Source: Escherichia virus TH13. From it: a stretch of DNA of 45,377 nucleotides. Of the stretch, positions 1 to 45,377 are shown one piece after another. Location: sequence record MT446391.1. One strand, 5' to 3'. The position numbers and the translations under genes are program-made. The notes under the pieces were generated by a model, which saw nothing but the letters and a program-made list of their open reading frames with translations, was not told the origin of the DNA and did not search any database. The first letter of the stretch is position 1. Each line of letters opens with the position of its first letter.

Positions 1-11
1 TAACCATCCTA

Positions 12-36
12 GCCCGCCGATTTGGTGGGCTTTTTT
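12..36 (+). terminator. putative rho-independent terminator upstream of packaging genes
   Basis: stem gcccgcc/ggtgggc (one G-U pair) followed by a T6 run; coordinates approximate. Confidence 0.4.
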
Positions 37-41
37 GTGCC

Positions 42-50
42 TGTTATAAT
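42..50 (+). promoter_or_regulatory. extended -10-like element (TGtTATAAT)
   Basis: tgttataat about 50 nt upstream of the first ORF; no convincing -35. Confidence 0.3.
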
Positions 51-98
51 CCCCTTAGATGGCAGGGCCGTCTCTTATGTTGCCGATGGTCGGCGCAT

Positions 99-671
99 AT
101 GCACAAAAGGGCTTATATCATGGCAGAAATTAAAGTTAAGGGCCGACGCGCCAAACTGGACGGACGAGTAGCAGTAACCCCGCGCCGTAAACCAGGCGAG
201 CAAACCGAGCATACCAATCTCGGACCTGAAATCGAGTACGGCAAGCGCCGTAAAGGCGGCAAATGTGGACGCCCTACTGACTACAGATCCGTTTACTGCG
301 ACCAGCTTCGCCGCTATTTTGCCGACGCCGACGCCTGGCAGGTCAACTACTCCGATAAAGGCGCTGCGCAAGTAATCCCCCGCAACAAAATGCCAACCTT
401 CGGTCGTTTTGCCGCAGAAATTGGCGTAGGCGTTGCCTGCCTGTACCGCTGGGCGCGCGCGCATGAGGAGTTCGCCGAGGCGATGGCGGACGCTATGGAG
501 CTACAGAAAACTTTCCTGATGGAAGCCGGTGGCGTGACCATCGCGGCAGGCTTCGCTACGTTCCTGCTTAAGGCAAACCACGGCGTCCGCGACGATGTGC
601 CGCTGGATGACGACGAAGATGATAACGGCGACGTCGTAGTGGAACCTACCGGCAAAGGCCAGGGTGAATAA
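99..671 (+). CDS. terminase small subunit (putative); start may be the internal ATG at 120
   Basis: 190-aa ORF immediately upstream of and overlapping (TAATG) the large terminase gene; basic N-terminus and acidic C-terminal tail typical of TerS; position-based call. Confidence 0.55.
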   Translation: MHKRAYIMAEIKVKGRRAKLDGRVAVTPRRKPGEQTEHTNLGPEIEYGKRRKGGKCGRPTDYRSVYCDQLRRYFADADAWQVNYSDKGAAQVIPRNKMPTFGRFAAEIGVGVACLYRWARAHEEFAEAMADAMELQKTFLMEAGGVTIAAGFATFLLKANHGVRDDVPLDDDEDDNGDVVVEPTGKGQGE

Positions 672-2056
672 TGCGTAACTATGCGGCAGAACACCGCGCA
701 CTGGAACGCGCGATCGCAAAGCGCAACCGACCGCCGCGCCCGACACGCGTTGCGCAGGCCGTACGCCTTTACCAGCCCGATTGCCTTCCCCACCAGGTGG
801 AACTACTGCGCGACACAAAGACCAAAATACTCGGCCTGTGTTCCGGCTTCGGTGGCGGAAAGTCATGGGTCGCGGCGCGTAAGGTCATCCAGCTTCTGAC
901 ACTGAACCCGGGTCATGACGGCATCGTGACCGAGCCGACTATCCCACTCCTGGTTAAAATCATGTATCCGGAACTGGAGAAGGCTTTCGACGAGGCTGGA
1001 TTCCGGTGGAAGTTCAATAAGCAGGACAAGATTTATAGCGTGCTGGTGAAAGGCAAATGGACCCGCGTTATTTGCGAGTCAATGGAGAACTACACACGTC
1101 TTATCGGTGTTAACGCCGCGTGGATTGTTGCCGACGAGTTCGACACCACGAAGCAAGACGTTGCAATGGCGGCGTATCACAAATTGCTCGGTCGTCTGCG
1201 TGCTGGCTTGGTACGCCAGTTCGTCATCGTGTCCACCCCGGAAGGCTACCGGGCGATGTACCAGATTTTCGAAGTGGAGAAGGACAGCCAGAAACGTTTG
1301 ATCCGGGCGAAGACCACGGACAACCACCATTTACCGGCGGACTTTATAGACACGCTGCGCAGTCAGTACCCAGCTAACCTGATCGACGCGTACCTGAACG
1401 GCCTGTTTGTTAACCTTACGTCGGGCGCGGTGTACAAGATGTTCAACCGCGAGGAGAACGCCAGCACCGAAGAAGTGCAGCCGGACGACACACTGATTAT
1501 CGGTATGGACTTTAACGTCACGAAAATGGCGGCGGTTGTGTATGTCAGACGGCAGCGCGTCACCGAAAACAAGGAGTTCCGCGACGAGATTCACGCGGTG
1601 GATGAATTTGTGGACCTGTTTGACACCCCGGCTATGATTGAGGCGATCGAGGAGCGCTACCCGGAACATTGTGCCGCCGGTAGGGTCGTCGTTTACCCGG
1701 ATAGCAGCGGCAAATCCCGCAAGACGGTCAACGCGTCGTCGTCCGATATCGCACAACTGGAAGACGCTGGCTTCGAGGTGGAGTATGACAGCGTTAACCC
1801 GCCTGTGAAAGACCGACTGATCGCGATGAATACGATGATGTGCAACTCGAAGGGCGTGCGCCAGTATTTTGTCAACCTGGATAAATGCCCTACACTAGCG
1901 AAATGTCTGGAACAGCAGGTGTACGACCTGAAGAAAGGCGAACCGGATAAAACGGCCGGGGTGGACCACATGAATGATGCAGCGGGCTATCCAATTGCGC
2001 ACCTGTTCCCAGTGATTCGTCCGATCGCCGTTGTTCCAACTGTAGACTTCTACTAA
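671..2056 (+). CDS. terminase large subunit
   Basis: 461 aa; Walker A-like GFGGGKS near N-terminus; located between TerS and portal. Confidence 0.8.
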   Translation: MRNYAAEHRALERAIAKRNRPPRPTRVAQAVRLYQPDCLPHQVELLRDTKTKILGLCSGFGGGKSWVAARKVIQLLTLNPGHDGIVTEPTIPLLVKIMYPELEKAFDEAGFRWKFNKQDKIYSVLVKGKWTRVICESMENYTRLIGVNAAWIVADEFDTTKQDVAMAAYHKLLGRLRAGLVRQFVIVSTPEGYRAMYQIFEVEKDSQKRLIRAKTTDNHHLPADFIDTLRSQYPANLIDAYLNGLFVNLTSGAVYKMFNREENASTEEVQPDDTLIIGMDFNVTKMAAVVYVRRQRVTENKEFRDEIHAVDEFVDLFDTPAMIEAIEERYPEHCAAGRVVVYPDSSGKSRKTVNASSSDIAQLEDAGFEVEYDSVNPPVKDRLIAMNTMMCNSKGVRQYFVNLDKCPTLAKCLEQQVYDLKKGEPDKTAGVDHMNDAAGYPIAHLFPVIRPIAVVPTVDFY

Positions 2057-2066
2057 GGAAACGAAC

Positions 2067-3587
2067 ATGACCGTTAACGTTGACAACCAGCACCCCCTCT
2101 ATGCGCGCATCGCGCCAGAGTGGAAAATGATCCGGGATTGTGTAGCAGGGGAGCGCGCTGTGAAGGCGTGCGGCCCTTTGTACCTGCCACATCCTGCCAG
2201 CGGCGACAATACTGACCCGAAATCACGGGCGCGGTATAAGGCGTATAAGCAACGCGCTGTATTCCTGAACGCCACCGCCCGCACACTTAACGCGCTGTTA
2301 GGCGTTGCCTTTGCTAAACCGGTAAGTCTCGACCTTTCCGGGGCGATGGCGGACCTTATTGACGACGTAGACGGCAGTGGTATGCCGCTGCCGCAACTCC
2401 TGCGCGGTGCTATGTCTGAAGTTCTGCAATCAGGTCGTGCGGGCTTTATGGTGGACTACGATCGCCAGGCGCATTTTGATGAACTGGGTAACGTAGTACC
2501 GCAGACAGCCGCTGAGATGGCGTCACACCGCCCGCTTATCCGCCTGTACACGGCAGAACAGATCATCAACTGGCGGCAGACCCACGGAGCCGATACGCTG
2601 ATTGTGCTGAAGGAGACGGACGAAATCAGCACCGAAGACCCGGACGACTTCGCAAACCACGAAGTAACAATCTGGACTGAATTGCGCATGATTAACGGTG
2701 CAGCACACGCCCGCCGCTGGTACTACAACGCCGACACGTCCGAGGTGCAAATGGACTTGCCGCGCGGATTCACCCGCACCGACCTGGTGCCGCTGGTGGA
2801 TGCTACCGGTAAGGCACTGACACAACTTCCGTTTTGCTGGTGTGGCGCGGTGGACAACAACGCAACGCCAGACGCCGCTCCGCTGGCAGATATCGCGTCC
2901 ATCAACATTAAGCACTACAACGCCGAAGCGGACGTCGCCGAGATCGCGCACATCGTGGGCCAACCTACCCTGGTTGCGACGGGCTTGACTCAATCATGGG
3001 CGGACAAGAACCTGAAGGGAGGCATTGCCCTCGGTGCGACTAAGGGCGTTATCCTGGGCCAGAACATGGACGCTAAACTGATCCAGGCGGAGGAGCGCAA
3101 CTTGTCGGTTGCACTGTGTGAGCGTCGCGAGTTGCAAATGGCTAAACTTGGCGCAGCCCTGGTTGAGAAGGGGACCGCACCTAAGACGGCAACCGAGGCG
3201 GCCTACGATGCGCAGACTGATAACAGTATCCTGTCGCTTATTGCCGGTAACGTTGAGAAGGCTTTCAACCGTGCGCTGCAAATCGTGCAGCTATTCACGG
3301 GCGACACCGCCGACCAGCGCGTAACGCTGAACAAGTTCTACACTGAAATCACGGTTGATGCGCAGCTTATGACCGCGATGATGTCGGGTGTGCAGACTGG
3401 TACGGTCCGACTTGCTGACTTCATCAAGTGGATGATGGCCCAGGGCGTCATTGACGACTCGCAAACCGTCGAGCAGGTGGAAGACGAATTGCGAAATCAG
3501 AATCCATTGCCTCAAATGTCCCCTGATGCGGTAGAATCTACCGAAGAAGACCCGGACAAGGTAGCGGACAATGGCGAGAACGATTAA
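2067..3587 (+). CDS. portal protein
   Basis: 506 aa ORF with good RBS (aaggaaac) directly after the terminase; canonical position and size. Confidence 0.75.
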   Translation: MTVNVDNQHPLYARIAPEWKMIRDCVAGERAVKACGPLYLPHPASGDNTDPKSRARYKAYKQRAVFLNATARTLNALLGVAFAKPVSLDLSGAMADLIDDVDGSGMPLPQLLRGAMSEVLQSGRAGFMVDYDRQAHFDELGNVVPQTAAEMASHRPLIRLYTAEQIINWRQTHGADTLIVLKETDEISTEDPDDFANHEVTIWTELRMINGAAHARRWYYNADTSEVQMDLPRGFTRTDLVPLVDATGKALTQLPFCWCGAVDNNATPDAAPLADIASINIKHYNAEADVAEIAHIVGQPTLVATGLTQSWADKNLKGGIALGATKGVILGQNMDAKLIQAEERNLSVALCERRELQMAKLGAALVEKGTAPKTATEAAYDAQTDNSILSLIAGNVEKAFNRALQIVQLFTGDTADQRVTLNKFYTEITVDAQLMTAMMSGVQTGTVRLADFIKWMMAQGVIDDSQTVEQVEDELRNQNPLPQMSPDAVESTEEDPDKVADNGEND

Positions 3588-4674
3588 TCAACATATGGCG
3601 GATCGCATGATCCGTCGTCACATCTTCACCCAGCGCCTGAGCAATGACCAGGCGCGGCGGGTGCTGGCTATGTGGGAGAAGTTCCGGCCCACGTTACTGG
3701 GTAAGCTGACCGAGTTACTTGATGGCAAAAAGTCCATGAGCAACAAGGCACTTACCACACTATTAACGCAACTCGACAAGACCGTCAAAACGGAACTGCG
3801 CGCCGAGTTTAAAGTGCTGGCGGAGAGCCTTCGGGAGTTCGCCGACACCGAGGCTGATTATCTCGCTGACACACTAACGGCAGCGATCCAGCCCGCGGTC
3901 GCCGTGCCAGCGGTCGAAGTAGTGGGCGTTGTTACCGGCGCGCAGATTGCAGCGACGGCAATGAAAAACCAGTTCCAGGGTAACACCATGATGCAATGGC
4001 CTGACTCACTTTCCGAGTGGACCAGGACGCAGATCGGCAATCAGGTGCGCGCTGGATTCATCCAGGGCAAGCCGACTATGGAAATTATTGCGGACGTGAG
4101 GCGCGCGCTCGGCGGTCGAAGTGCGCAAGCTATCTCAAGCGTTGTTAAGTCCGCGGTCAACCACTATGCGGCGACCGCCCGCGAACTAATGGTAAAAGCA
4201 AATGACGATATTCTCGAAGGTCGCCAATGGTTGGCTACATTGGACACGCATACTTCTCCCATGTGCCAGCTACGCGATCGCCTGTTTTATCCGGTTGATG
4301 TTACTCCCGACACCAAAGGAAAGCGCGGCGGGAAAGTGGTGGCGGGGTCACAATATGGCGCTGGTCCGGGCAAGCTGCATTATTGCTGCCGTTCGACGGA
4401 GACGTGGAAAGTCAAAGGTATGGAAGATTGGCCCAGTGGTAAGCGTCCGGCACTGAAGGCTGACGCGGGCAGATTGCTGAGCGAGCAGGTCGACGCGCAG
4501 ACTGATTTCTTCTCATGGGTGCAGCGCCAGCCGCGCCATATTCTGGAAGAATTATACGGAGTGCAACGCGCCGACCAGATTATGCGCGGAGTGAAAGTGC
4601 CGAAGATGTTCACCGATTCCGGCGAACTAATGACTATCGCACAGCTTAAAAACCGGGGGTTATGGCGTGATTAA
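3571..4674 (+). CDS. head morphogenesis / minor capsid protein
   Basis: 367 aa ORF overlapping portal stop; canonical position after portal. Confidence 0.6.
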   Translation: MARTINQHMADRMIRRHIFTQRLSNDQARRVLAMWEKFRPTLLGKLTELLDGKKSMSNKALTTLLTQLDKTVKTELRAEFKVLAESLREFADTEADYLADTLTAAIQPAVAVPAVEVVGVVTGAQIAATAMKNQFQGNTMMQWPDSLSEWTRTQIGNQVRAGFIQGKPTMEIIADVRRALGGRSAQAISSVVKSAVNHYAATARELMVKANDDILEGRQWLATLDTHTSPMCQLRDRLFYPVDVTPDTKGKRGGKVVAGSQYGAGPGKLHYCCRSTETWKVKGMEDWPSGKRPALKADAGRLLSEQVDAQTDFFSWVQRQPRHILEELYGVQRADQIMRGVKVPKMFTDSGELMTIAQLKNRGLWRD

Positions 4675-4996
4675 ATATGCAGCGATTGGACTGGTTATCG
4701 GTCTGGCGGTAGGATTCTGGCTAGGCGACTCCTATCGTACTGGCGTAGTGGCGGAGGCGGCGCAAGAAGCGCAAGCCCAAGCCCAACGGCAGCAAACTAA
4801 AGTTGTTGAGCGCTCCGTGCAGGCCGAACAGGCCCGCGACGTAGAATACCGGACTATAACGAAAGAGGTTGTTAAATATGTTACGCGCCCTAACCGCCCT
4901 GATTGTAGTTTTGATGCTGAGCGCGTGCGGATCAAGCAACGTGCCGTTGATGCCGCTAACGGAGTCGGCACTGCGACCGCCGTGCAAGTTCGATAG
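4667..4996 (+). CDS. i-spanin (Rz-like inner membrane spanin)
   Basis: GTG start with GGGGG RBS; N-terminal TM helix (AAIGLVIGLAVGFWL) then Q/A/E/R-rich coiled-coil periplasmic region; contains the o-spanin gene in the +1 frame. Confidence 0.75.
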   Translation: MIKYAAIGLVIGLAVGFWLGDSYRTGVVAEAAQEAQAQAQRQQTKVVERSVQAEQARDVEYRTITKEVVKYVTRPNRPDCSFDAERVRIKQRAVDAANGVGTATAVQVR

Positions 4997-5108
4997 CCCG
5001 TCCGCAGACCCCGACGAAGACTTGCTGGTCGATGTTAAGAATATGGAATGTGGTGCGAAGCTGAGGGCGCAAGTGCTGGAGTTGCAGAAAATAATTCGGG
5101 GGCCGTGA
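4878..5108 (+). CDS. o-spanin (Rz1-like outer membrane lipoprotein)
   Basis: signal peptide with lipobox LSAC (LIVVLMLSAC GSS), short proline-rich mature region; starts inside the i-spanin gene and extends past it; ORF track start at TTG 4869, ATG with RBS at 4878. Confidence 0.75.
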   Translation: MLRALTALIVVLMLSACGSSNVPLMPLTESALRPPCKFDSPSADPDEDLLVDVKNMECGAKLRAQVLELQKIIRGP

Positions 5109-5121
5109 TGGCCCCCTTTTT
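5098..5121. terminator. bidirectional terminator between spanin genes and reverse-strand moron
   Basis: gggggcc-gtgat-ggccccc hairpin followed by T5; sits between convergent genes. Confidence 0.6.
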
Positions 5122-5122
5122 G

Positions 5123-5887
5123 TTAGCGCGGAATACCGCAAATCTCGTTTAGCGTCTTCACGTCCAGCGCCACCGCCGTGGACTTCGGCTTATCCGGGTA
5201 TGGAATAAACTGTTCAACTTCAGGCCACGCCTTGATCAGTTTCTTATCGGTATTGTGCATATCCAGTACGCCGGTAACTGTTAGTTTGAACGCGTCATAC
5301 TTCGCACGCAATTCGCGGCGGGCCTTGTCGTTGCGATCTAGGCGCTTGCAGAAGTCGTGGTCTGCCGGGTAGTCTACGCGACCGCGCGGAAGATATATCG
5401 GCAGCGATTTTCCGTCCTCGTCCACTTCGCACACTGAAGCCAGCATAACTTCCTCGTACCCCGGTACGATATCACCGAGATCGGGAGATAGCTTGTTCAA
5501 ATATTTCTCTTCCCAGTATCCGCGGTGCAGGCGGTATCGGTATCCATCGCCGCTCAATGATACGGTGCGAACATTACCGCCTGCGTTGATATCGAATCCG
5601 GCGCTATAAACGCTGCCGATGCCTTTTGGCCGGTCGGAGTTATAGCTATACGTCGCCTTGTCGGTGTAAACGCTAACGCCATACATCTGCGACTGGTTAT
5701 CGCGGATTTCTGCGATATATGCGCGTAACTCGGCGAACGTGCGAATGCCTTCCGGCATACAGTCCAGCGTAATGGCGTACGCCAAGTCGCGAGAGTCCAT
5801 CATGATGGATTTTGCTTCGGTCGCGATTTCATGGTCGCGCAGGATGTTAGCCAGAATCTTGTTTTTAACGTCTTTTGTCAGTCTCAT
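5123..5887 (-). CDS. hypothetical protein (reverse-oriented moron in head module)
   Basis: 254 aa from internal ATG (MRLTKDVKNK...) of the 403-aa track ORF; upstream extension would overlap the scaffold gene; no recognisable motifs. Confidence 0.6.
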   Translation of the reverse strand: MRLTKDVKNKILANILRDHEIATEAKSIMMDSRDLAYAITLDCMPEGIRTFAELRAYIAEIRDNQSQMYGVSVYTDKATYSYNSDRPKGIGSVYSAGFDINAGGNVRTVSLSGDGYRYRLHRGYWEEKYLNKLSPDLGDIVPGYEEVMLASVCEVDEDGKSLPIYLPRGRVDYPADHDFCKRLDRNDKARRELRAKYDAFKLTVTGVLDMHNTDKKLIKAWPEVEQFIPYPDKPKSTAVALDVKTLNEICGIPR

Positions 5888-5908
5888 TTTTGCGTCCTCG
5901 TTGTTGGT

Positions 5909-5931
5909 GTGCAACCAATATATGCAACCAA
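5909..5931. promoter_or_regulatory. paired TGCAACCAAT motifs in divergent control region
   Basis: two direct copies of tgcaaccaat 13 bp apart between divergent genes 5123..5887 and the scaffold gene; same motif recurs about 20 times in the window. Confidence 0.45.
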
Positions 5932-6035
5932 TACGCGGATTGCAAGCGAATTTTGCGATTATTTTTATCACTGATAATATTAGAGGCGTGAAGTCGAGCG
6001 GGTGGCCCGCTCTGCCACAATCCCAGGGGGATAGC

Positions 6036-6737
6036 ATGAAACTTACTAAAGCAGAATATGACGCGTTGCCGGAAGGTATGAAGGCGCTTTTTGTTGCCGA
6101 TGGTGACGGGTATAAATCAACGTTCATGACCGCAGAAGAAGTACAGGCGGAGATCAAGGGTCTGAAAGACAACAACGCGAAGCTGGTGAGCGAGAAGAAA
6201 GCAGAAGCTGAACGTCGCGCCGAAGCCGAGCGCCTTGCGAAAGAGAAAGAGGAAGCCGCCGCGCGCAAAAATGGCGACCTCGAAGCGATCGACAAGTCTT
6301 GGAAAGATAAGTTTGCGAAACACGAAGCAGACACATCGGGAAAAATCGAAGCCTATCGCAAGCAGATCCACGATCTAACCATCGGCAGCGCTGCCAAAGA
6401 CCTGGCGTCGAAGCTGTTCGGTAAGAATGCGGGCATCATGCAACGCCACGTAATGGACCGCCTGACGCTGGAAGACGGCGAAGACGGCAGCTTGAAAGTG
6501 CGTGTCTTGCAGGATGGCAAACCGTCCGCGCTGACTATGGAAGAGCTTGAAAAAGAGTTCCGTAATAACGCCGATTTCGCATCCGTCCTGGCCGGCACGC
6601 CAGCAGGAGGCGCTCCTAGCAAACCGACGCAGGTTGTCGAAGATGTGAAGTCTAAAATTACGATGGGCCATAGCTTCGGTATCACCGATCTCACCAAACA
6701 GGCCGGGGATATCATCGCTAAAATGGGCGACGAGTAA
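6036..6737 (+). CDS. scaffolding protein (putative)
   Basis: 233 aa from ATG with RBS caggggga; charged, coiled-coil-like (EAERRAEAERLAKEKEEAAARK); directly upstream of major capsid gene. Confidence 0.6.
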   Translation: MKLTKAEYDALPEGMKALFVADGDGYKSTFMTAEEVQAEIKGLKDNNAKLVSEKKAEAERRAEAERLAKEKEEAAARKNGDLEAIDKSWKDKFAKHEADTSGKIEAYRKQIHDLTIGSAAKDLASKLFGKNAGIMQRHVMDRLTLEDGEDGSLKVRVLQDGKPSALTMEELEKEFRNNADFASVLAGTPAGGAPSKPTQVVEDVKSKITMGHSFGITDLTKQAGDIIAKMGDE

Positions 6738-6834
6738 GCGGATTGCCCGCGAAAGCGGGCAATTTTGCGAGCGCGTAAAACTAAGGTAACATTAATGCCA
6801 CTGGGCGAATGCTCACAACTCAAAGGATTTCGAT

Positions 6835-7935
6835 ATGTCTTTAACAGTGTTCCAGCGTAAACTCGTTACCGCGGTTACGCAAATGATCCCCGACAACCTG
6901 AACGTTTTCAACGCCGCCGCCAATGGCGCTGTTGTTCTCGGTACTGGTGAAGTGCTGAAGGACGTTATTGAGAAAATGTCCGTAGGCTTGATCGCCAACC
7001 TCGTTACCGACCGTAACGCCTACGCCCCCGTCGGCACTCCGGCGACCGCGAAAGTGCTGGCGCGTATGCTAACCAACTCGGTTAACCTTTCCGCAAAAGT
7101 GGGTCCGGTAGCAATCACTAAGGCTATGATGGCTAAGATCGAAACCAACGTTAACAGCGTTGCGGCTGAGATTGCGGCACAGGCTACTCAAGCGATTATG
7201 CTGCACTACCTGAAAGCTGGTATCGGCGCAAGTAAAGCGGCGATCGAAAGCAACGCAGCGGCAAAATACACCCAACCGGCGCGCGTTGACGGCGTTGGCG
7301 GTCGTACCTTCCCGACCCTGGCAGACTTCCCGCTGGCGGCTTCTAAGTTCGGCGATCAGGCGTCTTTGATTAAGTCTTGGTTTATGGACGGCGTTACCTG
7401 GGCAAACTTCATTGCGTACCAGGCACTCCCTTCCGCTGAACAGGTATTCGCAATTGGCGATCTCCAGGTAATGGGTGATGGCCTGGGCCGTCGCTTCATT
7501 ATCTCCGATGCCGCTGCCGATGCTATGGGGGCGGGTAACATGCTGGGTCTGGTCCCTGGCGCGGTTGCAGTTACCACCAACGGCCTCGATATGCTGGCGC
7601 AGGAGAAAGGCGGTAACGAGAACATCGAGCGCTGGTGGCAGGGCGAGTTCGACTTCAACGTGGCTGTTAAAGGCTACCGTCTGAAGGCGTCCGCTCGAAC
7701 CCCGATCGAAGGTGTGCGCTCGTTCAAACTGGACGATATTACCACTTCCGCTAACTGGGAACTGGACCAGGGCCAGGTAGACAACGCACCGGCAACCGTT
7801 CAGGATGTTGGCGCTGTGGGTGATGGCGATACTAAAGGTCGTCGTAAGACCCAGGCCGCACAGGCAGTGCCTACCCGTCACATCAAGGAAACCGCGGGCG
7901 TACTGGTTACGCTGACGGCTACCACCGCGTCTTAA
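6835..7935 (+). CDS. major capsid protein
   Basis: 366 aa, RBS aaagga, follows scaffold gene and is followed by a strong terminator; canonical position. Confidence 0.7.
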   Translation: MSLTVFQRKLVTAVTQMIPDNLNVFNAAANGAVVLGTGEVLKDVIEKMSVGLIANLVTDRNAYAPVGTPATAKVLARMLTNSVNLSAKVGPVAITKAMMAKIETNVNSVAAEIAAQATQAIMLHYLKAGIGASKAAIESNAAAKYTQPARVDGVGGRTFPTLADFPLAASKFGDQASLIKSWFMDGVTWANFIAYQALPSAEQVFAIGDLQVMGDGLGRRFIISDAAADAMGAGNMLGLVPGAVAVTTNGLDMLAQEKGGNENIERWWQGEFDFNVAVKGYRLKASARTPIEGVRSFKLDDITTSANWELDQGQVDNAPATVQDVGAVGDGDTKGRRKTQAAQAVPTRHIKETAGVLVTLTATTAS

Positions 7936-7954
7936 TCGACGCACATCCCAAAGG

Positions 7955-7978
7955 GGCGGGCTTATGCCCGCCTTTTTT
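7955..7978 (+). terminator. rho-independent terminator after capsid gene
   Basis: ggcggg-cttatg-cccgcc hairpin followed by T6. Confidence 0.65.
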
Positions 7979-7993
7979 ATAGGAGTGAATACA

Positions 7994-8494
7994 ATGTATG
8001 GCGACCCGCAAACCTTTGTCGATTATGCCACTGCGCGAGGCGTTGAAATTACGCTGGGCGATGCAACGCGACACATTACCATCGTTAATGACTTCCTTAA
8101 CGGCATCAACTGGATCGGCGAACAGGCGGACCAGACAGGAATAGACGCATGGCCCCGCATCAATTACCCATCGGACGGGAAGCCGGTGCGCGACACGCTA
8201 ACCGAAGCCGTGGCGGTAGTGCCTGTCGGGCAAATCGTAGACTTTGCATCAATCCCCGTTGCCGTTGAGCAAGCTGTTTACCGGCTGGCGCTGTTGGTGG
8301 CGGACGAGATCGATATTTCTCCTGTCGGCGATGGTAAAGAGACTATTCGCGAAACGGTCGGCCCGATCACGATGGAATATGACCCGGCGTCGATTGGTAG
8401 CGGGGTGTCGTTCCCGTGGTGGGATGGCTTGTTAGGCCACTGGGTTGATTCAGGCGGCAACGCCGCAGGCAATTTCGACGTATACAGGGGGTGA
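7994..8494 (+). CDS. hypothetical head-tail joining region protein
   Basis: 166 aa from ATG with RBS aggagtg (track ORF starts upstream at 7964). Confidence 0.5.
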   Translation: MYGDPQTFVDYATARGVEITLGDATRHITIVNDFLNGINWIGEQADQTGIDAWPRINYPSDGKPVRDTLTEAVAVVPVGQIVDFASIPVAVEQAVYRLALLVADEIDISPVGDGKETIRETVGPITMEYDPASIGSGVSFPWWDGLLGHWVDSGGNAAGNFDVYRG

Positions 8495-8495
8495 T

Positions 8496-8615
8496 ATGAA
8501 TCCTGCATTACTCGCAGCTATTATCGCTGCAAATACTAAACAGCCGACGGAACAAGAACCGGAGCCAGAACCAGTACCACCAGCACAGGAGAGTGAAGAA
8601 GATGGCGGGCTTTAA
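8496..8615 (+). CDS. small hypothetical protein (39 aa, Pro/Glu-rich)
   Basis: ATG 3 nt after preceding stop with RBS gggggtga; below ORF-track cutoff; coordinates approximate. Confidence 0.25.
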   Translation: MNPALLAAIIAANTKQPTEQEPEPEPVPPAQESEEDGGL

Positions 8616-8955
8616 TTACGCGGGGTTAAAGCGGAAAGTCAATCCGCTGATTAAAAAGTTCGGCATGACGGCTACGGTGACGCGTCCGGGATCGGTTGAC
8701 CGCGTAGACGGCGACGAAGTGATAATCCCGCCAACGTCGTTCGACGTCATCGGTCTTCGCGAGGAGTACAAGCCTAGCGAGATCGACGGAACGCGTATCG
8801 TTGCCGGTGATGTGAAGTTTTTATGTCGGGCGGTTGAGCAATTGCGGGTGGGAGACCTGGTTAACCTGGACGGCACTGACTACCGGGTCGTCAACCCTAA
8901 CCCACTGCAACCGGCTGGCACTACCATGCTGTTTCAACTACAGCTAAGGGGCTAA
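8602..8955 (+). CDS. hypothetical head-tail connector region protein
   Basis: 117 aa from ATG (MAGFNYAGLK) with RBS caggagag. Confidence 0.5.
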   Translation: MAGFNYAGLKRKVNPLIKKFGMTATVTRPGSVDRVDGDEVIIPPTSFDVIGLREEYKPSEIDGTRIVAGDVKFLCRAVEQLRVGDLVNLDGTDYRVVNPNPLQPAGTTMLFQLQLRG

Positions 8956-8956
8956 C

Positions 8957-9550
8957 GTGGCTGAAGTCTACTCATTCGCCGCCACTATTGCTACGTGGGT
9001 GGATAAGACGAAGGAGAACAACGACAAGGCGGTGCGGGCGTACGGTATGCAAATACTCGGACGCCTTATTGAGATCTCCCCGGTGGGCGACCCCCGCCGG
9101 TGGAAAATTAACAAGGCTTACGCGCTTGCACGCGAACACGCGAACAAGGTGAACGCCGCACAGCGCCGCAAGAACGGCGGCAAACTGAAGCGCGGGCAGA
9201 AGAAGCACGCCAGTGTGCTCATCTCATTCAAAACTAAAAACGGCAACGTCACGTTCCGCCAGCGTGGCTGGGCCGCGAAGAATTACACCGGTGGGCGCTT
9301 CCGGGGAAACTGGCAGGTTACGTTCGACCGCCCGGCTGTCGGCGCTATCGACCGCGTGGACAAGGCCGGAACGGCAACATTAGCCGCGGGGCGTGAAGTG
9401 CTGGCGCATTACGATTCCGGGGAATACGGGTCGATCTGGTTTACTAACAATGTGCCGTATGCGCAGCGACTTGAGTATGGCTGGAGTAAACAAGCGCCTG
9501 CGGGTATTGTTCGCGTCGTAGCGGCAGAAATTAATTCGAAGGTGAAATAA
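8957..9550 (+). CDS. hypothetical head-tail / tail completion region protein
   Basis: 197 aa, GTG start with RBS aagggg; position between capsid and major tail genes. Confidence 0.5.
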   Translation: MAEVYSFAATIATWVDKTKENNDKAVRAYGMQILGRLIEISPVGDPRRWKINKAYALAREHANKVNAAQRRKNGGKLKRGQKKHASVLISFKTKNGNVTFRQRGWAAKNYTGGRFRGNWQVTFDRPAVGAIDRVDKAGTATLAAGREVLAHYDSGEYGSIWFTNNVPYAQRLEYGWSKQAPAGIVRVVAAEINSKVK

Positions 9551-9972
9551 TGAGCAATACTCTAATCCGCAAGGCGCTTAACAGCGTAGTAGAAGAATTA
9601 TCGGTTAGCCTGAGCACTAGCACGCGCCCGATAAAGGTTAACTGGGAGAACGTGAGTGGCGACCACGCAAACGGCAGCGGTGTCTACCTGGAACCATATC
9701 TGCTTCCGGCCCCTACCCAATTTGTGGGCTTCCAGCAGAAGGGCCGGATCTATGCAGGCGTGTATCAGATTGCCGTGGTATTTCCTGCGGGCACGGGCAC
9801 ACAGTATGCGAGCGAACTGGCTGACGCCATCGCGACGTCTGACAAGTGGCAGGCCGTAAGGCTTACCGGTGCTGCATTCCAGCTTCAAGACGCGCCATAC
9901 ACCAGTTCGGTGATTGAGGATGTTGATCGCGCCCGCATCGTGGTTACAGTGCCCTATTCCTGTTGTGCCTGA
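9550..9972 (+). CDS. putative tail terminator / tail completion protein
   Basis: 140 aa, translationally coupled (ATAATG) to preceding gene; immediately upstream of major tail protein. Confidence 0.45.
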   Translation: MSNTLIRKALNSVVEELSVSLSTSTRPIKVNWENVSGDHANGSGVYLEPYLLPAPTQFVGFQQKGRIYAGVYQIAVVFPAGTGTQYASELADAIATSDKWQAVRLTGAAFQLQDAPYTSSVIEDVDRARIVVTVPYSCCA

Positions 9973-10033
9973 TTTGGCGCAATTCTGCGCGTGCTGTATC
10001 ATTAAACCGTATATCTAAACAGGAGCGTTCATT

Positions 10034-10759
10034 ATGGGTTATCAACTTCCTAACGGGTCCAGCGTCCAGATTGGGTCCGTACTGGGCAGCGGCATCGCTG
10101 TTACGGCAGCTACCAACGCCGCCGCATCAATCTCTGACCTTACGCAAGGTTGCGTAATTACCTGCGCGGCTTCGCATGGTCTGGTTGTTGGCGACGTTGT
10201 TATGTTCACTAAAACCCCGTGGGTCCGAGCGCTTAATCGCGCATTCATCGTGGGTAAAGTAGCCGAGAACGACGTGACGCTGGCGCGCTTCGACTCCTCT
10301 GACGTCACAAAATACCCGACCGGCGCTTTCAACGCAGGCACTCCGGGCGAAGTGGTGAAGGTGTCGAGCTTTATCGACTTCCCTTTCATTACTAACGTTG
10401 CCGTGTCGGGTGGCGACCAGCAGACTACTACCTTCCAGCCGTTGCAGGTGAACACCGCAATCAGTCTTAACACCACGAAAAACCCGTTGGTACAGACTTA
10501 CACCTTCACCCACGACGAAGAAGACCCGATCCGCCCAATCCTGGAAGACCTGGACGACACACAGAAAACCACTGTGATTAAGTTCACTAACCCAGCGGCA
10601 GCAAGCGGCAAAGGTGAGATCCGTATCTACCCGGCAAAGGTATCTTTCCAGAAGATTCCTTCCGCTGAAGTAAACAACGTGGAAACTGTACAGTCCACTC
10701 TGACCATGCAGTCTGATATGGTTATCTACCGTAAGGATCTGGTCGAGGCGTTGTCTTGA
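10034..10759 (+). CDS. major tail protein (putative)
   Basis: 241 aa, strong RBS aggag, followed by strong terminator and then the G/GT chaperone and tape measure genes. Confidence 0.6.
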   Translation: MGYQLPNGSSVQIGSVLGSGIAVTAATNAAASISDLTQGCVITCAASHGLVVGDVVMFTKTPWVRALNRAFIVGKVAENDVTLARFDSSDVTKYPTGAFNAGTPGEVVKVSSFIDFPFITNVAVSGGDQQTTTFQPLQVNTAISLNTTKNPLVQTYTFTHDEEDPIRPILEDLDDTQKTTVIKFTNPAAASGKGEIRIYPAKVSFQKIPSAEVNNVETVQSTLTMQSDMVIYRKDLVEALS

Positions 10760-10789
10760 TTTGGTCGCTTAAATAGCGAGTGTTAATAT

Positions 10790-10815
10790 GGGGCCAGCAC
10801 GGCCCCTTTTTTTTT
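10790..10815 (+). terminator. rho-independent terminator after major tail gene
   Basis: ggggcc-agcac-ggcccc hairpin followed by T9. Confidence 0.65.
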
Positions 10816-10831
10816 ATTGGAGAATACTACA

Positions 10832-11194
10832 ATGGCTAAAGCACCACTCTTCACACTTGACCCAAAGCCGACCTTTAAGCTGCCGATTGAGATCCCGCGC
10901 CCTGGTGAGAACGAACCCGGCAAAATGACGTTTACCGTACGCCACCGCCCGATCGACGAATTTTCGCAGACCATGCAGGACACTGAACGCAAGCTGTCGG
11001 AATATGACGACAATGATCCGGACGGCTTTAATGTTATGGTTGAGGCCATCATGCACGTCGCCGAAGGCTGGAATCTGCCGGACGAATTTAACGCGGAGAA
11101 CGTCCGCCGCCTGGTGGTCAACTATCCACGCGCGTTCGGTGTGTTCCACACGTCGTACTATCTCGAACTGATGGGGTTGCGTGAAAAAAACTAA
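10832..11194 (+). CDS. tail assembly chaperone (gpG-like)
   Basis: 120 aa from ATG with RBS ggag; immediately upstream of tape measure region; ends ...GLREKN with slippery A_AAA_AAC heptamer before the stop. Confidence 0.65.
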   Translation: MAKAPLFTLDPKPTFKLPIEIPRPGENEPGKMTFTVRHRPIDEFSQTMQDTERKLSEYDDNDPDGFNVMVEAIMHVAEGWNLPDEFNAENVRRLVVNYPRAFGVFHTSYYLELMGLREKN

Positions 11195-11508
11195 TTGAGG
11201 CGGCGCGACGCTTTTATGGTCCGCCGCCACCCTCCGAAGATTTAGCCGCAAGTTTATGGGGTGCGGCCCCCGAAGATGTTTGTCCGCCTGTTGCGCTATG
11301 GCCCGACAACGCGAAGATAGTCGCAGTCTTCACAGATTGCGCCACGCAATGGCGCACCGGATTTGGTGGCGCATACGGCATCGACTACGGCGTGCTGGAG
11401 TGGTTATTTAAGATGCACGGTATCGAAAACGAGCAGCGCGCGTTTAAAGATATCAAGCTAATGGAACGAATCGCGCTTGATGAGATGGCGCAGCAGAACC
11501 CCGCATAA
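10832..11508 (+). CDS. tail assembly chaperone frameshift fusion (gpGT-like) via -1 shift at 11185..11191
   Basis: -1 frame after the slippery site reads LIEAARRFYGPPPPSEDLAASLWGAAPEDVCPPVALWPDNAKIVAVFTDCATQWRTGFGGAYGIDYGVLEWLFKMHGIENEQRAFKDIKLMERIALDEMAQQNPA, stop at 11506..11508; no ATG-initiated ORF covers this coding-looking stretch. Confidence 0.5.
11185..11191 (+). other. -1 programmed ribosomal frameshift slippery heptamer A_AAA_AAC
   Basis: heptamer in X_XXY_YYZ register at the last two codons of the G-like ORF; the -1 frame is open for 105 further codons. Confidence 0.55.
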
Positions 11509-11819
11509 TGCAGCGGGACGTCCCGTTTTGTCCCGCCTCTGTAAAACTGCATACCTACTCACACCCACTGCATAAACCAAAAACGGGACAAACGGGACGT
11601 CCCGATCTGTCCCGCCATGTAAATGTGCATACCTATTCAGATTTCGTGCATAAAGTAAGCGGGACAAAAAGCGGGACAAACAAGGAGCGGGACAAAGCGG
11701 GACAGCACCCCGTCCCCGCCAGTGCTGCCGCGGGTTGCGGCCGATCGGGACAAGCGGGACAAACCCCAGTCTTTCAGACTAGACGGGGGTCAATGGCCCC
11801 CCTCGTCTGAGACTGAATA
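11509..11819. repeat. GGGACA-iteron element copy 1 (shared ~175-bp core about 11647..11819 plus extra upstream GGGAC(G) repeats)
   Basis: multiple GCGGGACA(A) direct repeats, two CGGGACGTCCCG palindromes, terminal hairpin cagactagacggggg..cccccctcgtctgagactg; near-identical core recurs at 40388..40562. Confidence 0.7.
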
Positions 11820-11883
11820 AGGTTTGTTTTAAATTCGCTGATACAATGTCAATCGGCAACTGCATAAAAAAGGGGACTGCATA

Positions 11884-14526
11884 ATGGCAGATCAAGCGGC
11901 AGGCATCACGCTGAAGGCTGATGTTGCACAAATCAGAACGGCAAATACTGTGCTGGACTCCTTCGCACAGAAATCCGAGAACACAGAAAACAAGGTTAAG
12001 AAATTAAACGACACCCTCGGCAAATCCAAAAAGGTCACTGGCGACGCCGCTGGTGGAATGGAGAAGCTGGCGAACGAATCGCAGCGCGCCGCCGACGGCA
12101 TGACGAAACAGGAGAGACTTGCCAACAGGTTAGGCATGTCGACCAAAAACCTGGGCTTTGCCTCGCGTAACGCCGCATTCCAGTTACAGGATATCGCAGT
12201 TACGCTTGAGATGGGTATGCCTGTTCACCGCGTCATGCTTCAGCAGTTACCGCAGCTAACTGGGGCGTTCGGCGGTCTTGGTAACACGCTGCGTTTTGTT
12301 GCGGGCTTCCTCGGTCCGGTAGGGATCGGCATTGCAGCACTAACGGCAACGTTAGGCGTAGGAGTGGCGGTTACGTCCCGTGCCGAAAACCAGGTCGCAG
12401 CGCTTAACAAGACGCTGGCGCTGTCCGGTAACATTTCCGGCCTCACTGCAAACCAGATCCTTGTGCTATCCGAGAACGCCGAGCGCATGGGCGGGTCATT
12501 CCGCAAGACGCGTGACACAATCCAGGCGTTGGCGGCGGCGGGTGTGAAAGCGGGTGCGGACTTCGGCACGCTGGCGAAAGTGGTGAATGACTTTGCGAAG
12601 GTGTCCAGCCAGCCGGTCGAGGATGTGGTCGCGGCGGTGGCGAAGCTGTCTACAGACCCGGTAGGCGGCTTGCGAGCATTGGCTGATAAGTATCACGTCG
12701 TAAACGAAGCGCAGATCCAGCAGGTGCAGTCGCTTGTGGATATGGGTCGCGAAACCGAAGCGGTGGCGCTGGCTAACAAAACAGCCGCAGCGTCGTTTAC
12801 CACTATGACCAACGATATTAAGTCCAACATGGGTACGCTTGAGCGTTCGATGAACGTCGTCACATCGGCAGCTAAATCAATGTGGGATGCCATCCTGGAT
12901 GTTGGACGCGCGCAGTCCTCTAATGAGTCTGAGATGAAAGCGCGTGAATCATTGCAGAGGCTGACCACGGCTTACTATGCCGAGATGAAAGCGGTAAACG
13001 CTGCCGGTGGGGTGATGACCGAAGCGCAGAAAGCGCGTATTAACATGCTTTACAGCGAACTGGTAGCCCAGGAGAAGGTGGTGGCATCGCTCACCCTGCG
13101 CAACCGTGCCGAGCGAGACAACGCAAATGCCGCGGACGAAGCAGCAAAGGCGAACGAAGAGGCAAACCGCACCGCCCGCGACCGCGCTGCGTTTGAGAAG
13201 GAGTACGCAACCAACGCGAAGCGGCGAGCCGACGAGATCGCCCGCCTCAATTTGCTGAATAAGCGCGGTGTTATTAACGAGAAAGAGCTTGCCGAGGCGG
13301 TGAAGCAGGTAAACGAGCGTTACAAAGACCCCGCCCCGAAGAAGGCCGCCGCTGTTCGAGTCGATGCCGGGCTGAAAATGCTGGAAGTCGCGCGAAGCGA
13401 ATTAGCCCAGCTTCGTGAGTCTGGAAAGCAGATCGAAGCCAACTATTCGACGCAGACCCGCACGCAACGCGCGCAAGCGGCCCTTAACAAGCTGATTGCC
13501 GACAACGAGCAGTTAATCGCTGCGAGCAAAGAAAGGGCGCTGACGGCAGCAGAGAAGCAGCAAATGGCGGGATTCGAGGCGGTTAAATCTGTACGCGAGC
13601 AGATCGTCGAAGAAGCCAAATTGCTGGACGCGAAAGAGAAGCAGGTCAAGGCGCACGCGCAGATCGACGCCTTCGTTAAGAACCAGAACGCCGAGCTAAA
13701 AGCCACCGCGGCGGGCTATGCGCTTTCCACTCGCGAAGCGGCTAACCTGCGCGAAGAATTGCAGCTAATTGACCGCCTTAAGCGGGTGGGCGCTAGTGAT
13801 ACCGATATTGATCTGGCGGTGTCTAAGCTGCGCGAAGTGCAGGAAGCACAGACCGGTGCTAACGCCTCGCTATGGGATGGATTAAGCCGCGGGCTTAAGG
13901 ATAGCGTTGATGAAATGGGTAACGGCTATACGCAGATGGCGTCACTAACAAAATTCACGTTCGGCGCTATGCAGGACACGATGAACGAGTTTTTCGAGAC
14001 TGGCAAGCTGAACGCAAAGGATATGGTTAAGTCCATCCTGAGCGAATTAATCAAGCTGGCTACATCGCAGGCGTTCAAGTCCATCGTTAGCGCTTTCGGT
14101 GGCGACGGCGGCAAAAACGGATTGTTCGGTGCTATCTTCTCCGGCCTGACTAAGAATGCGGACGGCGGAGCGTACGCAGGGGGCAATCTCGCGGCCTATT
14201 CGGGGCAAGTGGTAAGCCAGCCTACCTTTTTCAGTTACGGCGTCCAGGCGTTCGCTAAGGGTGCTGGATTGATGGGGGAGGCTGGACCCGAGGCCATCAT
14301 GCCGCTGAAGCGCGGGCCAGACGGGAAACTTGGCGTTGCCGCTGCCGGTGTAGGCGGGGGGATGATTGTAACGACCAACGTTAACATGGGGACCGGTAAG
14401 ACGGATACCAGTGTTAGCGGACCAGACCCGCGCACCGCGCAGGCGTTCGGAAAGCAAATCACCGAGTCGGTCAAGGCCGAGATCGTGAAGGCGACGAAAC
14501 CGGGTGGTGTACTTTACAAACGATGA
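11884..14526 (+). CDS. tail tape measure protein
   Basis: 880 aa, largely alpha-helical/coiled-coil with Gly-rich C-terminal part; follows G/GT chaperone. Confidence 0.85.
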   Translation: MADQAAGITLKADVAQIRTANTVLDSFAQKSENTENKVKKLNDTLGKSKKVTGDAAGGMEKLANESQRAADGMTKQERLANRLGMSTKNLGFASRNAAFQLQDIAVTLEMGMPVHRVMLQQLPQLTGAFGGLGNTLRFVAGFLGPVGIGIAALTATLGVGVAVTSRAENQVAALNKTLALSGNISGLTANQILVLSENAERMGGSFRKTRDTIQALAAAGVKAGADFGTLAKVVNDFAKVSSQPVEDVVAAVAKLSTDPVGGLRALADKYHVVNEAQIQQVQSLVDMGRETEAVALANKTAAASFTTMTNDIKSNMGTLERSMNVVTSAAKSMWDAILDVGRAQSSNESEMKARESLQRLTTAYYAEMKAVNAAGGVMTEAQKARINMLYSELVAQEKVVASLTLRNRAERDNANAADEAAKANEEANRTARDRAAFEKEYATNAKRRADEIARLNLLNKRGVINEKELAEAVKQVNERYKDPAPKKAAAVRVDAGLKMLEVARSELAQLRESGKQIEANYSTQTRTQRAQAALNKLIADNEQLIAASKERALTAAEKQQMAGFEAVKSVREQIVEEAKLLDAKEKQVKAHAQIDAFVKNQNAELKATAAGYALSTREAANLREELQLIDRLKRVGASDTDIDLAVSKLREVQEAQTGANASLWDGLSRGLKDSVDEMGNGYTQMASLTKFTFGAMQDTMNEFFETGKLNAKDMVKSILSELIKLATSQAFKSIVSAFGGDGGKNGLFGAIFSGLTKNADGGAYAGGNLAAYSGQVVSQPTFFSYGVQAFAKGAGLMGEAGPEAIMPLKRGPDGKLGVAAAGVGGGMIVTTNVNMGTGKTDTSVSGPDPRTAQAFGKQITESVKAEIVKATKPGGVLYKR

Positions 14527-14561
14527 TAAAATGGCCCTCACTACAACGTGGGGGCTTTTTT

Positions 14562-15161
14562 ATGTCACAAGGTACAATCACACTAACGAACGGAAGTAAG
14601 ACCGTCACGGGCGCGGGGACGGCGTTCCTGAGCGAGATTGGGAAGGTCCGCGTATTTGCTCGCATCGACGGCAACGACTACACCGGCAAAATTGCAGCAT
14701 TCAACTCTAACACCGTCATCACCCTGGCGGATAACTGGGCAGGTCCGACAAAAGCCGGTGTGGCTTATGAGCTAATCGAAGCGCACGACCCGCGATCAAA
14801 CGAATGGCCATATTACTGGCACATGCAATTGCAGGGCGGCGGCGACGTGCAGTTAGCTTTCCGATCCGAGGAATTGCAATTCGGTAATGGTTACGGGCAG
14901 AACATCGCGGACGGCCCGAACGCCGAGACGAAACAATTTCCCGTGCAATTCATCGGACTGACTACTGACAAGTGGTGCGACCCTAAACTGGTTTACAACT
15001 TTCTTCGCGGTCACTTCGTCAAGCCGTTTGTTGTCACCGCGCCGGATGGCGAAACAGGTTTATTCGTGGTCGAGCGTTCGAGCTTGTCGTACACTGACAA
15101 CGGACACAACACGGCAACGGTATCCGCCACCCTTAAGACAGCTATTGGATTCGTAAGATGA
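14562..15161 (+). CDS. distal/minor tail protein (gpM-like C-terminal domain with N-terminal fiber-like domain)
   Basis: 199 aa from ATG 14562 (track ORF from 14523); C-terminal half resembles lambda gpM-type minor tail protein; N-terminus MSQGTITLTNGSKTVTGAGTAF resembles N-terminus of tail fiber at 22009. Confidence 0.55.
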   Translation: MSQGTITLTNGSKTVTGAGTAFLSEIGKVRVFARIDGNDYTGKIAAFNSNTVITLADNWAGPTKAGVAYELIEAHDPRSNEWPYYWHMQLQGGGDVQLAFRSEELQFGNGYGQNIADGPNAETKQFPVQFIGLTTDKWCDPKLVYNFLRGHFVKPFVVTAPDGETGLFVVERSSLSYTDNGHNTATVSATLKTAIGFVR

Positions 15162-15946
15162 ATAAACTATATCGCGAGGCGACGCGCTTTGACCCATCGG
15201 GCCGCGTTCGCCTGATTCACATTGACGCTCAGGACGTGGAGCCAGGCGATGGCGCGATCGGAGCGGGCCACCACTATTTTCACTACTGCTTTATTCCGCA
15301 CACTGCCGAAGATATTGCTGCCGCGGGTGGTGACGAGGACAAGCTAAAACCTAAATCCATCTTCTTCGGCGGGCAGGAGTTCGAATTTTGGCCCTTCGAT
15401 CTGTCCGGCCTTAACTTCTCCACATCAACGGCAGCAGAACCGCAGCTAACCATCGTTGATATTGGCGGCATAATCACCCGGCTGTCGCTGAATCACGACC
15501 AGCTACTGGGCGCGAAGGTTGAGATCATTGATACGTTCGCGAAGTTCCTGGATAACGGGTCGGATCCAGACCCGACGCAAAAACGTGTCCAGGAGTATTA
15601 CATCGACTCACAGGTAGGGCGCAATCCGGGCAAGCAGATCACCTTCGCGCTATCCTCCCCCGCGGATATGGAGGGGCAAGTAGTACCCCGCCGCCAGATC
15701 ATGAACATGTGCGAATGGGCGCTCAATGGGAAGTACGCCAGCGGTGACGGTTGCACATGGAACCTCGCACAGCCGGGCATCAAGTATTACGACGAGCGCG
15801 GAAACGAAGTCATCTCGATGACTATGGACCGATGCGGTGGATGCTTGTCGGACTGCTATCTTCGTTTTGGACAAGGTCTTGCGGACCCAAAAGCCGCAGT
15901 GTTGGACTTCGGCGGTTTTCCTGGGTCGAAATTGATTAAGGGGTAG
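15158..15946 (+). CDS. minor tail protein (gpL-like)
   Basis: 262 aa; synteny H-M-L-K-I-J; cysteine cluster near C-terminus (CGGCLSDC). Confidence 0.7.
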   Translation: MNKLYREATRFDPSGRVRLIHIDAQDVEPGDGAIGAGHHYFHYCFIPHTAEDIAAAGGDEDKLKPKSIFFGGQEFEFWPFDLSGLNFSTSTAAEPQLTIVDIGGIITRLSLNHDQLLGAKVEIIDTFAKFLDNGSDPDPTQKRVQEYYIDSQVGRNPGKQITFALSSPADMEGQVVPRRQIMNMCEWALNGKYASGDGCTWNLAQPGIKYYDERGNEVISMTMDRCGGCLSDCYLRFGQGLADPKAAVLDFGGFPGSKLIKG

Positions 15947-15948
15947 TC

Positions 15949-16689
15949 ATGTTGACGAAAAAGGTTAAAAGTGATATCGCCGCACACGTTGCGGCATGTC
16001 TGCCGGAAGAAGCCTGCGGGCTGGTCGTCATGGTGGGCCGTAAGCAAGTATTCATCCCGTGCCTGAACGTCTTCGAAGACCCGACCGGCGTGCGCTCACG
16101 CAGAGACGCATTCACGATTAGTGATATGGCCTGGATGGATGCCGAGGATATGGGCGACGTCGTGCGAGTAGTCCACTCGCATCCAGGCCAGCGAGAGCTT
16201 ACACCCTCACTTGGCGACGTTAACGGATGCAACGGCAGCGGCGTAGTCTGGACCATCACTAACGAATATGGCGACTTTATCGAGATCGACCCTGAAGACC
16301 CGCCGCTGGTAGGCCGCCGATTTGTTCTCGGAATTACAGATTGTTATGGCCTCGTCATGGACTGGCACAAAAAGCAGGGTGTAAACCTGCCAGACTTCCG
16401 CGTGCCGTATAACTGGTGGGAGACAGGCGAAAATCTGTATATGGATAATTGGTACGGTGCGGGCTTCAGGGAATGCGAGGAGAATACGCCGGGGGCAATG
16501 GTCATCATGCAGATTAGCGCGCCTGTGCCTAACCACGCTGGGATATTCCTTCCAGGCAACCAACTACTACACCATATCTACGGCAGCCTGTCGAGCGTGA
16601 TTCCCTTCCGGGCAGGATTTTTCCGCGACAATGTGGTTAAATGGGTACGTCATAAAGACCTACCAGGGAATATCACAGAATGGCAATGA
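15949..16689 (+). CDS. tail assembly protein (gpK-like, MPN/JAMM plus NlpC/P60-type)
   Basis: 246 aa; HSHPGQRELTPSLGD JAMM-like motif; synteny. Confidence 0.75.
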   Translation: MLTKKVKSDIAAHVAACLPEEACGLVVMVGRKQVFIPCLNVFEDPTGVRSRRDAFTISDMAWMDAEDMGDVVRVVHSHPGQRELTPSLGDVNGCNGSGVVWTITNEYGDFIEIDPEDPPLVGRRFVLGITDCYGLVMDWHKKQGVNLPDFRVPYNWWETGENLYMDNWYGAGFRECEENTPGAMVIMQISAPVPNHAGIFLPGNQLLHHIYGSLSSVIPFRAGFFRDNVVKWVRHKDLPGNITEWQ

Positions 16690-17297
16690 CCACGTTTAAA
16701 TTGTACGGCGTCTTAGGGCGTCGTTTTGGTAAAGTGCATAAGCTGGACTGCTTCACACCGGGAGAAGGCATCACCGGCCTGTGTGTGAAGTTGCCAGGGT
16801 TACAAGACTTTTTAATGTCGGCCCACCTGGACAATATGATGTTCAAGGTGCGCAAAGGCAACCACACGATGACCGGTTATGATGAGCTTGGCGAGTTCCA
16901 CGGCGACCGCGTCGTTACCATCGCGCCGGTTATGACGGGGGCAAAAAGCGGACTGGGCCAATTGCTGGCGGGTGTCGCGATTGTAGTGGCGTCGTTCTAT
17001 ACTGGCGGACTTGCTACTGCCGCTTTCGGGGCTTCGGCTGCAACCGCTGCCGCTATCGGTACGGCTACATTTTCGTTTGGCATGTCGCTTGCGCTGGGCG
17101 GTGCTATGCAATTGCTGTCGCCGCAGCCGAAAGGATTGCAGACCCGGCAGGACGTGGATAACAAAGCGTCGTATGCGTTCGGCGGCCCAGTAAACACGAC
17201 CGCGCAAGGTACGGCGCTTGGTGTATTATGGGGCGAGCGTGAGATCGGCGGCGCTATTATTTCAGCCGGAATCGTAACCGAGGATTTGAACGAATGA
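16680..17297 (+). CDS. tail assembly protein (gpI-like)
   Basis: 205 aa; N-terminal MAMTTFKLYGVLGRRFGK... typical of gpI-family; Gly/Ala-rich C-terminal region; synteny. Confidence 0.7.
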   Translation: MAMTTFKLYGVLGRRFGKVHKLDCFTPGEGITGLCVKLPGLQDFLMSAHLDNMMFKVRKGNHTMTGYDELGEFHGDRVVTIAPVMTGAKSGLGQLLAGVAIVVASFYTGGLATAAFGASAATAAAIGTATFSFGMSLALGGAMQLLSPQPKGLQTRQDVDNKASYAFGGPVNTTAQGTALGVLWGEREIGGAIISAGIVTEDLNE

Positions 17298-20200
17298 CGA
17301 TTGTCTATGACGTCACAGGCCATAAAGGCGGCGGTGGCAAACAGCACACCCCACAGGAGACACCCGATAGCCTGCATTCGCTGGCTAAAATCCGCATCTT
17401 GCTTGCGCTGGGAGAAGGTGAGTTCGAAGGTATTCCAGACCCTAACGAATTACGGCGGCGCGTATATCTGGACGGAACACCGATCCAGAATGCAGACCTG
17501 TCTGAAAACTTCCCAGGCGCGCGTGTGGAGTTCCGCCCCGGAACACAGCACCAGGATGTGATCCACGGATTTTCAGCGGTGGAAAGTGAGCAATCTGTCG
17601 GCGTAAAACTGGAAAACGGCACGCCGTGGGTGCGCCAGATTAACGACACCAGTTTGGACGCCGTGCGCATTCGCATCGGCATTCCGGCCCTGTACACAAA
17701 CGAAGATAATGGCGACCTGGTGGGCGGGCGCATCGACTATAAGATCGTTGTGTATACGGATAACGCGGACCCGCGTGAGTTCAGATTCGCCGCCGTTGGT
17801 AAAACAATGTCGCTGTATGAGCGTGACCACCGCATCGAATTACCTCCGAACGTTAACACCGGCTGGCGCGTGGAGGTGCACCGCATAACGGCAGACTCCA
17901 CATCGGCGAAAGTGGTTAATGATATCCAGGTGCAATCCATCACTGAGATTATTGACGCCCGCCTGCGTTACCCGCTAACCGCGCTGTTGTTCGTGGAGTT
18001 CGACGCTAAAGCGTTCCAGAACATCCCGCGCGTGTCCATTAAGTGCAAAGGTCGCAAGGTGTTGATCCCGAACAACTACGACCCGATTAACCATACCTAT
18101 TCGGGCGACTGGGACGGCACGTTTAAACGCGCATGGACGGATAACCCAGCGTGGCACTGGTACGATATTTGTATTACTGAGCGCTTCGGCCTCGGGCGTA
18201 GGATCAAGCCGCAAATGCTGAACCGGTACGCGCTATACCAGATTGCGCAGCGCTGCGACCAGATGGTAAGCGACGGCAACGGCGGGCAGGAAATCCGATT
18301 TAAGAATGATATGTACATCCAGTCGCAGACCGACGCCTGGACCGTGCTTAAGGATCTAGCTGCCATCTTTGCCGGTATGACCTGGTGGGGAAACCAGATG
18401 TTGAATATCGTAAGCGACCAGCCGGTCGCAGCGGTATCGCACACTATCACCAACGCCTCGGTTATTGATGGTAGATTCGACTACGCATCGGGTAGCCAGA
18501 AAACTCGCTATTCCACGTTCGCGGTAGCATACGGCAACCCGAAGAACCACTACGAAGACGCCATCGCAACGGGCCAGCGTGTCGAACTGGTGCGCCGCCA
18601 TAAAATCAACCGCCTTGATATTACGGCGATCGGCTGTACGCGTGAATCAGAAGCGCAACGCCGCGGTCACTGGGCGCTAATCTCCAACCAGCTTGACCAG
18701 CAAGTTAGCTTTAAGGTTGGCATGGAGGGACTTTTCTTTATTCCGGGTAGCGTAGTCGCGATCGCGGATACAAACATTTCTGGCGGCTTCGAGACTCGCG
18801 GCGGTCGCCTGTTGTCGGATCCTGGCACGCGGACGGTGCTGAACACAGACAGCGAAATCACGTTCCGCCCTGGCGATAAATTCCTGGTACGCACCGATAG
18901 CGGTAATGTGGAGACTCGCGAGATCGCCAGCGTCAACGGCAACAAGGTTACGCTAAAAACCGCACTGGATGCCGACCCGATTCCGGACCAGCCGTTTTGC
19001 GTTGATGGCGACGATATCCAGTTGCAGAAGTTCCGCATCACCGACCTGGAATATGACGACTCTACCAGCACTTTTTCAGTGCGCGGGATCGAGTACAACG
19101 ATAGCAAATACGATGCCGTTGATAATGGCGCTCGTCTTGACCCAGGCATCTTTACGCAAGTGCCTGACGGCGTAATGAAGGGGCCGGAGTCCGTGACCAT
19201 CACCCCGTCGCAGATTTCATCGCAAGGCCAGCTAATCACCAACGTGGATATTGTTTTCCCGCCGGTGAAGGATGCCGTTGTATATGAAATCCAGTGGCGG
19301 CGTACCAGCCTGCAGAATATGGAAATCCAGTGGGGTAACGACTGGGTGAACATTCCCCGCACGGCATCGAACGGTGCGCACATCCCGAACGTGTTTTCCG
19401 GAAACTATCAGGCGCGCGTTCGCGCAATCGGTATGGGCGAAATTTCATCCCCGTGGGTGTCGTCTGCCATCACGCCGATCGAAGGTCGTCTCGGTGGGCT
19501 TAACGCGCCTATCATCACAAACGCTATTCCGGGCCTCCACCAAATTCTATGGAAGTGGAACCACAACAACGCCGCTACGGATATATCATACACCGAGCTT
19601 GAAGTCCGCAAGCGGGGCGAAATGGAATGGAAGTTCTTGACCAACGTCCCATATCCGGGGTCAGACTATGCGCAAACGTCGCTGGAGTTCGGGATCTACC
19701 AGCAGTTGCGCGCCCGTGTAGCAGATAAAATCGGCAACCTGTCGGACTGGTCCGCCCCGTTTGAAGGCCAGGTGAGTGACAAAGTTGACGAGTACATGAA
19801 GGGGCTTGATGACGAGTTCTTGACTTCCGAGGATGGTAAACACTTCCAGGAAGCAATAGACACGATCCCGCAAGGTATCTATGAGTCTATGCTCACCGAC
19901 GCCCAGCAGCTATTCAATGCCCGCGCCGAGTATAAAGGGATTTATGCGGAAATAACGGTGGCGTATAACGTGGCGACGGACGCCCACAAGGCGGTAGCGC
20001 AACTTGAGACGTTGATCGGAACGCGCCTTGACGATGCGGAAGCGTCAATCCACACGTTGCAGACCGCGCAAAGCACGCACGAACAAGCGTTCGCCCAGTA
20101 CCAACAAACTGTTGCCGCTAAGTTCGGGGAACAGGAAGCCGCCATCCAGCAAGTACAAACGGCAACGGCAGACGTAGCGGGCGCACTGGCGGAGTATAAG

Positions 20201-20740
20201 ACCCAGGTCGCGGCGCAGTTCGGGCAGCAGTCCGCAGCTATCGAGCAGAAGATGACGTCCACGTTTAACCATGCCGGTGGCAACGCCACATACAGCCTTA
20301 AGGCGGGCGTGACGTATAACGGGACTTACTACGATGCCGGTATGCAGCTTTCAGTTGTGGCGGAAGGCGGTGCGGTTAAATCCCGCATCGCGTTCAAGGC
20401 GGACCAGTTCTACATCATGCACCCGTCGAATGGGTCGCTTACATCCGCGTTTATCGTCGACGGCGGGCAGGTGTACATCGACACAGCACGTATCAAGAAC
20501 GCGTCAATCAACTTCGCGCAGATCACTGACACGCTTCAGTCCAATAACTGGAATCCGGGCAGCAGCGGCTGGCGTATCGCGAAGGATGGCGGGGCGGAGT
20601 TCAACAACGTAACGGTACGCGGCAACCTGTTCGCGACCACGGGTAACTTCGGATTCTCCGGCGGGTCGGTACAGATCGACGCAACCGGCATTAACGTGCC
20701 ATTACCTGGAGGGGGTAGGGTGAAAGTAGGGACGTGGTAA
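17294..20740 (+). CDS. central tail fiber / host specificity protein (gpJ-like)
   Basis: 1148 aa; N-terminus MTIVYDVTGHKGGGGKQHTPQETPDSLHSLAKIRILLALGEGEFEG typical of gpJ-family; synteny after gpI. Confidence 0.85.
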   Translation: MTIVYDVTGHKGGGGKQHTPQETPDSLHSLAKIRILLALGEGEFEGIPDPNELRRRVYLDGTPIQNADLSENFPGARVEFRPGTQHQDVIHGFSAVESEQSVGVKLENGTPWVRQINDTSLDAVRIRIGIPALYTNEDNGDLVGGRIDYKIVVYTDNADPREFRFAAVGKTMSLYERDHRIELPPNVNTGWRVEVHRITADSTSAKVVNDIQVQSITEIIDARLRYPLTALLFVEFDAKAFQNIPRVSIKCKGRKVLIPNNYDPINHTYSGDWDGTFKRAWTDNPAWHWYDICITERFGLGRRIKPQMLNRYALYQIAQRCDQMVSDGNGGQEIRFKNDMYIQSQTDAWTVLKDLAAIFAGMTWWGNQMLNIVSDQPVAAVSHTITNASVIDGRFDYASGSQKTRYSTFAVAYGNPKNHYEDAIATGQRVELVRRHKINRLDITAIGCTRESEAQRRGHWALISNQLDQQVSFKVGMEGLFFIPGSVVAIADTNISGGFETRGGRLLSDPGTRTVLNTDSEITFRPGDKFLVRTDSGNVETREIASVNGNKVTLKTALDADPIPDQPFCVDGDDIQLQKFRITDLEYDDSTSTFSVRGIEYNDSKYDAVDNGARLDPGIFTQVPDGVMKGPESVTITPSQISSQGQLITNVDIVFPPVKDAVVYEIQWRRTSLQNMEIQWGNDWVNIPRTASNGAHIPNVFSGNYQARVRAIGMGEISSPWVSSAITPIEGRLGGLNAPIITNAIPGLHQILWKWNHNNAATDISYTELEVRKRGEMEWKFLTNVPYPGSDYAQTSLEFGIYQQLRARVADKIGNLSDWSAPFEGQVSDKVDEYMKGLDDEFLTSEDGKHFQEAIDTIPQGIYESMLTDAQQLFNARAEYKGIYAEITVAYNVATDAHKAVAQLETLIGTRLDDAEASIHTLQTAQSTHEQAFAQYQQTVAAKFGEQEAAIQQVQTATADVAGALAEYKTQVAAQFGQQSAAIEQKMTSTFNHAGGNATYSLKAGVTYNGTYYDAGMQLSVVAEGGAVKSRIAFKADQFYIMHPSNGSLTSAFIVDGGQVYIDTARIKNASINFAQITDTLQSNNWNPGSSGWRIAKDGGAEFNNVTVRGNLFATTGNFGFSGGSVQIDATGINVPLPGGGRVKVGTW

Positions 20741-20747
20741 ATGCGAA

Positions 20748-20767
20748 GGGGCCATATGGCCCCTTTT
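20748..20767. terminator. terminator after gpJ-like gene (possibly bidirectional)
   Basis: ggggcc-atat-ggcccc hairpin followed by T4; convergent gene on the minus strand ends inside the T-run. Confidence 0.55.
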
Positions 20768-21731
20768 AATATATGTTAGGAATGACGAGTAACGGGGTTG
20801 GTACTGCAATATTTTTACCCGGCATTTGGAATTGTTGCCGTGAGTAGTTGCCAATGACGCGGTTTTTAGCTATGCGCACATTATTGCCCGCCATTCGTAT
20901 ACCGTTCATGCGTACGTGGTTATAGCCGCCGTTGTTCTCAATAAGCGCGCCGGTGTATGAAAGCTGGACCAGGCTGTTACCGATGTACTGATCGCCGCCG
21001 CCGATATTAATAAGGCGGTCATAAACAAACGGCTTATTCACAGTTGAGAACGTGACCTGACCCTGGTTGTTTGTCATGGTGATGCCGTTCCCAGGGGTGG
21101 GCGGCGTATTGTTGAATATAACCAAGTCCATTTCAACAGCCGCGCCTACGTCGTCAATCCCACCATAGGATGCATTACGGACGATAATACTTCCGCCATC
21201 GAAGCCGACAGACACGTTTCCGTCGTCCCAGCGCGCGAACGGAACGCCGCTTACTGGTAACGGCATACTTCCGTTCACCCACACGCGCTGCGCATATTGG
21301 CAGGTCATCAGCCTGGATACGTTCGATATCGCGGTGAAGTCCGTCGAGTTCGCCACCAGTAAGCCCGCGTTGCGCGACCCCACCGGCAGCACTTCCATAA
21401 TCACCCCGCCCCATGAGGGAAGCCCGCTATATGCGTTATACGCGTCCTCACCGCGCAAGGTGATTCCGCTATCCCCGTTACGCTGTATTGACGTTATGTA
21501 AAACGGATCTGGCAAGACCAGTGTCTGGTCGAAGACTTCCATCACTTCAACGGGACTTGTTAGCACGACGACCAGATCTGACCCCGGCGTTAGCGGAGTG
21601 TTAATAGTTAGCGTCTTATCAGACTGGCAGCGCTGATAGAATGATGTACAGAATGACGGCGCGCGAAGTCCTGCGGTAATCTCCATGCGCGGCCTTCCGT
21701 CGTTGTAGTCGATAAGTATCCCAGCGCCCAT
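20766..21731 (-). CDS. hypothetical beta-rich (beta-helix-like) protein, reverse-oriented moron
   Basis: 321 aa from ATG 3 nt after the lipoprotein stop (track ORF from GTG 21740); Gly/Asn/Ser/Thr-rich repetitive beta-strand-like segments (NNGGYNHVRMNGIRMAGNNVRIAKNRVIGN); no signal peptide. Confidence 0.55.
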   Translation of the reverse strand: MGAGILIDYNDGRPRMEITAGLRAPSFCTSFYQRCQSDKTLTINTPLTPGSDLVVVLTSPVEVMEVFDQTLVLPDPFYITSIQRNGDSGITLRGEDAYNAYSGLPSWGGVIMEVLPVGSRNAGLLVANSTDFTAISNVSRLMTCQYAQRVWVNGSMPLPVSGVPFARWDDGNVSVGFDGGSIIVRNASYGGIDDVGAAVEMDLVIFNNTPPTPGNGITMTNNQGQVTFSTVNKPFVYDRLINIGGGDQYIGNSLVQLSYTGALIENNGGYNHVRMNGIRMAGNNVRIAKNRVIGNYSRQQFQMPGKNIAVPTPLLVIPNIY

Positions 21732-21733
21732 TA

Positions 21734-21955
21734 TTACCACTCCCGTGATTTAACTGATACCGTACCAGAGAAGTTGCCGTCACTATCGGCAGACAGACCA
21801 GTGAAGCGCATATCCACATCTCCGGCTGGCACTTTCTTCCCGTCGACGTAGCGCAACATGCAGCTACCGTAGGCAACCGTAATGCAATCGCCGTTGTTGC
21901 GTTCTACAGCACAACCGGACAACAGAACCGCACAAATCATAATTAAAGTTTTCAT
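21734..21955 (-). CDS. small lipoprotein (candidate receptor-blocking superinfection exclusion lipoprotein)
   Basis: 73 aa from ATG with strong RBS aggaga; signal peptide MKTLIMICAVLLSGC with lipobox LSGC; divergent from tail fiber gene; function inferred by analogy to Cor/Llp-type lipoproteins. Confidence 0.55.
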   Translation of the reverse strand: MKTLIMICAVLLSGCAVERNNGDCITVAYGSCMLRYVDGKKVPAGDVDMRFTGLSADSDGNFSGTVSVKSREW

Positions 21956-21985
21956 GGTATCATCTCCTATATTTGGTTGAGTTTT

Positions 21986-22014
21986 AGTATTACACCGCTC
22001 GATCAAGAATGCAA
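21986..22014 (-). promoter_or_regulatory. sigma70-like promoter for lipoprotein operon (TTGCAT-N16/17-TAATAC)
   Basis: -35 lies within an ATTGGTTGCAT motif overlapping the tail fiber start codon; coordinates approximate. Confidence 0.4.
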
Positions 22015-23859
22015 CCAATTTACGAGGATTTAGCTATGGCAGCGGGTACTCTATCCGTAACGAATAACAGCAAGGCGGTTGTCGGGGTAGGCACGACGTT
22101 TACCACGTTTACAGCTGGCGACTTCTTAACGCTGGTGGTAGGGCAAGTCCCATACACTGTTGCTATCGCGTCAGTCGAAAGCGACACCGCGCTTACGCTG
22201 GTGCTGCCGTTCGACGGCCCCACGGCAACCGATCTCGCGTGGGATGGCGTTAAGCGCGATACCATGTCACTGGCGACGATGGGCGTAACCGTACAGGCAC
22301 AGAAAGCATTGCGCTTGATGCTTGCAGATGAAAACAACTGGCGTGCAATCTTCGGCGACGCTGAAGAAATAACCGTGACGTTGCCTAACGGGCAGGTAAT
22401 GCAGGGTATGTCATGGGGATATCTGTCGCAGTTGATGAAACAGGTCGACCCAGTTGAGATGCGCAACCTGCAACAGCAAGCCGCCGCATCGGAAGCCGCC
22501 GCGCTGGTGTCACGCAACGAGGCCGAAGGCTTCAAGACTGAGACGGCAGGCATTCGCGACGCCACCAATCAGATTAAGGCAGACACACAGGCGATCCACG
22601 ACGCCACGAATACCATCAAGACGCAGACCGACCAGATTAAGACCGACACGCAGGCCATCAAGGACCAGACGAACCAGATCAAGACCGACACCGGCGTTAT
22701 GAGGGACGAGGCAAACACCGCGAAGACTGACGCGCAAGCCGCCAGCACTGCCGCGCAGGGATATCGCGACCAGGCCGAGGAATGGGCGCAAAGCGTTAAC
22801 GCGGATAACCTGCTAACCAAATCCGGCAACCTCGCGGGGCTTGCGGACAAAAGTGCGTCGTGGGCTAACCTTATGCCGTCCGGCCCGCTTCGAGTAGGCG
22901 CTGATCCCGTCGACAATCTGGACGCTGCGACTAGAGGATGGGTGTGGCGCGGTCTTGATGACGTGGGGGTGTGGGCCTTACGCAATAACTATGCTTCGGA
23001 ACCCGCTGGCGGCGCAGAAGTATACGGCGGTCGCTTCGACTCATCTGCGAACGTCGCAGGGGCCGAAAAATACAGAATGTCGCTGCAACTTCAGGGATTT
23101 AATAACGTAGACGCCTGGACACGTTTGGTTACCGCTGACGTCCGCAGCATGGTGAACGCGGCGACGTGGGACTTTAAGATCGATGGTAAGTTGCTTTTCA
23201 ACAAAGGATTGGTTACATCATCCATCTCGGCGTCGCCCGGTAACACCTATGTCACCCTTGCGAATACATGGAGTGACAGCCAATACTCAGGCCACGTAGG
23301 TTTTGTCGGAGGGGGAACTGGGGTGTCTAATGGTGGGTGGCGTAACTTTATTTCGTTCGGGGCGCTGATCCACCCACTAGCCGGTAACTCACACCCCCAC
23401 GCTATGATTTCGCAGGTCTTTGACTATGATTTGTCGACTGGGGTACAGCCCAACGGCGATATCGTTCGAAACACAACATTCAACCCCGAAGCATACGATA
23501 TTACTTTCGGCAACAACTCAGGGACTGTTAACTATCTTTTTTCAAAGTCCCCAGTATCCGACAGGGCGCTGAAGCATGATATCGCCAGGATCGATACTCA
23601 AGTCGCGTACGATAACGTTATGGCTATGGAGTACTCGTCCTTTGTTTATAACTACGACAAAAAAGAGACGGTTAGACGTGGTTTTATCGCGCAGCAGTTG
23701 GAAGAGATCGACCCGCAGTATGTCCGTAAGTACGCCAACGCAACCGGTAAAGAGTCTCTGGCATTGGATGAAAACGTTCTACTACTGGACCTTATCGCGA
23801 CTGTTCAGCATTTAGCGGCAAAGGTTGAAGCCTTAGAAAGTAAGTTAGCGGATAAATAA
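22009..23859 (+). CDS. tail fiber protein with C-terminal intramolecular chaperone (peptidase S74-like) domain
   Basis: 616 aa; repeated xTxxIKxDTQAIxD heptad-like repeats; C-terminal SDRALKHDIARIDTQVAYDNVMAMEYSSFVYNYDKKETVRRGFIAQQLEEIDPQYV matches the self-cleaving chaperone domain of phage fibers/tailspikes. Confidence 0.8.
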   Translation: MQPIYEDLAMAAGTLSVTNNSKAVVGVGTTFTTFTAGDFLTLVVGQVPYTVAIASVESDTALTLVLPFDGPTATDLAWDGVKRDTMSLATMGVTVQAQKALRLMLADENNWRAIFGDAEEITVTLPNGQVMQGMSWGYLSQLMKQVDPVEMRNLQQQAAASEAAALVSRNEAEGFKTETAGIRDATNQIKADTQAIHDATNTIKTQTDQIKTDTQAIKDQTNQIKTDTGVMRDEANTAKTDAQAASTAAQGYRDQAEEWAQSVNADNLLTKSGNLAGLADKSASWANLMPSGPLRVGADPVDNLDAATRGWVWRGLDDVGVWALRNNYASEPAGGAEVYGGRFDSSANVAGAEKYRMSLQLQGFNNVDAWTRLVTADVRSMVNAATWDFKIDGKLLFNKGLVTSSISASPGNTYVTLANTWSDSQYSGHVGFVGGGTGVSNGGWRNFISFGALIHPLAGNSHPHAMISQVFDYDLSTGVQPNGDIVRNTTFNPEAYDITFGNNSGTVNYLFSKSPVSDRALKHDIARIDTQVAYDNVMAMEYSSFVYNYDKKETVRRGFIAQQLEEIDPQYVRKYANATGKESLALDENVLLLDLIATVQHLAAKVEALESKLADK

Positions 23860-23865
23860 GGAGAA

Positions 23866-23886
23866 GGGGCCATACGGCCCCTTTTT
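23866..23886. terminator. bidirectional terminator between late and early arms
   Basis: ggggcc-atac-ggcccc hairpin followed by T5; convergent genes on both sides. Confidence 0.65.
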
Positions 23887-24460
23887 AGTTTGAGTTTTCC
23901 CAGTCCATTTTGCGCCGCACCAGCGGACTCTCGTAATACTCCTTACCCTCCACTTCCACCAAAGGCCAGTCGTTCACGATTACGTACGGTTCCGCGATAT
24001 CCTCAATCACGCCGTGCGCGCTATGTTGCCCGAACGCTACGCCAACCAGGATGACACCGGCAACTCGACGGGATAGATATTCTCGAGCGCAACGTGCCTC
24101 GACCAGTCCGCGACGGATGCCGCTGGTGGCTTTGACCTCGTAGGTCCAGACGGCATCAATCATGTGCTCACGGAAGTCGGGGCCGGACTTAACCTTGCGC
24201 TTACCGACCATGATAATATCGCCGCGGTCGATAGTATTTGCGCTAAACAGGCCAGTACGCATAAGCAAACCTTGCGGGATACAACTACGCCCGCCTGCCA
24301 GCCCTTCAAGGTACATGCCTGCAAACATCTCGCCCAGCACACCGACAAGACGGCTTTGCTTGCACGCGTCAGACTTTAAGCGCCACTGGTCAAACTCGAC
24401 GCTTGCTAACATTGCCGCGATGTGGAATTGTTTACCGGTTATTTCATATTCGCCGTACAT
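23885..24460 (-). CDS. hypothetical protein (possible PD-(D/E)XK-like nuclease)
   Basis: 191 aa; GDIIMV ... YEVK arrangement weakly reminiscent of PD-(D/E)XK; preceded by UUCG-tetraloop hairpin gcgggc-ttcg-gcccgc; last gene of early arm. Confidence 0.5.
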   Translation of the reverse strand: MYGEYEITGKQFHIAAMLASVEFDQWRLKSDACKQSRLVGVLGEMFAGMYLEGLAGGRSCIPQGLLMRTGLFSANTIDRGDIIMVGKRKVKSGPDFREHMIDAVWTYEVKATSGIRRGLVEARCAREYLSRRVAGVILVGVAFGQHSAHGVIEDIAEPYVIVNDWPLVEVEGKEYYESPLVRRKMDWENSN

Positions 24461-24502
24461 TGTGAAGCCCTCATTGCTGCGGGCCGAAGCCCGCTATTAG
24501 AA

Positions 24503-24835
24503 TTATTTAAGTGCGCTAGTCACCAGTGTTTTTTCCATATTGCGGAAGTCTTCCGGCGTCATGAGGATTTTGGACCCATCCTCGCCAGTGAGCACGACCA
24601 TAGGCTGGACTTCTTGATCCGCAATGCCGAAATTGGCGGCTTTAACGGTCTTCCCTAACGAGGCCACCGTATCCTCGGCAACGCGCATTCCACTGTTATA
24701 CGCATTAATCTCGCCATCCAGGCGCACGGACAGGTCCGAAGGCTTGAACGCGCCGCCGGTCTTGATAGGCCAGCCCTTGAGGCTGTCGAATTGCGCTGCC
24801 GTTGTATCGATCTGAATCTCGTCATGCACGGTCAT
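24503..24835 (-). CDS. hypothetical protein
   Basis: 110 aa from internal ATG (MTVHDEIQ...) of track ORF 24503..24910. Confidence 0.45.
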   Translation of the reverse strand: MTVHDEIQIDTTAAQFDSLKGWPIKTGGAFKPSDLSVRLDGEINAYNSGMRVAEDTVASLGKTVKAANFGIADQEVQPMVVLTGEDGSKILMTPEDFRNMEKTLVTSALK

Positions 24836-24977
24836 GTAAGACTCGCCCGGTAAGCGCGTTAAACACGGCAGCGATCTGTTTCGCGCTGCGTTCTTCTTTC
24901 GCGTTGTCATAGCCGTTTTCTTTTCCGCGCTGTTCCATAGTGGTGGCGGCGTTTTTGCAGTATTCGTATGCTTTCAT
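24822..24977 (-). CDS. small hypothetical protein (51 aa)
   Basis: ATG with strong RBS aaaaggagacaaacc; reads MKAYEYCKNAATTMEQRGKENGYDNAKEERSAKQIAAVFNALTGRVLHDRA; below track cutoff; coordinates approximate. Confidence 0.4.
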   Translation of the reverse strand: MKAYEYCKNAATTMEQRGKENGYDNAKEERSAKQIAAVFNALTGRVLHDRA

Positions 24978-24994
24978 GGTTTGTCTCCTTTTAG

Positions 24995-25016
24995 GGGAGG
25001 CAGTATTGCCTCCCGA
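24995..25016 (-). other. conserved 5-prime stem-loop element copy A
   Basis: gggaggca-atac-tgcctccc perfect hairpin flanked by conserved aaccacatc, about 20 nt upstream of a start codon; near-identical copy at 25322..25343. Confidence 0.5.
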
Positions 25017-25028
25017 TGTGGTTGTGTG

Positions 25029-25298
25029 TTATTTCTTGGCCCACTCCAGAGTTTTACACTCGTAGTCTTCTTCGGCCTGGCTGAGCACACACGTCATCAT
25101 GTGCTCCGCATTGTCAAATCCGCTGGATTTAGCGTATTTATCTGCTCCTCCAACCTCTGCAATCTCGGCGTTTAGCGCCTCTACAGAATGCAGTTCGATA
25201 TTATTAAGATAAGGGCTTGAAACGCCTTCTTTGTCTTCAATCATTGACCAGAATGCGTTGATTTTGTTGTCCAGGTCCGCACTAATGAATTGTTTCAT
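25029..25298 (-). CDS. hypothetical protein
   Basis: 89 aa from ATG (MKQFISADLD...) with RBS aaggtg; track ORF 25029..25376 extends upstream through the hairpin. Confidence 0.5.
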   Translation of the reverse strand: MKQFISADLDNKINAFWSMIEDKEGVSSPYLNNIELHSVEALNAEIAEVGGADKYAKSSGFDNAEHMMTCVLSQAEEDYECKTLEWAKK

Positions 25299-25321
25299 AA
25301 TATTCACCTTTTTGTTGCGGG

Positions 25322-25343
25322 AGGCGGTATTGCCTCCCGATGT
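25322..25343 (-). other. conserved 5-prime stem-loop element copy B
   Basis: cgggaggc-aatacc-gcctcccg hairpin; same flanks as copy A. Confidence 0.5.
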
Positions 25344-25363
25344 GGTTAATATAGTTGGTTGCA

Positions 25364-25834
25364 TTATTGGTTGCAAGTGAATTTTGCAAGATTCACAGAA
25401 TAAATATGCGGGACCAGTTCTTCACACGCCCGTTTGATGGCGGCGATGTTCTTCGCGCAGTCGTCAATGATGACCAGTTCGTTAACTTCTGCATAGCACA
25501 CCAGGCCAAATACGGAACGGGCCTTGTACTCTGGCGGCGGCGTGTCATCAAGCATATGGCGTAAGAACAGACGACCTTTCGGGAATCTATCCAATTGCTC
25601 TTTCGTTGACTCCCAGCAATCTGACTGGCGGTTTGACAGGTACGCAATGTCGAAGCCCTGTTTAGCGTACATGCGCAATAACGGCAGCATGTCATAATTA
25701 ATGTCTTCGCGGACGTGGGCCTTATGCCACTTCGCCCAAAACGTTGATTTAGTCTTGATCCCCGGAACTAGGTCGTCGCGCACACTGCTTGACCCGTTGA
25801 TAACGCCATCTAAATCGCAAATCAGTAGTTTCAT
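25364..25834 (-). CDS. HAD-superfamily hydrolase (putative nucleotidase/phosphatase)
   Basis: 156 aa; N-terminal MKLLICDLDGVI matches HAD motif I (DxDG[TV]). Confidence 0.6.
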   Translation of the reverse strand: MKLLICDLDGVINGSSSVRDDLVPGIKTKSTFWAKWHKAHVREDINYDMLPLLRMYAKQGFDIAYLSNRQSDCWESTKEQLDRFPKGRLFLRHMLDDTPPPEYKARSVFGLVCYAEVNELVIIDDCAKNIAAIKRACEELVPHIYSVNLAKFTCNQ

Positions 25835-26052
25835 TTTAATTCCGCCATTAAATTTTCACGTACAATACGGGCCGAGAATGCGTCGCACACAAGATGGCAA
25901 CGCGCCGTCATGACAAGCCAGCCAGTTAGGTCAAGGCCCAGCAATTGATGAGGTTGGCTTGCGCGCCTTACTTTATTTCCAGGGAAAACCTGGTAGCGTT
26001 TAATTATTTCATCCACGACGCGAGGACTTCGGTCGACGACTAAGATATTCAT
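25831..26052 (-). CDS. small hypothetical protein
   Basis: 73 aa track ORF; start uncertain because it overlaps the 3-prime end of the methyltransferase gene. Confidence 0.3.
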   Translation of the reverse strand: MNILVVDRSPRVVDEIIKRYQVFPGNKVRRASQPHQLLGLDLTGWLVMTARCHLVCDAFSARIVRENLMAELK

Positions 26053-26518
26053 TTAATTCACCTTCGCTCATTATTTCGATTTGTGCGCTGCCGTTTGGCG
26101 GCACTTCTTCAAAGATTATCAATTGCTGGCACTTGTTGTTACTCGGCCCGACTTCGCCGGTGACGGCGTGTATAAATCTAATCCGCCAGTCCAGAAGAAT
26201 TATCAGGTTTGCAGTCTTCCTGGCCAGCTTCGCCCACTTCGTCGACGTGTCCTGATTCAGTAGCATGACCGTCCGGCGTCCGTGCGCTGCGCACTCTACC
26301 CACGGCAGCGGATCGGAATACGGCGGATTGCACCACTTCCACCCTTTCAACTCGGACCAGTCCACATCAAGCGCACTGTGTTCCGCCGTGAAGTAACGCG
26401 GTAGCAGATGATTGGCGTCGCTTGCCGCCATATCGTAACGGAATCGGTATTTCCGACGAAGCGGTTTAAATAAAGCTGGCGGCGTGCGCCAGCTATCTTT
26501 TTGCTCATTCTCCGTCAT
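26009..26518 (-). CDS. DNA N6-adenine methyltransferase (phage Dam-like)
   Basis: 169 aa; W-x-TP...F near N-terminus and catalytic NPPYS motif (WKWCNPPYSD). Confidence 0.8.
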   Translation of the reverse strand: MTENEQKDSWRTPPALFKPLRRKYRFRYDMAASDANHLLPRYFTAEHSALDVDWSELKGWKWCNPPYSDPLPWVECAAHGRRTVMLLNQDTSTKWAKLARKTANLIILLDWRIRFIHAVTGEVGPSNNKCQQLIIFEEVPPNGSAQIEIMSEGELNEYLSRRPKSSRRG

Positions 26519-26963
26519 AGTCGGGATCTATCGCATACAGGGCGGTTTTCTTGCCACTGGATAGCACGCGTTGGACTCGGGATAGCTCCGCCCTACTGAG
26601 CGGTCGGCTATCGGAATAGTAGCTGCCGTTTGCACGCCACGCTATACGCACCAGTCCTTTCCGCGGGATCGAAGACTGGCTGCCCTTCGGACGGACGTAC
26701 TCCTCGGCCAGTTTGCAATGCTCGCGCAGACCTTCGGCAGTGATGCGGTTTAGCGCGACGGTGGTTGTGTACCCGGTGCGCTGCATAATACCCATCAACT
26801 CATACAGCAGTTCGAAGCGCTCCTCTAACTCCTTGCGCATCTTTTCCTCGCCTTCATAGCTCGCCAGGTAGGTATCCGCGAGCGCGTTCGCCCGTTCGAC
26901 CTGTTCGCGGGCTTCGAGGCATTGCGCGGCCCAGTAATTTTTCTCTTCTTGTAAAATTTTCAT
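26505..26963 (-). CDS. hypothetical protein
   Basis: 152 aa; RBS ggagacaacacg; no recognisable motif. Confidence 0.5.
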   Translation of the reverse strand: MKILQEEKNYWAAQCLEAREQVERANALADTYLASYEGEEKMRKELEERFELLYELMGIMQRTGYTTTVALNRITAEGLREHCKLAEEYVRPKGSQSSIPRKGLVRIAWRANGSYYSDSRPLSRAELSRVQRVLSSGKKTALYAIDPDYDGE

Positions 26964-26982
26964 CGTGTTGTCTCCAGGTATT

Positions 26983-27007
26983 AAAAAAGGCGTCCAAACC
27001 GGACACC
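26983..27007 (-). terminator. hairpin plus U-tract (terminator or 5-prime leader structure)
   Basis: minus-strand RNA ggugucc-gguuu-ggacgcc followed by U6; lies just downstream of a promoter-like paired motif, so it may instead be an attenuator. Confidence 0.4.
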
Positions 27008-27017
27008 CTTAAGATAA

Positions 27018-27044
27018 TGCAACCAATATGATTATGCAACCAAT
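27018..27044 (-). promoter_or_regulatory. paired ATGCAACCAAT motifs / candidate promoter (TTGCAT-N17-TATCTT on minus strand)
   Basis: two copies of atgcaaccaat 17 bp apart in the intergenic gap between 27045..27368 and 26505..26963. Confidence 0.4.
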
Positions 27045-27368
27045 TTACGCATAAAAGTTCGGGTCGCGTGCGACGTCTACCAGGTAAAGGTTGCTTATGC
27101 GGTTGCCGTAGTGCCCTGGAGTGCGCTGGCGGCACACAACGGCGAAGCCTGGAGGGATTGTATTGCCCGTCTCAATAATCCACGCCACGCGTGCGCCAGA
27201 CAGCGTCTTTCCGTTGCATTCGATACGTGTTCCACCATCGGCAGTATTGATGTTGCCAATCTTGCAGCCGGTGGACTTCAGACGGATGACTCCGGTTTTG
27301 CTGTCGTAGGTGAATAGCTGGTTAGTCATTGCGACTGAAAAATCGATGGTTTCGTATGTAGCGTTCAT
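27045..27368 (-). CDS. hypothetical protein (degenerate HNH-like?)
   Basis: 107 aa; ARVAWIIETGNTIPPGFAVVCRQ...NRISNLYLV loosely resembles the HNH_3-type core but catalytic His/Asn not clearly conserved. Confidence 0.4.
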   Translation of the reverse strand: MNATYETIDFSVAMTNQLFTYDSKTGVIRLKSTGCKIGNINTADGGTRIECNGKTLSGARVAWIIETGNTIPPGFAVVCRQRTPGHYGNRISNLYLVDVARDPNFYA

Positions 27369-28075
27369 TTTAAATTTTCCTCGTTAACCGCTATCGCGAA
27401 GCCGCGCGGAGTGAGTGAGCGGATTAATTTTGTACGAGCGGATTTACCACCGAGGCGACTATACTGTTTCGAGTACCCTTTTTCAACGAAAACAGGTTTC
27501 TTCTCTGGCATACGGAAGCCGTTGCCGGTCCATAAGCAAGTCAGCTTCGGATATGAATCGCGGGCGTTGATGTATTCCGGGAAGAGCGGGTGTACGTCAT
27601 CCTCCGGCAGATACCCCCCATACTCCCACGGGTCGAACGAGTGATCCGGCTTGCGCCACTGGGTGGAAAGCACACTGCGCGGATTCTCAATCATATATGG
27701 CACTTCGAAGAAGTCACCCAGGTAAGCGGCGATCTTCGCGGTGCGCACCGCCTTAAGCTGAAAGGCGGGGTCTTTTGCACGTTTGCGCGGGAAAGCTGGC
27801 GCGCCGCTCACTGCCAGATCCGTACACGGAGGGAACGCATAGATTATATCCGGCGTACCGAAATCGCCATTCATCGCGCGGTCCACAAAGTCCATATCGA
27901 TAAACTCATTGCGATATCGGATTCCACGACCATAAATCCGGTAGTCAAGGTATGATCCGTGATCGGCTTCGGAGTAGTTGAAGCAATAACACTTATGCCC
28001 CATCTCGGCAGCACGCTCAATCATCAAGCCGCTGCCGTCAAACAATGACCAGATTGTCATTTTCGCAATAGTCAT
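27365..28075 (-). CDS. DNA (cytosine-5)-methyltransferase-like protein, unusually short
   Basis: 236 aa; motif I-like SLFDGSG, motif IV-like FPPCTDLAVSG (Pro-Cys dipeptide), motif VI-like MIENP; no room for a typical target-recognition domain or motifs IX/X. Confidence 0.5.
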   Translation of the reverse strand: MTIAKMTIWSLFDGSGLMIERAAEMGHKCYCFNYSEADHGSYLDYRIYGRGIRYRNEFIDMDFVDRAMNGDFGTPDIIYAFPPCTDLAVSGAPAFPRKRAKDPAFQLKAVRTAKIAAYLGDFFEVPYMIENPRSVLSTQWRKPDHSFDPWEYGGYLPEDDVHPLFPEYINARDSYPKLTCLWTGNGFRMPEKKPVFVEKGYSKQYSRLGGKSARTKLIRSLTPRGFAIAVNEENLK

Positions 28076-29496
28076 TTGCGCGCCTTCTTAGCTTTCATGT
28101 ATTCCATCAAGTCGTCCTGAATGTCTCGCTTACTGTCGCGACGCTCGGCGACCAATTCGTCCAGTGTCCCGCGAGCCTGGATAATGTAGACGAATACTGG
28201 TCGAGGGTGTCCGGCTTGCATCTGGCGAACCGGCCCGATACGTTCAACGATCTGCGAAAAGTGTTCAAAGTTCCAGGTGTCTGAGAAGATTGCCAGGTGA
28301 TGACCGCCGTCCTGCAAGTTAAGGCCGTGACCAGCCGATGCCGGGTGTGCGAACATGATGGGGATCTCGCCTCTGTTCCACGCTTCCATATCCTTATTGC
28401 CTTGCTTACCCTTACCCAGCGCTACGCCGTGCGGAAATTTCTTCTTAAGACGTGCCAGGTCATGCTTATACTGATACGCAACGAGCAACGGCGCGCCGTT
28501 CAACTCCTCCACGATACTTTCCAGCGCGTCCAGTTTAGCGTCGTGAATTTTCACCCATTCATCGGTGCGCTCGCCGTCTTCGTCGACCTTATATACGGCC
28601 CCGGAAGCAAGCTGAAGGCACTTAATGGTCTTCGACGCGGCGTTTGCGGCCTCCACAGTTCCGCTTTCCAGTTCGGCAAATAGCTCACTTTCAAACTGGT
28701 CGTAAATCTTGCGGGCTTTCTTCGGCAGGTCCACGACAACCGGCGTATAGATTGGCTTGTCGCACCCGAAGTATTCAGCCGCGTCAACGGTTAGTGATAC
28801 GTCAGACAGGCGTTGTTGTATTTCTTTCTCGGAGTTCTTTAGCGGGGCGTGCTGCATAGTGAAGCTGCCAGGCTTAACCGGCTTGCTAATGAACCAGCGA
28901 TCGGTAAATGCCTTATAGCTACTGCCGAGGCGTTCGCCACCGTCGACAAACCACGTCTGACCCCACAGGTCTTTCAGTCCGTTTGGAGCGGGCGTGCCGG
29001 TCAGGTTAATCCAGCGCTTGACGTGCTTATGTGCGATCGCCGCCAGGGCGCGGGCGCGCTTACTGCCCTGCTTGCTGCGGTAGCCTTTCAGCTTAGTGGA
29101 TTCATCGGCAACAACGACCGTAAAGGGCCACGCATCGCCGTAATAGTCAACCAACCACTCAACCACATCATAGTTAACACAAACCACGTTAGCGTCGCTC
29201 TCAAGCGCTGCAATACGGTCCTTCTCAGGTCCAGTGCCGTCTACGACCAGCAGGGATGAGAATCGCCATTTCTCCTGCTCCGGTGGCCAGGTGCCGGACG
29301 CAACGCGCAGCGGGGCCAGCACCAGTACGCGGTCCTCATGATGGGACAGGACGCCAGTCTGGAACATTTTATTCAGCGCCCACATTGTCGCGCCGGTTTT
29401 ACCGGATCCCATTGTCGCCCATATATTACATCGCTTATGCTTGAGGATGAACGCGGTTATCAACTTCTGATATTCGCGGCGTCGGAATCTTGCCAT
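28072..29496 (-). CDS. SNF2/DEAD-like superfamily 2 helicase
   Basis: Walker A MGSGKTGAT, motif II-like VVADESTK, C-terminal helicase domain; start placed at internal ATG (MARFRRREYQ) to avoid an 86-nt overlap; track ORF extends to 29586. Confidence 0.75.
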   Translation of the reverse strand: MARFRRREYQKLITAFILKHKRCNIWATMGSGKTGATMWALNKMFQTGVLSHHEDRVLVLAPLRVASGTWPPEQEKWRFSSLLVVDGTGPEKDRIAALESDANVVCVNYDVVEWLVDYYGDAWPFTVVVADESTKLKGYRSKQGSKRARALAAIAHKHVKRWINLTGTPAPNGLKDLWGQTWFVDGGERLGSSYKAFTDRWFISKPVKPGSFTMQHAPLKNSEKEIQQRLSDVSLTVDAAEYFGCDKPIYTPVVVDLPKKARKIYDQFESELFAELESGTVEAANAASKTIKCLQLASGAVYKVDEDGERTDEWVKIHDAKLDALESIVEELNGAPLLVAYQYKHDLARLKKKFPHGVALGKGKQGNKDMEAWNRGEIPIMFAHPASAGHGLNLQDGGHHLAIFSDTWNFEHFSQIVERIGPVRQMQAGHPRPVFVYIIQARGTLDELVAERRDSKRDIQDDLMEYMKAKKARK

Positions 29497-29500
29497 GTCT

Positions 29501-29725
29501 TTATTCCGCCTTTTTCCAGACTTCTGTCTCACTGTTCCAGTTCCTTTTTGTGGCGTCGTAGTTGGTGGCGTGTCCGATGTGGACACCGGTAGCCCGGAAG
29601 CTCTTAAATTTTTGCCAGCACACCGTCAACGGCAGCGGGTAATTCATGCCTGCGATAAACCACACGCGATCGCCCGGTTTACATTCGCCCAGCTTGGTGA
29701 GTCGGTAATGTTCTTTCATCGTCAT
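29501..29725 (-). CDS. small hypothetical protein
   Basis: 74 aa; stop immediately precedes the helicase start. Confidence 0.45.
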   Translation of the reverse strand: MTMKEHYRLTKLGECKPGDRVWFIAGMNYPLPLTVCWQKFKSFRATGVHIGHATNYDATKRNWNSETEVWKKAE

Positions 29726-29763
29726 GTCTCTCTAAAAATGGCGGGACAAGCCCGCCGTATTGA

Positions 29764-29937
29764 TTATTCTTGTTCTGCGCGATAGCGGCGCTGCCGTTCG
29801 CGCTCTTTCTTATTGCGGCACGACTTGCACTCGGCCCGATGCCCGTCCGGGCTGCGCGCAGTCTTACCGGTGTATTTGTGGAACTGGGACAGCGGCTTGA
29901 TGCAGCCGCAATTACTGCAACGTTTTTCTTCAATCAT
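29764..29937 (-). CDS. zinc-ribbon protein (CxxC...CxxC)
   Basis: 57 aa from ATG (MIEEKRCSNCGC...ECKSCRNKK) with RBS gagga; track ORF start at 30009 lies inside the duplicated segment. Confidence 0.5.
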   Translation of the reverse strand: MIEEKRCSNCGCIKPLSQFHKYTGKTARSPDGHRAECKSCRNKKERERQRRYRAEQE

Positions 29938-29968
29938 TTCTAAAATCCTCGATAGTGCTAACCGGCAC

Positions 29969-29997
29969 ACTATACCGCTACGCGACCAATTCAGCAA
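29969..29997 (-). promoter_or_regulatory. sigma70-like promoter (TTGCTG-N17-TATAGT) at left edge of tandem duplication; second copy at about 30556..30584
   Basis: -35 overlaps an AGCAACCAAT motif; -10 TATAGT; coordinates approximate. Confidence 0.4.
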
Positions 29998-30256
29998 CCA
30001 ATAAATCACAGTCGGCTATGTTGTCGATAACGCGAACGTCCGCACCGCGGCGGGCCATTCGTTCATGTTCACGTACCTGGTGCGGCTTCGGTTTCCCACC
30101 TGGGCGCTTCACTTCGACGAACACTATTTTGCCGTTGATGATAATAATCAGGTCGGGCGCACCTGCGCGCCCCTCCCATGCCAGTTTTCGGCAGAATCCC
30201 CCAACGGCTTTAACCAGCTTCATCAGGTGACTTTGTATCTTGCCTTCTGGTGTCAT
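29978..30256 (-). CDS. VRR-NUC domain nuclease, copy 1
   Basis: 92 aa; ...FVEVKRPGGKPKPHQ... with conserved D/E-x-K catalytic core typical of VRR-NUC. Confidence 0.8.
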   Translation of the reverse strand: MTPEGKIQSHLMKLVKAVGGFCRKLAWEGRAGAPDLIIIINGKIVFVEVKRPGGKPKPHQVREHERMARRGADVRVIDNIADCDLLVAELVA

Positions 30257-30444
30257 TTGGTCTGCAACTCCACGTTACGCAGACGAAGGTCTACCGGTAT
30301 ATCCGACCGGCCGGTTAGTGCCAGCGCCAGGTTTTCAGGCGTGACGAGTGCCGTAATGGTCTTGCCACGTTCCAGTCTAATGACGATTCGAATCTCGTCA
30401 TTGTCCGTCGCGCCAGCGCGCATAATGCTCATTTCTGCTTTCAT
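30253..30444 (-). CDS. small hypothetical protein, copy 1
   Basis: 63 aa from ATG (MKAEMSIMRAG...) with RBS caggaag; ATGA overlap with VRR-NUC. Confidence 0.45.
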   Translation of the reverse strand: MKAEMSIMRAGATDNDEIRIVIRLERGKTITALVTPENLALALTGRSDIPVDLRLRNVELQTK

Positions 30445-30564
30445 AATCTTACTTCCTGTACCTGTACATAATGTCGCCTTCGGCGGCAAGTGGGAAGCCT
30501 TTCGCCCAAATAGGCAGGTCGCACATCTAAAATCCTCGATAGTGCTAACCGGCACACTATACCG

Positions 30565-30843
30565 CTACGCGACCAATTCAGCAACCAATAAATCACAGTC
30601 GGCTATGTTGTCGATAACGCGAACGTCCGCACCGCGGCGGGCCATTCGTTCATGTTCACGTACCTGGTGCGGCTTCGGTTTCCCACCTGGGCGCTTCACT
30701 TCGACGAACACTATTTTGCCGTTGATGATAATAATCAGGTCGGGCGCACCTGCGCGCCCCTCCCATGCCAGTTTTCGGCAGAATCCCCCAACGGCTTTAA
30801 CCAGCTTCATCAGGTGACTTTGTATCTTGCCTTCTGGTGTCAT
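30565..30843 (-). CDS. VRR-NUC domain nuclease, copy 2
   Basis: identical 92-aa translation to copy 1. Confidence 0.8.
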   Translation of the reverse strand: MTPEGKIQSHLMKLVKAVGGFCRKLAWEGRAGAPDLIIIINGKIVFVEVKRPGGKPKPHQVREHERMARRGADVRVIDNIADCDLLVAELVA

Positions 30844-31031
30844 TTGGTCTGCAACTCCACGTTACGCAGACGAAGGTCTACCGGTATATCCGACCGGCCG
30901 GTTAGTGCCAGCGCCAGGTTTTCAGGCGTGACGAGTGCCGTAATGGTCTTGCCACGTTCCAGTCTAATGACGATTCGAATCTCGTCATTGTCCGTCGCGC
31001 CAGCGCGCATAATGCTCATTTCTGCTTTCAT
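30840..31031 (-). CDS. small hypothetical protein, copy 2
   Basis: identical 63-aa translation; begins 5 nt after DNA polymerase stop. Confidence 0.45.
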   Translation of the reverse strand: MKAEMSIMRAGATDNDEIRIVIRLERGKTITALVTPENLALALTGRSDIPVDLRLRNVELQTK

Positions 31032-31035
31032 AATC

Positions 31036-33327
31036 TTACTTCCTGTACCTGTACATAATGTCGCCTTCGGCGGCAAGTGGGAAGCCTTTCGCCCAAATAG
31101 GCAGGTCGCACATCAGCGCGCAAAGCTCCTCGGTCGTGTAGTCGTCGGTGTCCGGCACTTCTGTGATCAATTCGTCGTGTACTGACAGGACGATTTCATA
31201 TCCGGCAGCTTCAACGCCTGGCATGGACCATGCGAGAATATCGCGGCACAACGCCTGTACGATGTTCTCCGTCAGTTTGCCGCCGTAGGTGTACTGGAAG
31301 CCCCACTGGCGCGTAGTCTGATTCTCGCCCTGGTATTTGATGCGGGTGCTGGTGCGCTTCTTGCCGGTGTCTTCGTCAATCTCGGTCGTGACCGACAGCG
31401 CGATGCCTGGGTAGCTCATGATGCGCCCGGACGGCAACTCAATTTTCAACCACCACCCAGCGGCGTTCGGGTCGTCGCGCTCCTCGTCGAAGGTTGGGTC
31501 GTGCTTCGCCTTCGTGCGCACAATCTTAAGCGCTTTCCTACCGTCCGGGCGAACGTTCGCGCCGGCCCAGTATGCTTTGCCAGGATTGCGGATCGCACAT
31601 AACACCGCGTCCTCAAGCTCGGCCCAAAAGGCTACCGTCTTCGGGTGAGCCTCGCGCCACATACGTTTGATTGCGTCACAAGTCAGCCATACGTTTTTCG
31701 GCAGTATGTATGTTGGGCGCTCGTCCTTCTTACCGGGCTTCGGCGGGCGCTTCGCTTCGTTAATGCGGGCGTACTCATAACCACGTTTCGCCGCGGCCCA
31801 AATGTGATCCGGGAACGTGCCTTTCATCACGTCCGCCATAGTGTAAAGGTCGAGGCCCAGGTTTTTAGCGAACTGCAAGAACGCCGCGACGCCGCCACCA
31901 TAGCCCAGTCCCAATTCACACGCCTTACCGATCTGGCGCAAGTCTTTGCGGTTGGCTTTGATGTAATCCGGGTCAAGGCCGAACATCTTACCGGCAGTCT
32001 CGCAATAGATATCGCGACCGGCCTTAAACACCATTAGCGCGGTTTTCTCGCCCGCGATCCAGGCAAGGCCACGCCCTTCCACGTTGGAGTAGTCCGCGAC
32101 GACAAACTTCTTGCCCTTCGCCGGAATGATGCACCCACGAACGGTCGAGGCGGTCAGCTTAGATATGTCATACGCCCAGTGCGCGGTCCCGCGTAACAGG
32201 GAGTTGATGCCGTTGGTGAGCATGTGCGACCGCACCCAAAACGAGACGTCGCTCTCGCCTTCGCGGCGCTTAATCTTCCCTTCGTGGTCGTCGCTATACT
32301 CGCCGCGTGCCAGGTTTTGCGGCTGGAAGCCTTTACCTGCCCAGCGCAGCGTGCGCTTTGCACCACCATACTGAAGACACCCACGGCGGCGACCATCTGC
32401 GGATAAGCCATTAACGAGCGGATTGTACTTAGTCGAGGCCGTTGATGACGCGCCGAGGCGCATTTCGATAAGCGCTTTGCCTTCGTCGGGGAAGTCCGTG
32501 TCTTCAAGCAGGTCGTTAAGTGTGGATTTCTGCGCGTTGTGGATTGTGAACGCCGGGGCGATATCACGCAGGATTGGCAGGAAGTCATTGCCTGTCAGTT
32601 TACCACCAAATCGCTCCCAGGCTTCCTCCTTCAATTCTTCCTTATGCGCCTGCACCGCTTTGATCGCGGCGTTCGCCAGGTCAACGTCCACATAGAATCC
32701 GCGGTCGTTGATCAACTGGTCAATAAGCAGTATCTCGTCTTCCTTCGGAGTATTACCCCAGTCCGGTATGCGCCAGTAGACCTCACGCATCGCGATAATA
32801 TCCAGCGCGGCATATCGCAGAAATTTGGCCCATTCTTCAGGGTGAGTCTCGCGCGTGTAGCGGCGTATTTTGTAGGTCTTAGGGGTAGGCTTACAGAATC
32901 GTTTGATCAGCGCCTTGCCTGCCTTATCCTTCGCGTGCTCTGCGTCAACGCCCAGCACCTGACACTGCATATCGAGGCTACCCGGCAGCGCGTGCCGAAA
33001 GGCCATAATCATGGTATCTTCGATCTGGCACACTGGCAGGTCAATGCCCCACTTCTCGCGAATGACCAGGCGGTCAAACAGGAGGCCGTTAGCCATCACG
33101 ATTTTTGCTTTCTTGCGGCATACCTGGCGGAGCGCCTTGCGCAGTTCACGCGGCATTGTTGGGGATTCAGTGGCATCCCATGTCTGCACGCGGCCCTCGT
33201 CGATGGCGTATGTGCAAATCATAATCTCGGTGGTTGGGTGCTCTGCGTAGGCGTACGCCCCTACTTTCTTCAGGTCAACCCCGCTGAATGTCTCGGTGTC
33301 GAGAAACAGGCGTTCGAAGTCTTTCAT
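31036..33327 (-). CDS. DNA polymerase, family A (Pol I-like) with N-terminal 3-prime-5-prime exonuclease-like region
   Basis: 763 aa; LSVHDELITEV (motif C-like HDE), ELGLGYGGG motif B-like region; last 26 codons are duplicated in the tandem repeat. Confidence 0.85.
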   Translation of the reverse strand: MKDFERLFLDTETFSGVDLKKVGAYAYAEHPTTEIMICTYAIDEGRVQTWDATESPTMPRELRKALRQVCRKKAKIVMANGLLFDRLVIREKWGIDLPVCQIEDTMIMAFRHALPGSLDMQCQVLGVDAEHAKDKAGKALIKRFCKPTPKTYKIRRYTRETHPEEWAKFLRYAALDIIAMREVYWRIPDWGNTPKEDEILLIDQLINDRGFYVDVDLANAAIKAVQAHKEELKEEAWERFGGKLTGNDFLPILRDIAPAFTIHNAQKSTLNDLLEDTDFPDEGKALIEMRLGASSTASTKYNPLVNGLSADGRRRGCLQYGGAKRTLRWAGKGFQPQNLARGEYSDDHEGKIKRREGESDVSFWVRSHMLTNGINSLLRGTAHWAYDISKLTASTVRGCIIPAKGKKFVVADYSNVEGRGLAWIAGEKTALMVFKAGRDIYCETAGKMFGLDPDYIKANRKDLRQIGKACELGLGYGGGVAAFLQFAKNLGLDLYTMADVMKGTFPDHIWAAAKRGYEYARINEAKRPPKPGKKDERPTYILPKNVWLTCDAIKRMWREAHPKTVAFWAELEDAVLCAIRNPGKAYWAGANVRPDGRKALKIVRTKAKHDPTFDEERDDPNAAGWWLKIELPSGRIMSYPGIALSVTTEIDEDTGKKRTSTRIKYQGENQTTRQWGFQYTYGGKLTENIVQALCRDILAWSMPGVEAAGYEIVLSVHDELITEVPDTDDYTTEELCALMCDLPIWAKGFPLAAEGDIMYRYRK

Positions 33328-33494
33328 TGCTTTATCCTCACTACGGCGTCAGCGCTGCCGATCATGGAGAAGATGCCGTCGGACAGGGCGATCTCTTCTC
33401 CATTGTTGCGAATCTCGGCAACTGTGAAATACTCGCCCAGCAATTTGGACCATACCTGCATTCCGACTTTTACTTCGCTGGCTTTAATACGCAT
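33324..33494 (-). CDS. small hypothetical protein (56 aa)
   Basis: ATG with RBS aggacaatgaaaa; stop overlaps polymerase start (ATGA); below track cutoff; coordinates approximate. Confidence 0.35.
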   Translation of the reverse strand: MRIKASEVKVGMQVWSKLLGEYFTVAEIRNNGEEIALSDGIFSMIGSADAVVRIKQ

Positions 33495-33508
33495 TTTTCA
33501 TTGTCCTA

Positions 33509-33533
33509 TTAAAAAGCCCGCATTAAGCGGGCT
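33509..33533 (-). terminator. rho-independent terminator after SSB-like gene
   Basis: minus-strand agcccgc-uuaau-gcgggcu hairpin followed by U5. Confidence 0.55.
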
Positions 33534-33552
33534 TGAATAGTGGGCTTTGCCC

Positions 33553-34338
33553 TTAACGGCGGCGACGTTTACGTGGCGCTTCGTCTTCGTCGTCGTCCTC
33601 ATCTTCGTCATCGCGTGGCTTACGACGTTTGCGAGGTTTTTCATCTTCCTCATCGTCGTCATCACGACGTTTTGACTTTTTGGACTTGCGCGGCTTGTCA
33701 TCTTCATCATCGTCATCACGACGTTTTGACTTTTTGGACTTGCGCGGTGCTTCGTCTTCGTCGTCGTTGTCGTTGTCCAGGTCTTCATCGGAGCAAGAAG
33801 ACCCGCCACCTCCGAAGGCTTCGCCGTCTTCACGGAATCGCAGACCCAGCAAGCCAGCCCCGAGACCTTTGCCGTTGGTATTGTTCCATGCCCAAATATC
33901 AAGGGACACGTTGCAATAACAACCGGAGTAGATCTCCTGGCCTTCGATCTCGTCGCCTTCTACGTTCAGACCTTGTTCCGTCTGCTTCTCGCCGAGTGAC
34001 GTTTGAATGATCGGCTGTTTGAACGATTTGGCGTTGATATACAACATGCCTTCGAATTCTTCGGTTACTTCGTCGCGCTCGTCACCGTCGCGAACTGCGC
34101 ATTCCTTAGAATCCTGGGCGTAGTGGCGGTCCATCCACTTATCGGCATTCTTCTCGGATTTCAGCTTATCGGTGAGCACTGCGCGCGCTGCCGCTTCCAC
34201 TTTGTCCACCTGCGGATCTTCTTTATCCAGAAGAATAACGGCACGGTATGCCGGTTTTTGACCATCCTGTTTAGGGGTATCACGTTCCCAAATTTTAAGG
34301 AAGCATACGCGCACATTTTTCAGGTTGACTTTAGCCAT
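33553..34338 (-). CDS. ssDNA-binding-like protein with C-terminal charged-repeat tail
   Basis: 261 aa from ATG (MAKVNLKNVRVCF...) with RBS gaggaa; N-terminal OB-fold-like region; C-terminal 18-aa repeats KPRKSKKSKRRDDDDEDD. Confidence 0.5.
   Translation of the reverse strand: MAKVNLKNVRVCFLKIWERDTPKQDGQKPAYRAVILLDKEDPQVDKVEAAARAVLTDKLKSEKNADKWMDRHYAQDSKECAVRDGDERDEVTEEFEGMLYINAKSFKQPIIQTSLGEKQTEQGLNVEGDEIEGQEIYSGCYCNVSLDIWAWNNTNGKGLGAGLLGLRFREDGEAFGGGGSSCSDEDLDNDNDDEDEAPRKSKKSKRRDDDDEDDKPRKSKKSKRRDDDDEEDEKPRKRRKPRDDEDEDDDEDEAPRKRRRR
33659..33747 (-). repeat. in-frame coding tandem repeat (54-bp period) in SSB-like gene
   Basis: tcatcacgacgttttgactttttggacttgcgcgg repeated twice. Confidence 0.6.
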
Positions 34339-34428
34339 TTTCCAATTCCTCATTTTCACATGTATCGGGGTTATTGTGAGCCACCCCGTCCGGCTTGGTT
34401 GCTAATCTACTTGGTTGCGCCTGAGCGG

Positions 34429-34671
34429 TCAAGCATTTTTATTAAAAAGATTTCGTGTCACGTAGTTGGTGGCGTTCTCGATCCAGCTTAACGGCGGGCG
34501 TTCGATGTTCTTTTCCACCCAATCGACGGCAACTTCGCTATAGCCGTCATCCAGCCAGCGGGTCGGATGGCGAATCATCCACGCCACCATTAACACGCCT
34601 TGCACGCAATGCAGGATAAAGCCCAGCGCTCCGAGCAAAAACATCAATAAGATTGCGAATACTTTATTCAT
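34429..34671 (-). CDS. small membrane protein
   Basis: 80 aa; N-terminal hydrophobic helices (VFAILLMFLLGALGFILHCVQGVLMVAWMI). Confidence 0.5.
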   Translation of the reverse strand: MNKVFAILLMFLLGALGFILHCVQGVLMVAWMIRHPTRWLDDGYSEVAVDWVEKNIERPPLSWIENATNYVTRNLFNKNA

Positions 34672-36094
34672 TGCTTAAGTCCTCGTCAGTAGCTTCCGAC
34701 CACGCAGGGCGCGGGTCGTCGATTGGTGCTAACACCGGTTTGGCAGGTGCGCGCGTGATTTTATCACACAGCTTCGCCCACACTTTCGGTTTTTCGTCCT
34801 TCAGTACCTTCTCGGCATCCGTAGGGCTGAGCAATGTTTCTTTGTACATCACATCGCGCTTGATCCGGGCCTTCGTGAAGATTTCAATAACTTCGCTCTC
34901 GTCCGCCCACTTACGGATCCCTTCCTTACCGGCAACCATCTTGAGGCCCAGCGATTCGCCATCGCCCGCCATAACCGCTTTGAATACCGCGGACTCGATA
35001 GCCTTGATGTGCTGGCGCATTGCGTCAAGACCTTCATATGCCTTGCGCAGTTCCGCCGCGCTCATAGCGCCTGGTGCCGCTTCTTTCTCACCACGCTTCG
35101 CACGTCGTGCCGCTTTGCGGGCTTCGCGGGCCATATTGCGGTCGTGATTGGCGCATTCTTCCTCTGTCGCAATACTCACGTCGTCGCCCAGGTCTTCGTC
35201 TGTTGCCGTTGGTGGGGTCATCGTGTCGATTGCAGCCTTAGCGCGGGCGCTACACTGATCCGCAAATCTGCACCACTGGCACGCATCGACGCTGGGCCGG
35301 AAGTCTGCGCGGGTTAGTCCCTTTTTGCCGCGGGCGTACGCTTCCAGGGCGGCGATAGCACGCTTGGACGCAAACTTCGCGAATATCTCCAGGGCTTCTA
35401 CAGAAATATCCCACTCCGACGCCCCGCCGCAATACGGCTGGAAGATAACCAGGCGCACGGTCGTAATATCGTACATGGTTTGCAGCTTGCGCAGCAGGCC
35501 CAGCGCATACAACATAAGCTGTTTGTTTTCTTTCGCCTCGACCTTATGTCGTCCCGTCTTCAGGTCGCCAACAATCAGCATGTACGTGCCGTCGGTCTTC
35601 TTCATGACCATGACCATATCGGCAGTACCGAACGTCTTAACCCGGTTGCCGTCGATCTCGAAGCCGGAGTGTAGGACGCGGGTAAGATCGGCGCGCATCT
35701 CAAGCTGAACAAACTCCGCCACTTCGAGGAGCGGTCGCCAGTGGTCGATGTATGCGTCGCACTGTTTCACCATATCGTCGTTGACCAGTACGCCACCTTT
35801 CGGTGCTTTCGGGTGCGCCTTTACCGGTCCCTTACCTTCGTTCTCTACGTAGCACCCTTTGTACGTCTTCGCTGTTATTCCCTTCTCACCGGCGATAATG
35901 CGGTTGAGCACGACTTCAGATACGGTGTGCATACTCGTACCGTTAATCGCCGCCTGCCCGGATTCGTTCGGGATATCTTTTTCTACCACCAGGGCGGCAG
36001 GGCAACCCATCCATTTTTTAGCACCGGATGGGCCGAGTAAAGAGTGTTCCGTGTTGCTACCGGATTGCGTTTTACGTTTTGGTTTAATCGCCAT
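34664..36094 (-). CDS. PD-(D/E)XK nuclease, Cas4/RecB-like with C-terminal Cys cluster
   Basis: 476 aa; N-terminal LLGPSGAKKWMGCP, core IVGDLKTGRHK, C-terminal CQWCRFADQC cysteine cluster as in Cas4/AddB-type Fe-S nucleases. Confidence 0.65.
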   Translation of the reverse strand: MAIKPKRKTQSGSNTEHSLLGPSGAKKWMGCPAALVVEKDIPNESGQAAINGTSMHTVSEVVLNRIIAGEKGITAKTYKGCYVENEGKGPVKAHPKAPKGGVLVNDDMVKQCDAYIDHWRPLLEVAEFVQLEMRADLTRVLHSGFEIDGNRVKTFGTADMVMVMKKTDGTYMLIVGDLKTGRHKVEAKENKQLMLYALGLLRKLQTMYDITTVRLVIFQPYCGGASEWDISVEALEIFAKFASKRAIAALEAYARGKKGLTRADFRPSVDACQWCRFADQCSARAKAAIDTMTPPTATDEDLGDDVSIATEEECANHDRNMAREARKAARRAKRGEKEAAPGAMSAAELRKAYEGLDAMRQHIKAIESAVFKAVMAGDGESLGLKMVAGKEGIRKWADESEVIEIFTKARIKRDVMYKETLLSPTDAEKVLKDEKPKVWAKLCDKITRAPAKPVLAPIDDPRPAWSEATDEDLSNE

Positions 36095-36282
36095 TATTCC
36101 ACCCTTGAAAATTGAGCAATGTAATAGTCGTGTTTAACATTGGCCCGCTTCGCGGCTTCGTTCATGGTCGATGCCAGTCCTCGGGCTTGCGTCCAGCAGC
36201 AATTCCAGTTTTGATTCATAACAATTTCGGGCTGCTCGTCGCCGGTGATACGGCAACGAAATAAAACAAAGAATATAGCCAT
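36094..36282 (-). CDS. small hypothetical protein
   Basis: 62 aa; ATG overlaps stop of upstream gene (TAAATG). Confidence 0.35.
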   Translation of the reverse strand: MAIFFVLFRCRITGDEQPEIVMNQNWNCCWTQARGLASTMNEAAKRANVKHDYYIAQFSRVE

Positions 36283-36534
36283 TTATTTCGTCTCCCAGCG
36301 GTCAATCGTTCTTGCTTCGGATGCAACCGCAAAGCGAACATATTCCAGATTGGAGTCCGCCCAAATATAAAAGTCGGGGTTAGTAAAGGTGGTGCGCTTG
36401 ATTTGCGCGGGCGTGTTACGGCGTTTATCTATTACGGCAACGCGGGATTGAAAGCTGCCGATGCGTTCGAATAGCCAATAGTACGGGCGCTGGTCGCGGG
36501 AATCCACCGCCTCGATTAGCGTGAATCGTGCCAT
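36283..36534 (-). CDS. hypothetical protein
   Basis: 83 aa; RBS gaggacgag. Confidence 0.5.
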   Translation of the reverse strand: MARFTLIEAVDSRDQRPYYWLFERIGSFQSRVAVIDKRRNTPAQIKRTTFTNPDFYIWADSNLEYVRFAVASEARTIDRWETK

Positions 36535-36544
36535 TGTCTCGTCC

Positions 36545-36573
36545 TCTAAAAAGAGGCCCGCTAATATGCGGGC
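36545..36573 (-). terminator. rho-independent terminator after first early genes
   Basis: minus-strand ggcccgc-auauua-gcgggcc hairpin followed by U5. Confidence 0.6.
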
Positions 36574-36582
36574 CGGATAATA

Positions 36583-36708
36583 TTAATCTTCACCGCCGAG
36601 TTGTTTATAAACCTCGTCCGGGTCGTCGCCTCTTTCTTCGCAGAAGGCGGTGAATGCCGCCCAATTTTCTGCTATGAAATCGAGCATGATTCTCATTTCA
36701 TAGTCCAT
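36583..36708 (-). CDS. small hypothetical protein (about 41 aa, acidic)
   Basis: MDYEMRIMLDFIAENWAAFTAFCEERGDDPDEVYKQLGGED; below track cutoff; coordinates approximate. Confidence 0.3.
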   Translation of the reverse strand: MDYEMRIMLDFIAENWAAFTAFCEERGDDPDEVYKQLGGED

Positions 36709-36712
36709 GATA

Positions 36713-37231
36713 TTAGTCTTCCAGTTCGAAATAAGTCTCGACGATTTCTTTTAAATCTTTGTGGAAGTCTTCGACGTCGTCGTCTTCCAGCTTGGCGATT
36801 GATTTGATCTCGAACGCTTCCAGCAGGTCGTCAAATTCGTCGTTAGCATCGTCGTCATCGCCACCGGCGATAATCGCGGCGTACTGCTTGATCTCGTCGC
36901 GCATCTCTGCCAGCGGATCGGCATCTTTCTTCCCTTTGCCTTTCGCCGGAGCTTTTTTACCCTTCGCCGGTTTTTCGTCTTCGGCTTCTTCATCGTCGTC
37001 ATCTTCTACGACTTCTTTTTTGGCCTTACCTTTAGCCGGGGATTTTTTAGATTTAGCCGGTTTTTCGTCTTCGGCGTCATCGTCGTCATCTTCGACAACT
37101 TCTTTTTTGGCCTTAGACGGCTTCTTATCTTCCTGTTTACCAACGGCAGCGCCAACGGTTTCATAATGCTTTGCAATGGTTTCCAGTGCTACTACGCCGC
37201 GAGTGATCAGGTTTACGATTTGCTCAAACAT
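36713..37231 (-). CDS. acidic charged-repeat protein, first gene of early arm
   Basis: 172 aa from ATG (MFEQIVNL...) with RBS ggagatatacc; two 30-aa repeats EVVEDDDD-AEDEKPAK-KK-PAKGK-KK and an acidic C-terminal helix; track ORF extends upstream without RBS support. Confidence 0.6.
   Translation of the reverse strand: MFEQIVNLITRGVVALETIAKHYETVGAAVGKQEDKKPSKAKKEVVEDDDDDAEDEKPAKSKKSPAKGKAKKEVVEDDDDEEAEDEKPAKGKKAPAKGKGKKDADPLAEMRDEIKQYAAIIAGGDDDDANDEFDDLLEAFEIKSIAKLEDDDVEDFHKDLKEIVETYFELED
36966..37114 (-). repeat. in-frame coding tandem repeat (90-bp period) in acidic early gene
   Basis: gccggtttttcgtcttcggc...cttcttttttggcctta repeated twice. Confidence 0.6.
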
Positions 37232-37468
37232 GGTATATCTCCGATTGGTTAAGTTTAGGTGTCGGCAGTTAACTTCGTCGCTGGCCTTAACATATTGCCA
37301 GGTTACGCGTTCTCCCGTTCGGGTAGTGGACCTGGTTATATAATCACGGTTGGGAATCCTGACACTTCGATCCGGCCCCTGCGTTGCCCCTCTCCAGTTT
37401 GCGTCCTGCATCCTGTCGACGGAGTGAATGATAGATTGGTTGCAGGATAGGTGTCAACAACTAATTTC

Positions 37469-37502
37469 AAAAAAAAAGCGCCGAGGCAAAATGCGACGGC
37501 GC
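37469..37502 (-). terminator. promoter-proximal rho-independent terminator in early control region
   Basis: minus-strand gcgccg..cggcgc hairpin (plus 37478..37502) followed by U9. Confidence 0.6.
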
Positions 37503-37527
37503 TAACCAATAAGAGACAATGAGACGA
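37469..37527 (-). ncRNA. candidate short leader/small RNA between leftward promoter and terminator
   Basis: predicted leftward promoter at 37533..37561 followed within about 60 nt by a strong terminator; no ORF. Confidence 0.25.
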
Positions 37528-37532
37528 GAATT

Positions 37533-37561
37533 ATTATTACACGCGTGCGCGCCCGTTTCAA
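37533..37561 (-). promoter_or_regulatory. sigma70-like leftward promoter (TTGAAA-N17-AATAAT)
   Basis: read on the minus strand; back-to-back with the rightward promoter. Confidence 0.45.
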
Positions 37562-37573
37562 TATCCAAAGGAT

Positions 37574-37602
37574 TTGACACCGTGCAGTTTTGGGTGTAGT
37601 TT
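37574..37602 (+). promoter_or_regulatory. sigma70-like rightward promoter (TTGACA-N17-TAGTTT)
   Basis: consensus -35 TTGACA, 17-bp spacer, weak -10; about 30 nt upstream of the HTH gene. Confidence 0.45.
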
Positions 37603-37633
37603 CGTTGGTCATTAACCAACTGAGGGCAGAGCA

Positions 37634-37963
37634 ATGAATGTAAACGACGCAATCGAAATGTTAACGAAGACTGTTTGCAGTGAGACAAGCCGGTCGTGGG
37701 CATACACCGATGCCGTGGGGGCTGTGTTATTTGAAATCGAACGACTGCGGCTTACCGAAAAAGAATTGCGCGCCAGGCTGGAACTACTCAACGGTACAGC
37801 AGCAAGCAAGCTGCAAAAACACAATGAAGAAATGGAAGAATACAAAAAGCAGGTTATCCGTTTGCGCGCCGAGGGTAAATCATGGGCGATGATTGCCGAG
37901 TTGACCGGGATTAATCAGAGCACAGTGCGCTCCTGGGTACGCAATAATAAAACTTCTAAGTAA
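37634..37963 (+). CDS. putative DNA-binding regulator (C-terminal helix-turn-helix)
   Basis: 109 aa; coiled-coil middle, C-terminal GKSWAMIAELTGINQSTVRSWVRNN HTH-like segment. Confidence 0.5.
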   Translation: MNVNDAIEMLTKTVCSETSRSWAYTDAVGAVLFEIERLRLTEKELRARLELLNGTAASKLQKHNEEMEEYKKQVIRLRAEGKSWAMIAELTGINQSTVRSWVRNNKTSK

Positions 37964-37973
37964 GGCCACGGCA

Positions 37974-40238
37974 ATGAGCTTGATTAAATTCGCTGTAACA
38001 AAACCCGCTAAAAAAGGCGAAAAAGCCAGGGCGGAAAACTTCCAGATGACGACCGATGAGTTTTTCGAATTTATCAAAGATGCGAAAGAAATCTCCTCGG
38101 TGCATATCAACAAGACGGAAGATAAAGCCGAGTATGCGCGCCGCAAGCGTAAGGCCGATGGCATCGTGGCGTATACCAGTGACGGATTGCGTCGTAAGAC
38201 CAGTGCGGTGGACCGCTCGATCCTGTTCTTTGATATTGACCGCACCGACACCCGCACCCTGCGCCGCTGCCGTAAGGCGTTCATCGACGCGGGACTGGAA
38301 CATGTATTTCACACCACAACCGGCGACCGCCACCCGCTGAAAGGTGGCACGCGTTGCGCTCGTTTCCTGGTGCTCACCGACAAGCCTGTACCGGCGGAAG
38401 ACCTAGGCCGCGTACAGTATGCACTGTTACACCAACTGGGCCTGTCAGATGTGGACTTCGATGATTGTACGAAAGACACAAACCGCCTTATGTACCTACC
38501 ACACCAGCAGTCCGTTGTTAAGTGTCACTACGGCAAACGTGCCCGCGTCCGTCGTCTGCTTCGCCTGGCGGATAAGCTGGGAGTGGAAAAAGAGGAAGTA
38601 CGACGCGAACTGACCCAGGGCGATGACGGCGTGGCTGACGGTATTCTGGATTGGTGCTTCCAGGCGGGATTCGAACCGCTGTCGTCCGGTCGTGGTTATG
38701 AAGTGCCATGCCCGAACGAACACCTGCACAGTGGTGAAGGGTCCACCGCTATCATGGTTAAGGATGGCGAGATCCGTTTCAAGTGTATGCATACCGGCAA
38801 CGAGTGTTGCTCGGAGCTGAACAGACACCAGCACCTGGCGCTACGTCTTATCGGGATCCCGGACCACCTGAACGTCGAACCGCACAACATGTCACGTAAG
38901 CAAATCGCCGCCATCCTTCCAGGACTGGACGACGAGGAAGTGGAATCGTGCTATGCGCATATCGTTGATGCGGTCGGAGACGGCGACGAGTACGGCGGAT
39001 GTACAGATGCAGACCTGGACAACGAGCCGGTTGCGCTGTTCAGTAAGCACGACCCGATCATCGAGGGGCTGATTAACTTCAAATCGACCTGGTATCTTGC
39101 TGGCGAGTCGAACATCGGTAAATCGTTCTACGTGCTGGGCCAGATGGCGTCAGTATCTGCCGGTATTCCGTTCGGCGGCGCGAAGGTCGTCCAGTGCCAC
39201 AACTTCTATTTCGACGCGGAAGGTGGTGAAGCCTCCAACCAGCGTAAGGAAGCATTGCAGATCAAATATGAGCACGACCTGGACAAGCTGCACATTATCG
39301 ATCTGCAGTCACGCGGCTGGGATATCACCAGCAAATCCGGCTTGCGTGAAGTTATCAGCTTTATCAACCGCACCGCTAACGGCGAGCCGGTTGGCCTGGT
39401 GGCGTTCGACTCACTCAACCAGACTGTCGCGTTGCGGTCAGCCGATGCTAAACCGTTCGACGAGAACAACGCCAGCGATATGGGCGAAGTGGTCAAAGCG
39501 CTGAAGGCTATTGCGGAAAACACAGGCGGCAGTGCGGGAGTCATCCACCACCCGGCGAAAGGTGCAAACGGCAGCAGATCTCCCCGCGGGTCCGGCGCGC
39601 TGCATGGTGCTGTCGATTCCGCGTTCTTCCTGGAGCAACCGGACGACAATCAGCCGGGCCAATTGAACCTGTACCATGAGAAGGCACGTAACGGCATCAA
39701 GCAAGCGCCGCGCGGCTTCGTCCTGCTTAAGTGCAAGGTTAAGGTGGATCTCCGCAAGTCAGAGGCGTTCGAATCGCACCAGTCCACCAGCACCGGGCCT
39801 GACTTCGGTGATGTGGTTGCAGGATGGGACGTCAAGCCGATCGCATCAACGCCACGCGACGAGACTCTTTACCTCGTACCTGTCGCCCTGGCACCGTTCG
39901 CTATTGAGCAGGCGAAGGCCGCGGGTAAGGCAGCAGTTAAGGAAGAGAACCCCGCAGGACCGCGCAACGAAAAAGAGAAAGTGCTTTATGCGGCGCTGGA
40001 AAAACTGATGGAAGATAACCCGGACCATACCGGATTCAGTAAATCGGCAATCGTCCGCCAGGCTGGACTTGCGAAAGGTGGCACATCGACGAAGGCAATA
40101 GACGATATGGTCGAGCGCGGCGTGCTCGGTTTCTATACAGATCCGCACACCGGGGCCATCTATGGGTCATCGAATATCGTCATCAAAACGAATATACCCA
40201 TCACGCTTTCGGCGACCGATGATGATTTAAAAGATTAA
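37974..40238 (+). CDS. DNA primase/helicase-like replication protein
   Basis: 754 aa; Zn-binding-like CPNEHLHSGEGS...CMHTGNECC; C-terminal RecA/DnaB-like ATPase segment (Walker A-like AGESNIGKS, ...VAFDSLNQ...). Confidence 0.6.
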   Translation: MSLIKFAVTKPAKKGEKARAENFQMTTDEFFEFIKDAKEISSVHINKTEDKAEYARRKRKADGIVAYTSDGLRRKTSAVDRSILFFDIDRTDTRTLRRCRKAFIDAGLEHVFHTTTGDRHPLKGGTRCARFLVLTDKPVPAEDLGRVQYALLHQLGLSDVDFDDCTKDTNRLMYLPHQQSVVKCHYGKRARVRRLLRLADKLGVEKEEVRRELTQGDDGVADGILDWCFQAGFEPLSSGRGYEVPCPNEHLHSGEGSTAIMVKDGEIRFKCMHTGNECCSELNRHQHLALRLIGIPDHLNVEPHNMSRKQIAAILPGLDDEEVESCYAHIVDAVGDGDEYGGCTDADLDNEPVALFSKHDPIIEGLINFKSTWYLAGESNIGKSFYVLGQMASVSAGIPFGGAKVVQCHNFYFDAEGGEASNQRKEALQIKYEHDLDKLHIIDLQSRGWDITSKSGLREVISFINRTANGEPVGLVAFDSLNQTVALRSADAKPFDENNASDMGEVVKALKAIAENTGGSAGVIHHPAKGANGSRSPRGSGALHGAVDSAFFLEQPDDNQPGQLNLYHEKARNGIKQAPRGFVLLKCKVKVDLRKSEAFESHQSTSTGPDFGDVVAGWDVKPIASTPRDETLYLVPVALAPFAIEQAKAAGKAAVKEENPAGPRNEKEKVLYAALEKLMEDNPDHTGFSKSAIVRQAGLAKGGTSTKAIDDMVERGVLGFYTDPHTGAIYGSSNIVIKTNIPITLSATDDDLKD

Positions 40239-40313
40239 ATTTTGCGCGCATTGGTTGCCGATATGGGAATTCCCATATCGCTAGAAGATTAAATTTTGCG
40301 CGCATTGGTTGCC
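40231..40313. repeat. 29-bp perfect direct repeats flanking a 22-bp perfect palindrome
   Basis: aagattaaattttgcgcgcattggttgcc x2 around cgatatgggaattcccatatcg; third partial copy (tattggttgcc) about 40339; first repeat contains the primase stop codon. Confidence 0.7.
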
Positions 40314-40387
40314 ATTTTGAGTGTTTTTATCTGGTCGTATTGGTTGCCGTGTAGTGTAAATATAGTGAATAGTTATGCAGTTTTATT

Positions 40388-40562
40388 GCATAAAGTAAGC
40401 GGGACAAAAAGCGGGACAAACAAGGGGCGGGACAAAGCGGGACAGCACCCCTGTCCCACCCCGGATGACGCGGCCTGGAGAGGAGCGGGACAGGCGGGAC
40501 AACCCCCAGTCTTTCAGACTAGACGGGGGGTCAATGGCCCCCCTCGTCTGAGACTGAATAAA
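40388..40562. repeat. GGGACA-iteron element copy 2
   Basis: tgcataaagtaagcgggacaaaaagcgggacaaacaagg-gcgggacaaagcgggacagcaccc ... agtctttcagactagacgggggg-tcaatgg-cccccctcgtctgagactgaataa; about 75 bp 5-prime and 60 bp 3-prime near-identical to copy 1, middle about 40 bp diverged. Confidence 0.7.
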
Positions 40563-40716
40563 ATCCGGGGATTGCAAAATACACGGCAGCATGATGCGAA
40601 GTGCGGTCGAGGATGAACTAGGCAACCAATGCGAGATGCATTATGCTGAGTGAAAAATGCAGTTTGCAGTCACAGCAGATAGCGATCAACTTTTTCATGC
40701 GCATGTTTGATATTGG

Positions 40717-40745
40717 TTGCATTCAACCCGGCACCTGGCTATATT
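40717..40745 (+). promoter_or_regulatory. sigma70-like promoter (TTGCAT-N17-TATATT) for 40774 operon
   Basis: -35 is part of an ATTGGTTGCAT motif; about 30 nt upstream of the start codon. Confidence 0.5.
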
Positions 40746-40773
40746 GGTTGCGCACCAACATGAGGACTGAACA

Positions 40774-41064
40774 ATGAGAGCGTTAATCTGGAATTACACA
40801 ATGGCAGTGGCAAAACCGGTCGAAGCGAGATATACCAACGGCAGAGCACCGTGGGAGCGCCTGGTAGCTCCGACCTGGTTTGCGGTCATGGATGCGACCG
40901 CGGGCATGGAAGACCCCGAGCCGTTGCGCGCGGCTATCAGGGCTTACGCGCTTGCATTTGCCCGTGAACGCCTGGCCTATCGCTTCGGTATTGGCGATAA
41001 GGCAGTGACAAACGTCGCCCGGATTAAAGCCCAGCGCGAACTATTCTCCAAGCTTGCGAAATAA
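40774..41064 (+). CDS. hypothetical protein
   Basis: 96 aa; RBS gagga. Confidence 0.5.
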   Translation: MRALIWNYTMAVAKPVEARYTNGRAPWERLVAPTWFAVMDATAGMEDPEPLRAAIRAYALAFARERLAYRFGIGDKAVTNVARIKAQRELFSKLAK

Positions 41065-41073
41065 GGGGCCAAA

Positions 41074-41343
41074 ATGAGCCGTAGGCGCGCTAAACAGCTT
41101 TCCTGGCATATCCCCCTGCATTGCATACGAATATGGGCTGAGAATGCGGTTGAGGGCGAATCTGTATTCTGGTGCTATCGCGATGATGTGAAGCCGTTGA
41201 CGCAGACTCGCTACTTGCACCAGTTCGCAGCACAACACGATTTCAGGGTGCGTACTTCCTTGCAACCAATTGGAATACGTATTACATTACGCCGGAAGCC
41301 CGCCGTTGAGCGGGTAGGCAAACACTGGAGACTGAGCAAATGA
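41074..41343 (+). CDS. hypothetical protein
   Basis: 89 aa. Confidence 0.45.
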   Translation: MSRRRAKQLSWHIPLHCIRIWAENAVEGESVFWCYRDDVKPLTQTRYLHQFAAQHDFRVRTSLQPIGIRITLRRKPAVERVGKHWRLSK

Positions 41344-41483
41344 CACCAGCACTAATGGCGGGATTCTCGCAGAAGTTTATTTCTGTTGATGCCTGCATAG
41401 CAGATTATGAGATGGACGGCATCGCTACTGTATGCGATGGCGACACGAAAACTGCCGATGAGATTGAGGAGACAGAGCAATGA
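41340..41483 (+). CDS. small hypothetical protein (47 aa)
   Basis: ATGA-coupled to both neighbours; below track cutoff. Confidence 0.3.
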   Translation: MTPALMAGFSQKFISVDACIADYEMDGIATVCDGDTKTADEIEETEQ

Positions 41484-42037
41484 AATTACTATTCCGCCGC
41501 AAATCGGACGGGCGCATTCTTAAGCCGATACAGACCCTGGACGCATACGTGCGCCTACAACAACCGGCAAACAAAAAAGTATTCCGCGCGCCAACAAGCA
41601 CGCTGCCGCAGTTCTTCACGGTACACGCCCACGATATCGAGCGCGGCGATGTGCTGCGTGATATTCGCGACTGCAGTATGTGGATCGTCGAGTATGTCGG
41701 GCTTCATGGCCTGCGTATGCAATCCCGCAAGGATGGCGTAGCCGGTATGACTTACTTCGGCCTCGTAAATTACGAGCGAGTGGGTCGCAAATACAGCCTT
41801 CGGGACCGCCAGCCGCATGAGCGCGTCGAGTTCCGCAAGTCGCAGCCAGCCTATGCCACCTACGACGCGAGCAAAGTGATGGAGCCGATCCGCCAGGCCA
41901 CGCGTGAGATAGTCAATCGCTTTGATGCCGTGACGAATGCACAGCGCCAGGCGCTGGAATACGGTGCGGGATTTATCCGTGTCGAACCAGACGGCAGCAT
42001 GAAGGCCATCGACCCGCGCTCGGTGATTCTGAAATGA
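41480..42037 (+). CDS. hypothetical protein
   Basis: 185 aa. Confidence 0.5.
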   Translation: MKLLFRRKSDGRILKPIQTLDAYVRLQQPANKKVFRAPTSTLPQFFTVHAHDIERGDVLRDIRDCSMWIVEYVGLHGLRMQSRKDGVAGMTYFGLVNYERVGRKYSLRDRQPHERVEFRKSQPAYATYDASKVMEPIRQATREIVNRFDAVTNAQRQALEYGAGFIRVEPDGSMKAIDPRSVILK

Positions 42038-42180
42038 GTGCGTCTATCCGTGATATGCTTCAGCATAACCGCTTCGAGATAGGCGGTAGGGTGTTTCGCA
42101 ATTACTTCGTGGCGCGTGCATGGGCGCGCCATATTGGCAAACCGGAAGGGGCAATTCGATGCTATACGTCTTCGCGGTAG
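42034..42180 (+). CDS. small hypothetical protein (48 aa)
   Basis: ATGA-coupled to preceding gene; below track cutoff. Confidence 0.25.
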   Translation: MSASIRDMLQHNRFEIGGRVFRNYFVARAWARHIGKPEGAIRCYTSSR

Positions 42181-42244
42181 TATGTGGCGGTAGTCTGGCG
42201 GCCCTGGTGCTGTTGGCGTCGGTTATTAGTCTGGTTAAATACCT

Positions 42245-42544
42245 ATGGGGCAGATTATGATTCATGATGTGATTTATTGGTTTGGTTTGATCTGCGGGCT
42301 ATGCCTGCTTACCGCGGTGCTGTTGGGCATCCTGATGTTCGTCGTATGGCCTGCAGTGGAAGCCGCCAGTATTACCCGCATGACGTTCGAGGTATACAAG
42401 CGCCGCGGGATCACGGAGCACCCGACCAGGTTACGCATGTGGTGGCTGTGGTATCGGGATATGATTGGGGGCCGGATGTTCGAGGCCGTCCGATCGGAAG
42501 GATGGGAATGGAAAGGCGTCGGCAAGTGGTCCGTTTTCGATTAA
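42245..42544 (+). CDS. small membrane protein
   Basis: 99 aa; N-terminal TM segment (VIYWFGLICGLCLLTAVLLGILMFVVWPAV). Confidence 0.5.
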   Translation: MGQIMIHDVIYWFGLICGLCLLTAVLLGILMFVVWPAVEAASITRMTFEVYKRRGITEHPTRLRMWWLWYRDMIGGRMFEAVRSEGWEWKGVGKWSVFD

Positions 42545-42562
42545 TTATGCAAGCGTGATATA

Positions 42563-42596
42563 GTCCCAGTGAGCTAAAACTTACTGGGACTTTTTT
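42563..42596 (+). terminator. hairpin plus T-run directly abutting holin start codon
   Basis: gtcccagt-(12 nt)-actgggac followed by T6, then ATG of the holin-like gene with no room for an SD. Confidence 0.5.
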
Positions 42597-42887
42597 ATGG
42601 ATAAGCTAAACGAGTGGTTATTTGCCCTCGCATGTCTGGCGGGTGGCTTCGTAGGCGCACGCATTCATGGTGAGGCTACGAAGGGGCCGCTAAACTTCGT
42701 TTTGTATGTTGTAGTTGGCTTCCTGTGTGCCATATTTGGCGCACCGGCTATTGCCGAGTGGGCTGGTTTGTCGGGGGAGCGCACTGTCGCCGGTTTGGGC
42801 TTCGTAACCGCAATCTTCTGGATGCCAATCGCCGACCGGATCAGGGAGACTATTGCGTCGTTCCGACTTCCGGGGGGTGCAAAATGA
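42597..42887 (+). CDS. holin-like membrane protein
   Basis: 96 aa, three predicted hydrophobic helices, immediately upstream of second small membrane protein and endolysin. Confidence 0.55.
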   Translation: MDKLNEWLFALACLAGGFVGARIHGEATKGPLNFVLYVVVGFLCAIFGAPAIAEWAGLSGERTVAGLGFVTAIFWMPIADRIRETIASFRLPGGAK

Positions 42888-43129
42888 TTATCTCCGTCCT
42901 GTTGTTTGTTATCATCGGGGCTTCGTCCCTGTTTAACGTGTATGCGCCGTCCGTCCGGGATGGCATTTTCGGTCGGGTGCTGTATCTGTTAACGGCAATG
43001 GTCTGTATTATCGGATTGTTGCAAACAGGAGACGTATCAGATGCCACCTGGACCGCGTTAATCTGGCTGTTTGCATTGCGCACACTGCGTAATGCTGTTT
43101 TGAATGGGGTAAAACATGCGATTCAGTGA
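42884..43129 (+). CDS. holin/antiholin-like small membrane protein
   Basis: 81 aa from ATG with RBS gggggg; two to three hydrophobic helices; overlaps endolysin start. Confidence 0.5.
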   Translation: MIISVLLFVIIGASSLFNVYAPSVRDGIFGRVLYLLTAMVCIIGLLQTGDVSDATWTALIWLFALRTLRNAVLNGVKHAIQ

Positions 43130-43607
43130 CAACGGTCTAAGATTTACGGCAGCATGGGAGGCTTTCAGCCCGGTGCCGTATTTCGCGACCAAGAAAGAGC
43201 AGGCCCGCGGCCTGTACACTTGGGGTTATGGTCATACCGGCACTAATCCGCCTCGAAGCATTACCCGAGCGGAAGCGCTGGATCTGCTTAAGCGCGATGT
43301 GGCGTATGCTGAGGACTGGGTGAACAAATACGCGCATAAGAGTATTAACCAGGCGCAATTTGACGCGCTGGTGGACCTGGTAATCAACGCCGGTCCTGGT
43401 CCGATCGTACCGGATGACGTCGCGAATGATTTCGATGATGCGGTACGGTTGGGCGACTGGGCGAAGGTCCGTGCTACGCTGCCGCTGTTCCGCAAGCAAG
43501 GCGGGGAAGTGCTTAAGGGTCTGGTGCGCCGTGCAATCGGCAGACAGGCGTTGTTTGATGGTAAGCAGTGGGACGTTGCCGAGCGAATCGGTCGTAACGC
43601 AGCATAA
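43116..43607 (+). CDS. endolysin (lysozyme-like muramidase)
   Basis: 163 aa; N-terminal ...FTAAWEAF...YTWGYGHTG... resembles the catalytic Glu and GYGHT region of phage lysozyme-type endolysins; follows holin-like genes. Confidence 0.65.
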   Translation: MRFSDNGLRFTAAWEAFSPVPYFATKKEQARGLYTWGYGHTGTNPPRSITRAEALDLLKRDVAYAEDWVNKYAHKSINQAQFDALVDLVINAGPGPIVPDDVANDFDDAVRLGDWAKVRATLPLFRKQGGEVLKGLVRRAIGRQALFDGKQWDVAERIGRNAA

Positions 43608-43623
43608 TACGAGGTGACACAGT

Positions 43624-43791
43624 ATGTTAAAAAGTATTCTTGATCATAATGCGGACGCGCTTGCCGCACTGGCTAAAACCGAAGATCCGGGCGCACGCGC
43701 TATCATCGCGGACACTATCAGCCACGCTGGGGTCTTCGATGCGAAGCTGCCAAGCCCACCACCGCAGGAGGAATCTGGTCCTGAAGCGTAA
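43624..43791 (+). CDS. small hypothetical protein (55 aa)
   Basis: ATG with RBS gaggtga; below track cutoff. Confidence 0.35.
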   Translation: MLKSILDHNADALAALAKTEDPGARAIIADTISHAGVFDAKLPSPPPQEESGPEA

Positions 43792-43798
43792 ACAATCA

Positions 43799-43823
43799 AG
43801 CCCGGAATTAACCGGGCTTTTTA
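43799..43823 (+). terminator. rho-independent terminator after lysis cassette
   Basis: agcccgg-aattaa-ccgggct followed by T5. Confidence 0.6.
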
Positions 43824-43886
43824 TTGCTTGACTTGCAACCAACATAGACTCCATACTGCGACCAATCAACGAGAGGAGTAATCAAG

Positions 43887-43967
43887 ATGGCACGTAAAGA
43901 TATTTGGGTATTAGCGATCTGGACCACCGCGGCTTTTATCGGCATGGTTATTTGCGAATTGATATAG
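43887..43967 (+). CDS. tiny hydrophobic peptide (26 aa)
   Basis: strong RBS gagaggag; MARKDIWVLAIWTTAAFIGMVICELI. Confidence 0.3.
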   Translation: MARKDIWVLAIWTTAAFIGMVICELI

Positions 43968-44028
43968 CCCGCCGCCATACGGACCGTGGTATATTGTCCC
44001 CGGTCCACTAATCAGGAATTAATTAAAT

Positions 44029-45171
44029 ATGCACCCGCAAACTAAAATTACCGATGAGCAATTGATCGCAGAAATTCAGGCAGGGACTACGGTTAAAGAT
44101 ATTGCGAAGAAATACGGGATTGCCCTACGCAATGTTTATATGCGGAAAGCCCGCCTATCGAAAAAAGGCATTGGACACGGCAACGATGCCGTAATCCGCA
44201 AGCGCGTTGCCGATGGCTTTGGGGTTAAGCGCGTATCGGCCCTGGTGCGCGGTAATGGCGAAGAGGTCATGTCGTGGATCATCACTGAGCAGGACAAGGA
44301 GCGCCAACTCGAAGCTATGCGCGCTGTTGTCGATGGTATGAACAGCGAAATCACACCGGCAGCGCCCGTAAACGCCCCGCCAGTACCGGTCCATGCACTG
44401 GACCTACTCAACCTGTACACCGTGTCCGACTTCCACCTGGGCATGTTGGCCTGGGGCGAGGAGACTGGCGAAGACTGGGATATGGCGATTGCAGAAGACC
44501 TGTTTTACCGCTGGTTTGTCGAAGCCTTCGCACGCGCACCGGACGCAGGCACTGCCGTAATTAATATCCTCGGTGATATGGCGCATTTTGATAGCCTTGA
44601 TGCGGTCACCCCAGCCAGCGGGCACGTACTGGACGCGGATACCCGCTACCAGAAACTGGTCCGCTACATGATTCGCATGGTGCGCAACGTGGTAGACTTG
44701 GCACTGCAAAAACACCACAAAGTCAAACTTCTAATCGTCCAGGGGAATCATGACGAATCGGGCATGATTTGGCTGGCTGAAATGTTCAACACCCTGTACG
44801 AGAACGAGCCGCGCGTCGATGTGGATACGTCCCCGGACGTATACAAAATGGTGCAACACGGCAAGACCACGCTGTTCTTCCACCACGGGCACAAAGCGCG
44901 CTTCGATGCTATTGAAACCGTCATGATTTCCAAATTCAGACAGGCGTTCGGGTCCAGCGAGTACAGCTACGCGCATGTAGGCCACTTGCACCACCAGAAG
45001 ATTGTAGAATCCCGCAACATGATTGTTGAACAACACCGGACCCTCGCCGCGAAAGACGCATATGCCAGCCGCGGCGGTTGGATGTCCGGTCGTAGCGCCA
45101 ACGTAATAACCTACAGCGCCAACTACGGCGAAGTAGCGCGCTTAACCATTAGCCCGGAAATGTTGAAATGA
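44029..45171 (+). CDS. HTH-domain / calcineurin-like metallophosphoesterase fusion protein
   Basis: 380 aa; N-terminal HTH-like TVKDIAKKYGIALRNVYMRKARL; phosphoesterase motifs DFHLG, GDMAHFD, GNHDE, HHGH, GHLHH. Confidence 0.65.
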   Translation: MHPQTKITDEQLIAEIQAGTTVKDIAKKYGIALRNVYMRKARLSKKGIGHGNDAVIRKRVADGFGVKRVSALVRGNGEEVMSWIITEQDKERQLEAMRAVVDGMNSEITPAAPVNAPPVPVHALDLLNLYTVSDFHLGMLAWGEETGEDWDMAIAEDLFYRWFVEAFARAPDAGTAVINILGDMAHFDSLDAVTPASGHVLDADTRYQKLVRYMIRMVRNVVDLALQKHHKVKLLIVQGNHDESGMIWLAEMFNTLYENEPRVDVDTSPDVYKMVQHGKTTLFFHHGHKARFDAIETVMISKFRQAFGSSEYSYAHVGHLHHQKIVESRNMIVEQHRTLAAKDAYASRGGWMSGRSANVITYSANYGEVARLTISPEMLK

Positions 45172-45185
45172 TTAGACAAGTATTC

Positions 45186-45377
45186 ATGAGCACGCAGGCT
45201 GACCGCCTGAAGGAATTACGCAAACAACTCGAAGGCTTGCGCCGATTCGAACGAACGGCAGCGGCTATAGGCATGTCTATCAGCGAGCGGATCGAGATAC
45301 TATCGCAAATACGCTACACAGAAGGCGCTATAAGCGAAGTAGAAAGCATGTTAACCCGATACTACGGTCGCCCCGTT
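45186..45377 (+). CDS. hypothetical protein, 3-prime truncated by window edge
   Basis: open frame from ATG to end of window (64 codons, MSTQADRLKELRKQ...). Confidence 0.4.
   Translation, partial: MSTQADRLKELRKQLEGLRRFERTAAAIGMSISERIEILSQIRYTEGAISEVESMLTRYYGRPV

Follow-up and report, generated by a model that had tools for sequence, protein, structure and literature searches.

An HTH-metallophosphoesterase gene between the lysis and packaging genes of a Dhillonvirus coliphage belongs to the T1 gp16 family and probably encodes a DNA-directed nuclease

The window, i.e., the whole stretch of DNA analysed, is 45,377 nt of Escherichia virus TH13 (MT446391.1), a Dhillonvirus coliphage. The region described here is 100% identical to that of Escherichia virus TH11 and 92-96% identical to that of many Dhillonvirus coliphages; the closest annotated relative is phage McMelon, with a 96%-identical genome and 68 annotated genes. 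An ORF at positions 44029-45171 of the plus strand starts with ATG and encodes a 380-aa protein with an HTH module and a metallophosphoesterase domain. Upstream of it PHROG profiles identify two holin genes (phrog_2359, 42597-42887, and phrog_2508, 42878-43129) and an endolysin gene (phrog_7, 43116-43607), and the position after the lysis cassette that an earlier note had given for the gene is thus correct. A terminator-like GC hairpin followed by a T-run is found at 43798-43819 (plus strand; 8-bp stem with 6 GC pairs, TTTATT tail), and would close the transcription unit of the lysis cassette.

The same note had placed the gene behind a promoter-like region containing a motif. Such a region is present as a candidate, a sigma-70-like promoter that matches the consensus, TTGACT-18 nt-CATACT (43828-43857, plus strand), with a single copy of TGCAACCAA at 43834-43842 within its spacer. 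This 9-mer is over-represented genome-wide, with 11 copies vs 0.44 expected. Recognition of TGCAACCAA by the HTH was considered as a general explanation and rejected, the motif being confined to Dhillonvirus relatives: the Kagunavirus and Bas01 loci, whose protein copies are 43-76% identical, do not have it, and T1 has only 2 copies. Downstream of the promoter candidate a plus-strand mini-ORF (43887-43967), with a GAGGAG ribosome-binding site on its 5′ side, encodes the 26-aa hydrophobic sequence MARKDIWVLAIWTTAAFIGMVICELI. It has no PHROG match, and the McMelon annotation has a small ORF, labelled 'hypothetical protein', in this position.

On the 3′ side is a 70-aa ORF (phrog_20931, no function assigned; 45168-45377, plus strand) that runs to the end of the window. 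Because its start ATG overlaps the stop codon of the main gene (ATGA), translational coupling of the two is suggested. The 70-aa ORF is not a conserved partner among the loci examined, since phrog_20931 is found beside Dhillonvirus copies only, and lineages outside Dhillonvirus have different genes in its place. The genes for the small and large subunits of terminase are at 99-671 and 671-2056, and therefore on the circular map the gene lies between lysis and packaging genes, a placement that in Dhillonvirus may entail late expression.

The HTH-metallophosphoesterase ORF is a genuine gene and is subject to strong purifying selection. Compared with McMelon it has a pN/pS of 0.07, and the two proteins differ by 7 amino-acid changes, each of which is within residues 16-102, with none in the catalytic domain. 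Three parts, all encoded on the plus strand, make up the protein. Residues 1-58 (44029-44202) are the HTH DNA-binding module, of the resolvase / LuxR / sigma-region-4 type. They are followed at residues 60-107 (44206-44349) by a family-specific connector that consists of a beta-hairpin (64-73 and 79-88) and a long helix (90-105). Residues 121-380 (44389-45168) are the binuclear metallophosphoesterase catalytic domain, whose nearest folds are those of nucleases.

The complete set of five phosphoesterase motifs reported earlier for the 380-aa protein is found in its translation. Motif I is D134-F-H136-L-G138 (DFHLG, residues 134-138, 44428-44442), in which the D and H are metal ligands. Motif II is G182-D183-M-A-H186-F-D188 (GDMAHFD, 182-188, 44572-44592), with a GDxxH pattern as in the GDLLH of Mre11, and motif III is G239-N240-H241-D242 (44743-44754), part of GNHDE at residues 239-243. 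Motif IV is H285-H286-G287-H288 (HHGH, 285-288, 44881-44892) and motif V is G318-H319-L-H321-H322 (GHLHH, 318-322, 44980-44994). All the metal-ligand motifs of the calcineurin-like superfamily, DxH, GD, GNH[DE], H and GHxH, are therewith represented. In an alignment of 80 diverse homologues, D134, H136, G182, D183, N240, H241, H286, G318 and H321 are invariant, and conservation is 90% or more at H186, D242, H285, H288 and H319; the same homologues display a conserved stretch specific to the family, T194...L201-D202...R206.

An AlphaFold2 model, with the homologue alignment as input, is of high confidence, with a pLDDT of 94.3 and a pTM of 0.86. The HTH is tri-helical in the model (helices 9-17, 22-29 and 33-45), and the metallophosphoesterase domain (about 121-380), with its beta-sandwich fold, forms the end of the chain. 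With the single window sequence HTH models of Pfam match weakly; the tri-helical HTH of the resolvase / LuxR / sigma-region-4 type is recognisable both by profile and by structure. The N-terminal HTH is therefore real, and its fusion to a calcineurin-like metallophosphoesterase, as first read from the letters, holds. The HTH is conserved across the family, yet it varies more than any other part of the protein, whose conserved core consists of the connector and the catalytic domain. The connector residues G77 and W83 are invariant or nearly so, and the beta-hairpin/helix connector is kept even in homologues in which the HTH has been replaced or has diverged.

The match of the protein to phrog_704 is full-length, with residues 5-380 aligned to positions 2-390 of the 390-position profile (E 1.8e-160). 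It should be noted that 'DNA repair exonuclease' is the annotation name of phrog_704 and not a demonstrated function. Homologues are found by tblastn in 2059 of 50,697 phage records. The family comprises 3728 clusters at 90% identity and 4660 representatives at 50% identity, of which 1127 are below 1e-30, mostly 370-420 aa long. Its carriers include T1-like phages, Dhillonvirus, Kagunavirus, Jerseyvirus, Webervirus and many prophages, and a pangenome study found the gene in 508 of 522 Drexlerviridae (PMC13164509). A scan of species-representative bacterial genomes gave 49 family loci; many of them are embedded in chromosomes of megabase size and have integrases, endolysins and NinG/Rap close by, and these loci are therefore prophages. 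The temperate phage 16-3 also has a member, p044. The window gene is thus one more member of a common and already catalogued phage family.

Two members of phrog_704 are of special interest, gp16 of T1 (ST16; 44% identity, E 2e-108) and Bas01_0050 of the BASEL phage Bas01, a full-length orthologue encoded upstream of the lysis genes (43% identity, E 5e-104). Both have the HTH / beta-hairpin / metallophosphoesterase architecture and the catalytic residues of the window protein. The gene position differs: in Dhillonvirus it follows the lysis cassette and precedes terminase, whereas in Drexlerviridae it precedes the lysis cassette. The TLS genome (49,902 bp) has the orthologue L084. In a re-annotation of TLS, gp66 is given as a 'proof-reading exonuclease' (PMC11447400); given the match to the proofreading exonuclease DP1 described below, gp66 is probably this same gene.

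A homology and structure search had been proposed as the means of assigning the protein to a clade. In the fold comparison the small subunit DP1 of PolD, an archaeal 3′-5′ proofreading exonuclease, is at the top of the list with a score of 15.7, followed by Mre11 (3qg5, 14.9) and SbcD (7dog, 14.8). LpxH (13.9), MJ0936 (13.4), further Mre11/SbcD structures (13.0-13.4), GpdQ (12.5) and Rv0805, a class III cyclic-nucleotide phosphodiesterase (12.1), come next, and the PPP protein phosphatases PP5 and PP1 score lower (8.5-9). With the profile of the catalytic domain the only PDB metallophosphoesterases matched are the Mre11/SbcD proteins of T. maritima and P. furiosus and a P. putida 'Nuclease MPE', at E values that are not significant (0.3-4). 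In these alignments SDxHLG (motif I), GDLLH (motif II) and GNHD are in register, and the window protein shares with Mre11/SbcD a catalytic domain of the nuclease type that contains GDxxH and GNHD. A PDB search with the single protein sequence was discarded, as it gave only spurious repeat-protein matches. The Pfam models Metallophos and Metallophos_2 remain below their gathering thresholds (22.8 bits vs 27, and 20.2 vs 21.5) and Metallophos models match only 17 of 80 relatives at E < 0.01; two noise-level matches, neither to SbcD nor to Mre11, are all that NCBIfam yields. By its motifs the window protein is a divergent member of the calcineurin-like metallophosphoesterase superfamily. It has in common with the lambda Ser/Thr phosphatase (NinI) and with CpdA / Rv0805 the superfamily fold and the scheme of metal ligands.

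The resemblance to Mre11/SbcD has limits. Those proteins have a C-terminal capping domain, whereas in the window protein nothing follows the last strands of the catalytic domain, which reach the C-terminus at residue 380, and of the Mre11/SbcD chains of 362-386 residues only 183-191 residues align with the window protein, with no significant sequence-profile match. They act with a Rad50/SbcC partner; none is found among the 68 annotated genes of McMelon, in 26 viral lineages or at 29 genomic loci, and the window protein has an N-terminal HTH instead. Membership in Mre11/SbcD in the family sense was rejected, as the capping domain, Rad50/SbcC and a match to a curated model are all missing. In comparison with PolD DP1, the window protein is without the OB-fold domain and without a DP2 partner, and the DNA polymerase of the phage is of family A.

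Experimental evidence comes from one orthologue, Bas01_0050, which is 43% identical to the window protein. In a study of the DRT7/UG10 reverse-transcriptase defence, all sequenced Bas1 escapers had missense or frameshift mutations in Bas01_0050, which the authors of the preprint term a putative nucleic-acid-targeting phosphoesterase (10.64898/2026.02.16.706125). Expressed from pBAD the gene is toxic in E. coli, and its co-expression with DRT7 was impossible; the positions of the escape mutations are absent from the text and supplement of the preprint (10.64898/2026.02.16.706125). Thus the phage can form plaques without this orthologue, which by itself harms the cell, and loss of the orthologue helps the phage under DRT7. 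Retron-Eco7 escapers of the Dhillonvirus phage98 are also on record, with the mutated gene given only as 'unknown function' (PMC12640716). The published work on OLD, Eco2, Zorya/Druantia, Metis and PUA-Cal-HAD does not implicate the window gene. PADLOC finds no match to a defence-system or anti-defence family, and a role as a defence-system component was rejected.

Roberts and Drexler reportedly described in 1981 T1 high-transduction mutants with a phenotype in host-chromosome degradation; a literature search for the mapping of a T1 'gene 2.5' was without result. Both T1 and TLS break down the genome of their host and recycle its nucleotides, and according to the TLS re-annotation the gene products responsible had not been identified (PMC11447400). 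In T5 the loss of host DNA requires A1, a predicted metallophosphatase, and A1 suffices to bring it about (10.64898/2026.04.02.716235). A1 is, in addition, a locus of escape from retron Eco2 and OLD. Like the window protein, T5 A1 (phrog_1745) has an N-terminal DNA-binding/HTH part followed by a predicted metallophosphatase akin to nucleases of double-strand-break repair and proofreading, and relatives of A1 have N-terminal HTHs as well. A1 and Bas01_0050 are further alike in being toxic or DNA-degrading when alone and in being the trigger or escape locus for defence systems. They differ in that A1 is a 556-aa, essential, pre-early protein, whereas Bas01_0050 is dispensable. Homology to A1 was rejected: BLASTP gives E values of at least 0.19, hhalign aligns the HTH only, with a probability of 27%, and A1 maps to a PHROG separate from phrog_704. 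The parallel would therefore be one of architecture and not of demonstrable homology.

Gene neighbourhoods were compared in 26 independent viral lineages (65% identity clusters) taken from 87 loci, among which no conserved protein partner is found. A dNMP kinase is the neighbour cluster found most often, in 7 of the 26 lineages, on the same strand and at a median of 506 nt downstream. When the two flanking ORFs on each side are assigned to PHROGs, PNK, nucleotide kinases, dATP/dGTP pyrophosphohydrolase and nucleoside 2-deoxyribosyltransferase recur, and HNH homing endonucleases and lysis genes are found as well. A trio of metallophosphoesterase, PNK and dNMP kinase genes is found both in Webervirus, a siphovirus, and in Jedunavirus, and in phage 16-3 a dNMP 5′-phosphatase gene is close to the family gene. 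In the Drexlerviridae pangenome PNK and dNMP kinase are the genes that most often follow, an association that its authors read as boosting the nucleotide supply (PMC13164509). The association does not hold in the genome of the window itself: in the close relative McMelon no dNMP kinase is annotated, and the PNK and ligase genes are on the strand opposite to the gene. These neighbours in nucleotide metabolism are circumstantial, and they fit a DNase that feeds salvage. A role as a packaging helper, considered from the adjacency to terS/terL, was rejected, because this adjacency is limited to Dhillonvirus and Jedunavirus, and the Drexlerviridae have the gene ahead of their lysis genes.

The earlier note had left three activities side by side, those of a nuclease, a signalling phosphatase and a cyclic-nucleotide phosphodiesterase. 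The folds, the profile, the HTH and the toxicity of Bas01_0050 favour the first over the other two, and the window protein is probably a DNA-directed nuclease (a probability of about 0.6). It would be a stand-alone two-metal phosphodiesterase that hydrolyses DNA phosphodiester bonds with a catalytic domain of the nuclease branch of the calcineurin-like superfamily, similar to PolD-DP1, Mre11 and SbcD. The HTH would tether or target the enzyme to duplex DNA by way of the family-specific beta-hairpin/helix connector, with no need of a Rad50/SbcC ATPase, and in the infected cell the enzyme would cut or degrade DNA.

On which DNA such an enzyme might act is a more tentative matter. In virulent lineages an attack on the host chromosome appears to be the most probable physiological role, and we infer it with considerable reserve; the breakdown of host DNA would feed nucleotide salvage and would leave damage or ends for some defence systems to sense. 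A more specific proposal, to be taken with somewhat greater reserve still, is that the family of T1 gp16, Bas01_0050 and the Dhillonvirus proteins is the nuclease behind the T1-type degradation of host DNA. It would then be HTH-guided and independent of Rad50, it would have arrived at the architecture of T5 A1 by independent evolution, and its damage or products would be detected by DRT7 and perhaps by other defences that sense DNA damage or nucleotides. Wholesale destruction of the host chromosome is unlikely to be the universal role of the family, because members are found in prophages with integrases and in the temperate phage 16-3.

The occurrence in temperate phages is also consistent with a different task for a nuclease. 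As a Rad50-independent analogue of Mre11/SbcD, the protein could trim ends, open hairpins or process intermediates of recombination-dependent replication or concatemer maturation, leaving host DNA alone. The nuclease-like fold of the Mre11/SbcD type and the database label 'DNA repair exonuclease' agree with such a task, as do prophage copies in nin-like regions beside the NinG/Rap junction endonucleases and, in T1-like phages, the location of the gene as the last in a helicase / VRR-NUC / Dam operon. However neither Rad50/SbcC nor SSB or a recombinase is a conserved neighbour in the 26 lineages and 29 loci, and on its other strand the phage genome already carries a distinct exonuclease together with a gp2.5-like annealing/SSB pair. 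Frameshift mutants of Bas01_0050 are viable, and its strong toxicity on its own fits an indiscriminate DNase better. A role confined to such intermediates is rather unlikely, all of this considered.

Readings in which DNA is not the substrate to be degraded are much less probable. End-healing is an activity of the metallophosphoesterase domain in Clostridium thermocellum Pnkp, and a PNK-type gene is directly downstream of the family gene in Webervirus, Jedunavirus and other lineages, so that a 2′,3′-cyclic phosphodiesterase or 3′-phosphatase that works with PNK to mend broken tRNA or DNA ends should be considered. Metallophosphoesterases are capable of end-healing (PMC2190708). Such a function is nevertheless very unlikely for the window protein. 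The possibility that had given the earlier note its interest, a phosphodiesterase that destroys the cyclic (oligo)nucleotide messengers of CBASS, Pycsar, Thoeris or type III CRISPR, found no positive support and is more improbable again. Nuclease structures score above Rv0805 in the fold comparison, a conserved DNA-binding HTH has no role in an enzyme acting on small molecules, and the PADLOC search described above returned no anti-defence family. Since losing Bas01_0050 helps the phage escape DRT7, counter-defence fits poorly; the protein is toxic to E. coli, and its loss does not sensitise the phage. Among the viral cGAMP phosphodiesterases of one preprint there is no metallophosphatase (10.64898/2026.07.21.739742). 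Least credible of all is a lambda-PP / NinI-like Ser/Thr/Tyr protein phosphatase by which host signalling would be reprogrammed, even though some database records label homologues 'putative serine/threonine protein phosphatase' and several phages have the gene ahead of the lysis genes in a nin-like position. The fold comparison largely refutes it, and neither a PPP-type fold neighbourhood nor the GDxVDRG motif is found for the window protein.

For the window itself the finding is an ordinary one, because the sequence is identical to that of a deposited genome and the family has been catalogued. The interest rests on the question of T1-type host-DNA degradation and on the emerging role of the family as a determinant of sensitivity to defence systems; the family is among the commonest accessory DNA-metabolism families of the siphoviruses used for phage therapy and in defence-system research. 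If its members are nucleases that degrade host DNA, a 45-year-old gap in the biology of T1 would be closed. This would explain why T1-type phages transduce poorly unless mutated, and why they are visible to DRT7-type systems and possibly to m6dAMP-sensing systems. The family would then be a second, independently evolved example of the solution found by T5 with A1.

The 9-mer TGCAACCAA was counted on both strands of the window and is present in 11 copies, as against 0.44 expected from shuffled sequences. Seven copies lie on the + strand (5910, 5923, 22010, 27018, 27035, 41261 and 43834) and four on the - strand (25355, 25367, 37436 and 40713). The base that follows the 9-mer on its 3′ side is usually a T, and tandem pairs with a spacing of 12-17 nt are frequent. 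Several copies are contained within, or adjoin, promoter-like -35/-10 elements; the copy at 37436, with TTGACA-spacer-TATCAT, and the copy found with TTGACT...CATACT at 43828 are examples. The positions of the 9-mer are maintained in the Dhillonvirus relatives McMelon (the closest annotated relative), L016 and L017. The motif was not found in Kagunavirus-type loci or in the locus of the BASEL phage Bas01, and just two copies are present in T1. The 9-mer probably serves a regulator as an operator or promoter element that is specific to the genus.

Upstream of the predicted nuclease gene, two adjacent and slightly overlapping holin-family genes, both on the + strand, are situated 5′ of the endolysin gene: 42597-42887 (phrog_2359) and 42878-43129 (phrog_2508). 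In the McMelon annotation one "holin" CDS spans this region, thus the gene models are not the same between the two records. The interval from the lysis cassette to the nuclease gene contains a + strand mini-ORF (43887-43967) with a strong GAGGAG ribosome-binding site. Its hydrophobic 26-aa product, MARKDIWVLAIWTTAAFIGMVICELI, may be a small peptide of the membrane and has no match in PHROG. In McMelon, the annotation has a small ORF at the equivalent position.

On the 3′ side, the start of a 70-aa ORF overlaps the stop codon of the nuclease gene in the sequence ATGA. This ORF (45168-45377, + strand) continues past the end of the window, which falls about 3 nt short of its stop codon, and is followed directly by terS. 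It belongs to phrog_20931, of unknown function, and its translated sequence looks helical. Among the loci examined, the 70-aa ORF adjoins only Dhillonvirus copies of the nuclease gene, and in the other lineages inspected different genes are found in its place. Genes for a "polynucleotide kinase" have a similar position in L025 (7122-7607), L015 (5168-5659) and L005 (1904-2470); in L025, for which the product was compared with profiles, the gene is directly downstream of the nuclease gene. The protein encoded in L025 is short (about 162 aa), and it matches both the C-terminal part of a second polynucleotide kinase profile (positions 162-292 of the 295 of phrog_505) and a HAD-type phosphatase family. 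Thus the L025 protein may be a 3′-phosphatase and not a kinase, with kinase activity possibly provided by the adjacent P-loop "dNMP kinase".

In the temperate Rhizobium phage 16-3, the region 3563-6818, within about 3 kb, contains p044, a nuclease-like protein of the same family, p047, a NinI-type Ser/Thr phosphatase, and p048, an HD-family dNMP 5′-phosphatase. Thus two different metallophosphoesterases, p044 and p047, are found side by side in one phage. The pairing of p044 with p048 resembles that of A1 and Dmp of T5.

Mutants of the Dhillonvirus "phage98" that escape Retron-Eco7 are reported to be altered in one gene, which is not named and is described as "of unknown function"; its wild-type form causes growth arrest of cells that carry the retron (PMC12640716). 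Escapers of HK578 from OLD involve replication and recombination genes. The phage98 gene might be the nuclease gene, or it might be among replication and recombination genes as in the HK578 escapers.

Alignment with the 96%-identical McMelon orthologue shows that all seven aa differences are in residues 16-102 (window 44074-44334), which lie in the HTH and hairpin region, whereas the catalytic domain (260 aa) is free of them. When members of the family are compared, replacement or extension likewise affects the N-terminal module. This suggests a fixed catalytic core with a diversifying specificity for DNA or for a partner.
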